A stretch of DNA of 64,000 nucleotides from Candidatus Omnitrophota bacterium (GTDB lineage Bacteria > Omnitrophota > Gorgyraeia > Velamenicoccales > JABMQK01): assembly GCA_028711115.1 (NCBI GenBank), contig JAQTSV010000001.1:1176928-1240927 (forward strand), in the 5' to 3' direction. The first letter of the stretch is position 1. Each line of letters starts with the position of its first letter. A model generated the notes under the pieces. That model worked only from the letters and a program-made list of their open reading frames with translations. It ran no database searches and was not told where the DNA came from. The position numbers and the translations under genes are program-made. This document shows, piece by piece, positions 1-64,000 of the stretch.

Positions 1-69
1 TTCTTTGATATTCGCTAATCTGTTACCTAAGTTACTACCTATTGCTAGGTATGATGTAACCAGCGCCAT
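1..69 (-). CDS. folK: HPPK (2-amino-4-hydroxy-6-hydroxymethyldihydropteridine pyrophosphokinase), first 23 codons only; gene runs off the window start
   Basis: Minus-strand reading from the ATG at 69..67 gives MALVTSYLAIGSNLGNRLANIKE. The AIGSNLG(D/N)R motif is the N-terminal signature of HPPK. The ATG overlaps the dapL stop (TAATG). Absent from the ORF track because it is truncated. Confidence 0.55.
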   Translation of the reverse strand, partial: MALVTSYLAIGSNLGNRLANIKE

Positions 70-1244
70 TATTTTGTAAGGTTTCCCAGCCTTCCTACAG
101 CTTCTTTAATTCTCTCTACCGGAACCGTTAAAGCAAAACGGATATATCCTTCGCCGTGCTCACCGAAACCCACTCCCGGAGTCGCCACGACATTTGTTTT
201 ATCCAATAATGCTTTAGCTAATTCTATGGAACTGCCGAATCTTTTAGGAATTTTTGACCATAGATAAAAAGTGGCTTTGGGTAAATTAACATTAAACCCC
301 AGGGATTTTAATCCTTCGGCTAAAACATCGCGCCTTTCCTGATACATTCTGCGCATAGAATCAGCGAAAGAATCACCGGAATCTAAAGCCGCTACAGCAG
401 CTATCTGAATTGCCTGGAATATCCCGGAATCGATATTGGATTTTACTTTTGCCAATAAAGAAACCAATTGAGGATTCCCGCAGGCCCAGCCTACGCGCCA
501 ACCCGTCATATTGTATGTTTTGGAAAGCGAATGAAATTCTATGACGCAGTCTTTTGCGCCTTCAAATTCCAAAAGGCTTCTGGGTTTAAATCCGTCGAAA
601 TAAATCTCTGAATAAGCCAGGTCCGAAATAACGATAATATTATTTTTTAAGGCGAACTGGATTAATTCTTTATAGAATTCATCTGTCGCCACAGCTGCCG
701 TGGGATTATTGGGGTAATTGACAAAGATTATTTTTGAGTTTTTCAAAACTGTCTGCCGTATTCTTTTTAAATCCGGCAAAAAATTATTTTTTGACAATAA
801 AGGCAAAAGACAAATTTTCCCGCCGGCAAAAATAGTCCCGCCTTTGTAAGGAGGATAACACGGATCCGGCACCAAAGCGTAATCGCCTTTATTTAATACT
901 GCCAAAGGAAAATGCGCTATGCCTTCTTTTGAGCCAATCAAAGGAAGCACTTCATTATCCGGATTTAACCCTACGTTAAATCTTTTTTTATACCAGCGCG
1001 AAATCGATTCTCGTAAAACAGACATCCCCGCGTCCAAGGCGTAGCGGTGGTTAGATTTATCTTTGGCTGCTTCATAGAGTTTATCGACTATAAATTGAGG
1101 TGTTGCCTGGTCAGGATCGCCTATTCCCAAATCGATAATATCGCGGCCTTCCTGCCTTGCCTGCCTTTTTGCTTTATCTATTTCTACAAATAGATACGGC
1201 GGCAATTTATTTAACTTATCCGATTGGACTATTTTTATTGCCAT
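69..1244 (-). CDS. dapL: LL-diaminopimelate aminotransferase (DapL-type class I aminotransferase)
   Basis: 391 aa. The N-terminal KLPPYLF...IIDLGIGDPD pattern and the SLSKTYNMTGWR PLP-lysine region fit this family. It ends a dapB-dapA-dapF-lysA block with no dapD/dapC/dapE nearby. Confidence 0.75.
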   Translation of the reverse strand: MAIKIVQSDKLNKLPPYLFVEIDKAKRQARQEGRDIIDLGIGDPDQATPQFIVDKLYEAAKDKSNHRYALDAGMSVLRESISRWYKKRFNVGLNPDNEVLPLIGSKEGIAHFPLAVLNKGDYALVPDPCYPPYKGGTIFAGGKICLLPLLSKNNFLPDLKRIRQTVLKNSKIIFVNYPNNPTAAVATDEFYKELIQFALKNNIIVISDLAYSEIYFDGFKPRSLLEFEGAKDCVIEFHSLSKTYNMTGWRVGWACGNPQLVSLLAKVKSNIDSGIFQAIQIAAVAALDSGDSFADSMRRMYQERRDVLAEGLKSLGFNVNLPKATFYLWSKIPKRFGSSIELAKALLDKTNVVATPGVGFGEHGEGYIRFALTVPVERIKEAVGRLGNLTK

Positions 1245-1248
1245 AAAT

Positions 1249-1962
1249 TTACCTCAAAATATCCTGCGTGGAAAATAAACCTTTCTTTTTATGTATCACC
1301 CATTTTGCCGCGCTGAGAGCTCCTTTGGCAAATATATCGCGCGTCTTGGCAAAGTGGCTTATCTTAATCGTATCGAACTGGCTCTCGAATACAACTTCAT
1401 GGTCTCCTACGATTTCTCCCTCGCGGATGGATTTTATATCTTTAACCTGTTCTTTTCTTGCTTCTTCTATAATATCCGCGATTTTTTTGGCTGTCCCCGA
1501 CGGAGCATCCTTTTTATGCGCGTGATGCGCCTCTGTAATGCCCACTCTATAATCTTTGGATAATTTATTCGCTGCCTCTTCGATTAATTTAAACAATAAA
1601 TTCACTCCCAAAGACATATTCGGCGAAAGCACAATGGCTATCTCTTTAGAAGCTGACTCGATATCTTTTTTCTGTTCCGGCGATAATCCTGTGGTGCCGA
1701 TAACCATCGGCTTTTTATATTTGAGACAGATTTTCAAATGCTCCATGGTTGCCTCGGGAGTCGTAAACTCAACCAAAACGTCGGAGTTCTTTATCTCTTC
1801 GATATCATCTGTTACCTTGGCGCCGTTTACCTTTATACCTATATCAATGTGGCCTTTTCTTTCAAGCAGAGTAACAATCTTAAAATCTTTGTCTGCCTGC
1901 GCAACATTAATTATGCGCTGGCCCATCTTTCCTCTGGAACCGCTAATTGCTAATTTAATCAT
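1249..1962 (-). CDS. dapB: 4-hydroxy-tetrahydrodipicolinate reductase
   Basis: 237 aa. Has the GSRGKMGQ dinucleotide-binding start and the EAHHAHKKDAPSGTA signature. Confidence 0.9.
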   Translation of the reverse strand: MIKLAISGSRGKMGQRIINVAQADKDFKIVTLLERKGHIDIGIKVNGAKVTDDIEEIKNSDVLVEFTTPEATMEHLKICLKYKKPMVIGTTGLSPEQKKDIESASKEIAIVLSPNMSLGVNLLFKLIEEAANKLSKDYRVGITEAHHAHKKDAPSGTAKKIADIIEEARKEQVKDIKSIREGEIVGDHEVVFESQFDTIKISHFAKTRDIFAKGALSAAKWVIHKKKGLFSTQDILR

Positions 1963-2846
1963 TTCACCAACCCGTAGTCTTTTAATGCTTTTTTAAGCGC
2001 TGTTAAATTATCCTGGCTCATTGAGCATAAAGGAAGCCTCAATTCAGGCTCACACATACCTATTAAACCCATCGCTGTTTTTACAGGTATGGGATTTGTC
2101 TCGATAAATATCGCTTTTACCAAAGGAAGTATTTTATAATGAATCTCCTGCGCTTTTTTGATATTACCTTTCAGAAATTCATCAACCATAGTAGCCACGT
2201 CTTTGGGGATAATATTCGCCACTACAGAAATAATTCCGATTCCGCCAATCGCCATAACAGGCAAAGTCAGGCCATCGTCTCCGGAAATAAGCTGGAAATC
2301 CGACGGACACAAAGCTTTTATTCTGGCCATCTGTTCCAAATCCCCGGATGATTCTTTTACACCCACGATATTTTTGCAATCCTTTGCCAATTTTGCAATT
2401 GTATCAGGCAAAATATTTACGCCTGTGCGCGAGGCTATATTGTAAAGAATAATGGGAATATCCACTGCTTCGGCTATTGTCCTGAAATGTTCATACAAGC
2501 CTCTCTGCGTAGGTTTATTATAATATGGAGAAACCTGTAAAGACGCATCTGCGCCTGCTTGAGCTGCGTGTTTGGTCATAGTAATTGCCTCGGCTGTGGA
2601 ATTAGAACCGGTTCCGGCGATAATCGGGATTTTCCCGTTCGCCGCCTCAATACAAATCTCAATAACCCTGTCGTGCTCATCATAATCCAGCGTCGGAGAT
2701 TCGCCTGTTGTTCCGCAAGGAACAATTCCGCTTGTGCCATTATCAATGTGAAATTTAACCAATTTGCGCAAAGTCTCTTCATCGACTTTTTCATTTTTAA
2801 AAGGCGTGACTATCGCTACAATCGAACCTTTGAATATTTTAGGCAT
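1959..2846 (-). CDS. dapA: 4-hydroxy-tetrahydrodipicolinate synthase
   Basis: 295 aa. Has the CGTTGESPTL motif and the class I aldolase layout. There is a 4-nt overlap with dapB. Confidence 0.9.
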   Translation of the reverse strand: MPKIFKGSIVAIVTPFKNEKVDEETLRKLVKFHIDNGTSGIVPCGTTGESPTLDYDEHDRVIEICIEAANGKIPIIAGTGSNSTAEAITMTKHAAQAGADASLQVSPYYNKPTQRGLYEHFRTIAEAVDIPIILYNIASRTGVNILPDTIAKLAKDCKNIVGVKESSGDLEQMARIKALCPSDFQLISGDDGLTLPVMAIGGIGIISVVANIIPKDVATMVDEFLKGNIKKAQEIHYKILPLVKAIFIETNPIPVKTAMGLIGMCEPELRLPLCSMSQDNLTALKKALKDYGLVK

Positions 2847-3672
2847 AATATACTCCTTTATGGACTATTCTTGCTTTTCCTTCTAACCAGACATTTTTTA
2901 TTTTATCCCTCAACATCTCAAAACTTACTTTTAAAACTTCACCGGAAACAGTTTCCACATCGATATTAAATTTATCTTTTTTGGTTAAACCGCTATTTTT
3001 TAATTTCCGTGCATAAATAATTGCTCCGGCCACTGAACCGGTGCCGCAGGCTAATGTTTCCTCTTCTACGCCTCGCTCATATGTCCTTATCTTTAAGCTA
3101 TCTAATCCATCGGGTTCGATAAAATCCACATTGGTTCCCTGTGGTTTAAATTTATTATGAAACCTAATCAATCTGCCCAGAGAATAAACATTTATCTTCT
3201 CAAGACCTTCGCATAAAATTACTGCGTGCGGTACGCCAGTATTAATAAAATTAAATCTTAAGTTATATTTATTTAATTTAATCACTGAATCCAGCTTGAT
3301 ATTCCTGGGTTCGGTCATATTTATTCTTACATTATCTTTATTCGCCTGGGCATTTAAAATCCCTGCTTTGGTTTCAATATTAAACCGACTTCTGGCTTTA
3401 GCTGATTTTAGAAAATATGCAACACATCTTGCGCCATTACCGCACATCTCCGCCTCGGAACCGTCGGCATTGAATATGCGCATCTTTACGGTGGCTTTTC
3501 TTGATTTTTCCAAAACCAAGAGCCCGTCTGCGCCAATGCCTAACTTGCGGTTGCAGAACTGCCTGGCTGTTTCTTTCAGATTCAGGCGCATCTTTCGGAT
3601 CCTTAAATCCAAAAGCACAAAATCATTGCCGCTGGCAACTAATTTCACAAAAGATATTGTTTTATTTTTCAT
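2839..3672 (-). CDS. dapF: diaminopimelate epimerase
   Basis: 277 aa. Both catalytic Cys motifs are present (MCGNGARC and LACGTGS). Confidence 0.9.
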   Translation of the reverse strand: MKNKTISFVKLVASGNDFVLLDLRIRKMRLNLKETARQFCNRKLGIGADGLLVLEKSRKATVKMRIFNADGSEAEMCGNGARCVAYFLKSAKARSRFNIETKAGILNAQANKDNVRINMTEPRNIKLDSVIKLNKYNLRFNFINTGVPHAVILCEGLEKINVYSLGRLIRFHNKFKPQGTNVDFIEPDGLDSLKIRTYERGVEEETLACGTGSVAGAIIYARKLKNSGLTKKDKFNIDVETVSGEVLKVSFEMLRDKIKNVWLEGKARIVHKGVYYA

Positions 3673-3695
3673 AATCTCACCGAATAATTATAATT

Positions 3696-4952
3696 TTAAA
3701 TAAACCGCGGAATCTTTTCTTTTCTTACCAAATCAAGATAAGATTCTCTGGGTTTTATCACGGAATATTCGTTTCCTTTAACCAGAATTTCTGCGGCCCT
3801 GGGCCGTGAATTATAATTTGAACTCATACTGAAACCATAGGCACCGGAACACATTATGGCCACATATTCGCCTGCTTCTGTCTGCGGCATAATCCTGTCT
3901 TTGGCTAAAAAATCCCCGCTTTCGCAGATCGGCCCCACGATGTCGTATTTTTTCTGCCTTGATTTTGATTTTTTACGCAACGGCACAATCTCATGATAAG
4001 CATCATATAAACTGGGGCGGATTAAATCGCTCATTCCGGAATCTACGATGAGAAAATTCTTTAATTCAGTCTCTTTGACATAAGTCACCCTGGAGACTAA
4101 AATTCCGGCGCTGCCCACGATAAATCTGCCGGGCTCCAAAATAATTTTAAGCCCTGTATTTTTAAGCAAAGGGATAATCGCCCGGGCAAAGACATTGGCA
4201 GTCTGGGTTGTTTCTTTTTTATAAATGATGCCCATGCCGCCGCCGATATTCAAATATTCGAATTTAATCCCTGCGCTTTTCATTTCTTTGATAAACTCAC
4301 TTACCTTTGCCACAGCCTGGATATAAGGCCTGGCCTCTGTTATCTGCGAGCCGATATGAATGTGCAGACCTTTTATATTCACATTGAAAAATCTCTCCCT
4401 GTTTAGCAGAAGAAGCCTGGCAGCGGAAAAACTTAAACCGAACTTGCTCTCTTTCTGTGCTGTTTTTATATAACGGTGCGTGTGCGGATCAACTTCGGGA
4501 TTTATCCTCAAACAGACATTTACGGTTCTTCTTAATTTGATGGCGAGTTCCTGAATACTCTCCATCTCTGCCTCTGACTCAACATTAAAAAATAAAATCC
4601 CGGATTTTATGGCATAAGTTATCTCTTCGTCGGTTTTTCCCACACCAGCAAATACTATTTTCTTTGGGTTAGTCCTGATTTTTAACGCCCTGTATAATTC
4701 TCCGCCTGAGACAATATCCAGCCCTGCGCCTGCATTAACCAGTGCTTTGCAGATGGCGAGGTTAGAATTGGCTTTCACGGAATAACAAATCAAAGGATTT
4801 ATTTCTTTGAAGGCAGCCTGAAGCTTTCTGAAATGCTCAATCAAAGTGCGATAGCTATACACATAGCAAGGCGAGCCGAATTTCTCCACAATATCGCTCA
4901 CTCTGACTTCTTCGCAATACAGATTGTTAGTTTTGTAGTTAAAATAATGCAT
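3696..4952 (-). CDS. lysA: diaminopimelate decarboxylase
   Basis: 418 aa. Fold-III PLP decarboxylase motifs are present: YSVKAN, HIHIGSQ, GGGMG and CESGD. Confidence 0.9.
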   Translation of the reverse strand: MHYFNYKTNNLYCEEVRVSDIVEKFGSPCYVYSYRTLIEHFRKLQAAFKEINPLICYSVKANSNLAICKALVNAGAGLDIVSGGELYRALKIRTNPKKIVFAGVGKTDEEITYAIKSGILFFNVESEAEMESIQELAIKLRRTVNVCLRINPEVDPHTHRYIKTAQKESKFGLSFSAARLLLLNRERFFNVNIKGLHIHIGSQITEARPYIQAVAKVSEFIKEMKSAGIKFEYLNIGGGMGIIYKKETTQTANVFARAIIPLLKNTGLKIILEPGRFIVGSAGILVSRVTYVKETELKNFLIVDSGMSDLIRPSLYDAYHEIVPLRKKSKSRQKKYDIVGPICESGDFLAKDRIMPQTEAGEYVAIMCSGAYGFSMSSNYNSRPRAAEILVKGNEYSVIKPRESYLDLVRKEKIPRFI

Positions 4953-4956
4953 AAAA

Positions 4957-6159
4957 TTATTTTCCTCTTAATTCTTTACCTATTTTATCGTGGGCTTGTC
5001 TAAACGGCATTCCTTTCAAAACCAATTCTTTTGCCCTATCCACAGAATACAAATTTTTATCTTTTAAAGCTTCCTTGACAACTAATTCATTTAACTTTAC
5101 GCCTTTTATAAACTTCGACATTATCGCTATTTCATCTTTTACTATCTCTACCGAAGAAAATAAAGGCTCCTTATCGAGCTGCATGTCTCTATTATAAGTC
5201 AAAGGCAACCCCTTCATCGTCGTCAAAATAGAAATAAGGTTTCCATATATTCTTCCGGTATAGCCTCTGACAAGTTCCAGGAAGTCCGGGTTCTTTTTAT
5301 GAGGCATTAAGCTACTTCCGGTACAAAATTCTTCGGGCAGTTCCATAAAACCGAATTCCTTCGTTGAATAAAGGATAAAATCTTCTGACAACCTGGATAA
5401 ATGCATCTGTATAATAGACAAAATGCTTAAGAGTTCAATAATGAAATCCCTGTCGCTGACATCGTCAATTGTGTTTTCAGATGGTTTTATAAATGCATTG
5501 CTACCTTTTAGATATTCTTTTATCGCCTTGCCATAATCCTCTTTTTTAATATTTCTCAACAAAGCGCCTGCCCCAATATGAACCTCTAAATTCTTTAAGA
5601 AATTATTTAGTCTTTTCTTATCTCTTTCAAACATGCAATAAAATGCACATAAATAATCCTTAAAATTTATCTTCTGCGCTCGTTGAGTATGCGTGTAACC
5701 TACAACGGAAACATTCTTATATTTATTTTCCAGAATCACAATAGATTTCAATAAATTTTCTAAGAGATTTCCGACATTTTTACATTCAACATGGCAATAA
5801 AACTTTTCATCAAAAGCAACCTGGTCGTTTCTCGATCTTAAGGTATGGAGTTTAAGCGCCAATTTTCCTATTTTTTTCTCAATTTTATTTTGAATGTCTG
5901 TATGGATATCCTCAGAGCCACTTTCATACTTAAACTTATTTTGCTTTATTTCATTTCCAATCTTTTTTAAAGCTCCGATAAGTTTTGTTTTTTCTTTTGG
6001 TTTAAGGATACCTGTCTTTCCTAAAGCTAAGGCATGTATTAAAGAATGGGCTATATCGTATCCTGCCAGCTTATAGTCATACTGAATGGATTTCTGGAAT
6101 TCAAAGAAATCCTTATCAATTTCTTTCTTAAATCTTCCGCCCCATAATTTTTTAGCCAT
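4957..6159 (-). CDS. argH: argininosuccinate lyase (short form, about 400 aa)
   Basis: Has the WGGRF start and the fumarate-lyase signature GSSLMPHKKNP. It ends soon after the PFRQAH region, so it lacks roughly the last 60 aa of typical ArgH. Confidence 0.85.
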   Translation of the reverse strand: MAKKLWGGRFKKEIDKDFFEFQKSIQYDYKLAGYDIAHSLIHALALGKTGILKPKEKTKLIGALKKIGNEIKQNKFKYESGSEDIHTDIQNKIEKKIGKLALKLHTLRSRNDQVAFDEKFYCHVECKNVGNLLENLLKSIVILENKYKNVSVVGYTHTQRAQKINFKDYLCAFYCMFERDKKRLNNFLKNLEVHIGAGALLRNIKKEDYGKAIKEYLKGSNAFIKPSENTIDDVSDRDFIIELLSILSIIQMHLSRLSEDFILYSTKEFGFMELPEEFCTGSSLMPHKKNPDFLELVRGYTGRIYGNLISILTTMKGLPLTYNRDMQLDKEPLFSSVEIVKDEIAIMSKFIKGVKLNELVVKEALKDKNLYSVDRAKELVLKGMPFRQAHDKIGKELRGK

Positions 6160-6176
6160 GATTACCTCTCTTTAAA

Positions 6177-7346
6177 TTATTTCAAATACGGTTTTGCCCA
6201 ATTTTTAATAAAACTCTCAGCTTTGGAATGATCGAACTTATCTCCCTTGCCGTAAGTTGCCAATTCTTTTTTGTATAGAGAATAAGGCGATTTTCTGCCT
6301 ACGCAGGCAAATCCGCCCTTAAATAGTTTAAATCTGGCAACGCCCGTAACTTTTTTCTGCGTTTCATTTATAAAATTATCCAGTTTTTTCTTTTGCGGCG
6401 TAAACCATAAGCCATAATAAATAATATCTGCATAATCCAAAGCAACTTTTTGTTTTTTGTGCGCGGTTTCCCTATCTAAGACTAAACTTTCGATTTCTTT
6501 GTGCGCGGAAATCAAAATATGCGCTGCCGGCGCCTCGTAAATTTCCCTCGATTTTATTCCGATTAATCTATTTTCCACTAAATCCGTCCTGCCAATGCCA
6601 TAAGCGCCTGCGATTTTATTTAATTTCTTAATTAAATCCATAACAGGATATTTCTTTCCGTTAATCTCAACAGGAACGCCGGCCTTAAAACCAATTGTCA
6701 AATAAGTTGGCTTTGACTTGGCATTCGCAAGAGACTTTGTAATCCTGTAAGCATCCGACGGCGGCTCTACCCAGGGATCTTCCAAAGCTCCACACTCAAT
6801 ACTTATTCCCCAGATATTCTCATCGATACTGTAAACTTTCTTCTTGGTGACATCTGTGGGAATCTTATGTTTTGCCAGATATTTAAGCTCTTCTTCCCTT
6901 GTTTTGAATTCCCAGAATCTTAAAGGAGCGATTATCTTTAATTTTTTGTCCAAAATCATGGAGCTTACTTCAATTCTAACCTGGTCATTTCCTTTTCCCG
7001 TGCAGCCGTGGGCGATATACTGGGCTTTTTCTTTATGCGCCACATCGACCAAATATTTTGCGATTAAGGGCCTGCCCAGCGCCGTAGCCAGAGTGTATTT
7101 TTCTTCATAAATAGCGTTTGCCTTTAATGACGGTAAAATATAATCTTTTATGAATTCCTGCCTTAAATCTTTAATATAAATTTTGGACGCGCCTGCGATT
7201 TTCGCCCTTTTCTTTGCCGGCGCAAAATCATGGGGCTGGCCTAAATCCGCCATAAAGCAGACGACTTTAAAACCTCTGTCAGCGAACCACTTCACGCAAC
7301 AAGTCGTATCCAGCCCGCCGGAATATGCCAAAACTACCTTCTTCAC
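6177..7346 (-). CDS. argG: argininosuccinate synthase
   Basis: 389 aa. Has the AYSGGLDTT ATP-pyrophosphatase motif and the AHGCTGKGNDQVR motif. Confidence 0.92.
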   Translation of the reverse strand: MKKVVLAYSGGLDTTCCVKWFADRGFKVVCFMADLGQPHDFAPAKKRAKIAGASKIYIKDLRQEFIKDYILPSLKANAIYEEKYTLATALGRPLIAKYLVDVAHKEKAQYIAHGCTGKGNDQVRIEVSSMILDKKLKIIAPLRFWEFKTREEELKYLAKHKIPTDVTKKKVYSIDENIWGISIECGALEDPWVEPPSDAYRITKSLANAKSKPTYLTIGFKAGVPVEINGKKYPVMDLIKKLNKIAGAYGIGRTDLVENRLIGIKSREIYEAPAAHILISAHKEIESLVLDRETAHKKQKVALDYADIIYYGLWFTPQKKKLDNFINETQKKVTGVARFKLFKGGFACVGRKSPYSLYKKELATYGKGDKFDHSKAESFIKNWAKPYLK

Positions 7347-8266
7347 TTATGACCTCCCAATAACATCAATAAAATCGCCTTCTGAATATGTAATCTGTTT
7401 TCCGCCTGGTCAAAGACAATGGAATTCGGGCTATCCATTACCTCGTCGGTAATTTCCAACCCCCTGTGCGCAGGAAGACAATGCATAATTAATACCGAAG
7501 GTTTCGCCAAGGCCACCAATCTTCTATTCACCTGAAATTTTCCGAAAATCATCTTTCTCTTCCATGCTTCTTTTTCCTTACCCATACTCGCCCAGACATC
7601 GGTGTAGATAACATCGCTATTCTTTACTGCATCGTTGGGGTTATTGAACAAAGAAATCTTCGCCCCTGTCTTCTTGGCAATCTCCAGCGCATCATCTACA
7701 ATTTCCTTATTCGGCCCGTATCTTTTGGGCGTGCCGATTTTAAAATTCATTCCTGTTTTGGACGCGGCATAAAGAAGGCAATTGCAGACATTATTGCCGT
7801 CGCCCACATAACTCAATGTAACATCCTTTAATTTCCCCAATTTTTCATTTATGGTGAATATATCAGATAAGGCCTGGCAAGGATGCAGTAAATCGCTTAA
7901 GCCGTTGATTACTGGTATGCTCGCATATTTGGCGACTTCCAAAACAATATCATGGCCGAATGTCCTTAGGATAATTGCGTCTAAATACCGGGAAAGCGTC
8001 TTGGATATGTCGGCGATGGATTCCCTTACGCCGGGATTTATATCCTCAGGCTTAAGGTATATGGCATTGCCTCCCAATTGAGAAATTCCTACTTCGAAAG
8101 AAACCCTAGTCCTATTGGAAGGCTTCTGGAAAATCAGCGCAACCGATTTTCCTTTAAGCGCGCCGAAAAATTTCAATCTGTCCTTCTTTAACTCTTTGGC
8201 TAAGGAAAAAACAGTTTCAATTTCCTGCGTGCTTAAATCCTTAATGGAAACAAAATCTTTTTTCAT
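7343..8266 (-). CDS. argF: ornithine carbamoyltransferase
   Basis: 307 aa. Has the SNRTRVSFE carbamoyl-phosphate motif, plus HPCQ and HCLPAHRG. Confidence 0.9.
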   Translation of the reverse strand: MKKDFVSIKDLSTQEIETVFSLAKELKKDRLKFFGALKGKSVALIFQKPSNRTRVSFEVGISQLGGNAIYLKPEDINPGVRESIADISKTLSRYLDAIILRTFGHDIVLEVAKYASIPVINGLSDLLHPCQALSDIFTINEKLGKLKDVTLSYVGDGNNVCNCLLYAASKTGMNFKIGTPKRYGPNKEIVDDALEIAKKTGAKISLFNNPNDAVKNSDVIYTDVWASMGKEKEAWKRKMIFGKFQVNRRLVALAKPSVLIMHCLPAHRGLEITDEVMDSPNSIVFDQAENRLHIQKAILLMLLGGHK

Positions 8267-8280
8267 ATTATCCCGCCTGT

Positions 8281-9462
8281 TTAGGAAAATTTTAACAATA
8301 CTTTTTCTAAAATATGCAGCGCCTTATCTGCCTGTTTTCTTGTGACGTTTAATGCAGGCATAAGCCTTAGCACTGTATTGTGAGTACAGTTAATAACCAA
8401 ACCTCTGTTCAGACACTCCTCAGTGATAGCTTTGCCTTCGATATTTAACTCAATGCCTATCATCAAACCAATGCCTCTTACTGTCTTTATAATTTTACAT
8501 CTTGCCTTCAATGCATCCAGCCGCTCAAAAATATAAGCAGACATCTTCTGTGCATTCTTAAGCATATGTTCTTTTTGGATTGCTCTTAAAACCCCCAGGG
8601 CTGCTTTACAGATAACAAGCCCGCCGCCAAAAGTAGAGGCATGCATGCCGGGCTTGAATGTATCGGCTATTTTTTTCTTTACAATCATAGCACCTATCGG
8701 CAAACCACCGCCCAAAGCCTTTGCCAATGTAATTATATCCGGCTCTATACCGTAGTGTTGGAAAGCAAACATTTTTCCGGTCCGTCCAATTCCTGTCTGC
8801 ACTTCATCTATAATCATAAGAATATTCTTCTTGTCGCAAATTTCCCGGATCTTATAAACATATGCCCTGTCAGCTACATTGATACCGCCCTCGCCCTGAA
8901 CCAGTTCCAGCATAATCGCTATAGTCTTATCGGAAATAGTTTTTTCTAACGCTGGCCAGCTGTTAAACTTTATTACCTTAAATCCTTCGGGTAAAGGCGC
9001 AAAACCTTCCTGGTATTTTTTCTGACCGGTTGCCGCCAAAGAACCTAAAGTTCTTCCGTGGAAAGAATTTTCAAATGTAATAATCTCAAACCTCTCGCCT
9101 TTGCCATAAGCCCTGGCGAATTTAATTGCCGCTTCATTTGCCTCTGTGCCGGAATTACAGAAAAACACTTTGCCGGGAAATGCCTGATAAATCAGTTCTC
9201 TGGCCAACTTCGCCTGTTGTGTGTGATAAAAATTATTCGGGATATGGATTAGCTTTGAAACCTGATCCCTGATTGCAGACATCACCCTGGGATGGCAATG
9301 CCCCACATTGCTTACGCCCCAGCCAGGGAAAAAATCCAGATATTTCTTTCCGTCGATATCTACAAGCGTCATACCTTTACCTTTGACAAATATTCTAGGC
9401 TGCCGCGTATATGTATTTAAAATACAATCCTGGTAAATCTGAAATACGTCCTGTTTCTTCAT
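8281..9462 (-). CDS. argD: acetylornithine aminotransferase
   Basis: 393 aa. Class III aminotransferase with IIDEVQTGIGRTG and the LAKALGGG PLP-Lys region. Lies within the arg operon. Confidence 0.88.
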   Translation of the reverse strand: MKKQDVFQIYQDCILNTYTRQPRIFVKGKGMTLVDIDGKKYLDFFPGWGVSNVGHCHPRVMSAIRDQVSKLIHIPNNFYHTQQAKLARELIYQAFPGKVFFCNSGTEANEAAIKFARAYGKGERFEIITFENSFHGRTLGSLAATGQKKYQEGFAPLPEGFKVIKFNSWPALEKTISDKTIAIMLELVQGEGGINVADRAYVYKIREICDKKNILMIIDEVQTGIGRTGKMFAFQHYGIEPDIITLAKALGGGLPIGAMIVKKKIADTFKPGMHASTFGGGLVICKAALGVLRAIQKEHMLKNAQKMSAYIFERLDALKARCKIIKTVRGIGLMIGIELNIEGKAITEECLNRGLVINCTHNTVLRLMPALNVTRKQADKALHILEKVLLKFS

Positions 9463-9463
9463 T

Positions 9464-10318
9464 TTATCTTGCTATCTCCGTGCCGATTCCCTTGTCTGTA
9501 AATATTTCCAATAATAATGCGTGAGGTATTTTTGCATCGATGATATGGGCTTTTTTCACTCCGCCGTCGATGGCCCTAAAACACGCCTCTATCTTGGGAA
9601 TCATACCTTCCTGAATAACTTTCTCCTTAATAAGCTGTTTGGCTTCATCTTCTCTGATGCTGGCTAACAAAGAATTAGGCTCTTCCATATTTCTCATAAT
9701 TCCTTTTACATTTGTCAGTAACACAAACTTAATCGCGCCCAGGGCAGAGGCCACAAAAGAAGCGACCTCGTCGGCATTGATATTATAAGTCACGCCGTTT
9801 GCATCTTTTCCCATCGGGCCTATGACCGGGATGACATGATTGGATATGTCTTTCAAAATCTGCTCAGTATCAAGCCCCGTCGCCTTACCCACTAAACCCA
9901 AATCCACTTTTGATTTCTTTTTTTCAGCTGTAAGAATACAATTTTTGCTGGCAGTAAAACTTTTGGCTTTCCCTCCGAGCTCTTCTAATTCCCTGACAAT
10001 CTTTTTATTCAATACATCTAACTCTTCTTCCACTATTTTTAGTGTTTCTTTATCGGTAACCCTCATCCCTTCGACAAAATCGGTCTTTTTGCCAGATTTG
10101 CGCATCCTGTCGGAAATATTCGGGCCGCCACCGTGCACTAACACCGGTCTTAAACCCATATAACTTAAGAATACAATGTCTTCCAAAACGCCTTTCCTCA
10201 CTCTGTCTTCGCCCAAGATGCTTCCGCCGTATTTAATGACGGTAACCTTTTTATGAAATGACTTTATATAAGGCAAAGCCTCAATCAATACATCCGCTTT
10301 CCTGATTGCTTCTTCCAT
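9464..10318 (-). CDS. argB: acetylglutamate kinase
   Basis: 284 aa. Amino-acid kinase family with VIKYGG, LVHGGGP and YNINAD. Confidence 0.9.
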   Translation of the reverse strand: MEEAIRKADVLIEALPYIKSFHKKVTVIKYGGSILGEDRVRKGVLEDIVFLSYMGLRPVLVHGGGPNISDRMRKSGKKTDFVEGMRVTDKETLKIVEEELDVLNKKIVRELEELGGKAKSFTASKNCILTAEKKKSKVDLGLVGKATGLDTEQILKDISNHVIPVIGPMGKDANGVTYNINADEVASFVASALGAIKFVLLTNVKGIMRNMEEPNSLLASIREDEAKQLIKEKVIQEGMIPKIEACFRAIDGGVKKAHIIDAKIPHALLLEIFTDKGIGTEIAR

Positions 10319-10330
10319 TTGAACCTCTCT

Positions 10331-10445
10331 AATGAGACCATAACTTATGGAGCACGAGCGAACATAAGTTATTTGGTCGAATTAGATCCTTGACATTTAC
10401 CTATATAAATTCGTTTGAATAAATGTCAAGGATAAAATTCAGACT
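10331..10445 (-). repeat. ORF-less copy of a repeated intergenic element (inverted repeat plus hairpin plus leader) in the argJ-argB gap
   Basis: Inverted repeat TCCTTGACATTTA (10387..10399) / TAAATGTCAAGGA (10420..10432). Hairpin ATAACTTAT (10340..10348) / ATAAGTTAT (10364..10372). Both flanks align with the element around the GIY-YIG gene at 24888..25240. Confidence 0.6.
10402..10429 (-). promoter_or_regulatory. sigma70-like promoter inside the repeat element, facing argB
   Basis: On the minus strand: TTGACA (10429..10424), a 16-nt spacer, then TATATA (10407..10402). It lies about 85 nt upstream of the argB ATG. Confidence 0.4.
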
Positions 10446-10478
10446 TATAATTTATGTTCCATAAATTATGTCTTCATT

Positions 10479-11687
10479 TTAATTATATTCTGCGTTTATC
10501 TTAATATATTCTGGCGTCAAATCGCAGGTATAAACCTTGCTCTCGGAGCTGCCATTATTAAGATTTATATTAACTTTTATAAATTTCGAAACGACAAGCA
10601 GTTTTTTATTCTTTAAAGGATTAATCTTTCCCTTATTGAAAATTTTATGGGAATTAAAACTTATTTCCAATTTATCTTCGTCTACCGGAATTCCTGCTGC
10701 GCCAATTGCGGCGACAATTCTGCCCCAATTTGGGTTTCCGCCAAACATCGCCGTCTTAAACAAATCTGAATTCGCTACTGCGTTTGCGGCTGTTTTCGCC
10801 TCTTTTTCATTTTTGGCGCCCTGGACTAAGATTTCTATTTTCTTGGATGCGCCTTCAGCATCGTCTATAATCGTCTGCGATAAAGACTGGCAGACATAAG
10901 ACAATCCTTTGCAGAATTCGGCGAAATCTTTATTCTTTTTAACAATAGTTTTATTTCCTGCTGCAGCGTTTGCCAACAATAAAACCGTGTCATTTGTGCT
11001 TGTGCAGGCATCAACACTGATACTGTTAAATGAATTCTCTACGGCGTACTCCAAAGCCGTTTGTAACAAAGACTTTTTTATGGCGGCGTCCGTCAGGATA
11101 AATACCAGCATAGTCGCGTGTTTTTGCGCTTTTTCCAGGTGAGGATAAATCATCCCGGCGCCTTTTGCCACGCCGCTGATTATAACCGGCTTATTTCCTA
11201 TATTAATTTTCACAGAACAAACTTTTCTAAATGTATCCGTGGTCAGAATTGAATCCGCGAAATTTTTCAATCCGTCCTTATTTAACTCTTGAGAAAGTTT
11301 GGGAATTCCATTTTTTATAACATCCACGGGCATCGGTTTTCCGATAATGCCGGTTGAAGCGATGAGAATGCTTTTTTTTGCGATATTTAATTCTTCTGCC
11401 AAAAACCCGATAATACTATTTGCGTCCTTTATTCCTTTTTTGCCGGTAAAGCAATTTGCATTTCCGCTGTTGACTATAATAGCCTTGCTTTCTTTATTCT
11501 TTAACTGGCTTATGCAAACCTTTAGCGAAGCTGCTTTTACTTCATTAGAGGTAAATACTCCTGCGGCTATTGATGCAAACTCTGAATATATAAGCCCCAG
11601 ATCTTTTCTCTTCGATCTTTTAACTCCGCAATAAATCCCTGAAGCCAGGAAGCCTTGCGGAAGGATTGTTTTATTTAAAATTTTCAT
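10479..11687 (-). CDS. argJ: bifunctional ornithine acetyltransferase / N-acetylglutamate synthase
   Basis: 402 aa. The ArgJ autoprocessing region HATMLVFILTDA is present. Confidence 0.9.
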   Translation of the reverse strand: MKILNKTILPQGFLASGIYCGVKRSKRKDLGLIYSEFASIAAGVFTSNEVKAASLKVCISQLKNKESKAIIVNSGNANCFTGKKGIKDANSIIGFLAEELNIAKKSILIASTGIIGKPMPVDVIKNGIPKLSQELNKDGLKNFADSILTTDTFRKVCSVKINIGNKPVIISGVAKGAGMIYPHLEKAQKHATMLVFILTDAAIKKSLLQTALEYAVENSFNSISVDACTSTNDTVLLLANAAAGNKTIVKKNKDFAEFCKGLSYVCQSLSQTIIDDAEGASKKIEILVQGAKNEKEAKTAANAVANSDLFKTAMFGGNPNWGRIVAAIGAAGIPVDEDKLEISFNSHKIFNKGKINPLKNKKLLVVSKFIKVNINLNNGSSESKVYTCDLTPEYIKINAEYN

Positions 11688-12707
11688 TTATAATAAACCA
11701 CTTTCCTCGGGGAATCCGCACATTATATTCATATTCTGCACTGCCTGTCCGGAAGCGCCTTTAAGCAAATTATCTATTGCAGAAATTACAATTAAAAGCC
11801 CTTTGTCCTCGTTTAATTTCAGACCGATATCGCAAAAATTTGTCTCAAGCACGCTTTTTGTAGAATAAGTTTCGCCTTCCACGATTCTTACAAACGGCTC
11901 TGTCTTATAAAATTTCTTGTAGATGTCCAACGCCTTTGCGTAATTTATCTTTTTATCTAATTTCATATAAATCGTCTCTAAAATTCCCCTATTCATAGGA
12001 ATTAAATGCGGGCAAAACATAACATCTACTTTTTTATCCGCTAGCGACGACAATTCCTGATTTATCTCTGGCATATGCTGATGGCTGCCTATCTTGTAAG
12101 CCTTCACTCCTTCGTTTATCTCCGAATAGAAAAAGTCCAAAGAGGCCTTTCTGCCTGCGCCGGTTACGCCTGATTTTGCGTCGACAATTATGGAATCTTT
12201 ATTCACAATGCCCGAAACCAAAGACGGCGTAATTCCCAATATCGCAGCCGTAGGATAACATCCGGGATTGGCCACGAAATCTGTTTTTTTAATTTTCTCC
12301 CGGTACAATTCCGGCAGGCCATATACCGCTTTCTTAAGATTGGCTTTATCTTTATGCGCGACTTTATACCATTTTTCGTATACGCTGGTATTCTTAAATC
12401 TGTAGTCAGCGCTTAAATCAATTACCTTCTTCTTGTGGCTTAAAAGAAGCGGCACGACGCTTATGGAAACTGTGTGCGGCAGAGCCAAAAAGAATAAATC
12501 CGCTTTGGAGACTGCCTTCTTTGTATCCAATATCTCGCATTTTAGATTGAGCCTGTTCTTTAAATAAGGGAAAATCTCGTCGATGGGCTGCTCTTTATCG
12601 ATCTTGGCAGCCAGATATGTAATCCTTACGTACGGATGCCGCATTAGAATTTTCATCAATTCTTCGCCTGCGTATCCTGTAGCCCCGATTATTCCTACCC
12701 TTATCAT
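11688..12707 (-). CDS. argC: N-acetyl-gamma-glutamyl-phosphate reductase
   Basis: 339 aa. Has the GATGYAGEEL start and the catalytic Cys in NPGCYPTA. Confidence 0.9.
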   Translation of the reverse strand: MIRVGIIGATGYAGEELMKILMRHPYVRITYLAAKIDKEQPIDEIFPYLKNRLNLKCEILDTKKAVSKADLFFLALPHTVSISVVPLLLSHKKKVIDLSADYRFKNTSVYEKWYKVAHKDKANLKKAVYGLPELYREKIKKTDFVANPGCYPTAAILGITPSLVSGIVNKDSIIVDAKSGVTGAGRKASLDFFYSEINEGVKAYKIGSHQHMPEINQELSSLADKKVDVMFCPHLIPMNRGILETIYMKLDKKINYAKALDIYKKFYKTEPFVRIVEGETYSTKSVLETNFCDIGLKLNEDKGLLIVISAIDNLLKGASGQAVQNMNIMCGFPEESGLL

Positions 12708-12780
12708 TTTTCACCTCTTAGAACAGAAACTTTTTCCTAAATTATCTCATTTTCTCGTCATAAAAGTATATACTATCCTA

Positions 12781-12823
12781 AAATAAAAAACCTATCTCGT
12801 CAAGCTTTTTTCGTCGAGATAGG
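12781..12823 (-). terminator. rho-independent terminator after rpsI
   Basis: Minus strand: CCTATCTCG...CGAGATAGG stem (9 bp plus 1) followed by TTTTTTATTTT. Confidence 0.7.
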
Positions 12824-12880
12824 CCATATTCACCGAATAATAAAATTAAATTTTCCGTCTATTTTGCTGTGTCTATATGC

Positions 12881-13276
12881 TTACCTCTTCGTCCATTGGA
12901 AACGCTTACGGGCACCTTTTAGTCCGTATTTCTTGCGTTCTTTGGAACGTGGGTCGCGAGTCAGAAACCCCTCTTTTCTTAATATTAATCTAAGGTTATC
13001 GTCCATCAAGGCAAGGGCCCTGGCAATACCGAGCCTTAAAGCTCCGGACTGACCGCTTGTACCTCCACCCATCACCCTGGCAGTAATATCAACTTTACCC
13101 AAGGTATTAGTGATTTTTAAGGGTTGTTTTAAAATTAATCTGTCCGTCTCTCTTAAAAAATAAGAATCGCAGGGCTTTTTGTTGACAACGATTTCACCGT
13201 TTCCGGCAAATAGCTCGACGGTCGCTATTGATTCTTTTCTTCTTCCCGTTGCTTTGTATTTCGTAATTGTTTCCAT
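12881..13276 (-). CDS. rpsI: 30S ribosomal protein S9
   Basis: 131 aa. Has GGGTSGQSGALRLGIARAL and a C-terminal KRFQWTKR. Confidence 0.95.
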   Translation of the reverse strand: METITKYKATGRRKESIATVELFAGNGEIVVNKKPCDSYFLRETDRLILKQPLKITNTLGKVDITARVMGGGTSGQSGALRLGIARALALMDDNLRLILRKEGFLTRDPRSKERKKYGLKGARKRFQWTKR

Positions 13277-13280
13277 AATA

Positions 13281-13718
13281 TTATATCTCTATCTTTTCTA
13301 TATCTTTCCTATTACTGTAGGGATGTTTATCCGTGGCATAAACTTTTAATCTCTTGATTATTCTATAATATAGGGGCTTTCTTGGTAACATCCTGCGCAC
13401 TGCCCTTTTGATTACCTCCAGCGATTTATCCTTAAGCATATTCTCCAAAGATGTCTCCTTCAAACCACCAGGATAGCCAGAATACCTCAGATATTTCTTT
13501 TCTGTTAATTTATTACCGGTAACCTTTATCTTGGAAGCATTTACAACTAAAACATAATCTCCACATTCAACATGCGGAGTGAAGATTGGTTTATGCTTTC
13601 CTTTGATAAGGGAAGCTGCTTTGGCAGCCACCCTACCGAGTATCTTATCGTCAGCATCAATAAGATACCAACGGGATTTTATTTCCGCTTTTTTTGCCAT
13701 ATATGTGGTTTTATTCAT
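13281..13718 (-). CDS. rplM: 50S ribosomal protein L13
   Basis: Has the WYLIDA...LGRVA...KHKPIFTPH pattern. Starting at the second Met (MNKTTYMAKK) aligns best with L13 N-termini. The ORF-track start at 13736 is probably an extension. Confidence 0.9.
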   Translation of the reverse strand: MNKTTYMAKKAEIKSRWYLIDADDKILGRVAAKAASLIKGKHKPIFTPHVECGDYVLVVNASKIKVTGNKLTEKKYLRYSGYPGGLKETSLENMLKDKSLEVIKRAVRRMLPRKPLYYRIIKRLKVYATDKHPYSNRKDIEKIEI

Positions 13719-13743
13719 AGGCAGAAAGTATAACATTTTTTAG

Positions 13744-15351
13744 CTATTTGTCAATATCAAATTTTATACTCCAGATTATGAGCATAAACACCAAAAATAT
13801 CAGGGCAAACAACACTTTATAACTTATTGAGGCAGATAATGTTTGCTTCTTAGAAATGCATTCGGGATTTTTATAAATAAAAGCCAGTTTCGTATCGGCA
13901 ATCTTCTTTAAATTGTATTTTTTTATTAAGTAGGCCTGTTCCTGCCCCTGCTCTATGTCAGCAGGGTCTTTCTGCCAAATGATTAACCTGGAAGAAGCGA
14001 TTTGATCAAAATTGACATAAGGCCCCACCTCTGAAAGCATAGCGCTTGAGGTGGCACGATTGGACAATAAGCTCAATATACCCGCCGTATATGGAAGATT
14101 AACATAAATAATATCTTCTTTGCCGGTATTTTTATTAATGACACCCAATAACTCTGAAAAAAGCCTGGGGTAATATATTGTTATCTCGTTCGTGCGCATC
14201 AGGCGGGAACCATAAAAAAAGAAATTGAGAAAACTTGAGTCTTGGGTATTCAATCTGAACAGGCCTTGCCCAAAAATTAACTCATCATTTCCAGCCGCAG
14301 AAACAGGCTTGTCATTTATTCCGTGCTTCTTTGATAAATCTATTGTCAAAGTCGGTGATAATATAAAAAATAAAATAAAAACAGATAAAAGATAGAACTT
14401 TCTGCTTCTTTTGTTTAATTTCTCGTAAAGGCTGCTCAGGAATACAGCATTCATAAACACCAAGCTCATTATGCCATAAAAAGAAAAATACCTGAAAATA
14501 AAACCCAAAAAGAGCAGAATAAACGACGATAAAAACAGCGCAATAAAAATATAATATTTATCCTTCTTCCTAAGGCACTCAACAAGACCGAATAAAAATA
14601 TAACCCACTGCAATTTTAATTCTATATAAGAATTTTCTCCTAGATTATTTTTCTGAAATACATAGAAATGACGCATGGAAAACAGATAAATTATTATAGG
14701 GCTGGCTAAAAATAAAGCTAATGCGCAAACCTTTAGACAGGATTTAAGTTTCGCTTTATTCAGCAATCCATAGAATATAAAAACACACAAAAATAACCAG
14801 GGCGTAAAACCATGGCTGTAAAAAGCCAAAGCAAATAATAGGGATGCAGTGAATACTTTATTTCTCTCCAGAAACAATAACGATAAAAAACAAAAGATTA
14901 AAGCCAAACTTGCTGCCAAGGTATTGATAGCTGTGAGATAAAACGGATAGACGGAAAAAAGCATAAAAACACTAAAGAATGCAACCTTTTTATCAAAAAT
15001 TTTCCTTATCACATACCAAATTACAAAAAGTAACAGAGGATAGATTACACATTGTAACAACTTGCCAATTATTAACACTGGCATACTCATTTTTAAAAAC
15101 AAAAGTATTATGATATGCAATAAAGGCGGGTAAAGCTGAGGCCTTCCGACGGGAGCAAATGACCAAAAACAATGGCTTATCCAGCCACCAGCTTCATTAA
15201 AACCGACTGCTGTGAGCAAATGGTAGTAAACATCGAGAAAGATAGGAAATATCCGCCATCTTAACAGCTGGAATATTATAGCCAGCAATAAAATTACAAA
15301 CGCATAGGAATCCCATCGCGAAACATCAACTATCTTATCTTTTAATTTCAT
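13744..15351 (-). CDS. polytopic membrane protein with a C-terminal soluble domain, possibly a GT-C-fold glycosyltransferase; function unknown
   Basis: 535 aa. About 11-13 hydrophobic segments are followed by a roughly 170-aa hydrophilic tail. No catalytic motif was recognised with confidence. Confidence 0.5.
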   Translation of the reverse strand: MKLKDKIVDVSRWDSYAFVILLLAIIFQLLRWRIFPIFLDVYYHLLTAVGFNEAGGWISHCFWSFAPVGRPQLYPPLLHIIILLFLKMSMPVLIIGKLLQCVIYPLLLFVIWYVIRKIFDKKVAFFSVFMLFSVYPFYLTAINTLAASLALIFCFLSLLFLERNKVFTASLLFALAFYSHGFTPWLFLCVFIFYGLLNKAKLKSCLKVCALALFLASPIIIYLFSMRHFYVFQKNNLGENSYIELKLQWVIFLFGLVECLRKKDKYYIFIALFLSSFILLFLGFIFRYFSFYGIMSLVFMNAVFLSSLYEKLNKRSRKFYLLSVFILFFILSPTLTIDLSKKHGINDKPVSAAGNDELIFGQGLFRLNTQDSSFLNFFFYGSRLMRTNEITIYYPRLFSELLGVINKNTGKEDIIYVNLPYTAGILSLLSNRATSSAMLSEVGPYVNFDQIASSRLIIWQKDPADIEQGQEQAYLIKKYNLKKIADTKLAFIYKNPECISKKQTLSASISYKVLFALIFLVFMLIIWSIKFDIDK

Positions 15352-15389
15352 CTTACTTAATGAATAACAATAGAGTTAACCCTGTATCG

Positions 15390-16190
15390 TCACGCAACTG
15401 TGTGACTTTTTCGCGGGTAATTTACTTTAGCCAAATACAAACCTCTGGCAGGGACACAAAATCCAGCTAACGCCCTGTTTTTACTTCTGATTATCTCTTT
15501 TATATAATCTGGTTCAAACCTGCCCCTGCCTACATCGATTAGTGTCCCCACAATATTCCTTACCATATTATATAAAAATCCGTCTGCTTCCACTTCTATG
15601 CAAATTAAGTTAGCAGAAAAAATATTCAAGGGATTAATCAGTATTTGTTTTATATTCCTGGTTGTGCCTTTTACTCCAGAACCGCTGGCACAAAATACTT
15701 TAAAATCGTGCCTTCCCGATAAATGACGGGCAGCATTCCTCATCAATTTTATGTTGAGCGGAAACTTGAACCAATATGTATACCGGCCAAAAAAGGGAAC
15801 TTTGTATTCCTGATTCAGAATAAGATAACGATAAATTTTGGATTTAGTAGAGTACTGGGAATGAAATCCCCAGGGAACCTGCTCGGCATTTGAAATACGT
15901 ATATCGCGAGGTAAATTACCGTTAAGCGCTGATTTCACTTTATCGGGGAATATCCCAGATGCCGTCCTAAAATTGGCTACCTGGCCAAAAGCATGCACGC
16001 CACTATCAGTGCGGCCAGAGGCAACGAGATTGACTTTCTGTTTGAGTATTTTCTGCAGGCAGGACTCTACGGTTTCCTGAACGGAAGGTTTCTTTCTTTT
16101 TCTCTCTAAAACTCTGCCTTGGATTTTTTGTTTCTGCCAACCACAATATCTGGTTCCGTCGTATTCTATTGTGAGCTTTATATTTTGCAT
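15390..16190 (-). CDS. truA: tRNA pseudouridine(38-40) synthase
   Basis: 266 aa. Has the IEYDGTRYCGWQKQ start and the GRTDSGVHA catalytic Asp motif. Confidence 0.92.
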   Translation of the reverse strand: MQNIKLTIEYDGTRYCGWQKQKIQGRVLERKRKKPSVQETVESCLQKILKQKVNLVASGRTDSGVHAFGQVANFRTASGIFPDKVKSALNGNLPRDIRISNAEQVPWGFHSQYSTKSKIYRYLILNQEYKVPFFGRYTYWFKFPLNIKLMRNAARHLSGRHDFKVFCASGSGVKGTTRNIKQILINPLNIFSANLICIEVEADGFLYNMVRNIVGTLIDVGRGRFEPDYIKEIIRSKNRALAGFCVPARGLYLAKVNYPRKSHTVA

Positions 16191-16279
16191 TATATTTCTT
16201 TATCTCAAAGAAAACTTTCAAAAAACCGAAAGGCAGAAATTTAAGAAAGGAAAAAATATCTAAATCCAGAAAAAAAATA

Positions 16280-17347
16280 TTAAGGGATAACTTTTATCAA
16301 ACACTTTATCTTTTTGGCTATCAGGAGTTCTGCTATCTCTACTGCATTTAAGGCAGCACCTTTACGAAGATTATCCGAAACAACCCAAAGCCAAAATGCA
16401 TTTTTAACAAACGGGTCTTTGCGCACACGGCCCACAAAAACTCCGTCCTTGCCTTCTGCATCGACAGGCAAAGGGTAAAGATTATCTTTTGGGCTATCCA
16501 CCAATACAATGCTTGCAGAATTTTTTAATAAATCTTTCAACTGCTCGAGGGAAATATCTTTTTTGGTCTCAATATATACCGCCTCGCAGTGCCCGGTTCT
16601 CACCGGAACTCTTGCCGTGGTCGCGCTTATTTTTATTTTGTCACTGTGCATAATCTTGTGCGTTTCTTTTACCATCTTCCATTCTTCCGAAGTATAATCC
16701 TCCTCGGCAAATCCGCCGATGTGCGGAAATACATTAAAAGCCAATTGCTGGGGTAAAACCCTTTCCTGCGCATCAGAAATCTTTAAATCCTCATAACCTT
16801 TATTATTCAATGCACTCAATTCTTTTTTAAGCTGCTCCACAGCACTCTTTCCTGCGCCTGACGCTGCCTGATAAGTAGAAACAATTATCCTTTTGATTTT
16901 TGCTATCTTATGTATCGGCCATAAAGCCACGACCATCTGAATAGTAGAACAATTGGGATTGGCGATTATGCCTTTCTTGCGGCAGAGTTTTATATCTTTA
17001 GGATTTACTTCAGGAACAATCAGGGGAATTTCCGGGTCCATCCTGAAATCCGCGCCGTTGTCAATTACCACTGCGCCTCTTTTGACTGCTTCAGCGGCGA
17101 AACTTACAGCTGCGCCTTTCTCCCCTTCGGTTCCGGCGAACAGTGCGATATCTATACCAGTAAATCCCTCCGGAGAAATTGCCTTTACAGAATATTTTTC
17201 TCCGTCAACTTCGATATCCCTGGGTGAACGCGCAAAAACACGCAGTTCTCCGACGGGAAAATGACGCTGTTTTAGGCAGCGTAACATCTCAATACCCACT
17301 GCACCCACGCCTACCACTGCCACATTATACAATTTATTTTTCTTCAT
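16280..17347 (-). CDS. asd: aspartate-semialdehyde dehydrogenase
   Basis: 355 aa. Has a GVGAVG Rossmann start and the catalytic Cys in NPNCSTIQ. Confidence 0.9.
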   Translation of the reverse strand: MKKNKLYNVAVVGVGAVGIEMLRCLKQRHFPVGELRVFARSPRDIEVDGEKYSVKAISPEGFTGIDIALFAGTEGEKGAAVSFAAEAVKRGAVVIDNGADFRMDPEIPLIVPEVNPKDIKLCRKKGIIANPNCSTIQMVVALWPIHKIAKIKRIIVSTYQAASGAGKSAVEQLKKELSALNNKGYEDLKISDAQERVLPQQLAFNVFPHIGGFAEEDYTSEEWKMVKETHKIMHSDKIKISATTARVPVRTGHCEAVYIETKKDISLEQLKDLLKNSASIVLVDSPKDNLYPLPVDAEGKDGVFVGRVRKDPFVKNAFWLWVVSDNLRKGAALNAVEIAELLIAKKIKCLIKVIP

Positions 17348-17361
17348 ATTCTTCTCCTGAT

Positions 17362-18429
17362 CTATAGATTCTTTGCTACTAAATCGCCGACCTCAGGCGT
17401 AGAATAACCCATCTTTCCTGCACTTAAACTCTTTAATTTTGTTTTCACAACTTTTATAACCGAATCCTCGACTGCCTTTGCCGCTTTGGATTCTCCAATT
17501 TCTTCCAAAAGCATGCTTACTGCGCAAATCGCTGCTAAAGGATTAATCACATTTTTTCCCGTATATTTGGGAGCTGAACCGCCAATGGGCTCAAACATGG
17601 AAACGCCTTCGGGATTTATATTTCCGCCTGCGGCAATTCCCATTCCGCCCTGGACCATAGCGCCTAAATCGGTAATGATATCTCCAAACATATTATCCGT
17701 CACAATCACGTCAAACCATTCGGGATTTTTTACCATCCACATACAGGTCGCGTCGACGTGGGCGTAATCTGTTTTTATGTCTGTGTATTCTTTGGCTACT
17801 TCGTAAAAAGTGCGTTCCCATAAATCCCAGGCATAAGTTAAAACATTTGTTTTTCCGCAAAGAGTAAGTTTTTTAGCTTTGTTGCGTTTGCGCGTAAATT
17901 CAAATGCGTAACGTATGCAGCGCTCAACGCCTTTTCTTGTATTATGCGAAATCTGAATTGCCACTTCGTCTTTTGTGCCTTTTTTCTGGAATTCGCCCAT
18001 ACCTTTATATAGGCCTTCCGAATTTTCGCGCACAACTACAAAATCAACGTCCGATTCCTTTTTGTCTTTCAACGGGCAAAAATCCACGTTGTATAATTTT
18101 ACCGGGCGAAGATTAATGTATTGATCCAGGGAAAACCTTAATTTCAAAAGCAGTCCCTTTTCCAATATTCCTGGCTTTACGTCGGGATGGCCCACAGCGC
18201 CAAGGTAAATAACCGACATCTTTTCCAATTCCTTCAACGCCGATTCAGGCAATATTTCGCCTGTCTTTAAATATCTTTCTCCGCCAAAATCATACTTTAT
18301 GGTTTCGTACTTAAAGTTAAATTTCTTTCCTGCGGCTTCCAGGACCTTCAATCCCTCTCTTACGACTTCCGGGCCTGTGCCGTCGCCTGCGATTACCGCT
18401 ATTTTGTATTTTGTTTTCTGCGAATCCAT
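17362..18429 (-). CDS. leuB: 3-isopropylmalate dehydrogenase family (beta-decarboxylating dehydrogenase)
   Basis: 355 aa. Has IAGDGTGPEV and the NMFGDIITDLGA signature, and is adjacent to leuD/leuC. The exact substrate (IPM, homoisocitrate or tartrate) cannot be told from sequence alone. Confidence 0.75.
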   Translation of the reverse strand: MDSQKTKYKIAVIAGDGTGPEVVREGLKVLEAAGKKFNFKYETIKYDFGGERYLKTGEILPESALKELEKMSVIYLGAVGHPDVKPGILEKGLLLKLRFSLDQYINLRPVKLYNVDFCPLKDKKESDVDFVVVRENSEGLYKGMGEFQKKGTKDEVAIQISHNTRKGVERCIRYAFEFTRKRNKAKKLTLCGKTNVLTYAWDLWERTFYEVAKEYTDIKTDYAHVDATCMWMVKNPEWFDVIVTDNMFGDIITDLGAMVQGGMGIAAGGNINPEGVSMFEPIGGSAPKYTGKNVINPLAAICAVSMLLEEIGESKAAKAVEDSVIKVVKTKLKSLSAGKMGYSTPEVGDLVAKNL

Positions 18430-18893
18430 TTCATTAATCCCCCTGATTGTACTAACTCCTGCATAAAATCAGCAAATGCCTCTGATTTATACGTAATATT
18501 TTGAGTTGAATTCTTGACTTCACCTTTTGCCAAATCCACTTCCAATTCATCGCCTTCGTTTATCTTATTTACTTGTTTAAGCTCTAATATGGGTAAGCCG
18601 ATATTTATGGAGTTCCTGAAAAATATGCGCGCAAAACTTTCCGCAATTACCAGAGAAACTCCACAACCTTTGATGGCAACTGGTGCGTGTTCACGGGAAG
18701 AACCGCAGCCGAAATTCCTGCCACCGACTATAATATCGCCCTTTAATACTTTCTGGGCGAATTCCGGAGCAACCGTCTCCATACAATGCCTGCCTAATTC
18801 CTTGGCATCAGTGGTATTTAAGTATTTCGCGGCAATAATATCGTCGGTATTAACGTCATTACCGAATTTATGGACTTTGCCTTTTATAATCAT
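18399..18893 (-). CDS. leuD: 3-isopropylmalate (or homoaconitate) dehydratase small subunit
   Basis: 164 aa. Short aconitase swivel domain with [14 protein letters not shown]. Its 3' end overlaps the leuB start by 31 nt. Confidence 0.8.
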
Positions 18894-20158
18894 AGAACTT
18901 CCTCGGGATGTGTAATCTTTCCTTTTATAGCACTTGCTGCTGCCACTGCTGGATTGGACAAATAGACAAAACTCTTCGGACTGCCCATTCTGCCGATAAA
19001 GTTTCGGTTTGTGGTTGCCAGAGCGGATTCTCCATCAGCCAAAATTCCTGCGTGGCCTCCCAAACACGGCCCGCAAGTCGGCGTAGAAACCACTGCTCCG
19101 GATTTTACGAAAATTTCCATCAGTCCTTCCTTAATCGCGTCCAGATAAATTTGCTGCGTCGCCGGGATAACAATAACTCTTACCCCGGAATTGACTTTTT
19201 TGCCTTTTAAGATTTTTGCGGCAATCCTTAAATCAGAAATACGTCCGTTGGTGCAAGAGCCAATTACTATCTGGTCAATTTTTACGTTTTTCAATTCGCT
19301 TACAGGCTTTACATTGCTGGGAAGATGCGGACATGCCACCTGCGGCTCAAGCTTAGCCACATCATATTCTATAACTTTGGTATATTTTGCGTATTTATCA
19401 CTCTTGAAGACCTTTGGTTTTCCATTTTTACTTTTGTGTTTCTTGACATAATCAAGTGTTATCTCGTCGGGCTCGATGATGCCTGACTTTCCGCCGGCTT
19501 CAATAGCCATATTGCACATGGTAAACCTGTCATCCATAGGCAATTGCCTAATTGCGCTGCCTGAAAATTCCATGGCTTTATACAAAGCGCCGTCAACTCC
19601 GATATCTTTAATCGTATAAAGAATCAAATCTTTGCCGCTGGTCCACTTGGGCATCTTACCTTTATATACAAATTTGATACTCTCCGGGACTTTTAACCAA
19701 CAATGCCCTGTAATCCAGGCTGCTGCCAAATCCGTCGAGCCCATGCCGGTGGAAAATGCTCCCAGCGCGCCATAAGTGCATGTATGGGAATCCGCGCCGA
19801 TAATTAAATCTCCCGGTTTTACCAAACCCATCTCCGGCAATAACGCGTGTTCAATTCCCATGCGACCAACTTCATAATAATGCTTGATATTGTATTTGTC
19901 TGCGAATTCCTTTAACTTTTTAGCCTGCTGAGCGCTCTTTAAATCTTTTGCCGGCGTAAAATGATCCGGAATCAAGGCAATCTTTTTGTTATCAAATACT
20001 TTTTTTGCGCCATAAGTTTCGAACTGCTCTATGGCGATAGGCGCGGTAATATCATTACCCAAAGTAAAATCAACTTTTGCCCAGATAAATTCTCCGGGCT
20101 TGATTGATTTTTCATCAATGTGCGCTAAAAGTATCTTTTCTGTTATTGTGTAATCCAT
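18890..20158 (-). CDS. leuC: 3-isopropylmalate (or homoaconitate) dehydratase large subunit
   Basis: 422 aa. Short-type aconitase family with Fe-S ligand contexts GADSHTC, GSCTNGR and TCGPCLG. Confidence 0.8.
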
Positions 20159-20194
20159 TTAAATAAAAATTAGAATGTGCGGGCTAACTTAAAT

Positions 20195-21439
20195 TTAACC
20201 TTTGAATTTCTGAATTACGAGACTTGCGTTATGACCACCAAATCCCAAGGAATTGGACATTACCGCTGTAACTTTCATCTGGCGGGCAATATTAGGCACA
20301 TAGTCCAAATCACATTCAGGGTCTGGATGTTCAAGGTTAATTGTAGGAGGGACAATATTATCTCTAATCGCTAAAACACTAAAAACAAACTCCACCCCTC
20401 CGGCAGCTCCAATCAAATGGCCTGTCATAGATTTGGTAGAGCTTATAGCTACTTTCCTGGCGTGGGCGTTAAAGCTCATCTTTATTGCCTTGGTTTCAAT
20501 CTTATCATTTAATTGCGTAGAAGTACCGTGTGCATTAATATACTGGATATCTTCTGGCTTAAGATTTGCATCCTTCATGGCAAATTCCATCGCCTTTGCT
20601 GAAGATTCACCGCTGGGGTTAGGTGCTGTAATATGATATGCATCTCCTGTCATACCATAACCTACTATTTCAGCATATATCTTAGCGCCTCTTTTTTTGG
20701 CGTGTTCCAATTCTTCCAATATTACAATACCAGCGCCTTCTGCCATAATAAAACCATCCCTGTCTTTATCAAATGGACGTGAGGCCTTTTCCGGCTCATT
20801 ATTTCTACAAGACAATGCCTTCAAAGAACAAAATCCGCCAATGCCCATAGGGGTAATACAGCTTTCTGTGCCTCCGGCAATCATAGCATCAGCATAACCA
20901 TGCTGAATGATTCTGAACGCATCACCTATAGCATGGTTTCCTGTAGCGCAAGCTGTGGCTACACAGGAATTCGGACCTTTTGCCCCAAAGACTATGGAGA
21001 TATTACCCGCTGCCTCATTTACAATCAACATCGGTATCATAAAAGGAGAAATTCTGGAAGGCCCTTTGCTCTCATAATTCCTGCATTGTTCCTGCATCAT
21101 ATGAAGGCTGCCTACGCCAGAACCAACCAATACGCCTACACGATAAGGATCTTCTTTGGAAATATTGATACCGGAATCCTCTACCGCCTGTTTTGTTGCT
21201 GCTACACCAAATTGCACAAACCTCTCCATCCTCTTGGATTCTTTTAAGGTAAAGTATTTTAAAGGATCAAAATCCTTAACTTCACCGGCAATCTGGGAAT
21301 CGAATTTAGAAGCATCAAAAGCAGTAATTTTGGAAACCCCGCTTTTGCCTTTTAACAAAGCATCCCACATAGTGGCGATATTATTTCCTAAAGGAGAAAT
21401 TATACCCAAACCCGTTATGACTACTCTTCTTTTTTCCAT
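20195..21439 (-). CDS. fabF: beta-ketoacyl-ACP synthase II
   Basis: Has the active-site Cys in ATACATG, plus NAHGTST and GHLIGAAG. The ATG at 21439 (MEKRRVVITGLG) is preferred over the upstream TTG at 21466. Confidence 0.9.
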   Translation of the reverse strand: MEKRRVVITGLGIISPLGNNIATMWDALLKGKSGVSKITAFDASKFDSQIAGEVKDFDPLKYFTLKESKRMERFVQFGVAATKQAVEDSGINISKEDPYRVGVLVGSGVGSLHMMQEQCRNYESKGPSRISPFMIPMLIVNEAAGNISIVFGAKGPNSCVATACATGNHAIGDAFRIIQHGYADAMIAGGTESCITPMGIGGFCSLKALSCRNNEPEKASRPFDKDRDGFIMAEGAGIVILEELEHAKKRGAKIYAEIVGYGMTGDAYHITAPNPSGESSAKAMEFAMKDANLKPEDIQYINAHGTSTQLNDKIETKAIKMSFNAHARKVAISSTKSMTGHLIGAAGGVEFVFSVLAIRDNIVPPTINLEHPDPECDLDYVPNIARQMKVTAVMSNSLGFGGHNASLVIQKFKG

Positions 21440-21512
21440 ATTATGATATAAATAGAAACCCCCCAAATTAGTTAATTGGAGGGTAGACTTTTAAAACTCT
21501 GAATCTATACTA

Positions 21513-21755
21513 TTATTTGCTAGTGGATTTTTCTTCAATATATTTAATCGCATCCCCTACTGTTGCCATCTTTTCTGCATCTTCATCAGGAATTTCAATG
21601 CCAAACTCCTCTTCCAACGCCATAACCAATTCCACTGTGTCCAGAGAATCAGCGCCTAAATCCTCAATAAAAGAAGCCTGTGGCGTAACCTCTTCTGGCT
21701 TTACTCCCAGCTGTTCTGCAATTATGGACTTAATTTTTTCTGGTACATCTGCCAT
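21513..21755 (-). CDS. acpP: acyl carrier protein
   Basis: 80 aa. Has the [19 protein letters not shown] phosphopantetheine-Ser motif. Confidence 0.95.
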
Positions 21756-21852
21756 TTGTCTACCTCCTGCTTTGTACCTGCTTATGCACTAGCTTGCGAG
21801 TGCAAATTCAATACTTCAAATTTTTATTATCTCTTCTGCCTATTTACCGTAA

Positions 21853-22593
21853 CTACATGGTCATACCGCCATCAACCACCACTACTTGCCCTGTGATATA
21901 ATCGGATTCAGGGCTTACTAAGAAAAGACAAACATTTGCCACATCCTGCGGTCCGCCAAACTTACCCATGGGAATATTTTCCAGCATCTGTTTTCTGTAA
22001 TCCTCTGGCAGTTTATCGGTCATGGGCGTCTGGATAAAACCCGGGGCAACTGCATTTACGTTGATATTGCGCGAGGCCAGTTCCTTTGCCACTGATTTAG
22101 TCAGGGCTATTAAACCACCCTTGGAAGCAGCATAATTTGCCTGGCCGGCGTTGCCAATCATGCCGATTATGGAAGCGAGATTAACAATCCTGCCATACCG
22201 CTTCTTTAACATGTGGCGCGATACAACCTTTATACAGTTAAATGCGCCTTTCAAATTGACAGAGAGCACTTTATCCCACTCATCTTCTGACATCCTCAAG
22301 ATTAAATTATCTTTTGTAATGCCAGCATTGTTTACTAATATATCAATCTTGGAGAATTTGTCAAGTATTAAATTCACCATCTCTTCAATCTGGCCAGAAT
22401 TCGTCACGTCCACTTTGAAACTAAGGCTCCGACGGCCTAAAGCCTCAATTTCCTTCTGGGTATTCTGCGCTGATTCTAAATCCACGTCGCAGACCACCAC
22501 ATCGCTGCCTTCACGGGCAAAGGCAAGCGCAATCTCTCTGCCTATGCCCCTTGCCGCGCCTGTGATTAAACTGACTCTATCTTTTAGTTTCAT
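21853..22593 (-). CDS. fabG: 3-oxoacyl-ACP reductase
   Basis: 246 aa. SDR family with TGAARGIG, NNAG and YAASKGG. Confidence 0.9.
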   Translation of the reverse strand: MKLKDRVSLITGAARGIGREIALAFAREGSDVVVCDVDLESAQNTQKEIEALGRRSLSFKVDVTNSGQIEEMVNLILDKFSKIDILVNNAGITKDNLILRMSEDEWDKVLSVNLKGAFNCIKVVSRHMLKKRYGRIVNLASIIGMIGNAGQANYAASKGGLIALTKSVAKELASRNINVNAVAPGFIQTPMTDKLPEDYRKQMLENIPMGKFGGPQDVANVCLFLVSPESDYITGQVVVVDGGMTM

Positions 22594-22612
22594 TGATATA
22601 TTCCTCCGTCTT

Positions 22613-23548
22613 TTAATTACTTGGGATAAAAGACTTTATCTGTTCTAAATTGCCCAAACTTACGGTCTTAAAATCAGGGTTTATTCTGCGGTTTAATCCT
22701 TTTAGTACATTGCCCGGCCCAATCTCCAAGAAACAATCAACTCTTTCAGCTGCCATAAACCTGATCGAATCTTCCCAATATGTAGAGGAACTTACCTGCT
22801 TTATCAGATTATCCGTTATCTTCTGCGGATCAACCTCGCTTTTAGCTGTGACATTACTTATAACGGGAATTTTGGGAGTTTTAAATTTCAACTTACAGAT
22901 TTCTGCGGATAATTTTAACTCTGCCTCTTTCATTAAAGAAGAATGGAAAGCACCGCTTACATCTAATAAAACAGCGTGCTTTGCCCCTTTATTCTTGGCT
23001 AATTCCATGGCCTTTTCTATCTGGGAAATCTTTCCGGAAACCACTGTCTGGCCAGGGCAATTCAAATTGGCAATCTCGCAACCTGTATCATTACAAATTT
23101 CCTTTACAACACTTCTATCCAAACCAATTACGGAAAGCATCTTCCCGGGATTATTTTTAGCTGCCTCTTCCATAAACTGACCGCGTTTTCTCACCAAATA
23201 AACTGCTTCCTCAAATGACAAGACATTAGCTGCTACCAATGCTGAATATTCGCCCAAACTCAACCCGGCAACAAATCTCGGAGTCAAATCCATCTTGCAA
23301 GAGTCAATCTTGGCATATTCCTTTAATGATTCTAAGGCTGCGATACTTACAGTCAGTATCGCCGGCTGGGCATTCTCTGTAGAGGTTAATTTATCCTGCG
23401 GGCCATTGAAACAAAGCTGGGAAATACCAATCCCCAGCACTTTATCCGCTTTCTTAAATATCTCTTTTGCGCTGGAGAAATTCTCATAGAGATCCTTACC
23501 CATCCCTACAAACTGAGTTCCTTGACCAGGAAATATGTAAGCTAACAT
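22613..23548 (-). CDS. fabD: malonyl-CoA:ACP transacylase
   Basis: 311 aa. Has FPGQGTQ and the GLSLGEYSA nucleophile elbow. Confidence 0.9.
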   Translation of the reverse strand: MLAYIFPGQGTQFVGMGKDLYENFSSAKEIFKKADKVLGIGISQLCFNGPQDKLTSTENAQPAILTVSIAALESLKEYAKIDSCKMDLTPRFVAGLSLGEYSALVAANVLSFEEAVYLVRKRGQFMEEAAKNNPGKMLSVIGLDRSVVKEICNDTGCEIANLNCPGQTVVSGKISQIEKAMELAKNKGAKHAVLLDVSGAFHSSLMKEAELKLSAEICKLKFKTPKIPVISNVTAKSEVDPQKITDNLIKQVSSSTYWEDSIRFMAAERVDCFLEIGPGNVLKGLNRRINPDFKTVSLGNLEQIKSFIPSN

Positions 23549-23557
23549 TGGTGATTT

Positions 23558-24580
23558 TTAAGCAGGTGAGTTTTGTGCAGAGGTCACTTGTTGTGCGACT
23601 ATGTCAATAATCTGCTCATTTACTCTGTGTTCAACTTCTGTCTTGGCAGCCCTAATCGCATTCTTTATAGCTTTACTGGAAGAACGGCCGTGGCCGATAA
23701 TAACCACTCCGTTAACGCCTAAAAGCGGCGCTCCGCCGTATTCTGAATAATCCAAGTCTTTTTTGAATTTCTTTAAATTTCTAATCAGCAATAGTGTGCC
23801 GATCTTGCCTAATACGCCTCTAAGTATTGCTCTGCGCAGAAGCTCTTTAAGCATCTCTGCAACGCTCTCGGTAACTTTAAGGGCGACATTTCCCACATAA
23901 CCATCGCAGACAATTATATTGCAGTTTCCCGAGAATATCTCTTTTCCTTCCACATTGCCGATAAAATTCAATTTGCTCTGAGAAAGCAGGTGATGTGTCT
24001 CTTTTACAAATTCTGTCCCTTTTGTGGCCTCTTCGCCTACATTCAAAAGCCCTACAGTAGGCCTGTCTTTATGGTTCAAGACATATCGATAATATGCCTC
24101 TGCCATTATGGCATATTGTAAAAGATGCAAGGGCTTGGGATCGATATTCGCCCCCACATCTACCACAAGAGAAATGCCTTTTAAAGTAGGAAATAATATG
24201 GCGATGCCCGGACGTTCAATACCCGGCAGCAACCCTAAATATAACGTAGCTGCACAGACCGCTGCTCCGGTATTGCCAGCGCTGACAAATGCCTCGGCCT
24301 CTTTGGATTTGATTAAATTTATGCCTACGGAAATAGAGGAATTTTTCTTTTTTCTTACGCTGGCAGTCGGAGAATCATCCATATCTACAACTTCTTCTGT
24401 GTGGATGATTTTTACTTTGTCCCTGGGGAAATTCTTAATCTTTTTGATTTCCTCTTCAATCTTATAGGAATCACCCACAAGCAAAATATCCAGGCCGTAA
24501 TCCCTGACAGCTTCTGCAACTCCCTGGATAACCACCTTAGGAGCGTAATCACCGCCCATTGCATCAACAGCTATCTTCAT
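23558..24580 (-). CDS. plsX: phosphate acyltransferase
   Basis: 340 aa. Has the MKIAVDAMGGDYAP start typical of PlsX and sits between rpmF and fabD. Confidence 0.9.
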   Translation of the reverse strand: MKIAVDAMGGDYAPKVVIQGVAEAVRDYGLDILLVGDSYKIEEEIKKIKNFPRDKVKIIHTEEVVDMDDSPTASVRKKKNSSISVGINLIKSKEAEAFVSAGNTGAAVCAATLYLGLLPGIERPGIAILFPTLKGISLVVDVGANIDPKPLHLLQYAIMAEAYYRYVLNHKDRPTVGLLNVGEEATKGTEFVKETHHLLSQSKLNFIGNVEGKEIFSGNCNIIVCDGYVGNVALKVTESVAEMLKELLRRAILRGVLGKIGTLLLIRNLKKFKKDLDYSEYGGAPLLGVNGVVIIGHGRSSSKAIKNAIRAAKTEVEHRVNEQIIDIVAQQVTSAQNSPA

Positions 24581-24645
24581 TTATCTTTCTCCGATTTTAT
24601 TTTCGCAGAATACTTATTAATCTAAAAAATATCTAATACGGGAAA

Positions 24646-24873
24646 TTATTGATTTTCTTTTCCCTTCTTTTCCCTTCTTCTCTTTCTCTCATCAATGGTT
24701 TCTATCTTTATAACCTCTCTGCCGTTATAATAACCGCAGAACTGACAGATGTGATGAGGCAATTTGCTTTGTTTGCATTGAGGGCAAACAACAGTCTGAG
24801 TAGCATTTATTTTCCAGTGCGTGCGCCTTCTTCTTCCTCTTGTTATTGAATGTCTGCGTTTAGGTAAAGCCAT
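24646..24873 (-). CDS. rpmF: 50S ribosomal protein L32
   Basis: 75 aa. Has the MALPKRRHS start and a zinc-ribbon CPQC...CQFCG. Confidence 0.9.
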   Translation of the reverse strand: MALPKRRHSITRGRRRRTHWKINATQTVVCPQCKQSKLPHHICQFCGYYNGREVIKIETIDERKRRREKKGKENQ

Positions 24874-24887
24874 AATTTACTCCTTTA

Positions 24888-25240
24888 ATGAGCATATAAC
24901 TTACGAACACACAAGTGTGAGTAAGTTATATATGCGAATTAAACCCTTGACATTTTGCCTCAGGAAAAGACTCTATTAATCTTTTTATGGTTTCTTTCCT
25001 GGTTTTTCCATTCTTAAACTGCATCTCGCGCCTGAATGCCTGCGAACGCGAATTAAACTCTTCATAATAAACCAATTCGGGCTGCTTATTTCTCGTATAG
25101 TAAACATTGCCTCTTGTATGGTCTTTAACTCTCTCTATCAGATTATTGGTATGACCGTAGTATTTAGTATTGTCATTACACTGCAAGATATAAACATAAT
25201 AAATTTGATTCATAGCAAAATGTCAAGGGTCAAATTCAGA
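24888..25240 (-). mobile_element. GIY-YIG ORF enclosed by a 14-bp perfect inverted repeat inside a repeated intergenic element (possibly mobile or REP-like; speculative)
   Basis: CCCTTGACATTTTG (24944..24957) and its exact reverse complement CAAAATGTCAAGGG (25216..25229) bracket the ORF. The outer flanks (AAATTCAGAC side, and the hairpin plus CTCATTA side) align with the ORF-less copy at 10331..10445. Confidence 0.3.
24926..25213 (-). CDS. small GIY-YIG (URI-domain) nuclease family protein
   Basis: 95 aa. Shows the GIY-YIG core pattern YVYILQC...YYGHTNNLIERVKDH...Y...E. The last 10 codons are encoded by the inverted-repeat arm and the hairpin arm of the surrounding element. Confidence 0.75.
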   Translation of the reverse strand: MNQIYYVYILQCNDNTKYYGHTNNLIERVKDHTRGNVYYTRNKQPELVYYEEFNSRSQAFRREMQFKNGKTRKETIKRLIESFPEAKCQGFNSHI

Positions 25241-25300
25241 CAGCAATTTACGTTTCCGCCAAAATTATAGAGGGATCCGCCTATTTTTGTGGCGGACATT

Positions 25301-25732
25301 TCATTCCGTAAATTGCGTCTTCATTTGACAATTACATTTCTCTTTATTCAAATCTTTGCCGCACTTTGGGCATAAACCCCGGCAGTCGGGCTTACACAAA
25401 AATTTTATAGGATAATCAAGGATAATTTCTTCTCTTATGTTTTTTGTAACGTCGATAAATTGTCCGGCCTCAACCAAAGGATAATCTATGTTAAAATCTC
25501 TTTCTATTTTACTGACATATTCCTTAAGGCAGCGCGAACAAATAAATTCTGCCGTGGCTGTAAAATGCGTCTTGGTAAAGAGCATCTGTTTCTCTTTTGT
25601 CGCATCGGTAGAAAGACAAATATTGCCTTTATATTTTACTTCGCTGTTATCCAAATCAAATTCTGCGGGCGTTAAAGATTCCTGGAAATGCTCGGTCTTA
25701 TCTTCTTTCAGCCTCAACACATCTATCTTCAT
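25301..25732 (-). CDS. yceD: YceD/DUF177 family protein (large-subunit rRNA accumulation)
   Basis: 143 aa. Has the Cys clusters CSRCL and CKPDCRGLCPKCG, in the classic position upstream of rpmF. Confidence 0.8.
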   Translation of the reverse strand: MKIDVLRLKEDKTEHFQESLTPAEFDLDNSEVKYKGNICLSTDATKEKQMLFTKTHFTATAEFICSRCLKEYVSKIERDFNIDYPLVEAGQFIDVTKNIREEIILDYPIKFLCKPDCRGLCPKCGKDLNKEKCNCQMKTQFTE

Positions 25733-25741
25733 AAAGAGCTA

Positions 25742-26218
25742 TTACAATTTGGCCTTGATTGCCTTTTCTATAAATTTTGGAACAAAATTAGATATATCGG
25801 CGCCTAAATAAGCAGCTTCTTTCAGCAATTTAGATGAGATATAACAGTATGACTCCGACGGCATAAGGTATATGGTCTCCACATCAGGAGCTAATTTTCT
25901 GTTAGTCAGGGCCATTTGGAATTCGTATTCAAAATCAGAAATCATGCGCAGCCCTCTTATAATCACGCTTATCCTCTTTTTGTGCGCATAATCAATAACC
26001 AGGCCATCGAAACTTTCCACGGTGATGCGGTCAAAATCCTTGGTGGCCTGCTTAATCATCTTTACTCTTTCCTCTGTGGAAAAAAGCGGTTGTTTACTGG
26101 AATTATTGGCCACAGCCACAATCACTTCGTCAAAAATCTTCAATGCCCTCTTTATAATATCGATGTGGCCGTATGTTATAGGATCGAAACTGCCCGGATA
26201 TATAGCTTTTTGGCACAT
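25742..26218 (-). CDS. coaD: phosphopantetheine adenylyltransferase
   Basis: 158 aa. Has the YPGSFDPITYGHIDII nucleotidyltransferase motif. Confidence 0.92.
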   Translation of the reverse strand: MCQKAIYPGSFDPITYGHIDIIKRALKIFDEVIVAVANNSSKQPLFSTEERVKMIKQATKDFDRITVESFDGLVIDYAHKKRISVIIRGLRMISDFEYEFQMALTNRKLAPDVETIYLMPSESYCYISSKLLKEAAYLGADISNFVPKFIEKAIKAKL

Positions 26219-26262
26219 AGTTTAGTTATTGCGTTGTGGGTTATAGCGTTGCTTGCATTACG

Positions 26263-26841
26263 CTATAACGCAACGTCCTCCTTCTCGTAAAACGACAGTA
26301 CCGTATCTCCGTATCTCGTTTGTTTAAAACACTTTAGGTCAGAGAAAACCTCAGCAAGCAAATCTTTCTTGCTGTGCTCTACAACAACCAATGCATGAGG
26401 CGCTAATATATCATAAGCAACTAACTTTTGCAAGGACTTTTTTGCCAGTTCCTTATAGTATGGCGGGTCTAAAAAAACAATATCGAACTTCCTGTTTTCT
26501 TTGCTCAAAACCTCTATGGCCTTGAAGGCGTCTGTGGCTAAAATAGCTATGTTTTTACGCTGATCGCTTTCTTTTACCAATAATCCCAATTGCCTTAAGT
26601 TGTCTTCTATTATCTTGCAGCATCTTCTGTCGTTTTCTACAAAAATAACCTGTTTGGCTCCGTTGGACAAGGCATCAATGCCTACTGCGCCGCTTCCGGC
26701 AAACAACTCTAAAAAACAGGCATGGGAAATTACGCCTCTTAAAATATCGAATAAGCTCTTCCTTACTTTATCCTGCGTAGGACGGATGTGCCTGGGCTCT
26801 TTTATTACTCTTGACCTGAATAAACCGCCTGTAATACGCAT
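26263..26841 (-). CDS. rsmD: 16S rRNA (guanine966-N2)-methyltransferase
   Basis: 192 aa. Has RITGG...RPTQDKVRKSLFDIL, FAGSGAVGIDA and FLDPPY. Confidence 0.85.
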   Translation of the reverse strand: MRITGGLFRSRVIKEPRHIRPTQDKVRKSLFDILRGVISHACFLELFAGSGAVGIDALSNGAKQVIFVENDRRCCKIIEDNLRQLGLLVKESDQRKNIAILATDAFKAIEVLSKENRKFDIVFLDPPYYKELAKKSLQKLVAYDILAPHALVVVEHSKKDLLAEVFSDLKCFKQTRYGDTVLSFYEKEDVAL

Positions 26842-26937
26842 ATAGAATAAGTTTCTCTGAAAAATCTATTGAGCTATTGGTTTTGATTTGGTGAATGCGT
26901 TTAGAAAATCAAACGGCAAAAGGCAGGTTAACAATAA

Positions 26938-28626
26938 TTACATTCCCTTCTCAAACATTACCACTCTATTCTTGCCTTCTCTTTTTGCTTTATATAAAGC
27001 TGCGTCGGCACATCTTATCATTTCATCCGCAGAAGACACTGCCACAGCCGGAAAAGATACTGTCCCGATACTAATCGTTACCTTTAAGGGGCCGCTGTCT
27101 GTCATAAAATAATTTTCTTTTTCTACAAGTTTTCTTAGGTTTTCGGCAATCTTGGCAGTACCTTCGGCATTAGTGTTGGGCAGTAAAATGGCTATTTCTT
27201 CTCCGCCATAACGTGCAGGAAAGTCTGCGCGGCGCACATTATTCAAAATTATCTTGCCGATTTTGCTCAAAACAATATTGCCGTTCTGATGGCCATAGGT
27301 ATCATTAATCTTCTTGAAATTATCTATATCTATCATTAACATAGACAGAATTTCCTTATACCTCAAGCATTTTTGAAATTCGTGATTTAAGACTATCTTG
27401 AAATACCTGAAAATATACAGACCCGTCAGTTCATCAACGGTACTCAATTTCCTCAATTGCATATTTTCGATAACCACCGAAGCATATTTATAAAAATTAA
27501 CGGCAATATAGCTTATTATGCAAACTAAAATTAACTTAAATGGATTGTAAAAATAATAATGATTGAGAAAGGCCAGGAATGAGCTGAGCGTCGTGATTGT
27601 AGTCATAGCAATCGTAAATAATAGCCCTTTTAAAGCAGAGACACGAAAACATACCAGCGATATCAATAAGCAGAAAATAAAAATCGCCCACCAGCGAATC
27701 CACGCCGGCACCTCAAAGATAAAATTGCCGTCTAAAAACATTAAGGCAGTATTGGCCAATACGGCTGTGCCAGGCATAAGTCCCAAAGGCGTATCGTATG
27801 TATCATGGAAAATATCTGAAGTCAGACCAATCAAAACAATTTTGTCTTTGAACACCTGCGGGTCAAAATCATCTAAAAATACACGGTACATAGAAACCGC
27901 CGTAAATTCATTTAAATTGGTTTTGTAATTTATTAATATAGTATTATCTGCGTTCAAATAAAAATCTAATTTCTTAAACGCATCTTCCTTTTTTGTATTC
28001 AATTGATTTAAAAAGACATGCCGATTATTTAAGGCGATACCCGCGATATCGTAATTATGGTAACGACACCATAAACATACTTCTGTCGCATACTCCTTAA
28101 TCTTTCCCCCCAGATATAATCTAAAGGGATAGAACCTGCGGATACTGCTGTCGCTATCCAAAGGTTTGTTAATATATCCTACCTGACCTACAATATCAGT
28201 AAAATCTTTTTTTGACCTGATGTGGACATTTTTATCGCCTAAATGATAAGGCAGCAAGATATTGTCCTTGCCTTTCAATGCCTGTGTAAATAATTCATCT
28301 CCTTCTTTGTCTTCACCTTCACCACGAAAGACTATATCGAAAAGAATAAATTTAGGATTGCCTTTGCTAATCCGATTTAACAAATCTGCATAGACTGCCC
28401 GGGAGAATGGCCACTGCCTCTGCATCTTCCAGAAAGAAAGGTCATCCAGCATAACTATGACTATCTCATTTTTGTGGGTGGAAGGAAGATTAAAATGCCT
28501 CACGGCCTGGATAAAGCTATCGTATACTCTTAATTCTAATGTGGATAAAAAATTAGGGAAGATATAGAAAATTGATAAAAACGTTATGAAAATCAATAAT
28601 GCTATAAAAAGATGGTTTTTCTTCAT
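26938..28626 (-). CDS. CHASE2-type sensor diguanylate cyclase (GGDEF)
   Basis: 562 aa. An N-terminal TM is followed by a roughly 280-aa extracytoplasmic domain, three TMs and a GGDEF domain. The active site reads GGEEI, and an RxxD I-site (RRAD) lies 5 residues upstream. Confidence 0.8.
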   Translation of the reverse strand: MKKNHLFIALLIFITFLSIFYIFPNFLSTLELRVYDSFIQAVRHFNLPSTHKNEIVIVMLDDLSFWKMQRQWPFSRAVYADLLNRISKGNPKFILFDIVFRGEGEDKEGDELFTQALKGKDNILLPYHLGDKNVHIRSKKDFTDIVGQVGYINKPLDSDSSIRRFYPFRLYLGGKIKEYATEVCLWCRYHNYDIAGIALNNRHVFLNQLNTKKEDAFKKLDFYLNADNTILINYKTNLNEFTAVSMYRVFLDDFDPQVFKDKIVLIGLTSDIFHDTYDTPLGLMPGTAVLANTALMFLDGNFIFEVPAWIRWWAIFIFCLLISLVCFRVSALKGLLFTIAMTTITTLSSFLAFLNHYYFYNPFKLILVCIISYIAVNFYKYASVVIENMQLRKLSTVDELTGLYIFRYFKIVLNHEFQKCLRYKEILSMLMIDIDNFKKINDTYGHQNGNIVLSKIGKIILNNVRRADFPARYGGEEIAILLPNTNAEGTAKIAENLRKLVEKENYFMTDSGPLKVTISIGTVSFPAVAVSSADEMIRCADAALYKAKREGKNRVVMFEKGM

Positions 28627-28761
28627 TTTTATAAAGAGAATTTCTTGTAGGAAATTAAATTACAGATTTGATATAGTTTAAGCTGATTTACTTTTCCAGA
28701 CATTTTTAAGTATGGGGTGCGGCGTATTGGATATTGTAGCGAGCCCATTAAAACTAACGGA

Positions 28762-29238
28762 TTATTCCGGAGCTGCGGCACCTATGCCTAAACCGCTGCT
28801 GCTGTCGATAATCTCTCCGTTTTCATTCATCTCGAATCCTCTATTACCGGTAATTCCTTTCCTTTCCGGATCTGCCAGTAATAAAAATTGATTTTGTGTT
28901 TCCTCTCCGTCACCATATTTCATAATATAAACATAACCTTGGCGGACTTTTGAACTTTTTCCAGATGAGATGCTGCACCAACTATCGTCAAGATATGGCG
29001 CTGTTTTTTCACACAACTCCGAAAAGACTATAGGATATCTGGGGTTGACCGCCCTATAAGAGGCAAAAACTGCACTGAGGGTTCTTAGGCCTTTGATTGC
29101 TGTTGATTCGTTAGCCGTAATCCTTGCGCGCAATAAGTTAGGGATAGCCAGACTGGCAAGCAGGATGATTATGCCCACGACGATCATTATCTCTATAAGG
29201 GTAAATGCTTTTTGGGATTTGAGGGTGGATTTTCTCAT
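28762..29238 (-). CDS. prepilin-type (type IV pilin / pseudopilin G-like) protein, tandem paralog 1
   Basis: 158 aa. Has leader MRKSTLKSQKA followed by FTLIEIMIVVGIIILLASLAIPNLLRAR. The first 55 aa are almost identical to paralog 2. Confidence 0.85.
   Translation of the reverse strand: MRKSTLKSQKAFTLIEIMIVVGIIILLASLAIPNLLRARITANESTAIKGLRTLSAVFASYRAVNPRYPIVFSELCEKTAPYLDDSWCSISSGKSSKVRQGYVYIMKYGDGEETQNQFLLLADPERKGITGNRGFEMNENGEIIDSSSGLGIGAAAPE
28975..29238 (-). repeat. conserved 5' module of tandem pilin paralog 1
   Basis: About 264 nt, nearly identical to 29505..29768, with long exact runs such as GCTGAGGGTTCTTAGGCCTTTGATTGCTGTTGATTCGTTAGCCGTAATCCTTGCGCGCAATAAGTTAGGGATAGCCA. Confidence 0.85.
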
Positions 29239-29288
29239 ATCGACCTCTTTGGTTATATTTTGCCTAAATTAAAGGCGGAACTTGATTA

Positions 29289-29768
29289 TTATTGTGGAGC
29301 CGCACCGCCTATGCCTATGCCACTGCTGCTGTCGATTATCTCTCCGTTCTCACTAATTTCAAATTCTCTATTACCAGTAAGCCCTTTTCTTTCTGGTCTT
29401 GCGAATATTAAAAACTTGGCTGTCGCTTCGGCTCCAGAATACCCGAATTTTGAGTAAAAAATATATCCTTGGCGGGATTTTGATTCATAGTCAGAAGATC
29501 CATCACACCAACTATTGTCAAGATATGGCGCTGTTTTTTCACACAACTCCGAGAAAGATTGGGGATATCTGGGATTGACTGCCCTATAAGATACGAAAAC
29601 TGTGCTGAGGGTTCTTAGGCCTTTGATTGCTGTTGATTCGTTAGCCGTAATCCTTGCGCGCAATAAGTTAGGGATAGCCAAAGAAGCAAGCAGAATGATT
29701 ATGCCCACGACGATCATTATCTCTATAAGGGTAAATGCTTTTTGGGATTTGAGGGTGGATTTTCTCAT
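29289..29768 (-). CDS. prepilin-type protein, tandem paralog 2
   Basis: 159 aa. Same leader and hydrophobic N-terminus as paralog 1, with a divergent centre and a conserved C-terminus (ENGEIIDSSSG.GIG.AAPQ). Confidence 0.85.
   Translation of the reverse strand: MRKSTLKSQKAFTLIEIMIVVGIIILLASLAIPNLLRARITANESTAIKGLRTLSTVFVSYRAVNPRYPQSFSELCEKTAPYLDNSWCDGSSDYESKSRQGYIFYSKFGYSGAEATAKFLIFARPERKGLTGNREFEISENGEIIDSSSGIGIGGAAPQ
29505..29768 (-). repeat. conserved 5' module of tandem pilin paralog 2
   Basis: Near-identical to 28975..29238. The last roughly 120 nt also match 30316..30439. Confidence 0.85.
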
Positions 29769-29968
29769 AATGACCTCCTCATTTGATAATCATTTATAAT
29801 CTGCTTCTTCGGTAGAGTATAGCACATGAGAATAAATAAAGAAATAAAAATATATAAATGTATTCATAGCCAGAATCTCGGAATATGGCTATAGAAAGTT
29901 ATAGATTTATCGAATTTTTTATGTATAGAAGATACTGAATGGTGAAATTTATAATGCGGAATTGATTA

Positions 29969-30439
29969 TTATTGCGGGGCGGCGCCTACGACTCTTCCGT
30001 TCTCGGCATCAATCATCTCTCCGTTCTCGCTCATATAAAATGTTCTTCCGCCAGTTACACCATATGTTTCTGGCTCTGCTATCAAGAAAAACGTATCAGC
30101 CTCCGCCCCTTTTATCATAAAACGATAACCACTGCGGAAGTTTGAATACTCGACTCCTTCTGCATCCTTATCATTCCACCAGCTCTCATCAAGATATGGA
30201 GGATTTGTATCACACAACTCTGCAAAATTCTGGGGATATCTGGGATTGACTGCCCTGTAAGCCACGAATACTGTCTGTAAAGTCTTTAAACCTTTAATTG
30301 CAGTTGCTTCATTAGCAGTCATCCTGGCGCGCAATAAGTTGGGGATAGCCAGAGCAGCAAGCAGGATGATTATGCCCACGACGATCATTATTTCCACAAG
30401 GGTAAAGGCTTTTTGGGATTTGAGGGTGGATTTTCTCAT
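29969..30439 (-). CDS. prepilin-type protein, tandem paralog 3
   Basis: The ATG at 30439 (MRKSTLKSQKAFTLVEIM) is preceded by AAGGAG. Upstream lies TTGTTT-N17-(TGg)TATAAT. The ORF-track start at 30505 is an unlikely extension. Confidence 0.85.
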   Translation of the reverse strand: MRKSTLKSQKAFTLVEIMIVVGIIILLAALAIPNLLRARMTANEATAIKGLKTLQTVFVAYRAVNPRYPQNFAELCDTNPPYLDESWWNDKDAEGVEYSNFRSGYRFMIKGAEADTFFLIAEPETYGVTGGRTFYMSENGEMIDAENGRVVGAAPQ

Positions 30440-30575
30440 ATTAAACTCCTTATTTCTGCTTAATCTACTTATACTTCTCCTATTTAAATTATACCACAAA
30501 ATCAAGATGAAAACAAAAAATACAACTTATGCATCTACAGCTGATTATAAGATAAAAAATGGCTTTATGCCGAAT

Positions 30576-32657
30576 TTAAGCAGTTATATCTAATCTGGGA
30601 AATTGAGGGAAAACAGTTTTGATTTTTGCAAGAAGCTGGAGATTCTGCCTCTGGGATAAATTTGGGTCATTTCTTAATAAAGTAATTACCTCATCGCGGG
30701 CATTCTTTAATAAACGCATCTGGGTTAAAGGATTGGCTATTTTTAAAGCCGTCAATCCGTGCTGTCTCTTGCCGAAAAATTCGCCCGGGCCTCTGATTTT
30801 TAAATCTTCCTCTGCGATTTTAAAACCATTGGACAACTCTTCTATGGCCTTAATTCTTCTTTTTGCTTCATCTGTTTTCGGTTCGGAAACTACTATAAAG
30901 AAAGATTCAAATTGCCCCCTGCCAATGCGGCCTCTTAGCTGATGCAATTGAGATAGACCAAAACACTCTGCCTGTAAAACAACCATACAAATAGCATTGG
31001 GTATATCTATGCCCACTTCCAAAACCGAAGTAGCCACGAGAATATCGATATCGCCGTTTTTAAAATCCTGCATCACCTTATCTGCTGCGTCGCTAGGCAT
31101 CTGGCCATGAACTAACCCTACCTTGAAATCCTTGAATGTTTCATTCTTAAATTCTTTAAATATTATCTCTGCTGCCTTTAAATCTTCTTCCTGAAATTCT
31201 TCGATCACAGGACAGACAAAATAAACCTGCCTTTTCTGTCTGGCAATATTTCTTACGAATTCATAAATTTCGCCCATTTTATCTCTGCCATAACTCGATG
31301 TTTTTATGGGTAACCTTTCCTTGGGCAACTCGTCGATAACCGAGATATCCAGGTCTCCATAAATAGTCATGGACAGCGTGCGCGGAATAGGAGTAGCGGT
31401 CATAATCAAAACATCAGGATTATTTCCTTTTTTAGGAAGCAGGGCTCTCTGGGCTACGCCAAATTTATGCTGCTCATCAATAATAACCAAACCTAATTTC
31501 TTGAAAGTCAAACTTTCCTGGATTAAGGCGTGCGTGCCTATAATCAATTGGAATTGTCCGCTGCTGATTTTTTTATAAATCCCTTCCTTCTCTTTCTTTT
31601 TTATGTCGCTGGTCAATAAAACAGTTTCTATGGTAGTGGAAATTTTTGCCAGCTGGTTTTTGATATTTACAAAATGTTGCTTTGCTAAAATTTCTGTAGG
31701 CACCATAAAGGCCACCTGATATCCGCCGTCTAAGGCAATGACTGCGGCCAATGTGGCGACTACAGTCTTGCCGCTTCCCACCTCTCCCTGGAGCAGACGC
31801 TGCATAGGATATTCCCGGGACATATCTGTTTTAATCTCGTCCACAACTCTTTCTTGAGCAGCAGTCAAAGAGAAGGGCAGACTTTTTATTAACTTAGAAA
31901 ATATTACGCCTCCTGCTTTATGAATTATGCCACGTTTTTCTTTCTTTTTTAATTTTCTTAAAACCACGGGAATCTGAAACAAAAAGAATTCCTCAAAAGA
32001 TAACCGGCGATACGCCTCTGTTTTGGAACCGTCATCTTTGGGAAAATGAATATTAATAAGGCTCTGTGCAAGATTTAAAAGGCTGTGTCTTTTTCTGATA
32101 TCATAAGGCAAAGGATCTCTTGTCTTTGAAATATATTTATCCAGGGCGTTTTTTATAAGCTGGCGCATAAATCGCTGAGTCAAACCTTCGCACGCAGAAT
32201 AAATAGGAACAATTCTACCTGTGCTCAAAGAATCGCTGTCTTTATTATCCAAAATTTCAAATTCAGGATTGGAAATCTGTAATCTGTCTTTATATAATTC
32301 TACTTTACCGTACAAAATAATATCCTGGCCCACTTTGAAATACTGCTTTAGGTAAGGCTGGTTAAACCAGACAGCGAATATCCTGCCACTCTTATCGCCG
32401 ACAGCTACCTCAACAATGCTAAAGCCGCGTCTCCTCCAAGAACGTCTTCCACCAGTCGCTAAAACCTGACCTTTGATTGTATAGGATTTGCCGATTTCTA
32501 TCTGGGAGATATTTACAAAATTTGAACGGTCTTCATACCGACGGGGAAAATAATAAAAAAGATCTTCGATGGATAAGATGCCTAATTTCTTAAACAGCTT
32601 TATCTTTTTAGGGCCTACACCTTTAAAATATTGCAGAGAATCAGAAAGTGAATTCAT
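30576..32657 (-). CDS. recG: ATP-dependent DNA helicase RecG
   Basis: 693 aa. Has an N-terminal wedge/OB region, Walker A GEVGSGKT, DEQHKFG and helicase C motifs (QLRGRIGRG). Confidence 0.92.
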   Translation of the reverse strand: MNSLSDSLQYFKGVGPKKIKLFKKLGILSIEDLFYYFPRRYEDRSNFVNISQIEIGKSYTIKGQVLATGGRRSWRRRGFSIVEVAVGDKSGRIFAVWFNQPYLKQYFKVGQDIILYGKVELYKDRLQISNPEFEILDNKDSDSLSTGRIVPIYSACEGLTQRFMRQLIKNALDKYISKTRDPLPYDIRKRHSLLNLAQSLINIHFPKDDGSKTEAYRRLSFEEFFLFQIPVVLRKLKKKEKRGIIHKAGGVIFSKLIKSLPFSLTAAQERVVDEIKTDMSREYPMQRLLQGEVGSGKTVVATLAAVIALDGGYQVAFMVPTEILAKQHFVNIKNQLAKISTTIETVLLTSDIKKKEKEGIYKKISSGQFQLIIGTHALIQESLTFKKLGLVIIDEQHKFGVAQRALLPKKGNNPDVLIMTATPIPRTLSMTIYGDLDISVIDELPKERLPIKTSSYGRDKMGEIYEFVRNIARQKRQVYFVCPVIEEFQEEDLKAAEIIFKEFKNETFKDFKVGLVHGQMPSDAADKVMQDFKNGDIDILVATSVLEVGIDIPNAICMVVLQAECFGLSQLHQLRGRIGRGQFESFFIVVSEPKTDEAKRRIKAIEELSNGFKIAEEDLKIRGPGEFFGKRQHGLTALKIANPLTQMRLLKNARDEVITLLRNDPNLSQRQNLQLLAKIKTVFPQFPRLDITA

Positions 32658-32706
32658 CGTAGATTATTATAAGGGATGGGGATAATGAGGTCAATCTAAT
32701 AGAAAA

Positions 32707-33267
32707 TTACTGATAGTGGCTGCTTTTGCCAATTGCGCCAGTGGTTAAATTTATATAAATCCATCTAGCCGTATCAATCGGAAATAAGCTATAATCTTGC
32801 CTCGTATTGCTGGTCTTTCTATAGGCAACGCCAATTATGGCGCTATTGCTACCAGTTGGTCTAGTATTAGTATAACGACCGGTTGGCGTATTAACAAAAA
32901 TATATTCATTCGGCAAAAGCGCCTGATATGTAAAATATGAGGTGTTATAGATATTATTGGCATTGCTTTCAAAACCTAAAGCTGCCCAGGAAGGCTGTGA
33001 ATAACCATAGGGATTGACTGCTGAATAGTCACTTTCTTCCGGACTAAAAGTCGTGCCATTACAAAAATTTCCCGCAGGAAGACAAATTACTTCATCAATA
33101 ATTGCTATTTTATATCCCCTGTACATCTTTGTCAAAATATCTATCGCCTCTGCCTGCCTGCTTTTTTCTATACCCTTTACAAATTGAGGCACGGATAGGG
33201 AAGCCAGGATACCGATAATAATTGCTGTTACGATTAATTCAAGTAAAGTAAAACCTTCACGTTTCAT
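32707..33267 (-). CDS. prepilin-type N-terminal cleavage/methylation domain protein (orphan pilin)
   Basis: 186 aa. Has MKREG followed by FTLLELIVTAIIIGILASLSVPQF. The C-terminal domain is not recognisably related to the tandem paralogs. Confidence 0.8.
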   Translation of the reverse strand: MKREGFTLLELIVTAIIIGILASLSVPQFVKGIEKSRQAEAIDILTKMYRGYKIAIIDEVICLPAGNFCNGTTFSPEESDYSAVNPYGYSQPSWAALGFESNANNIYNTSYFTYQALLPNEYIFVNTPTGRYTNTRPTGSNSAIIGVAYRKTSNTRQDYSLFPIDTARWIYINLTTGAIGKSSHYQ

Positions 33268-33380
33268 TTTCTGTCCTTGAAAATAATCTTGCTTAAACTA
33301 CTTTTGTAACTATCTATAAATATAGCGTTTTTTTAGCCAAAAGACAAGCAATAATTTCTTATAAATAAAGCGTTTGCTCT

Positions 33381-33429
33381 TTTATTTAAAAAAATCTCTC
33401 CCTGTTTTAATTAACAAAGAGAGATTTTT
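33381..33429 (-). terminator. rho-independent terminator after the 33439 gene
   Basis: AAAATCTCTC (33391..33400) pairs with GAGAGATTTT (33419..33428). The stem is flanked by T/A runs on both sides, so it could work bidirectionally. Confidence 0.55.
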
Positions 33430-33438
33430 GGCTCTGTA

Positions 33439-34077
33439 TTACTTTGACTTCTGTTGAGTAATGGGCTGAGGAATTGGCTGAGGAGAAATTGGCCTTGGCC
33501 ATCGCCTAACTACACTCCAAATATTATCTAGTACTATATCTTGTGCGCTAAGATGAGTGTTTACCATTAAAACGTGATTATCGATGGCATTTAACATCCC
33601 AGATTGACCGACAATCTGACTATAGATCCCATCTGCCGTATCCTGAATTTCGCTAACCGTTGTCGCAATATCATCTGCGAATTCTATTGGAGAAATAAGA
33701 GTAATAACATCAGTACCTATTCCCGATACTGTTGTTGTAAAAATATCAACGGCTAAGTGATGCTCTAGCGCAAAAGAAGCAGTTGAAATCAAACCTATAG
33801 GATAATCAACTGGATAACCATATCCTGTACCTGAAGGAATTTTGAATGTGCCTGTTATATTTTGCAATTGAGGATCGCTATAAATTTGAAGCAATGTCAT
33901 TTCACCTGTCGTATTGTAGTAAGGCGGGATATTAACTCTCGTAGCTCTAATTTTTCCAATATAAACAGCGTGATAAAAACTATCGGCGAGGACTATTGAA
34001 GCTATAGAAAATAGAAATATAGCCAATGTGATAGGTAAAACATAGCTGAAAATTTTCAATCTTCTTAATTTACTCAT
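33439..34077 (-). CDS. hypothetical exported or membrane-anchored protein with a Pro/Gln-rich C-terminus
   Basis: The ATG at 34077 (MSKLRRLKIFSYVLPITLAIFLFSIASIVLA) is preceded by a GGGGGTGGGAAA Shine-Dalgarno-like run. The C-terminus reads PRPISPQPIPQPITQQKSK. No family was recognised. Confidence 0.6.
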   Translation of the reverse strand: MSKLRRLKIFSYVLPITLAIFLFSIASIVLADSFYHAVYIGKIRATRVNIPPYYNTTGEMTLLQIYSDPQLQNITGTFKIPSGTGYGYPVDYPIGLISTASFALEHHLAVDIFTTTVSGIGTDVITLISPIEFADDIATTVSEIQDTADGIYSQIVGQSGMLNAIDNHVLMVNTHLSAQDIVLDNIWSVVRRWPRPISPQPIPQPITQQKSK

Positions 34078-34440
34078 TTTCCCACCCCCTTTCACCTTTG
34101 TTTCTTTCTCTATATAGGGCGTTTCATAATTGCGCACTATATAAAGTTTTTTCTAAATCATCACCTCCCTCATTCATCTAAAATTTATTGCAACAGGTAT
34201 TCTTAATTATATTTAAAAGTTTTTAAAACTATTTTAAAAAACAACAAATAAAAAAGCCAAAAACATAATTTTCGGTTTTCGGCAACCACTTTAAATAAAG
34301 GCGATTTTTGACTCTTTAAACGTCCGTGGCTTTCCCAGATAAACTTTTCTAGGCTTTTCGTTCCCGAATCTGTTTAATTAAAGTATGGCGTATAAAATAA
34401 TATTTTACAAGGTAGGGAATGCTATTTCGGGAAAGCGCTT

Positions 34441-34477
34441 ACAAAAAAATAGGGCTCTGAATTAATTCCAAAGCCCT
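34441..34477 (-). terminator. rho-independent terminator of the rRNA operon
   Basis: Minus strand: AGGGCT...AGCCCT hairpin followed by ATTTTTTTGT, immediately after the 5S gene. Confidence 0.7.
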
Positions 34478-34487
34478 ATAATTTAAC

Positions 34488-34604
34488 CCCGGCAGCGTCC
34501 TACTCTCCCACACCATTACTAGTGCAGTACCATCGGCCCTAGAGGGCTTAACTACCGTATTCGGAATGGGAACGGGTGTGGCCCCTCTGGTCTGACCACC
34601 AGGA
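34488..34604 (-). rRNA. rrf: 5S ribosomal RNA
   Basis: Minus strand begins CCTGGTGGTCAGACC...CCCATTCCGAATACGG and ends ...GGGAGAGTAGGACGCTGCCGG. About 117 nt. Confidence 0.93.
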
Positions 34605-34676
34605 AATAATAACTTGTATATTATGAACCAACTATATAAAACTGACTATAAAGCCTTGCGATATTCAAATTACATG

Positions 34677-37695
<3,019 letters not shown>

Positions 37696-37750
37696 TAAAA
37701 ATGATCAAATTATTTGATTTTACCTCTCGGCTTTATAGTGTCAGTATTAT

Positions 37751-37767
37751 ATAGTTGTCAAAGAACA
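37751..37767 (-). promoter_or_regulatory. boxA-like antitermination element in the tRNA-23S spacer
   Basis: Minus strand TGTTCTTTGACAACTA matches E. coli boxA TGCTCTTTAACAA at 11 of 13 core positions. It is preceded by a CTTATC...GATAAG hairpin (boxB-like). Confidence 0.5.
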
Positions 37768-37889
37768 AAACTTATCTATTTTGAAGATAAGAAATTTTTC
37801 TAGGGATTTTTGTCTTGATAATGAAATTTTAAGTGGAGGCCGAAATACATTATTTCGGCACTCACCAATAATTTCATTAATGAAATTAT

Positions 37890-37965
37890 TGGTGGAGCAG
37901 AGCGGGATCGAACCGCCGACCTCATGCTTGCAAAGCACGCGCTCTCCCAGCTGAGCTACTGCCCC
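37890..37965 (-). tRNA. tRNA-Ala (anticodon UGC), CCA encoded
   Basis: Minus strand reads GGGGCAGTAGCTCAGCTGGGAGAGCGCGTGCTTTGCAAGCATGAGGTCGGCGGTTCGATCCCGCTCTGCTCCACCA. Confidence 0.95.
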
Positions 37966-38055
37966 GAAAAAACAGATCTAAGAATCAAGATTTAAGAAAA
38001 AATCAGAAAACACAATCTTTCTTATCTTAATTCTTAGCTCTTAGTTCTGATTTAA

Positions 38056-38129
38056 TGGGCCCAAGTGGATTCGAACCACTGACCCCAGTCTTATCAGGGC
38101 TGTGCTCTAACCAACTGAGCTATGGGCCC
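38056..38129 (-). tRNA. tRNA-Ile (anticodon GAU), CCA not encoded
   Basis: Minus strand reads GGGCCCATAGCTCAGTTGGTTAGAGCACAGCCCTGATAAGACTGGGGTCAGTGGTTCGAATCCACTTGGGCCCA. Confidence 0.95.
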
Positions 38130-38474
38130 ATATTTGGCAAACCGCATATGGCTTATAACAAACTGCCCTGATTCAATTTGCTATTTGTCCCGCTTTGCGG
38201 GACCCCGCTGAATTCTTTTATTCTAGTGCGGGGCTATTTGCCATTTGCAAAAAATGGAAGCCCTCTGCTTGCGCTGGTTATTCGCGCGAGAGTTGACTCC
38301 CGTAAAAATTCTCTACCGAAGACAGATTCGCCTGCGGAAAAAAATTAAATAGCCAAGTTCGGTGAGTTAAGCTCTCTTCTTTAAAACCTTAACAACACCA
38401 AATCTCCTTCTTTACTTATTTTACTTATTGATTTCTCCAAAATCTTTGCACGCGTTTTGCGCAGGCAAAAAATT

Positions 38475-40066
<1,592 letters not shown>

Positions 40067-40075
40067 CTTGGCTAT

Positions 40076-40092
40076 TAAATTTTGAAAGAACG
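40076..40092 (-). promoter_or_regulatory. boxA-like element in the 16S leader
   Basis: Minus strand CGTTCTTTCAAAATTTA matches E. coli TGCTCTTTAACAATTTA at 13 of 17 positions. It lies directly after the hairpin at 40098..40130. Confidence 0.5.
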
Positions 40093-40097
40093 ATTGT

Positions 40098-40130
40098 AAA
40101 AAAAATAAGCCATCAACGAGGTTGATGGCT
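40098..40130 (-). terminator. terminator-like hairpin plus U8 between tyrS/rrn promoter and 16S (tyrS terminator and/or boxB-like leader hairpin)
   Basis: Minus strand: AGCCATCAAC-CTC-GTTGATGGCT, a perfect 10-bp stem, followed by TATTTTTTTT. Confidence 0.6.
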
Positions 40131-40247
40131 TTATATAGATCCCTTACTCGTTAATAAATATTATTTAGCTAAATTTGTCAATTCTAAAAATTTATCCACC
40201 AAAAAGATTTTTTTGAAAACCTTTCTTAACTCTTTTTGAGTGTAGAA

Positions 40248-40275
40248 ATTATATCAAAAAAACAATTGTTGTCAA
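40248..40275 (-). promoter_or_regulatory. consensus sigma70 promoter (candidate rrn P1)
   Basis: Minus strand: TTGACA (40275..40270), a 16-nt spacer, then TGaTATAAT (-10 at 40253..40248). Both hexamers are perfect and an extended -10 TG is present. A weaker TTGACA-N16-TATTTA lies downstream, with its -35 at 40181..40176. Confidence 0.7.
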
Positions 40276-40332
40276 GAAAATTCTTGCCCTAGGAACAAAA
40301 CTCTATTGAAAATAATAACTTATGTTTTTTAT

Positions 40333-41538
40333 CTAATTTTTCTTTAATATAACTTTTACGAAAGACCTGCGGCCTACCTGAATTAAATATTCTCTGCCTG
40401 CCTCTAATTCGTAATTTATGTTGGAAATTGTCTGGGAATTGACCTTAACCGCCCCCTGCTGTATTAAACGGCGTAATTCATTCTTGGAATTACTCGTATA
40501 TAGAATATTTAAGCCGTAATCCAATAGATTTATTAAGGGGATTTTATCTCCGGGGATATTTATTTTCTGCTGGACAATCTCCTGCGGCAATTCTTTATTC
40601 TTAAATACGCGCTCAAATTCCTGGCGTGCCAATTTGGCTTCTGATTCGCCGTGGTATTCCTTGGTAATCTCTGTAGCGAGTTTTAATTTGGCTTCTTTGG
40701 GATGCATTTTCTTCATTACGCCTAAATCCAGGTCTGTAAGCAGCTCGGAATATCGCCACATCAAATCATCGCTGACAGACATAATCTTGCCGAACATATC
40801 TTTGGGCGGCTCGTTTATTCCGATATAATTATTCAAAGATTTAGACATTTTATTTATGCCGTCGGTGCCTTCCAATAACGGCATGGTAATTACTATTTGC
40901 GGAGAATGCCCGAATTCTCTCTGAAGTTCACGGCCCACCAATAAATTAAATTTCTGATCGGTGCCGCCTAATTCCACATCCGCCTTTAAAACCACCGAGT
41001 CATAACCCTGAATCAAAGGATAAATAAATTCCAGAATGCTTATGGGCCTGTTTTCTTTGAAGCGCCTCAAAAAATCATCTCTTTCCAACATTCTGGCTAC
41101 GGTATATTTGGACAAGAATTCAATCGCCTGATCAAACGTCATCTTTTCATACCATCTGCTGTTGAATACGATGCGCGTGCGCTTGGGATCAAGAATTTTA
41201 AAAATCTGTCTCTTGTAGGTCTTGGCATTTTTAATCACTTCTTCCTTGGACAGCTGTTTTCTCATTTCTGTCTGGCCTGAAGGATCGCCGATTCTGCCGG
41301 TAAAATCTCCGATTAAGAAATAAACGCTGTGGCCCAATTCCTGGAAGTGTTTGAGTTTACGCAACAAAACCGTGTGGCCGAGATGGATATCTGGGGCACT
41401 GGGATCAAAACCAGCTTTGACATGCAGGGGTCTTCTGTTTATCTGTGCTTCTTTTAATTTATTTACTAATTCCTCTTCGGAAATAACTTCTGTGCTGCCG
41501 CGCTTAATCAAACTTAACTGCTTATCGATATCTGCCAT
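40333..41538 (-). CDS. tyrS: tyrosyl-tRNA synthetase
   Basis: 401 aa. Has the HIGH-type motif (DIHLGH), KMSKS and a C-terminal S4-like domain. Confidence 0.92.
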
Positions 41539-43185
41539 CTAACACCTGGTACTTAACCCTATCTTTGCCTGATCCGGATCCATTTTGATAATCTGCGCTT
41601 TTATTTTATCTCCGGGTTTTAATTTCTCCATTACCTCTTTGTCTATTTCGCTGGAATAAATCAGTCCTTCCAGTTCCTCTTCAACCTTAACGAATACTCC
41701 GAAATTAGACAAGCCGGTTACCACCGCAGAATCTATAGTTGTACCGACTGGCAGACGTTTTACAATTTCAGGCCAGGGACTTTCCTGCAGCTGCTTTATG
41801 CCTAAGGATATCTTGCGATTCTGTGCATCCACAGACAAAATAACAGCCTCTACCTTCTGGCCTTTCTTTAATATTTCCTGAATATTGGTAATGCGTTTTG
41901 TCCAGGAAAGATCAGAGATGTGAATCATACCGTCGATAGCATTATCCAACTCTACAAAAGCGCCATATTCAGCAAATCCAGTAATCTTGCCGGTTACTTT
42001 GGAGCCGATAGGATATTTATTTTCTGCATCTGTCCAGGGATTGGCTTCTAATTGTTTAATGCTCAGAGACATCCTTCTTGATTCTCTGTCGATATTTATT
42101 ACCTGAACCTCTATATTTTCACCTATGGTAAACATTTCCTGTGGATTAATGTTGCGTTTTTGCCAGGATATTTCAGAAACATGAATCAACCCTTCTATGC
42201 CTTTATCCAATTCTACAAAGACGCCGTAAGGAAGGATATTGACAATCTTTCCTTTTGCATGAGAACCAGCAGGAAATCTTTTTTCAATATCCTGCCAGGG
42301 ATCGGCCATGCGCTGTTTTAATCCCAGCGAAACTTTCTTGGATTCCTTATCGATTGTCAGAACCATAACTTCAATTTTGTCGCCTACTGCCACTATTTCC
42401 GACGGATGCGAAATCCTTGACCAGCTCATATCGGTGATGTGCAGAAGGCCGTCCACGCCGCCTAAATCAATAAAAGCGCCGAAGTCGGTGATATTCTTTA
42501 CCAGGCCTGAGTAAATTCCGCCTATTTCTAAGGTCGACCATATCTTATCCCGATTTACCTCTCTCTCCTGCTGCAGTGCATCTTTGCGAGAGACTATCAG
42601 GCTGCGCCTTAGGCTGTTCATCTTAACAATCTTAAATTTAAATGAATTGTTTAAAACATCTTTGTCGCTTGTGCCTCTGAAAGAAGATAAAGAAGCAGGT
42701 AAAAATGCTTCGATGCCAAATATGTCGACTATAAAACCGCCTTTTACCTTGCGCCTTACAGAGCCGTCTACCAAATCACCTTCATTGGAAGACGAAGATA
42801 TCCTGTCCCAACCGTGGAGCCTCTGTGCCTTCTCCCGAGAAAGGACTATCATTCCTTCGTCATTTTCTTTGGCCTCCACATAGACATCAATTTCTTTGCC
42901 TAATTCCAAATCGGCCTTGGATAAAAATTCACTAATCGGGATTATACCTTCGGACTTGTACCCGATATCCACAAGCACATCCTTTGCTCCGATCTTGACG
43001 ATTTTTCCTTTCAGAATCTGACCGTCACTAACCTTTTTTAAACTAGATTCGTATAAAGTTCCTAAATCCATCTTGGTTTCTTCCACAAAAATCAATCCTC
43101 CCTTTTTGATGCCCCCATCGTTTTGATTCGCTTTGCGAATGCAAAACGAATCAGCAAGGGTCATCTTATTTATCTTAAAAGTCAC
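41539..43185 (-). CDS. rpsA: 30S ribosomal protein S1
   Basis: Contains six S1-domain repeats (G.V...T.FGAF(V/I)(D/E)L...G(L/M)(I/L)H(I/V)S(D/E)). The real start is probably internal: a GTG at 43086 preceded by GGGAGG, or the ATG at 43071. Confidence 0.88.
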   Translation of the reverse strand: MTFKINKMTLADSFCIRKANQNDGGIKKGGLIFVEETKMDLGTLYESSLKKVSDGQILKGKIVKIGAKDVLVDIGYKSEGIIPISEFLSKADLELGKEIDVYVEAKENDEGMIVLSREKAQRLHGWDRISSSSNEGDLVDGSVRRKVKGGFIVDIFGIEAFLPASLSSFRGTSDKDVLNNSFKFKIVKMNSLRRSLIVSRKDALQQEREVNRDKIWSTLEIGGIYSGLVKNITDFGAFIDLGGVDGLLHITDMSWSRISHPSEIVAVGDKIEVMVLTIDKESKKVSLGLKQRMADPWQDIEKRFPAGSHAKGKIVNILPYGVFVELDKGIEGLIHVSEISWQKRNINPQEMFTIGENIEVQVINIDRESRRMSLSIKQLEANPWTDAENKYPIGSKVTGKITGFAEYGAFVELDNAIDGMIHISDLSWTKRITNIQEILKKGQKVEAVILSVDAQNRKISLGIKQLQESPWPEIVKRLPVGTTIDSAVVTGLSNFGVFVKVEEELEGLIYSSEIDKEVMEKLKPGDKIKAQIIKMDPDQAKIGLSTRC

Positions 43186-43289
43186 CTAAAGTGACCAAAG
43201 ATAGCATTAGATTATCTTTTAATTTAGGCTATTTGTCAACAACTAATTCTTAAGCTTTGATTTCCAGAAACAAAGAAATAAAAAATCAA

Positions 43290-43898
43290 TCAGGGGTTGC
43301 CAGCCAAATCCTTTATCGCCGACATAATCTTATCTGTAATTTCTGAATAACCTTGCGGCCCTTGATGATAAAAAAGTAACGGCCTGCCGAACCTTACGCC
43401 TAGTTTGCAGAATTTTACAGCTTTTGATTTTACGCTTAATGTATTTTCTGCACCTGTTATAAATGCCGGTATTATGGGAATTTTTGTCTTGGTGGCCAGT
43501 AATGCTATACCGGGGAAACCTTCCTTTATACTTCCGTCCGGGCTGCGTTCTCCCTCGGGAAAAATCAACAGAGGTTCGCCATTTCTAATCTTTCTGATGC
43601 TTTCTTTTATTGCTCCAATATCTCCTTTTCCTCTTTTCACAGGAAACGCCCTAAGGTTTCTGATAAGCAAGCTAAACCATTTATTATAAAAAAGCTCTTC
43701 TTTGGCTAAAAAATTCAACTTACGCCTACCGCATCGATAACAGGCTGCAGCCAAAATTGGCGGATCAAGATAGCTGGAATGATTGCTGGCCAAAATAAAT
43801 GCGCCTTGAGAAGGGACATTCTCTGCGCCTTCTATTTTAAAGCGAAAAAATAACTTGAATATAATGAATAAAAAGTTAACTGTAGCTATATAGAACAT
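43290..43898 (-). CDS. plsC: 1-acyl-sn-glycerol-3-phosphate acyltransferase
   Basis: 202 aa. Has NHSSYLD (HX4D) and FPEGERS motifs. Confidence 0.85.
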   Translation of the reverse strand: MFYIATVNFLFIIFKLFFRFKIEGAENVPSQGAFILASNHSSYLDPPILAAACYRCGRRKLNFLAKEELFYNKWFSLLIRNLRAFPVKRGKGDIGAIKESIRKIRNGEPLLIFPEGERSPDGSIKEGFPGIALLATKTKIPIIPAFITGAENTLSVKSKAVKFCKLGVRFGRPLLFYHQGPQGYSEITDKIMSAIKDLAGNP

Positions 43899-43901
43899 TA
43901 A

Positions 43902-45332
43902 CTATTTTAATACCAGGGTTTTCCCTAAATTAAGCAGGTTCGTTGCTTTTTCGTGAGATTTTGCCTCGGCATAAATACGCATAAGCGGTTCTGTCCCCGA
44001 TGGCCTTAGCATCAGCCAGCTTTCATCTTCGCAAAACAACTTGATACCGTCGATATCTGTTATCTTCACCACTTTTGAATCAAGCAGCGTCTTTGGCCTA
44101 ATTGTTTTGACATCTTTCATCTTCCGGCCTGGTTTTAATTTTAAATCTTCTCTTAAATAGTGATATCTTCCGAATCTATCTTCCATTTCTGATACGATGT
44201 CTTTTATGTTTTTATTGCGATATACCATCATCTCAAGCAAAAGTAAACCCGCTAAAGTCCCGTCTCTCTCCGGAACATAATTCTTAAAACCCATACCGCC
44301 GGCTTCTTCTCCACCCACCAAAATATCTTCTTTTTCCATAAGATGGGAAATATATTTAAAACCTACCGGTGTCTCATGCAACTTCAATCCAAGATATTTG
44401 GCGATATGATCAATCATGGTGGTGCCTGCCACTGTCTTTACGATGCCACCGGACAATAATCTGTCTTCCTTCAGATGCAAGGCCAATAATCCTAATATCT
44501 TTTGCGGATGGATAAATTCTCCGCCGGAAGCTACGGCGGCTATCCTGTCAGCGTCTCCGTCGAGAACTAAACCCAAATCAAAATTTTCATTCTTCATCCG
44601 CCCTATAATCTTGGACAAATTTTGTTTTACCGGCTCAGGGCCTTTGCCTTCAAAATATGTATTGCGTTCGCTGCGCATTATCTCTAAATCAATTGCCGTG
44701 CCAGCGATTACTTCTCTCATATAGCCATTGCCGCTTCCATACATACAATCCAATAAAACCTTAAATCTGCTGTTTTTCAATCTGTCTAAATCTAGGTATG
44801 AACGCAGGAATTTTATATAATCGCTTATGATATTTTCTTTTGTAATTAACTTTTTCTCCAGGGCCTGGCTCAAAGGCATAAACCTGGGTTTATTTTTACA
44901 CAATAATTTTTCTACCTTTTTAGTAACGCTGATATCTGCCGAGCCTCCTGTATGGCTTTTTATTTTAAAGCCGTTAAATTCCGGAGGGTTATGGCTTGCT
45001 GTAATCATTATACCTAAATCCAGTTTCCTAGTCTTTACAGCAAAACTAATTGTAGGTGTAGGCGTCAGCCTGTCAGATAAAATCACATTTATGCCGTTTG
45101 CAGCAAATACACAGGCTACTATCTCAGCAAAATTCTCCGACATAAATCTCGTATCGTATCCCACGGCTATATTCAATTTTTTGTTTTTAGATTTAGCCTG
45201 TGAACTTTTCAGAAAATCAGCTGTCGCCTGTGAGACAATTTTCAGATTCTCGAAAGTGAAAGTATCCGCGATAACCGCCCGCCAACCATCGGTACCAAAT
45301 TTGATTTTTTCCTTAATGCTATTTTTAGACAT
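43902..45332 (-). CDS. phosphoglucomutase/phosphomannomutase family protein
   Basis: 476 aa. Has FGTDGWR, the TASHNPPEFNG phosphoserine loop and the DGDADR metal loop. Confidence 0.85.
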   Translation of the reverse strand: MSKNSIKEKIKFGTDGWRAVIADTFTFENLKIVSQATADFLKSSQAKSKNKKLNIAVGYDTRFMSENFAEIVACVFAANGINVILSDRLTPTPTISFAVKTRKLDLGIMITASHNPPEFNGFKIKSHTGGSADISVTKKVEKLLCKNKPRFMPLSQALEKKLITKENIISDYIKFLRSYLDLDRLKNSRFKVLLDCMYGSGNGYMREVIAGTAIDLEIMRSERNTYFEGKGPEPVKQNLSKIIGRMKNENFDLGLVLDGDADRIAAVASGGEFIHPQKILGLLALHLKEDRLLSGGIVKTVAGTTMIDHIAKYLGLKLHETPVGFKYISHLMEKEDILVGGEEAGGMGFKNYVPERDGTLAGLLLLEMMVYRNKNIKDIVSEMEDRFGRYHYLREDLKLKPGRKMKDVKTIRPKTLLDSKVVKITDIDGIKLFCEDESWLMLRPSGTEPLMRIYAEAKSHEKATNLLNLGKTLVLK

Positions 45333-45969
45333 TTTTTAAACTCCTTATGGCTTCTGACATGTTGTTTGCCTTGAATATAAATGTGCCTGCGGCAAGAATA
45401 TTTGCTCCTGCCCCAACCACTAACTTTGCATTTTTGTCGTTAATACCACCATCTATCTCGATATCTTTCTTATAGATTTTCCTTAAGGATTTGATTTTGG
45501 GTAAAACGCCATCCATAAACTTCTGGCCGCCGAATCCTGGATTTACGGTCATAATCAAAACCCAGTCTAAATATTTTAACAAAGGTGTAATTTTTTTAAG
45601 CGGCGTAGGCGGATTAATGGCTATCGCCGGCCTCTTACCTAAACTTTTAATCATCTTGATTATCTTTTTTGATTTTTCGATGTCGTATTTTACCGCTTCG
45701 ATATGAAAACTGATTATGTCCGAACCCGCCTGGGAAAAAGCTTCGATATAATTTTGCGGATCGGCAATCATAAGGTGCGCATGAATAACCAAATCGGAGG
45801 CGTTGTTAATTTTTGAAACCACATCAGGCCCGATAGTTATATTGGGAACGAAATTTCCGTCCATTATATCGACGTGCAGAAAATCCGCGCCGGCTGCTTC
45901 TGCCTTTTTAATTTCGCTGGCCAAATTTCCAAAATCACAGGCTAAAACCGAAGGCCCAACTTTAATCAT
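45325..45969 (-). CDS. rpe: ribulose-phosphate 3-epimerase
   Basis: 214 aa. Has LHVDIMDG, HLMI and VNPGFGGQKF. Confidence 0.9.
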   Translation of the reverse strand: MIKVGPSVLACDFGNLASEIKKAEAAGADFLHVDIMDGNFVPNITIGPDVVSKINNASDLVIHAHLMIADPQNYIEAFSQAGSDIISFHIEAVKYDIEKSKKIIKMIKSLGKRPAIAINPPTPLKKITPLLKYLDWVLIMTVNPGFGGQKFMDGVLPKIKSLRKIYKKDIEIDGGINDKNAKLVVGAGANILAAGTFIFKANNMSEAIRSLKNV

Positions 45970-46532
45970 TGATAGAGCCCCTTGTTTTTAATATATTTGT
46001 ATACTCTCATCGGCATCAAATAGCGCACTGATTGACCCTGTTTAATTTTTCTCCTTATCATGGAAGAAGAAATATCCAGTTCTGTAATGGAAATCACCGA
46101 GATATCCTTGTTGTATTTCTTTAATCTGTAACCTGGCCTCTTGGCTAAAACAAATTTACAAAGACCAAGAATTTCGTTAATTGCCCTCCACTTACCGATT
46201 TGCCCGGAAACGTCAGAACCACTGATAAAAAAAAGCTCTGATTTGGGATAAATCCTCTTGAATCCTTTTAGCGTATCTACTAAATATGAAAAACCCTTTC
46301 TTTTTATCTCGATATCAGAAATCTCAAAACGCGGATTGCCTTTTATGGCCAAACTCACCAGCTTATACCTGTGGACTGCCGAGACTACGCCGGGATTATT
46401 TTTATGCGGCGGCTGGAAACTGGGAATAAATATTACCTTGCCAAGATTTAACTTCTCAAAGGCCTGTTCTGCCAATACCAAGTGCCCGAAATGTATGGGA
46501 TTGAAAGTCCCGCCAAAAATACCTATTCTCAT
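45966..46532 (-). CDS. nadD: nicotinate-nucleotide adenylyltransferase
   Basis: 188 aa. Has the GIFGGTFNPIHFGH motif and ISSSMIR. Confidence 0.9.
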   Translation of the reverse strand: MRIGIFGGTFNPIHFGHLVLAEQAFEKLNLGKVIFIPSFQPPHKNNPGVVSAVHRYKLVSLAIKGNPRFEISDIEIKRKGFSYLVDTLKGFKRIYPKSELFFISGSDVSGQIGKWRAINEILGLCKFVLAKRPGYRLKKYNKDISVISITELDISSSMIRRKIKQGQSVRYLMPMRVYKYIKNKGLYQ

Positions 46533-46549
46533 AAAAAACCGCCAAACGG

Positions 46550-47824
46550 CTACTCTCTGATTTGTCCGTTTCCTTCGATAATATATTTATAAGTAGTCAA
46601 TTCTTCCAGGGCCATGGGGCCGCGCGCATGCAATTTATCCGTCGAGATTCCCATTTCTGCCCCCATGCCGAATTGATAACCATCGGTAAATCGCGTTGAT
46701 GCATTTACAAACACACAGGCAGAATCAACTTCTTTCAAGAATCTTTCCGCATTTTCTCTATTGTCTGTGATAATACTGTCCGAATGGTGAGAGCCGTAAT
46801 AATTAATATGTTTTATGGCATCACTCAAAGAATCCACCACTTTAACGGAGAGAATCAAATCCAGATATTCTGTAGACCAGTCTTTTTCTGTGGCGGATTT
46901 TATATTCTTGAAATTCCTGGCAATCTTTCTGGTGACAGCGCAACCGCGGATTTCACAGCCGGCATTTTGCAATTCTTTAATCATACCCGGTAAAAACCTT
47001 ATGGCAACATCTTTGTGCACCAAGAGCGTTTCCATGGCATTGCAGACGCCAGGGCGCTCGACCTTAGCATTAAAGGCAATCTTTCCCGCCATATTCAAAT
47101 CCGCCTCTGAATCAACATAAACATGACAGATGCCTTTATAATGTTTGATTACAGGTATGCGTGATTTATTTTTTACTTCCCTGATTAGGCCTTCGCCTCC
47201 CCGGGGAATCACCACATCAATCAAATCGTCTAATTGCAAAAGTACATCCACAGCTTTGCGCTCCGAAGAATCTATGAAATTGATACTGCCCTGAGGAATT
47301 CCGTTTTTCAGAGCCACGCTGTTTAGAATACTAAATATCGCCTTGTTGGAATTTAATGCATCGGAACCGCCGCGCAAAATTACGCAATTAGAGGATTTAA
47401 GGCATAATCCGATGCAATCAGCGGTAACATTCGGACGCGACTCATAAATTATTAATATCACTCCTATGGGCACGCGTACTTTGGAAATTTTTAATCCGTT
47501 TGGCCTTTGCCAGGATTTAATAATGCTAGCGACGGGATCGTCTAATTTTGACACTTCCACTAACGAATCACTCATCTCCTGGATTCTTTCATCAGAAAGA
47601 GTGAGCCTTTCAATAAAAGCCTCCGATATTTTATTTTTGCGCGCAGCCTGCAAATCCTTCTTATTGGCTGAAATAATTTTTTCTTTTTCTCTGATTAACG
47701 CCTCAGCCATCTCTTTTAATACAGTATTTTTTGTAGCTGTATCGACGAGATTTAATTTAAAAGAAGCATCTTTTGCTAGATTCGCTATCTTTTTTAATTT
47801 TAGTTTTAATTGTTTTTCTTCCAT
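46550..47824 (-). CDS. proA: gamma-glutamyl phosphate reductase
   Basis: 424 aa. Aldehyde-dehydrogenase-like, with the catalytic Cys context PGVCNAMETLLVH. Confidence 0.9.
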   Translation of the reverse strand: MEEKQLKLKLKKIANLAKDASFKLNLVDTATKNTVLKEMAEALIREKEKIISANKKDLQAARKNKISEAFIERLTLSDERIQEMSDSLVEVSKLDDPVASIIKSWQRPNGLKISKVRVPIGVILIIYESRPNVTADCIGLCLKSSNCVILRGGSDALNSNKAIFSILNSVALKNGIPQGSINFIDSSERKAVDVLLQLDDLIDVVIPRGGEGLIREVKNKSRIPVIKHYKGICHVYVDSEADLNMAGKIAFNAKVERPGVCNAMETLLVHKDVAIRFLPGMIKELQNAGCEIRGCAVTRKIARNFKNIKSATEKDWSTEYLDLILSVKVVDSLSDAIKHINYYGSHHSDSIITDNRENAERFLKEVDSACVFVNASTRFTDGYQFGMGAEMGISTDKLHARGPMALEELTTYKYIIEGNGQIRE

Positions 47825-47825
47825 T

Positions 47826-48920
47826 TTATTTTAAGAGCACTAAATTGTTACGATGCACGACTTCTTTTTCTGATTTTTTGCCTTTTATTTTATCTAATTG
47901 CTGGCTGGAATAATTTGTAATTCCTCGTGCTAAAATGTTATTATTCGCGTCACTTATATCTACGACATCTCCCTCTGAAAATTCTCTCATCACACCGACT
48001 ACTCCTGGAGAAAGAAGGCTTGCGCTTTTATTTAAGATTGCCTTAACTGCTCCATCATCAATAATAATTTTGCCTTTTACTCTTGCACCAAAAGCTATCC
48101 AGTGTTTTTTTGATGCCCTTAATTTACTGGAAGCACTAAAATGAGTTCCTGCACATTTATCTAAATCAACAAAATCAATTTTTAGCCCTTCTTTAGACAA
48201 ACCACTGGTCAGTACTACATCAATACCAACATTAGTAGCAATTTTAATAGGATCGATTTTACTCCTTAATCCTCCAATGGCTGTTGTGCTATTTGTGCCA
48301 CAAGCCATTCGTATTATTTCTGGAGTAATAATATCTACATTCTTCAATAAATTTGTATACTGTTTTTTCTTTTTATCATATTCTTGACACAAACCCTCTG
48401 CGTCTGTCAATATCTCTAATCCATCTGCCTCAATTAACATTGCAACCAATGCAGAGAGCATATCATTATCGCCGAATTTTATTTCATCTACAGAGACTGT
48501 ATCGTTTTCGTTTATGATGGGAATAACCTTTAAATCAAATAGTTCTAAGATTGTATTTTTTGCGTTAATGTATCTTTTCCTCTCGTGGAAATCATCCCTG
48601 GTCAATAGAATCTGCGCGCATTTTAAATTATATTTGCTAAATACGCGTGTATAATTCTGCATGAGTATGTTTTGTCCGATGGCTGCGGCAGCCTGCAATT
48701 CGGATAACTTTGTGGACCTTTTTTCCAGGCCCATAGAAGATAAACCGCAGGCAATAGCACCGGATGTCACCAGGACAACTTCCTTGCCTTGAGAAGACAG
48801 ATCGGCAACGTGTTTTACAATTCTCTCCAGATTAGACTCGACAAGAGAGTTTTTGCCTTCTGTAAGAACGCTCGAACCAACCTTAACCACTATTCTTTTA
48901 TAGTTTTTTGCTGATTTCAT
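47826..48920 (-). CDS. proB: glutamate 5-kinase (with PUA domain)
   Basis: 364 aa. Has a VVKVGSS start, TSGAIA and a C-terminal PUA-like region. Confidence 0.9.
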   Translation of the reverse strand: MKSAKNYKRIVVKVGSSVLTEGKNSLVESNLERIVKHVADLSSQGKEVVLVTSGAIACGLSSMGLEKRSTKLSELQAAAAIGQNILMQNYTRVFSKYNLKCAQILLTRDDFHERKRYINAKNTILELFDLKVIPIINENDTVSVDEIKFGDNDMLSALVAMLIEADGLEILTDAEGLCQEYDKKKKQYTNLLKNVDIITPEIIRMACGTNSTTAIGGLRSKIDPIKIATNVGIDVVLTSGLSKEGLKIDFVDLDKCAGTHFSASSKLRASKKHWIAFGARVKGKIIIDDGAVKAILNKSASLLSPGVVGVMREFSEGDVVDISDANNNILARGITNYSSQQLDKIKGKKSEKEVVHRNNLVLLK

Positions 48921-49866
48921 CGATTAAAATATCCAGATTATTTTTTTCTTTTGCCGAAATATCAATTATTTTATTTTTGAACTTACGTTTGAATCTTTTT
49001 AAATTATCCTTTGCGGGCTCTAAATCCATCTTATTGGCTACTAAAATCTGCGGTTTCTTCAATATTTCTTTGGAATATAAACCCAGCTCTTTATTAAGAA
49101 TTTCATAATCAGACAGAGGGTCGCGGTTTTCCGTGCCGGCCATATCTATAAGATGAATTAAAACTTTAGTCCTCTCGACGTGCCTTAAAAACTTATCGCC
49201 CAATCCGCGCCCCTGGTGCGCGCCTTCGATGAGCCCGGGAATATCCACGATAGTAAAACTATCGTCGCTGAACTTACCTTCTTCTGTATTCACCACGCCC
49301 AGAACAGGATCTTTGGTTGTAAACGGATACGAGGCAATGCGTGGCCTTGCGCTCGATATCTGAGATATCAGAGTAGATTTACCGGCGTTGGGAAAACCAA
49401 TAATCCCCACATCAGCAATGAGCTTTAAATCTAAAATTATATCTCTTGCCTCGCCGAGATGGCCTGGTTGCGCTTCCCTTTTTGTATGGTTACCGCAACC
49501 GCCTCTGCCGCCTTTGGCGACAACTACTTCTTTGCCTTCTAAGTTTAAATCCTCTAAAAGGTATCCGGAGGTTTCATCGATTACCTGCGTTCCTAAGGGA
49601 ATCAGGATAACAATGTCTTCGCCGTTTTTACCTCTTTTATTATTGCCTGAACCGTGTTTGCCACTGGCTGCGGCAAATTCATGGCGATACTTAAAATCAA
49701 GCAGCGTAAATACATTCCTCGAGGCCTTAAAGATAACATTTCCCCCGTCGCCGCCATTGCCACCGTCGGGTATTTTATTCCGGCTCATTTTATCACTGTA
49801 AAAACTTGAGCAACCATTTCCGCCGGCGCCACCTTTAACTAAAATCTTAACTCTATCAATGAACAT
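48898..49866 (-). CDS. obg: GTPase Obg/CgtA
   Basis: 322 aa. Has a glycine-rich Obg fold (GGAGGNGC, GGNGGDGG), G1 GFPNAGKST, G3 DIPGLIEGA and G4 NKMD. Confidence 0.92.
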   Translation of the reverse strand: MFIDRVKILVKGGAGGNGCSSFYSDKMSRNKIPDGGNGGDGGNVIFKASRNVFTLLDFKYRHEFAAASGKHGSGNNKRGKNGEDIVILIPLGTQVIDETSGYLLEDLNLEGKEVVVAKGGRGGCGNHTKREAQPGHLGEARDIILDLKLIADVGIIGFPNAGKSTLISQISSARPRIASYPFTTKDPVLGVVNTEEGKFSDDSFTIVDIPGLIEGAHQGRGLGDKFLRHVERTKVLIHLIDMAGTENRDPLSDYEILNKELGLYSKEILKKPQILVANKMDLEPAKDNLKRFKRKFKNKIIDISAKEKNNLDILIDEISKKL

Positions 49867-49872
49867 TAAATG

Positions 49873-50196
49873 TTATTCTTTTTTCAACGTTATCTCTTTA
49901 ATCTTAACTTTAGTCAGATTCTGCCTGTGGCCTATGGTCTTATGGTAACTCTTTCTGCGTTTATATTTATAGGTGACTATTTTCTTCTCGCGTATATCGC
50001 CTAAGACCTCGGCTTTGACTTTGGCGCCTTTAATAATGGGCTGGCCTATAATCACTTCATCATTATCCACACCCAATAACACCTCGTTAAAGGATACTTC
50101 TTTCTTGGACTTTCCCAAATCCAGCTTTTCTACATTGATAATATCGCCTTCCTGAACTTTGTATTGCTTACCGCCAGTTTGAATCACAGCATACAT
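49873..50196 (-). CDS. rplU: 50S ribosomal protein L21
   Basis: 107 aa. Starts with MYAVIQTGGKQYKVQEGD. Confidence 0.93.
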   Translation of the reverse strand: MYAVIQTGGKQYKVQEGDIINVEKLDLGKSKKEVSFNEVLLGVDNDEVIIGQPIIKGAKVKAEVLGDIREKKIVTYKYKRRKSYHKTIGHRQNLTKVKIKEITLKKE

Positions 50197-50458
50197 ATTA
50201 TTGCTCCTTTTTTTCCGAATTATCCGATTAACAGTAAGTTACGGCTGAGACCGTTTGAAGAATTCCTGCTAAAATCTTATGGCTGCGTAAAGACTTTGGT
50301 TTTCTTGAGGCTGAAAGCCGTTATTTTGGTATCGAGGCCTAGCTAGTTAACTCGGTAAATATAACATATAAAAAAGCCAGCGTCAACACTTTCAATCTAA
50401 GGCTGACGGCCTGATTTAAAATATTAACTTCCGGGAAATTTTATGCAAAAACAGGTAA

Positions 50459-51937
50459 TCAGGAAATTCTTATGTCTTCTATATGCAGGCCCGGCTGGGC
50501 AACGATATTTATTCTCTTCCTGAATTTTCTTTCCAGGTCGCGGATAGAATTTCTGTTATCCACCATAATCTTATTGGCCACGTTGGGATGCAAAGTCACA
50601 TCAACCTTGCGTGCTTTGAAATTATTGAGGTTGTTGCGCAAATGTCTGAATACATATCCTGCCATAGCCACTTCTGACTTCACCTTACCTTTGCCGCGGC
50701 AATAAGGACAATCTTTATAGGAAATACTTTCTATGGACCTGTGCACTCTTTCCCGCGTCATCTCAACTAAACCCAGCCGCGATATTCCCACGACATCCGT
50801 CTTTGCCTTATCCTGGGTAAGGGCCATTTTAAGAATTTTGAGCAATTCTCTCCTGTGGCCTTCCTGCTGCATATCAATAAAATCGATAACGATAATTCCG
50901 CTTAAATCCCGTAGCCTTAGCTGGCGCGCAACCTCTTCTGCGGATTCACTGTTCACCTTAAAGGCGGCATCTTCCTGTTTTGATTTCTTCTGGCTGAAAC
51001 TTCCGGAGTTAACATCTACGACAATCAGCCCTTCTGTCTGCTCTATGACGATGTGGCCTCCGCAGCGAAGATAAATTTTATTTCTGTATATATTTTCCAC
51101 CTCTTTTTCCACGCCGTGCTTATCAAACAAAGATGCGGGATCACGGTGAAATACAATTTTTCTTACCAATTGCCTTAAGAAAGCACTGACAAATTTATAA
51201 ATTCTTTTATATTCGATTTTGGAGTCGACGATTAATCTGTCTATATCCTCGGTAAAATAATCGCGTACAGTCCTCAAGACCAAATCATAGTCTTCATATA
51301 ATAAATAGGGAGATTTGTATTTTACCGAAACCTTTTTTATCCTATCCCATAGATTCAGTAAGAAATGTAGATCGCGGGTAAGGGATTTTCTGTCTTTGCC
51401 CCAGGCCGCAGTCCTGACGATAATACCATAATCCTGGCCAAGGTTAAAAGAACGTAGGATTTCTCTTATCCTCTTTCTCTCCTCCGGCTCCTCGATTTTC
51501 CGGGAAATACCAAAATGCCTGTCGAATGGCATAAGTACTAAGTAGCGGCCGGGAAGGGAAACATGAGTAGTAAGCCTTGCGCCTTTGCCGGAAAACGGCT
51601 CTTTGGTTACCTGTACCAATACTTCCTGATCCTTCTTTAATTCCAGCATCTGCGAATTTTTTTTCTGATTCTCGGAGCTGAACTCCTCCAGTTCATTTTC
51701 ATCAAAACGAAAATCTGTAACATCATTTAAATACAGGAATCCATTCTTTTCCTGGCCGATATCCACGAATGCCGCACCCACAGAAGGCACCACATCCTGA
51801 ATCCTGCCTTTATAGATATTGCCTACTATCGTCCTGTCCTCCGGATGCTCAATAAAAAAATCTGCCAGCTTATTATTTTCTACAATGGCGATACGTTTTT
51901 CTTTTTCTTCCACATTAATAAGTATTTCTCTAGACAT
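50459..51937 (-). CDS. rng: ribonuclease G/E family endoribonuclease
   Basis: About 492 aa. Has an S1 domain (GNIYKGRIQDVVPSVGAAFVDIG), VVDVNSG and a zinc-link CPYCRGKG. Its size fits RNase G. Confidence 0.88.
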   Translation of the reverse strand: MSREILINVEEKEKRIAIVENNKLADFFIEHPEDRTIVGNIYKGRIQDVVPSVGAAFVDIGQEKNGFLYLNDVTDFRFDENELEEFSSENQKKNSQMLELKKDQEVLVQVTKEPFSGKGARLTTHVSLPGRYLVLMPFDRHFGISRKIEEPEERKRIREILRSFNLGQDYGIIVRTAAWGKDRKSLTRDLHFLLNLWDRIKKVSVKYKSPYLLYEDYDLVLRTVRDYFTEDIDRLIVDSKIEYKRIYKFVSAFLRQLVRKIVFHRDPASLFDKHGVEKEVENIYRNKIYLRCGGHIVIEQTEGLIVVDVNSGSFSQKKSKQEDAAFKVNSESAEEVARQLRLRDLSGIIVIDFIDMQQEGHRRELLKILKMALTQDKAKTDVVGISRLGLVEMTRERVHRSIESISYKDCPYCRGKGKVKSEVAMAGYVFRHLRNNLNNFKARKVDVTLHPNVANKIMVDNRNSIRDLERKFRKRINIVAQPGLHIEDIRIS

Positions 51938-51949
51938 AATTTTCAATCC

Positions 51950-52276
51950 TCAAGATAAAACTTTAACTTCCCTTATCCTTATCCCTCTAGGTAATTGTCT
52001 GTTCAATTGATTTTGAAAAAGACAGGGATTTATCCTGCGTATCAATAAAATCTCGGCCTCTTCGTTTTCAGATTCTAATCCTAGCTTCAAAGCCCTGTTT
52101 ATTCTGAGTTTGGGGCGAGGGCTGAAACCTTCTGTGAAATACAGCGGCAGGTTAGCCCGACGAGCTGCGCGCATAAAAAGCCGTATTAAATCCAGGTGGG
52201 AGATATAACTCATTGCGCCTGTCTTGGAAAATATAAAATTAAATTTAAAATACCTGCTCTTATCTTTTTTTATCAT
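51950..52276 (-). CDS. TIGR03936/DUF2344-like (radical SAM-linked) protein, short form
   Basis: 108 aa. FSKTGAMSYISHLDLIRLFMRAARRANLPLYFTEGFSPRPK matches the N-terminal half of this family, which commonly precedes rne/rng. Only about half the usual length is present. Confidence 0.55.
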   Translation of the reverse strand: MIKKDKSRYFKFNFIFSKTGAMSYISHLDLIRLFMRAARRANLPLYFTEGFSPRPKLRINRALKLGLESENEEAEILLIRRINPCLFQNQLNRQLPRGIRIREVKVLS

Positions 52277-52351
52277 CTAAAGCAGCTGCTGCAGAAAACA
52301 AAAACATTTCCCGTGTGAAAGTATCTGATATTATTTTTTGTAATTTCAATA

Positions 52352-53896
52352 TTATTTATTTTGAGAAATCTGATTTTCTAAAAATTCGACATCTGATTTT
52401 GTAAGGCCATCCTCATCTACAATATGGGCAGTGATAAAAATAAGCAGTTCTATTTTGGCGGTGTCGGTAGTATTTCTTCTGAAAAGCGCCCCCAATATAG
52501 GGATCTTGCTTAAAAATGGCACGCCTAATTTTTCTTTGTTATCGTAATCTTTAATTAATCCTCCGATGACAATAGTCTCTCCGTCATTTATGATTACCTG
52601 CGTCTCTGCCTCGCGAGTGATTATTATGGGATAAAGATTGGTGCCCACAGTAGACGTATAAGAAGTAACTGCCGGATGTATAATCATATTGATTTTATTC
52701 TCTCCGCTTATTTGAGGCACCACATTCAACTGTATGCCTATATCCTGGTAATAGTCCAGGCTTGTCGTCGTAGTGGTAGTATCTGTTCCGGAAACGCTGG
52801 TCGACAATATCGGATATTTATTGCCTACCAGAATTGTTGCCTCCTGATTATCCAGCGTCATAATTCTAGGTGCCGACAATAAATTAGAATGGACATCTTC
52901 TTCCAAGGCATGAAATATAGTTTCAAACTTTGATCCGACTAAATGCCTGACCACAAGCTGCAATCCTGCATTGGCAGGCGTAAGGCCAGTTGCAGACGGA
53001 TTAAACACAGAAGGCAATACAGAAGCTGCGGAACCAGTGCCAGTTGCCATCTGTCCACCAACCCCATAGTCATCGCCGCTCTTAATCCCGTCAATCTTTA
53101 TATCGCTGGCACCCACATAATTAGTAGAATATTCGAAACCGATATCTTCCAGATAATCGCGGGATACCTCCAGAATCTTTGTCTCAATCATAATCTGCTT
53201 TGGTTTTACATCTATCTTTTTTAATACAGCCCTTAATTCTTCCATAACAGGAGGAATTTCCGTAATCAAGAGAACCTTGGTTAAGCTCTTACGTTCTTTT
53301 TCCTTTCTTTCTTTCTTGCCTAAAGATTCTCCTCCGAACTCCCAGCCTGCCTTACCTGTCATCTCCAATACCGTGATTTTTCCTCTGGCTGAAAGCAATG
53401 GTTCCACAGCATTCTTGGCATCAATGGCATCTATATATTTCAGATTAAACACCTCAGTAACTGTAGGTTGAACCTGGCTTAGCTCCATCTCCATTTTTCT
53501 CTGCTCGGTAAGTTTGCCTAATGGCGCAACAGAAATAACATTACCCTTCTTCTCATAACCAAAACCATATGTTCTTAAAATAACATCCAGCGCCTTTTCC
53601 CATGGCACATTATCTAAATATATAGAAACCGTACCTGACACATCCGGAGAAGCTACGATGTTCACTCCGGTCTTTAAAGCAATAATCTTTAATACATTTC
53701 TTATGTCTGCGTCTTTAAAATCGAGCGTGATATTGCTGGGCTGGATTTCTTGGGCCGACGCTGTAACTTCCTGCTGTAATGCCGGAGCAATAACCTCATT
53801 TCTTCTGCTAGTGTCTATGGCTGCCTGTTCGCCATAAACCACGAGAGAAAAACATACGCAAAAAATAAATACCAGCGAAAAAATAAATCTATGCAT
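52352..53896 (-). CDS. pilQ: type IV pilus secretin
   Basis: 514 aa. Has a signal peptide, a secretin N-domain (ITLDFKDADIRNVLKIIA...VNIV) and a C-terminal secretin core (VPFLSKIPILGALFR...LLIFITAHIV). Confidence 0.88.
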   Translation of the reverse strand: MHRFIFSLVFIFCVCFSLVVYGEQAAIDTSRRNEVIAPALQQEVTASAQEIQPSNITLDFKDADIRNVLKIIALKTGVNIVASPDVSGTVSIYLDNVPWEKALDVILRTYGFGYEKKGNVISVAPLGKLTEQRKMEMELSQVQPTVTEVFNLKYIDAIDAKNAVEPLLSARGKITVLEMTGKAGWEFGGESLGKKERKEKERKSLTKVLLITEIPPVMEELRAVLKKIDVKPKQIMIETKILEVSRDYLEDIGFEYSTNYVGASDIKIDGIKSGDDYGVGGQMATGTGSAASVLPSVFNPSATGLTPANAGLQLVVRHLVGSKFETIFHALEEDVHSNLLSAPRIMTLDNQEATILVGNKYPILSTSVSGTDTTTTTTSLDYYQDIGIQLNVVPQISGENKINMIIHPAVTSYTSTVGTNLYPIIITREAETQVIINDGETIVIGGLIKDYDNKEKLGVPFLSKIPILGALFRRNTTDTAKIELLIFITAHIVDEDGLTKSDVEFLENQISQNK

Positions 53897-54258
53897 TAAT
53901 TATTTCCCCCATTTGCATCTAATGTAAAAATTTCTCCGTCTCTGGTACAAACCACACTATCTTTTCTTATCTCAATTATCTTAACACTTCCTATGGCATC
54001 ATTTTTTCTCAGGACTTCTCCGTTTATTATAGCCATTGACTGACCGTTTTTATCATAGGCTATACCTTCTAAATTCAGGTCTATGTCGTTTTCGTCATTT
54101 TGCACATTCAAAAGCTGGCCGTCATTTGTGACAATGGGAATAAAAGGATTTCTCTTATTACCGCTATCATATTTTACCACTTTCTCCTGCGCTATGCTAT
54201 CTACTATTATTAAAAATGTAATAAATAGAAATAATGGGTATATTCCTGTTTTCTTCAT
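53896..54258 (-). CDS. pilP: PilP-like pilotin/assembly protein
   Basis: 120 aa. Has an N-terminal anchor, an NPFIP motif and a beta-rich C-terminal domain, positioned between pilO and pilQ. Confidence 0.6.
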   Translation of the reverse strand: MKKTGIYPLFLFITFLIIVDSIAQEKVVKYDSGNKRNPFIPIVTNDGQLLNVQNDENDIDLNLEGIAYDKNGQSMAIINGEVLRKNDAIGSVKIIEIRKDSVVCTRDGEIFTLDANGGNN

Positions 54259-54836
54259 TTTCTGCTATTCCCTATATTAACAAACGTGGTCAAAGAAAGT
54301 CTTATGTTTTGGACAAGGTAATCTTTGTCTTGGGATTCGATATCGAGTGAAGATACCTTGAAAAAATTGCTTGCTGATTCAAGGCTGCTGACAAAATTAC
54401 CTAATTGATGAAAATCGGCTTTCCCTACTATTTGAATCTCTATCTCTCTGAATTTACTGTCTTTTGCCTCGATAATATTCAGATCGGAGTTATCCATTAA
54501 AGGCTTAATCTGTATTATTTTCACGCCGCTATCATCGGCTAAATTAGAGATTTTCTCAATTAAAACCGCTATGTCTTTCTCGTCCACAATCATAATTTTG
54601 AAATTATTATTTTTCTCATCCAGCTCGGCCATCTCCTGTTTGTTTTTGTCTAAATTCCTGATGTCTCTCTCCAGCGCAGCAATTGATTTTTCTTTGGACG
54701 AGACGTCCCTGGAATATCTGGAAAGTAAATTATACTGCCATCCTCCTATTATCGCTAGATCAGCCACGACGATAATAGCAAGAATTACTAAGAGAATAAT
54801 CTGTTTATTTTTTTCTATTACTGCTGGAATTAACAA
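54255..54836 (-). CDS. pilO: type IV pilus assembly protein PilO
   Basis: 193 aa. Shows the TM, coiled-coil and ferredoxin-like layout, and follows pilN with a 32-nt overlap. Confidence 0.7.
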   Translation of the reverse strand: MLIPAVIEKNKQIILLVILAIIVVADLAIIGGWQYNLLSRYSRDVSSKEKSIAALERDIRNLDKNKQEMAELDEKNNNFKIMIVDEKDIAVLIEKISNLADDSGVKIIQIKPLMDNSDLNIIEAKDSKFREIEIQIVGKADFHQLGNFVSSLESASNFFKVSSLDIESQDKDYLVQNIRLSLTTFVNIGNSRK

Positions 54837-55413
54837 TCTTTTCCTCCTGTTGCCTTATTCCTGCCGTCAACAAAAAGTCTAAAACTTCGTACTCTTTGAT
54901 ATTCTTTCTCTGCACCGAATCCAAATTAAAATTATCAAAATTTTGCTGGAAGAAGACATCGCTTTTTAATCCATTGAAGAAATTATTAACCAGCGAAACC
55001 AATTCGCTGCTCGAAGAAAATACACTGCCTTCAATAACTAAACCGTCTATAGAAAAACTCAAACGGGTAAGCCAGAGACCTTTGGGCACGGCCTGGTTTA
55101 CTTTATTGAGAAAATCCGTCAGATAAAAATCCCTTCTAAGAAAAGACTCTATTGTCTTTACCTTATCTTTCTTCAAGATTAGATTCTTCTTTAAATCCTC
55201 TATCTCCTTGAACTGCTGCTGCTTTTTATCCCAGGTCCCGGCTAAAGAGCCAAGCCTCATCTTCTTATCATAACTTAAAAGAAAAAATATGATATGAATG
55301 GCCAAGACAACCAGAACAGCTACAGATACCACAGGAAGCATATTTATCTGGGGTACATCTATGCTGGTTTCTCTTCTCCTGAGATTTGCAGGAAGTAAAT
55401 TTATCCTTATCAT
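54805..55413 (-). CDS. pilN: type IV pilus assembly protein PilN
   Basis: 202 aa. Has the conserved N-terminal MIRINLLP motif that binds PilM, followed by a single TM. Confidence 0.8.
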   Translation of the reverse strand: MIRINLLPANLRRRETSIDVPQINMLPVVSVAVLVVLAIHIIFFLLSYDKKMRLGSLAGTWDKKQQQFKEIEDLKKNLILKKDKVKTIESFLRRDFYLTDFLNKVNQAVPKGLWLTRLSFSIDGLVIEGSVFSSSSELVSLVNNFFNGLKSDVFFQQNFDNFNLDSVQRKNIKEYEVLDFLLTAGIRQQEEKIVNSSSNRKK

Positions 55414-56469
55414 CTAAAAATTCCTCACAGCCATGCCTAAGGCAAAGGTGAAGAAATTGAAATCTCTTTCCAATTCTTCTGATTTTAAATTCGGGCTCAG
55501 CTTAAACTTGTCCGGATTAAAATTAATTAATTCGATATTCTGGCCCAGGTAGTGTTTAAAAAACTCTACCAGCCCCTGAAGCTTAGCAGAACCACCCGTA
55601 ACAAAAATTTTGTCAATCAGGCGATTTTCCTGCGTTTCATAGAAATCGAAGGAAGCTTTTAATTCTTTAGTCAAGTTACTAAATACCGGCTCTAGCGACT
55701 GGATTAAATTGCTATCCAGTGAATTCAGCTTTAGCTCTTCCGCCTCTTTAAAATCCTTATTAAGAGTTTCTGAAATTTTCTTAGTGAAATCATTGCCACC
55801 GATAAAGATATCCCTGCTTAAAACCAGCAGTCCGTCTTCAATAATGGCCGTAGATGTCGACGTCGCACCCAAATTAATAACTGCACAAACTGTATCTTTG
55901 GCATGGCTGATAAACTCAAAATAATTAGCAACTGCCAAGGGACAAACATCAACAAAGTTAAGACTGTATCCCAAGTCGCGGCAAAGCTCTACTTTACTGT
56001 TAACAAGTTCTTTCTTCACTGCGGCAATTAACACAAGCATCTTACCGATTTTATTATTTTCTTTCAATATTGTAAAATCGAAATTTATCTCTTCTTTCTT
56101 GAAGGGGATATATCTTTCCAGTTCGAAGGCCATGGATTTCTTTATCTCATCGTGGCTCATTATGGGAATATTCACATAACGCAAAACTACATTCGGCCCG
56201 GAAACAGATATGGCCAGCTCTTTCTTCTTCATAGAAAAATTCGAGAGCGCCTTCTTTACTGTTTCTTTTACATCTGACTCAATCTTATCACAGCTAAAAC
56301 CCGTGATGTTTACATTCTGACCGCTCTTTTCCAAAGAAATGGCTTTTATATAGGCACTGCCGATATCCAAACTAACAAAAGTATTTCTGGAAGAGATAAT
56401 GGTTGGCCTGAACAATTGTTTTAGAGGGCTAAGAGAAGATAGAGAAATAACTTTTTTGCTATCCATCAA
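55414..56469 (-). CDS. pilM: type IV pilus assembly protein PilM (actin-like ATPase fold)
   Basis: 351 aa. Has SLDIGSAYIKA, INLGATST and VTGGSAKLQGL phosphate/adenosine motifs. Confidence 0.85.
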   Translation of the reverse strand: MMDSKKVISLSSLSPLKQLFRPTIISSRNTFVSLDIGSAYIKAISLEKSGQNVNITGFSCDKIESDVKETVKKALSNFSMKKKELAISVSGPNVVLRYVNIPIMSHDEIKKSMAFELERYIPFKKEEINFDFTILKENNKIGKMLVLIAAVKKELVNSKVELCRDLGYSLNFVDVCPLAVANYFEFISHAKDTVCAVINLGATSTSTAIIEDGLLVLSRDIFIGGNDFTKKISETLNKDFKEAEELKLNSLDSNLIQSLEPVFSNLTKELKASFDFYETQENRLIDKIFVTGGSAKLQGLVEFFKHYLGQNIELINFNPDKFKLSPNLKSEELERDFNFFTFALGMAVRNF

Positions 56470-56574
56470 TTCAAAATATTGTAATATTCAAACATGATAA
56501 ATTTATCTAATCCGTATCAAAATCGCTGCTCAAAACAAAAATGTCTGTTTCTTAATTTTATATTGTTATCTCCG

Positions 56575-56859
56575 CTACATCGGTAGAGGTTCTTTCATTC
56601 TGCTCTGATAGTCTACTCCTGGCTGAGAACTTTCGTCGCCTGCCTTAACTTTTCTAAGCGGAGACTTAAAAACATCATATCTTTTTTTAGAAGACTTGCT
56701 ACCTTTTTTTGTAATATTGGCGGCACTGGCGGCAACATTTCCCTGAGAAACATCTTTCTTAGTTTTGAGGGTAGCGATATTCATTGTCATTAATAAGAAA
56801 AATAAAAATAAGACTGCTATTGCCGCTATAAGAATAAACCAAATAAATCTTTTATTCAT
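56575..56859 (-). CDS. small basic single-pass membrane protein, unknown function
   Basis: The start at M15 (MNKRFIWFILIAAIAVLFLFFLL) avoids overlap with the upstream gene. The tail is Lys/Ser-rich. No family was recognised. Confidence 0.5.
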   Translation of the reverse strand: MNKRFIWFILIAAIAVLFLFFLLMTMNIATLKTKKDVSQGNVAASAANITKKGSKSSKKRYDVFKSPLRKVKAGDESSQPGVDYQSRMKEPLPM

Positions 56860-56863
56860 AAAT

Positions 56864-58543
56864 CTAATTCTTCCTCCATGTCGGCCGATCATCCAAACCA
56901 TCCTGTTCAGAAGTAAAGTTGGTTAGAGTAGGAAAATATGGCGGAATCAGTCCGGAAAGAACTCTTGCATCATAAACAAAATTCCTTCCGTATCCCGATA
57001 TTGGCCAGCTACCCCAGAAGGTACCAAAGGGACCGTAATATTTGCTTACCACGCCTCCTAATAATGTGGCTGTCCCCTGCGAAGGACGGCTTCTGTAATC
57101 ATCTACGGTGAATGAACCTTCGGGAGCCATAACTATTCCATGAATTTCAATATTGTCAGGCGCATCTCTTCCGATACGGACATCGCCTCCCCAGGAAATT
57201 ATTCCCAGCATATTATTATAACCCGTAGCATTAACCGGCGGGCCAACATTATAGTCTTGATACCGTATATGGTCGGTAATTACAACATCTTCCTCTGAAG
57301 CAACAGTAACTTTTGAATTCCTCTGAACAACTCCATGTATTTGGTTTATATTATTTTCGGAGTAAATAATTGTTCCTTCATCGCCATTGCCGTCGGGCAG
57401 ACCTGAATATGTATCAGTAGAACCGCCTACTGTCTGGACCCTGGTAGTCTTGGCTCCGTAATTTACTGTGATAATCTTGGTGGTTGACCCTTGCGTTATT
57501 GTATATTGAGGATTATTGCTCCCATCTGCGCCCAACTGAAAATCAGACACATCTCCCTTGACATAAATACCGCCGGTTACCGCCCCTGCATTATTAGGGA
57601 CATAAATTCCATCGCTGCCTGGCTGGCTCATTGTACCCAATGCCTGCGTTTGCATACTGTCGTGATTAATAGTACCTATAGGCACTTCATCTACTGAGCG
57701 CTGAAAACCTTCGTCAAATACAGGCACATCTATATTGCTGTTGTGATCATCATCTAAATAAATATAATTGTTGTTATTATAAAACCTGGCTGTGTCCAGA
57801 TGCTGGGTTACCTGATCTGTAAAATGTCCGCTGGGATTATTGGCAAAACTAAAACGATCATTGGTATGAACCGGCCCAAAGAAATTTGTGTTTCCTGTAA
57901 ACCATACGAGTCCTCCGCTGGGAGAAGTATGATTGATAGTAAAAAGTGCATAATTGGCAAAACTGGACGGCATCACAGTAACAGAAAAACTGCCGGATAA
58001 GCTTATCTGTTTAGATATATTAGGCGTTATGGCCGTGGCTGTGCCTGTGCCTCTGGTAATATAATTATAATGAAATACAAAGGTGCTGCCGCTGGGATTC
58101 TCGGGATTACTTGCGGAAGTAATAATAATTTCCGGTGTATAAGTTCCGCTTACCGCGGTGATTAAATTTAAAGGTGAGAAACTCACAGTTGCCTTGCCAT
58201 TAGCAATAGCAAACTGGGTATCTCCAGAACTATAGGCATAGTCACGCAAGAAACCTAATGCATTTTTATTGGTATAATAAGCCCTGACTGTGTTGGCATT
58301 GGTTATTTGGCTGACACGCGCATACAAATCTGTATCAATGCGCTCCCTTAATTCCGAGAGGCCGTGGTTTGCTCCTGCCTCGGCTAAAAATTCCGCCTGC
58401 ATATTAAATTTCTCCACATCAACAAACCGCTTCTCGGAAACGCTGCGCATAAAAAACGCAGCACTAAATCCCAAGACAACAACAACGGATAATGTTGCTG
58501 CTATTAAAATAATACCTTTTTCATTACGTAATAATTTATTCAA
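56864..58543 (-). CDS. large PilX_N-type pilus-associated protein (putative tip or minor-pilin complex component)
   Basis: 559 aa. The N-terminus MNKLLRNEKGIILIAATLSVVVVLGFSAAF resembles the PilX N-terminal anchor. The rest is Gly/Asn/Thr-rich and predicted beta-rich, and it follows two minor pilins. Confidence 0.6.
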   Translation of the reverse strand: MNKLLRNEKGIILIAATLSVVVVLGFSAAFFMRSVSEKRFVDVEKFNMQAEFLAEAGANHGLSELRERIDTDLYARVSQITNANTVRAYYTNKNALGFLRDYAYSSGDTQFAIANGKATVSFSPLNLITAVSGTYTPEIIITSASNPENPSGSTFVFHYNYITRGTGTATAITPNISKQISLSGSFSVTVMPSSFANYALFTINHTSPSGGLVWFTGNTNFFGPVHTNDRFSFANNPSGHFTDQVTQHLDTARFYNNNNYIYLDDDHNSNIDVPVFDEGFQRSVDEVPIGTINHDSMQTQALGTMSQPGSDGIYVPNNAGAVTGGIYVKGDVSDFQLGADGSNNPQYTITQGSTTKIITVNYGAKTTRVQTVGGSTDTYSGLPDGNGDEGTIIYSENNINQIHGVVQRNSKVTVASEEDVVITDHIRYQDYNVGPPVNATGYNNMLGIISWGGDVRIGRDAPDNIEIHGIVMAPEGSFTVDDYRSRPSQGTATLLGGVVSKYYGPFGTFWGSWPISGYGRNFVYDARVLSGLIPPYFPTLTNFTSEQDGLDDRPTWRKN

Positions 58544-58608
58544 TCATAACCTCCGCATACAAGTTAGCTGGCAACTGCGTAAATTTGACCAAGATATCAT
58601 CTGCGAAA

Positions 58609-59259
58609 TTATTTTCCATACTGAGTATCTTGATCTTTACTTTCCCCGGCAAATTTGCTGGGGCTTTTCTTCTTCGAAACGTAAACACCGGCGATTCCTT
58701 CGACTGTAACCCCGTCATCCAACAGCACGTCCCGATTACGTAAATTCGACTGAGACCTTACCACAAATGTGGTGCTATTTTTTATTATAGGAATTTTTAT
58801 GTCTATAACAGTATGGTCTGTATTATTAAAAGCAAAAAATGGTTTTTGTGCCGCCACATTGTCTATATTATTTGCGACGACAACGGTTTCACTGCCCTGT
58901 TTTCTTAACAGCTGTGCATTATCCAGACCACCCATATAATAACGCACAGCCTGAAGCTCAGTTATCTCGTCGTTAGTGTCAAAAACCGGTGCATAAAAAT
59001 CTATCTGGTCTCCAGCATTATTTATAGCGACATCGTATGTATTAGAATCTATTTTCCAGGAAGGGCTGGATGATTTTAATTCCCAGGAAAGTTTATCTAT
59101 GGCCTTTCTGGCATCTTCCTGTCTTGAGATTTGATAATCAGCATTCTGCCAGTTCGTCCTGGAATAATTCATACTTGTCAATATTGCGCCCATCAGCACT
59201 CCGAAGATCGCCAACACCATCATTATTTCCAATAATGTAAATCCTCTTGTTTTCGACAT
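58609..59259 (-). CDS. minor pilin (PilW/GspJ-like)
   Basis: 216 aa. Has a prepilin N-terminus MSKTRG followed by FTLLEIMMVLAIFGVLMGAIL. Confidence 0.75.
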   Translation of the reverse strand: MSKTRGFTLLEIMMVLAIFGVLMGAILTSMNYSRTNWQNADYQISRQEDARKAIDKLSWELKSSSPSWKIDSNTYDVAINNAGDQIDFYAPVFDTNDEITELQAVRYYMGGLDNAQLLRKQGSETVVVANNIDNVAAQKPFFAFNNTDHTVIDIKIPIIKNSTTFVVRSQSNLRNRDVLLDDGVTVEGIAGVYVSKKKSPSKFAGESKDQDTQYGK

Positions 59260-59756
59260 TATTCTACGCGGCTGATTAAGGTGATTATCTCTGCGGGAGA
59301 ATCCAATATGCCGTCTCCGTCTCCATTTGCGTCTTCCTGCGGCTGAAGCGTTCCGTCTAAATTAGTGTCCTCACCGATTACGCGATTAGACTTTTGTTTC
59401 CAGCAGGCGACAAGCCTGATATATTTTAAGTCGCTGTACACTGAGTCATAAATATCCACCACACCTATAGCCTGGCCGCTGGCAAAACCGTCCAAAGAAA
59501 ATGTCGTGCCGTCCAATGCCGTAATACTATCAAAAGGCGTCTCGCGTATAGATTCAAGCTTAGCCTGCAGCGCATTGTTGGCCAAAGTCAAATTTCTAGA
59601 AAATTCATTCAGTTCAAAACAGGCGATATAAGTATATAAAAGCCCTATTACAATAACCATTAATATCGACGCAGAAATCAACAGCTCTACAAAAGAAAAC
59701 GCATCTTTTCTTCTGAGTTTATTGCTTATGTCATTACCTGTTAATTTGATAACCAT
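59259..59756 (-). CDS. minor pilin (PilV/GspI-like) with C-terminal EF-hand-like loops
   Basis: 165 aa. Has prepilin-like ...RRKDA followed by FSFVELLISASILMVIVIGLL. The C-terminus carries DTNLDGTLQPQE and DANGDGDGILD. Confidence 0.7.
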   Translation of the reverse strand: MVIKLTGNDISNKLRRKDAFSFVELLISASILMVIVIGLLYTYIACFELNEFSRNLTLANNALQAKLESIRETPFDSITALDGTTFSLDGFASGQAIGVVDIYDSVYSDLKYIRLVACWKQKSNRVIGEDTNLDGTLQPQEDANGDGDGILDSPAEIITLISRVE

Positions 59757-59851
59757 CTGACTCCATATCGCCGGCGTTAAAATTCAAACGGCGGCTGATA
59801 AAAATACCGAATTCAAATCCTGCTTTCTGCGACTATATTTTTTCTTAACTT

Positions 59852-59879
59852 ATTTTATAACAACGAGATAAAATGTCAA
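59852..59879 (-). promoter_or_regulatory. sigma70-like promoter of the minor-pilin/pilMNOPQ unit
   Basis: Minus strand: TTGACA (59879..59874), a 16-nt spacer, then TAAAAT (59857..59852). Confidence 0.55.
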
Positions 59880-59940
59880 TAAAAATAACTTTAAAATGAT
59901 TTTCTCAGCCCAAAAAGTCCCCATTTTCCTGTTATTTTTT

Positions 59941-59978
59941 AATAATAAAAATGGGCGGATACCCGAAGGTAACCGCCC
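59941..59978 (-). terminator. strong rho-independent terminator after pilA
   Basis: Minus strand: GGGCGGTTACC-TTCG-GGTATCCGCCC (10 bp with one mismatch, UUCG loop) followed by ATTTTTATT. Confidence 0.8.
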
Positions 59979-60008
59979 AAATTTTACTTCCATCACTACT
60001 TATCCGCC

Positions 60009-60437
60009 TTATTGTATTGGAGCACCACTTGCGCTGTCTTGACGGATTACACCTGTCTCATTAACAAAGAATGTTCTGATACCAGTAACATTCGCTGTTG
60101 CAGGTGCGGCAGTACAGGTATATTGATTGGCATTTGTCCGTGCATAAGTAAAAACATAACCGTTCTTTGTTCCCGAACCTAATACAGTATCAATATACGC
60201 TGGATTTGCCCCTGAAAGATCTGTCAAAGCAGAAGGATAAGTCGGCGATGTCTGCGCTGCCCTAAAACTTTCGTTAGCTGAACTCAAAGTCCTCAAAGCA
60301 GCTATGCTTGCTGCTTCATTGGCGTTGAGCCTAGCTCTTAGCAAGTTAGGGATAGCGATGGCTGCAAGAAGAATAATAATTGCGACTACAATCATAATTT
60401 CCACCAACGTAAAACCTCTTTTTCCTAAACGTCTCAT
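60009..60437 (-). CDS. pilA: major type IV pilin candidate
   Basis: 142 aa. Has MRRLGKRG followed by FTLVEIMIVVAIIILLAAIAIPNLLRAR. It has its own promoter, a GGAAGGAGG Shine-Dalgarno sequence and a dedicated terminator, and sits next to pilC. Confidence 0.85.
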   Translation of the reverse strand: MRRLGKRGFTLVEIMIVVAIIILLAAIAIPNLLRARLNANEAASIAALRTLSSANESFRAAQTSPTYPSALTDLSGANPAYIDTVLGSGTKNGYVFTYARTNANQYTCTAAPATANVTGIRTFFVNETGVIRQDSASGAPIQ

Positions 60438-60558
60438 TTTTCTTTTACCTCCTTCCTCGGCTAAAATTAGTTCTTCTGACTACTTACGTAATCTACGCAT
60501 AAAACGGAGAATAATTCCTTTGTCTGCGCAAGAACTCAGCCGATAAACTCTTATGGAT

Positions 60559-60588
60559 ATTCTATCTCACCCCCTTCCTGATTGTCAA
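60559..60588 (-). promoter_or_regulatory. sigma70-like promoter candidate for pilA
   Basis: Minus strand: TTGACA (60588..60583), an 18-nt spacer, then TAGAAT (60564..60559). It lies about 120 nt upstream of the ATG. Confidence 0.4.
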
Positions 60589-60660
60589 GTAAAATTGCCC
60601 TTCGGGTAATGAAAGCTCACTATTAAGAACTTTTGTTTTAAGGTATTTTTTAAAAAAAAT

Positions 60661-60715
60661 ACCTATTCTTCTTACCCCTTACATTATGCAAACCAAATCG
60701 GGCAAAAGAATAGGT
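60661..60715 (-). terminator. terminator-like long-loop hairpin downstream of pilC
   Basis: Minus strand: ACCTATTCTT (60715..60706) pairs with AAGAATAGGT (60670..60661) across a 35-nt loop, followed by ATTTTTTTT. Confidence 0.35.
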
Positions 60716-60776
60716 TATTTATTCATTATACTTTTTATTGGCAACTGGCTGCCTTTTCTTAATAATATAAGGATTA

Positions 60777-60897
60777 GGCCCTTTAGCTTTGCCTGCTAAT
60801 TTACCAATCAGCAGATTCGCCGGGTTTTCTCCGGCAAATGCCCCATTCTTTCGACCCTTTTACGGTTCGGCCGTTCCGACCGAATGGTTTGCCCTTT
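60777..60897 (-). ncRNA. candidate structured RNA element (three or four hairpins) in the pilC-pilA intergenic region; strand and function unknown
   Basis: A locally GC-rich 120 nt within an AT-rich spacer. Pairings: GGCAAA+CCATTC (60833..60848) with GAATGG+TTTGCC (60882..60893); an inner hairpin near 60860..60881; GCCGG/CCGGC (60819..60835); and CTGCTAAT/ATCAGCAG (60793..60814). Confidence 0.3.
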
Positions 60898-60985
60898 ACA
60901 ATAAACCTTCTCAAAGAACTATCTTCTATTTTAAGTGTAACACAAATATATGCCTATTTCAAGGCTATACGGTATGCTTAAGCTA

Positions 60986-62182
60986 TTATCTACCAAGCAG
61001 TTCGGTAATCTTAAATATGGGCAGAAATAGCGATACAACTATTCCTCCGATAATTATACCCAAGAAAGCAATAACCAGCGGTTCTATCATAGAGACTAAA
61101 CCGCTTACAGCGGCGTCCACCTGTTCTTCGTAGAAATCGGCTATTTTATTAAGCATCTTCTCCAGCTGACCAGTCTGTTCTCCCACAGAAATCATCCTTA
61201 CCACCATGGGAGGAAAAACATTGCCTTTGGATAAAGGGCCGGAGATTGGCTCTCCTTCTTTGATAGAGGAACAGGCATTGGTTACATTTTCCTCCACGAT
61301 TTTATTGCCGGCTGTTTTGCCCACAATGTTTAGCGCATTTATAATAGGAACTCCACTCTGGACCAACGTAGCCAAAGTCCTCGAGAATTTTGCTACCGCC
61401 ACATTCCTGAATAACGGCCCGAACACAGGAAGCCTGAGAAGGGTTTGATCAAATTTATAGCGGCCGCCGGAAGTGGAAATATATTTTTTGAATAAAAACG
61501 CCAGGGAAAACACTACTACCACAGCTAAAATAAAATTCTTTCTCATGGTATCGCTGACTGCGATTAAAATCTGCGTAGGCAAAGGCAGGGTTCCGCCCAA
61601 AGTATCGAATATATTTTTAAATATCGGGACTACTTTGACTAACAAAACTATAGTGATGATAAAGGCCATGCTTATAACCACAGCAGGGTATACAAGGCTT
61701 GAGCGGACTTTTCTCTGCAGGGCATTGGCCTTCTCTAAATAAGTAGCCAAGCGATCCAAAATAGTATCTAACTTACCGGATGTCTCTCCGGCCTTTACCA
61801 TATTTATATATAACTCTGAGAAAACGCGGGGATGTTTAGCCAAGGAATCACATAAATTGGCACCGCCTTCAATATCCTTCCTGATTGTCTGAGTGGTAAC
61901 AGACAGAGTCTTATTCTCCGTCTGTTCTGCCAAAATAGATAAGGCCTGGACTACGGAAATACCGCTGTCAACCATAGTAGCCAACTGGCGAGAAAACATA
62001 ACCAAATCTTCCAGCTTGACTCCCTTTTTTCTGAAAACCTTCTCCTTCTCGAGCGACAAACTGATAATTGTCAGGCCTCTCTTATGCAGAAGGGAAACGA
62101 CTGCGGGGTTATCCGCTGCCTCTATCGTCCCGTTTAAAGTTTTGCCCCGGATATCTTTTGCTACATAATGAAATTGTGGCAT
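60986..62182 (-). CDS. pilC: type IV pilus platform protein (GspF family)
   Basis: 398 aa. Has two GspF repeats, three TM segments and the conserved C-terminal IIGGIVVSLFLPIF. Confidence 0.9.
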   Translation of the reverse strand: MPQFHYVAKDIRGKTLNGTIEAADNPAVVSLLHKRGLTIISLSLEKEKVFRKKGVKLEDLVMFSRQLATMVDSGISVVQALSILAEQTENKTLSVTTQTIRKDIEGGANLCDSLAKHPRVFSELYINMVKAGETSGKLDTILDRLATYLEKANALQRKVRSSLVYPAVVISMAFIITIVLLVKVVPIFKNIFDTLGGTLPLPTQILIAVSDTMRKNFILAVVVVFSLAFLFKKYISTSGGRYKFDQTLLRLPVFGPLFRNVAVAKFSRTLATLVQSGVPIINALNIVGKTAGNKIVEENVTNACSSIKEGEPISGPLSKGNVFPPMVVRMISVGEQTGQLEKMLNKIADFYEEQVDAAVSGLVSMIEPLVIAFLGIIIGGIVVSLFLPIFKITELLGR

Positions 62183-62240
62183 GGTTTTAAACCTTTCTCT
62201 AAAATATATTTTAGCCCAAATTAAAATTAACTACAACAGA

Positions 62241-63305
62241 TTAAAATCTATTTACCACTTTTAAAAATACTGCGACTACCTTGGGGTCGAATTGGGCGCC
62301 GCTGCATTTCTTTATCTCTGCCACAGCTTCTTCCTTGGCAAGCGGCGTGGTTCTGTAGGGACGTGCACTGGTCATAGCATCATATGTATCAGCCACAGCC
62401 ATAATCCTTGCGCCCAAATCAATCTGTTCACCTTTCAACCCGGTAGGATAACCCTGGCCGTCATAGCGTTCGTGATGCTGTTTGACAATCCTGATGACTC
62501 CTTCCAAGAAAGTCAACGGTTCCAAAATCTGCGCGCCCTTCAAGGCGTGGAGCTTGACTTCTTCAAACTCTTCAGGAGTTAATTTGCCTGCTTTAGTTAA
62601 GATGTAATCATGCACGCCAATCTTGCCTAAATCGTGCAGCTGGCAAGCGTCTGTTATCTCCTCTATCTTTTGCGTATCCAAGCCCATCTCCACGGCCATT
62701 ATATCCGCATACTTCGTGACATTTTCAGAGTGGCTATGTGTATAGTGGTCACGTGCGTCTATGGCCTGGGCTAATGCCTTAATTGTACGCATATAAGTAT
62801 CTCTTAAGTCTTCATAAAGCTGCGTAAGATTTTTGGTACTCTCTTCTATTCTCTTTGCCAACATAATATTTTGCCTCTGTAAAGATATATTGCGCTCCTC
62901 CAGGCTGTTCAAGGCAAGTGAGCTGTTAATTAAATACTTTCTCTGCAGCATCGCTCTCCTAGTCGTAAAATAAACTTCTTCCGGCTGGGGCGGCTTTTTT
63001 ACATAATCATAAACTCCGTGGCTAAATGCCTCCTGCATCAGATTTATTGCATCCTGCGGAATTAAAGCAACGATTATAATATTTAAATCTCTCTTTTTGA
63101 ACTCTCTTATCATATATAACGGGTCCATATCAGAAAGAGTCATCGCCAAATAAACTATATCCACCCTATTAGTGCTAAAACTGTCTACTCCCTGTTTGCC
63201 GTTATAGGCAATGTTGACGTCGAAACCGCGATTCATCAAGATAATCCTTATCAAGCTGCTGCTTTTTTCTTCAGAATCAATAATTAAAATTTTTCCTTCT
63301 GACAT
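62241..63305 (-). CDS. degenerate receiver domain fused to an HD-GYP c-di-GMP phosphodiesterase domain
   Basis: The ATG at 63305 (MSEGKILIIDSEE) is preceded by GAGGTG. The receiver fold has Ala at the phospho-acceptor position (DIVYLAMTLSDMDP). The HD-GYP motifs HDLGK and HHERYDGQGYP are present. Confidence 0.8.
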   Translation of the reverse strand: MSEGKILIIDSEEKSSSLIRIILMNRGFDVNIAYNGKQGVDSFSTNRVDIVYLAMTLSDMDPLYMIREFKKRDLNIIIVALIPQDAINLMQEAFSHGVYDYVKKPPQPEEVYFTTRRAMLQRKYLINSSLALNSLEERNISLQRQNIMLAKRIEESTKNLTQLYEDLRDTYMRTIKALAQAIDARDHYTHSHSENVTKYADIMAVEMGLDTQKIEEITDACQLHDLGKIGVHDYILTKAGKLTPEEFEEVKLHALKGAQILEPLTFLEGVIRIVKQHHERYDGQGYPTGLKGEQIDLGARIMAVADTYDAMTSARPYRTTPLAKEEAVAEIKKCSGAQFDPKVVAVFLKVVNRF

Positions 63306-63319
63306 ATTTTCACCTCGGC

Positions 63320-64000
63320 CTATTCCTGTGTAGTAACTCTGATAACTTCTTCCAAAGTGGTTATACCCTGCAGCCACTTCTCTAACGCATCGTCACGCAG
63401 CGTCTTAAATCCTCTGTTTTTAACCACAAAATCTTTTATCTGGTCGCTGGATGCCTTGTTTATGATTAAACCTCTAATCTCATCGTCAATCATAATTACT
63501 TCGTGTATGCCTATGCGTTCAAAATATCCGGTATTGTTGCAATAACTGCATCCTGCGCCAACATAAAAAGTAGGATTATTCTTTTGCTTTACAAAATCAT
63601 AAATGCCTATTTTCTCCAATGTCTCCCGGGAGATGTTATCAGGTGTTTTACACCGCGGGCATATACGCCGGCAAAGCCTCTGGGCCGAACTCAACACAAG
63701 GCTGGAGGCAATCAGAAATGATTCAACGCCCATATCTATAAGCCGTGTGATTGCACCGCAGGCATCATTTGTATGCAGAGTGGAAAGCACCAGTTGCCCT
63801 GTCAAAGAAGCCTTGATGGCAATATCTGCCGTCTCAAAATCACGAATTTCGCCCACCAAAATAATATCGGGGCTCTGTCTTAATATGGAACGCAAACCAG
63901 AGGCAAAGCTAAGCCCTATCTCCGGTTTTACCTGAAGCTGCGTAATCCCTTCAACCTGATATTCCACAGGATCCTCAACGGTAACAATATTTCTATTGGG
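63320..64000 (-). CDS. pilB: type IV pilus assembly ATPase (GspE/PilB family), C-terminal part; gene runs off the window end
   Basis: The frame stays open to 64000 ([19 protein letters not shown]...). It has [28 protein letters not shown] and a C-terminal tetracysteine CPRCK...CSYCNNTGY, typical of PilB/GspE rather than PilT. Confidence 0.85.

Follow-up and report, generated by a model that had tools for sequence, protein, structure and literature searches.

A dispersed palindromic repeat family of Omnitrophota with and without a minimal GIY-YIG nuclease gene in its central loop

Two intergenic gaps in the window, by which we mean the whole 64-kb stretch of DNA that was analysed, are occupied by members of the same repeat. 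The element between yceD and rpmF and the element between argJ and argB represent one dispersed family of palindromic repeats in Omnitrophota, in its ORF-bearing and its ORF-less state, respectively. A minimal GIY-YIG nuclease of the Slx1 type that has a repeat family of its own has apparently not been described. The initial annotation had not recognised the combination as a known system, and we found no paper in the literature on GIY-YIG proteins with repeat elements or on repeats of Omnitrophota. Its reading of the two loci is supported, with wider limits, a four-way junction fold and an Slx1-branch protein as refinements. The evidence favours homing-like copying among the copies over classical cut-and-paste transposition.

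The two copies in the window and their repeat family

The complete ORF-bearing element is 444 nt long and lies on the reverse strand (24885..25328), as do all of its parts described below, between the end of the YceD coding sequence and the ribosome-binding site of rpmF. The identities of YceD and L32 were confirmed by Pfam. The limits were set by the family consensus, the motif coordinates and the empty yceD|rpmF site of L093. Both elements had been located correctly in the initial annotation, but their limits were drawn too narrowly; in particular, GTCTGAATTT had been taken for an outer flank. It is an internal linker, because the element includes an additional upstream hairpin and the terminal motif TCAAATGAAG.

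This 5′ terminal motif (25319..25328) encodes ..Q M K of YceD and provides the 5′ strand of P0, the closing helix. Nearly all copies retain it at their 5′ end, and its partner in the consensus fold is CTCATT at the 3′ end. It is followed by hairpin H1 (25243..25316; stem GCAATTTACG / CGTAAATTGC), with the yceD stop codon and a nested palindrome of 21 nt (25276-25296) in its loop; together, the upstream hairpin and TCAAATGAAG supply the stop and the last seven codons of yceD. The left linker CTGAATTTGA (25230..25239) forms the base of helix P2. It is near-invariant among the copies and pairs with the right linker TTTAATTCG (24935..24943), with one conserved G.U and one mismatch. The left arm of P2, CCCTTGACATTTTG (25216..25229), ends 2 nt ahead of the start codon of the nuclease gene (24926..25213), which has no ribosome-binding site of its own.

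The right arm of P2, CAAAATGTCAAGGG (24944..24957), lies inside the ORF and codes for ..KCQG, and the right linker codes for F N S. Hairpin H3 (CATATATAACTTAC ... GTAAGTTATATG; 24893..24934) holds the ORF stop codon, and the 3′ terminal motif CTCATTAA (24885..24892) is the 3′ strand of P0. The host ribosome-binding site AGGAG and its spacer, running as far as the A that begins the rpmF start codon (24873..24884), adjoin the element and lie outside it; AAGGAG-N6-ATG is likewise present in the empty site of L093. We could thus confirm that the ORF is surrounded by perfect 14-bp arms (24944-24957 and the exact reverse complement at 25216-25229), and that the DNA for its last ten codons (AKCQGFNSHI) and stop comes from the right arm, from the linker and from the first strand of the next hairpin, both as initially described. 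In some homologues the right-arm DNA is read in another frame (KMSRV), so the arm is conserved as DNA and not as protein. The minimum-free-energy RNA fold of the whole 444-nt copy retains the four-way junction (z=-7.2).

The ORF-less copy, complete at 153 nt (10329..10481, reverse strand), lies after the argJ stop codon and ahead of the ribosome-binding site of the amino-acid kinase gene that follows, and Pfam confirmed both ArgJ and the ArgB-like amino-acid kinase. The sister element that had been noted in this gap indeed has its own perfect 14-bp inverted repeat: the left arm ATCCTTGACATTTA (10420..10433) and the right arm TAAATGTCAAGGAT (10386..10399) enclose a 20-nt loop (10400-10419), with H1 at 10443..10471 and H3 at 10337..10377, the arms and hairpins again on the reverse strand. 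Against the family covariance model, of which it is itself one of the 11 seed sequences, the copy scored 137.5 bits (E=1.8e-33). Its RNA folds into the four-way junction (z=-7.3), and the DNA folds likewise on either strand. The covariance model detected the rpmF and arg copies and no third copy in the window. Whether the two loci resemble each other above chance had been posed as a check; a count of shared 11-mers by itself was not striking (four matches, a number reached by 9 of 100 shuffles), whereas the similarity over the full length, in an alignment of about 150 nt, far exceeds chance.

Using a 19-base left-arm pattern, we retrieved 79 stretches, of which about 68 came from Omnitrophota MAGs (about 20 MAGs) and 11 from elsewhere. 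The latter are chance matches, all of which lack the right arm. Both arms were matched in 50 ORF-less copies, eight copies with the ORF and one half-deleted copy (L059, a 153-nt remnant), and the covariance model gave 83 non-redundant copies, with up to four per 8 kb. The repeat family is specific to Omnitrophota. As regards further genomic copies, the same motif retrieves dozens in other genomes, at unrelated loci, and the suggested analogy with REP/RAYT or MITE/autonomous-element pairs fits a ratio of ORF-less to ORF copies of about 6:1.

Imperfect inverted repeats of about 70-85 nt form the two ends of the unit, and each of them combines a CCTTGACATTT arm with a linker, a local hairpin and a terminal motif. 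As a single strand, the unit is predicted to fold into a perfect four-way junction composed of the closing helix P0, hairpin H1, the central helix P2 formed by the CCTTGACATTT arms, and hairpin H3. Compensatory changes were found in 17 of the 53 pairs of the consensus fold, the stems of H1 and H3 also show them among copies, and pairing is of the Watson-Crick type in 91% of cells (83 copies). In the same 83 copies, G.U mismatches on the sense strand outnumber A.C mismatches (75 vs 43). The P2 loop holds either about 10-45 nt or the 95-aa GIY-YIG gene. The ORF-less loops keep the 5′ and 3′ ends of the ORF, fused to each other, and together with the half-deleted L059 this agrees with the proposal of a nuclease cassette in the loop of a palindromic element and of ORF-less derivatives.

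Copies are located at operon junctions, where they occupy the gap from the upstream stop codon to the downstream ribosome-binding site, and those with the ORF occur in unrelated gene contexts. The orientation was sense to both neighbours in 32 of 34 cases; among same-strand pairs (same/same vs opp/opp) it was sense in 43 of 48, and in a third count in 23 of 25. When spacers of relatives were compared, as had been proposed, both empty and filled states were found at orthologous sites. The yceD|rpmF site contains the ORF copy in the window, an ORF-less copy in L090, a 40-nt remnant in L094, and nothing but a 12-nt spacer in the empty allele of L093. Elsewhere, L050 is filled and L049 empty, and L043, with the ORF, and L036, without it, share an orthologous site. 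For the L007 site, a search of JGI metagenomes for an empty allele gave no match. No target-site duplication of fixed length was found; it is absent from most copies and from both empty/filled pairs. Copy-specific direct repeats of the ribosome-binding-site region, 9-12 nt long, were present in 6-9 of 53 copies, a number exceeding all 2000 permutations, and simple homing does not account for them. Apart from this, we noticed that the elements supply stop codons and C-terminal tails to genes, adjoin ribosome-binding sites and nest further repeats.

The GIY-YIG protein and its bracketing arms

The 95-aa ORF initially annotated as GIY-YIG between yceD and rpmF matched the Pfam family GIY-YIG (PF01541) with 46.3 bits (cut-off 22.6, E=5e-12). 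Residues Y8, Y18, R28, H32 and E63 were invariant in 40 homologues, and Y19, G20 and N68 were kept in at least 90%; judging from its sequence, the protein is catalytically intact. The matching PDB sequences were 1ZG2 (E=5e-9) and 1YWL (E=4e-7). Foldseek placed 1ZG2 first, followed by Slx1 (7CQ3, 4XM5, 6SEH), with TM values of 0.56-0.60, and UvrC appeared at rank 48; the structures that matched best were thus UPF0213 BH0048 and, next, complexes of Slx1 with branched DNA. Both 1ZG2 and 1YWL were assigned to the Slx1 family by Dunin-Horkawicz et al. 2006 (PMC1564403). By sequence and fold, the protein is placed in the stand-alone Slx1/UPF0213 branch, closer to UPF0213/Slx1 than to UvrC or I-TevI.

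The 95 residues comprise the catalytic domain only, and an auxiliary or DNA-binding domain is absent. Recognition of the arms would therefore need the catalytic domain itself, dimerisation or recognition of structure. The GIY-YIG domain is the sole ORF of the element, which encodes no transposase of a recognised class. The dN/dS ratio was at most 0.1 and synonymous sites were saturated, while the arms remained identical; the ORF is under purifying selection, and the arms are selected too.

To see the arms independently of the repeat pattern, 47 homologues (47-81% identity) were picked by means of catalytic-domain peptides only. Inverted repeats around homologues elsewhere, a point raised by the initial annotation, were found in this protein-selected set: 42 of the 47 were bracketed by CCTTGACA / TGTCAAGG, and the inner extensions of the arms co-varied. 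The left arm was present upstream in 45 of 47 homologues and a matching 3′ motif in 37 of 38 loci. A homologue from a deltaproteobacterial MAG, 47% identical, was bracketed as well. The association of ORF and arms is obligate down to 47% identity. It is not a feature of all stand-alone GIY-YIG genes, a possibility we rejected because all three distant examples, from a Legionella plasmid, a Rhizobium phage and B. subtilis (yazA), lack a bracketing inverted repeat.

Several other origins were also dismissed. A single chance left-arm match in IMG/VR, with no right arm, speaks against a phage origin, and phage and plasmid homologues are less than 50% identical. PADLOC and NCBIfam gave no match that would indicate a defence system. 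A RAYT/Y1 transposase as the mobiliser was rejected: the Y1_Tnp gene in L005 has different flanking repeats, and Y1_Tnp was found at two loci only.

Copying of the centre and rival explanations

Loops at least 80% identical, many of them 93-100%, were found in 30 of 87 within-genome pairs and in 0 of 693 between-genome pairs. In those 30 pairs the outer hairpins (H1, 0.54; H3, 0.60) were no closer than in between-genome pairs (0.57 and 0.51). Near-identical loops occurred in both orientations. Similarly, two ORF copies of one genome were about 90% identical across the ORF and the arms, and their H1 and H3 were unrelated. Since copies with a near-identical centre differ in H1 and H3, the unit is not moved in its entirety. 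Identity of whole copies within a genome reached at most 0.89 (mean 0.70; between-genome mean, 0.66). As near-identical whole copies were lacking within a genome, nothing indicates that the family has recently spread to new sites, and a recent burst of whole copies is not supported.

That the loop is homogenised and the outer hairpins are not suggests copying by break repair around P2, in the manner of homing. The explanation we prefer, and consider on balance probable, is that the ORF and ORF-less states of the family are spread by nuclease-driven homing at many sites within a genome. The nuclease would be the repeat family's own selfish enzyme. It would recognise ORF-less copies by their paired arms or by the junction, and the break would fall in or near the P2 loop of such a copy. 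Repair would then copy the centre of another copy, with the conserved arms and linkers as homology; as each arm is the inverted repeat of the other, the repaired loop can take either orientation. The ORF may be lost again through internal deletion, giving the gene-less majority, and new chromosomal sites would be colonised only rarely. In this explanation we infer cutting by the protein, its target and the dependence of copying on the cut.

If the element were instead a true autonomous transposon with MITE-like derivatives, which we regard as unlikely, the nuclease would excise or copy the whole 150-450-nt unit, for example by cutting at P0 of the self-folded four-way junction, and move it to new operon junctions, with ORF-less units mobilised in trans. 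Such a transposon would suit the terminal inverted repeats, the same ends in the ORF-less majority as in the ORF copies, the unrelated insertion sites with empty/filled polymorphism, the pairing of the two ends in P0, the cutting of branched DNA by Slx1, the protein's fold family, and the direct repeats flanking 6-9 copies. It does not explain near-identical centres (93-100%) on unrelated H1 and H3, and neither a consistent target-site duplication nor near-identical full copies within genomes were seen. Moreover, GIY-YIG enzymes hydrolyse DNA, and we know of no DNA rejoining by them. A host-useful structured RNA module acting at operon junctions in mRNA processing, stability or translational coupling, with the GIY-YIG gene as a passenger or domesticated and conservation arising from RNA function, is compatible with multi-site homing. 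Selection on mRNA would account for the sense bias and the G.U excess no less well than a DNA mechanism, and the exact placement from stop codon to ribosome-binding site, the compact fold that sets one beside the other and the retention of the core in old, diverged copies point the same way. We nevertheless think this account improbable: loop copying in both orientations is a DNA-level event, sites are dispensable (empty alleles have a 12-nt spacer), both DNA strands fold equally well, and the obligate tie between ORF and arms reaches down to 47% identity. Rfam gave no match at the gathering score, and relaxed E-values yielded only spurious plant miRNA hairpins; known RNA families, including ribozymes and introns such as the group I intron, were therefore ruled out.

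TTGACA is the consensus of the -35 box, and in the arg copy it is followed 17 nt downstream by TATATA, as would befit a shared sigma-70 promoter/operator for rpmF and argB with a vertically inherited GIY-YIG gene. As a general explanation, this is refuted. An acceptable -10 box at 16-18 nt is present in just 2 of 51 ORF-less copies, the promoter scanner called none at either locus, the start codon of the ORF copies lies 10 nt past TTGACA, and the elements are found in mid-operon at dozens of unrelated junctions, with empty alleles known; we give it hardly any credence.

Relation to known systems and meaning of the finding

In common with REP/REPIN-RAYT systems, the family consists of dispersed intergenic palindromes that are mostly gene-less, one small enzyme gene lies between inverted repeat copies, and compensatory change preserves the hairpins. 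However, the enzyme here is a GIY-YIG hydrolase and not a Y1 HUH (PF01797) tyrosine transposase, its gene lies inside the central loop of the repeat, and the unit is a 150-nt four-hairpin junction, whereas theirs is a 20-40-nt hairpin or doublet. MITE/autonomous pairs and mosaic repeats (Correia, ERIC, RUP, BIMEs and the PATEs of IS200/IS605) resemble the family in their terminal inverted repeats, an ORF-less majority arising by internal deletion, co-transcription with neighbours and a mosaic of hairpin modules and linkers. Unlike them, our family lacks a DDE or HUH transposase as well as a consistent target-site duplication, and homogenisation affects its centre independently of its ends.

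Free-standing GIY-YIG homing endonucleases (phage T4 Seg, intron-encoded I-TevI) are likewise encoded between co-oriented genes, and break-repair spread with co-conversion of nearby sequence would be shared with them. Those proteins have 200-250 aa, dedicated DNA-binding domains and a place in the UvrC/homing-endonuclease branch, in contrast to the 95-aa Slx1-branch catalytic domain, and they home to one allelic site, whereas the apparent target here is a multi-copy repeat of the same genome. The stand-alone Slx1-like UPF0213/COG2827 proteins (BH0048, EF2693, B. subtilis YazA) have the same minimal fold and catalytic residues and gave the best sequence and structure matches. They are regarded as vertically inherited repair-type genes (PMC1564403). 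The plasmid, phage and yazA examples mentioned above differ from our gene in lacking the bracketing inverted repeat.

Stand-alone Slx1-like GIY-YIG proteins are widespread and, to our knowledge, have no defined function or substrate. For one Slx1-like subfamily, a link with a particular DNA motif and with a self-folding four-way junction holds down to 47% identity, and this offers a concrete candidate substrate that can be synthesised. If the nuclease drives the copying, it would be a homing endonuclease that targets a dispersed repeat in its own genome, a life-style intermediate between homing genes and REP/RAYT-type systems. More tentatively, and with some doubt on our part, the domain-only Slx1-type nuclease might be the sole protein of a new class of mobile element, recognising the four-way junction or hairpin of its own repeat, with structure-specific cleavage driving homing and seeding copies at operon junctions. 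Were this so, the unit of about 440 nt would be among the smallest autonomous mobile elements known and would provide the first defined substrate for the large UPF0213/Slx1-like family. As far as we know, Omnitrophota have small genomes and no cultured model organism. The repeat family shapes their operon junctions, and it will confound gene calling in Omnitrophota MAGs.

The two copies in the window and their conserved unit

The GIY-YIG ORF (95 aa, 24926..25213, minus strand, like all genes of the window) gave a Pfam GIY-YIG match with E=5e-12. As the initial annotation had described, it lies between 14-bp inverted-repeat arms: the right arm CCCTTGACATTTTG (24944-24957) is inside the ORF, and its exact reverse complement forms the left arm (25216-25229). 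The final ten codons and the stop of the ORF are indeed supplied by the right arm, the linker and the following hairpin. The ORF-less sister reported between argJ and the amino-acid kinase gene (assigned by Pfam) was also found; its 20-nt loop is enclosed by a perfect 14-bp inverted repeat of its own. The boundaries had been drawn too narrowly. When the copy between yceD and rpmF (rpmF copy) was compared with homologous ORF loci of other genomes and with dozens of ORF-less copies, the conserved unit proved to be 444 nt long (24885-25328); the ORF-less arg copy spans 153 nt (10329-10481). Just these two copies were found in the 64-kb window with a covariance model.

On the coding strand the unit begins with TCAAATGAAG, followed by hairpin H1 (..ACTTAYGG-loop-CCRTAAGT..), the linker nnGnCTGAATTTGAC, the left arm CCTTGACATTTTn, a loop or the ORF, the right arm nAAAATGTCAAGG, the linker GTTYAATTCG, an extra hairpin in some copies, hairpin H3, and GCTCATTRA at the 3' end. 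Hairpins with the arm motif as stem (CCTTGACA..TGTCAAGG) sometimes replace H1, H3 or the extra hairpin in stretches of other genomes (L014, L043, L088, L033, L036, L045, L055, L066), so the arm motif appears to behave as a reusable hairpin module.

The consensus fold of 11 simple ORF-less copies, predicted with RNAalifold, was a perfect four-way junction with zero unpaired junction bases, made of the closing helix P0 (AAUGA / UCAUU), P1 (H1), P2 (GAAUU..AAUUC plus the arms) and P3 (H3), with compensatory changes in 17 of 53 pairs. Watson-Crick pairs made up 91% of cells when 83 non-redundant copies were aligned to the covariance model. Covariation was seen inside H1 and inside H3 and none between the two, so the conserved feature is the pair of local hairpins and not one long left-right duplex. 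The same fold was predicted for the arg copy as RNA (z=-7.3) and for the full 444-nt rpmF copy (z=-7.2), in which the ORF forms the loop of P2; as DNA, both strands of the arg copy fold alike (z=-8.9 and -10.2). No Rfam family matched the element, and weak matches of plant miRNA-precursor models (MIR7993 and others) to 10346-10467 at relaxed thresholds were dismissed as spurious long-hairpin matches.

The H1 loop of the rpmF copy contains a nested palindrome of 21 nt, TCCGCCACAAAAATAGGCGGA (25276-25296). Similar hairpins (GTCCGCCAC..GGCGGAC) are nested in H1 loops of copies from other genomes (L059, L067, L075, L080 and L090), which points to a second family of small repeats that may target the same loop. 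In H1 loops of several genomes (L004/L033, L073, L019, L031, L048, L077 and L090) a third palindromic module of this nested kind recurs (TTCGACTTTGCTCAGGG..CCTGAGC..GTCGAAGG). The window also contains a complete rRNA operon, 16S-tRNA(Ile)-tRNA(Ala)-23S-5S, at 34487-40066(-), and a c-di-GMP-I riboswitch match at 60737-60815(-) (35.7 bits; gathering threshold, 35).

Dispersal and placement at gene junctions

One genome of each GTDB species was searched with a 19-base left-arm pattern. It matched 79 stretches, about 68 of them in about 20 Omnitrophota MAGs, of which some bear the label Planctomycetia; the 11 matches in other phyla were due to chance and none had a right arm. The MAG CAZDNS holds at least 21 copies, CAYJQR 13 and JACRHO 8. 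Among the two-armed matches, 50 had loops of 9-47 nt and no ORF, 8 carried the ORF (258-268 nt between the arms), and 153 nt were left between the arms in L059. The covariance model added copies missed by the pattern, up to four per 8 kb. The contexts of ORF copies are unrelated (glycosyltransferase|NTP-transferase, NAD synthase|AsnC, ExbD..|hypothetical, helicase|flavodoxin).

At the yceD|rpmF junction, the window has an ORF copy, L090 and L091 have an ORF-less copy with other nested repeats, L094 has a 40-nt remnant (1900-1960: TGTCAAATGAAATCATAACTTGCG|TTGTCATTTAAAAAGGAG) in which the 5' end of the element is joined to its 3' end, and L093 has an empty site (TAG-AAGGAG-CGAAAT-ATG). The remnant may be the footprint of either a near-complete internal deletion or an imprecise excision. 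Elsewhere, L050 is filled and L049 has overlapping ATGA stop/start codons at the corresponding site, and one orthologous site is held by an ORF copy in L043 and by an ORF-less copy in L036. The initial annotation had named, as grounds against its reading, a lack of further copies together with a spacer conserved in relatives as a promoter/operator with a vertically inherited nuclease gene; the dispersed copies and these empty, filled, remnant and ORF-less states among relatives speak against that case.

The yceD gene ends inside the element, which supplies its final seven codons and its stop (..QMKTQFTE*) and encodes the tail MKTQFTE at 25301-25321. The YceD relatives P0096, P0097 and P0100 were examined; YceDs 62-69% identical have the same tail (QMKTQLTE or QTTTQLTE), and others end in CNCKDN or similar. 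Judged by this common tail, the insertion is old and alters the protein terminus.

Of 34 copies found with the pattern, 32 lie in sense relative to the genes on either side, and 23 of the 25 ORF loci found by protein alone have this orientation; for model-found copies the count was 43 same/same versus 5 opposite/opposite. In most cases the upstream gene stops no more than about 6 nt from the 5' end, its stop codon often being the TGA within AAATGAAG or a TAA just ahead of it, and the downstream start codon follows 10-16 nt past CTCATTRA, with a ribosome-binding site abutting the element. Since this site is also present in the empty L093 junction, it is the host's. Some elements are flanked on both sides by the same non-consensus ribosome-binding-site sequence of 9-12 nt, e.g. 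AAGGGAGATTA or GAAGGAGGGTCT (L077, L030, L043, L068, L025, L087). In about 35% of copies, AGGAGGTCA directly ahead of AATGAAG equips a short mini-ORF, which is not conserved, with a ribosome-binding site and a start codon (ATG).

The nuclease and its association with the arms

The catalytic residues Y8, Y18, R28, H32 and E63 are invariant among 40 homologues. Between genomes pN was 0.10-0.29 versus a saturated pS of 0.63-1.0, and measurable dN/dS was at most 0.1; across the same evolutionary distances the arms stay identical. The arm is translated as KCQGFNS in most homologues and as KMSRV in others, and from these two reading frames it is conserved as DNA, not as protein.

The closest solved structures are the UPF0213 proteins BH0048 and EF2693. 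In a search with a confident structure model (pLDDT 89.8), the top match was 1ZG2, then came Slx1 structures including branched-DNA complexes (TM 0.56-0.60), and UvrC ranked far lower. Dunin-Horkawicz et al. 2006 (PMC1564403) assign both 1ZG2 and 1YWL to the Slx1 family and characterise its prokaryotic members as minimal stand-alone proteins with mostly vertical inheritance.

Most homologues found elsewhere are likewise flanked by inverted repeats, as the initial annotation had proposed to check. A metagenome search seeded with catalytic-domain peptides only gave 47 loci (47-81% identity), and 42 of them had CCTTGACA ahead of the start codon and TGTCAAGG at the ORF 3' end, with covarying inner arm extensions (e.g. 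..CATGTTTCC / GGAAACATG..). A bracket of 16 nt also surrounds a homologue with 47% identity that lies between queA and tgt in a deltaproteobacterial MAG. No arm bracket was found at three distant stand-alone GIY-YIG genes, from a Legionella plasmid, a Rhizobium phage and B. subtilis (yazA).

Probable copying centred on P2 and its possible mechanism

Loops were at least 80% identical in 30 of 87 within-genome pairs, many at 93-100%, and in none of 693 between-genome pairs. In those 30 pairs H1 and H3 were no more alike (similarity 0.54 and 0.60) than in between-genome pairs (0.57 and 0.51). The homogenised loops consist of the two ends of the ORF, 5' and 3', joined together (ATGAATGCAAC|TTTTCTAAGG), and relative to the arms such loops were seen in either orientation (CAZDNS, 3 forward and 9 inverted; CAYJQR, L011 versus L052); the ORF was forward in every ORF copy examined. 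Two ORF copies of one genome were about 90% identical over ORF and arms, with unrelated H1 and H3. Loop homogenisation, loop orientation and the mosaic ORF copies point to copying that would be centred on P2, not to movement of the whole unit. All three would follow from a break within or close to the loop that is repaired via the arms with another copy as template; since each arm is the inverted repeat of the other, this template could be read in either orientation.

GIY-YIG enzymes have hydrolytic chemistry. Taking this together with P2-centred copying and the obligate link between ORF and arms, we favour a homing-type selfish nuclease, with a putative cutting activity and cut site, whose homing site would be the central hairpin of a dispersed repeat. 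A classical transposon with MITEs would fit the inverted repeats, P0 and the Slx1 link, as well as the copy-specific 9-12-nt repeats of the ribosome-binding-site region in 6-9 of 53 copies, which exceed all 2000 permutations; it conflicts, however, with the mosaic copies and with the lack of a consistent target duplication. Loop inversions, empty alleles and the ORF link would be left unexplained by a host RNA module, which may coexist with homing and agrees with the sense bias and with the finding that G.U mismatches outnumber A.C mismatches (75 vs 43). Reading the element as a promoter was rejected, and neither a phage nor a defence origin was supported. The same applies to a RAYT origin; the RAYT-like Y1_Tnp gene L005:771-1247(-) has its own inverted repeats (AGGGACGGTTCTCAA..), unrelated to the element.

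In the literature we found nothing linking GIY-YIG genes to bacterial palindromic repeats, nor describing such repeats in Omnitrophota, in agreement with the initial annotation, which had not recognised the combination as a described system. The closest known systems are REP/RAYT, whose defining HUH enzyme is absent from the element, free-standing GIY-YIG homing endonucleases, which have a DNA-binding module and a single allelic site that the element lacks, and MITE/autonomous-element pairs, which differ in having a recognised transposase and a fixed target duplication. The element may constitute a mechanistically new class of mobile element, though we consider this less likely than not.

If the nuclease is of the homing type, ORF-less copies would be its decayed or empty state. 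Whole copies within a genome reach a similarity of 0.89 at the closest (mean 0.70 within and 0.66 between genomes), so the arrival of repeats at new junctions must be rare.
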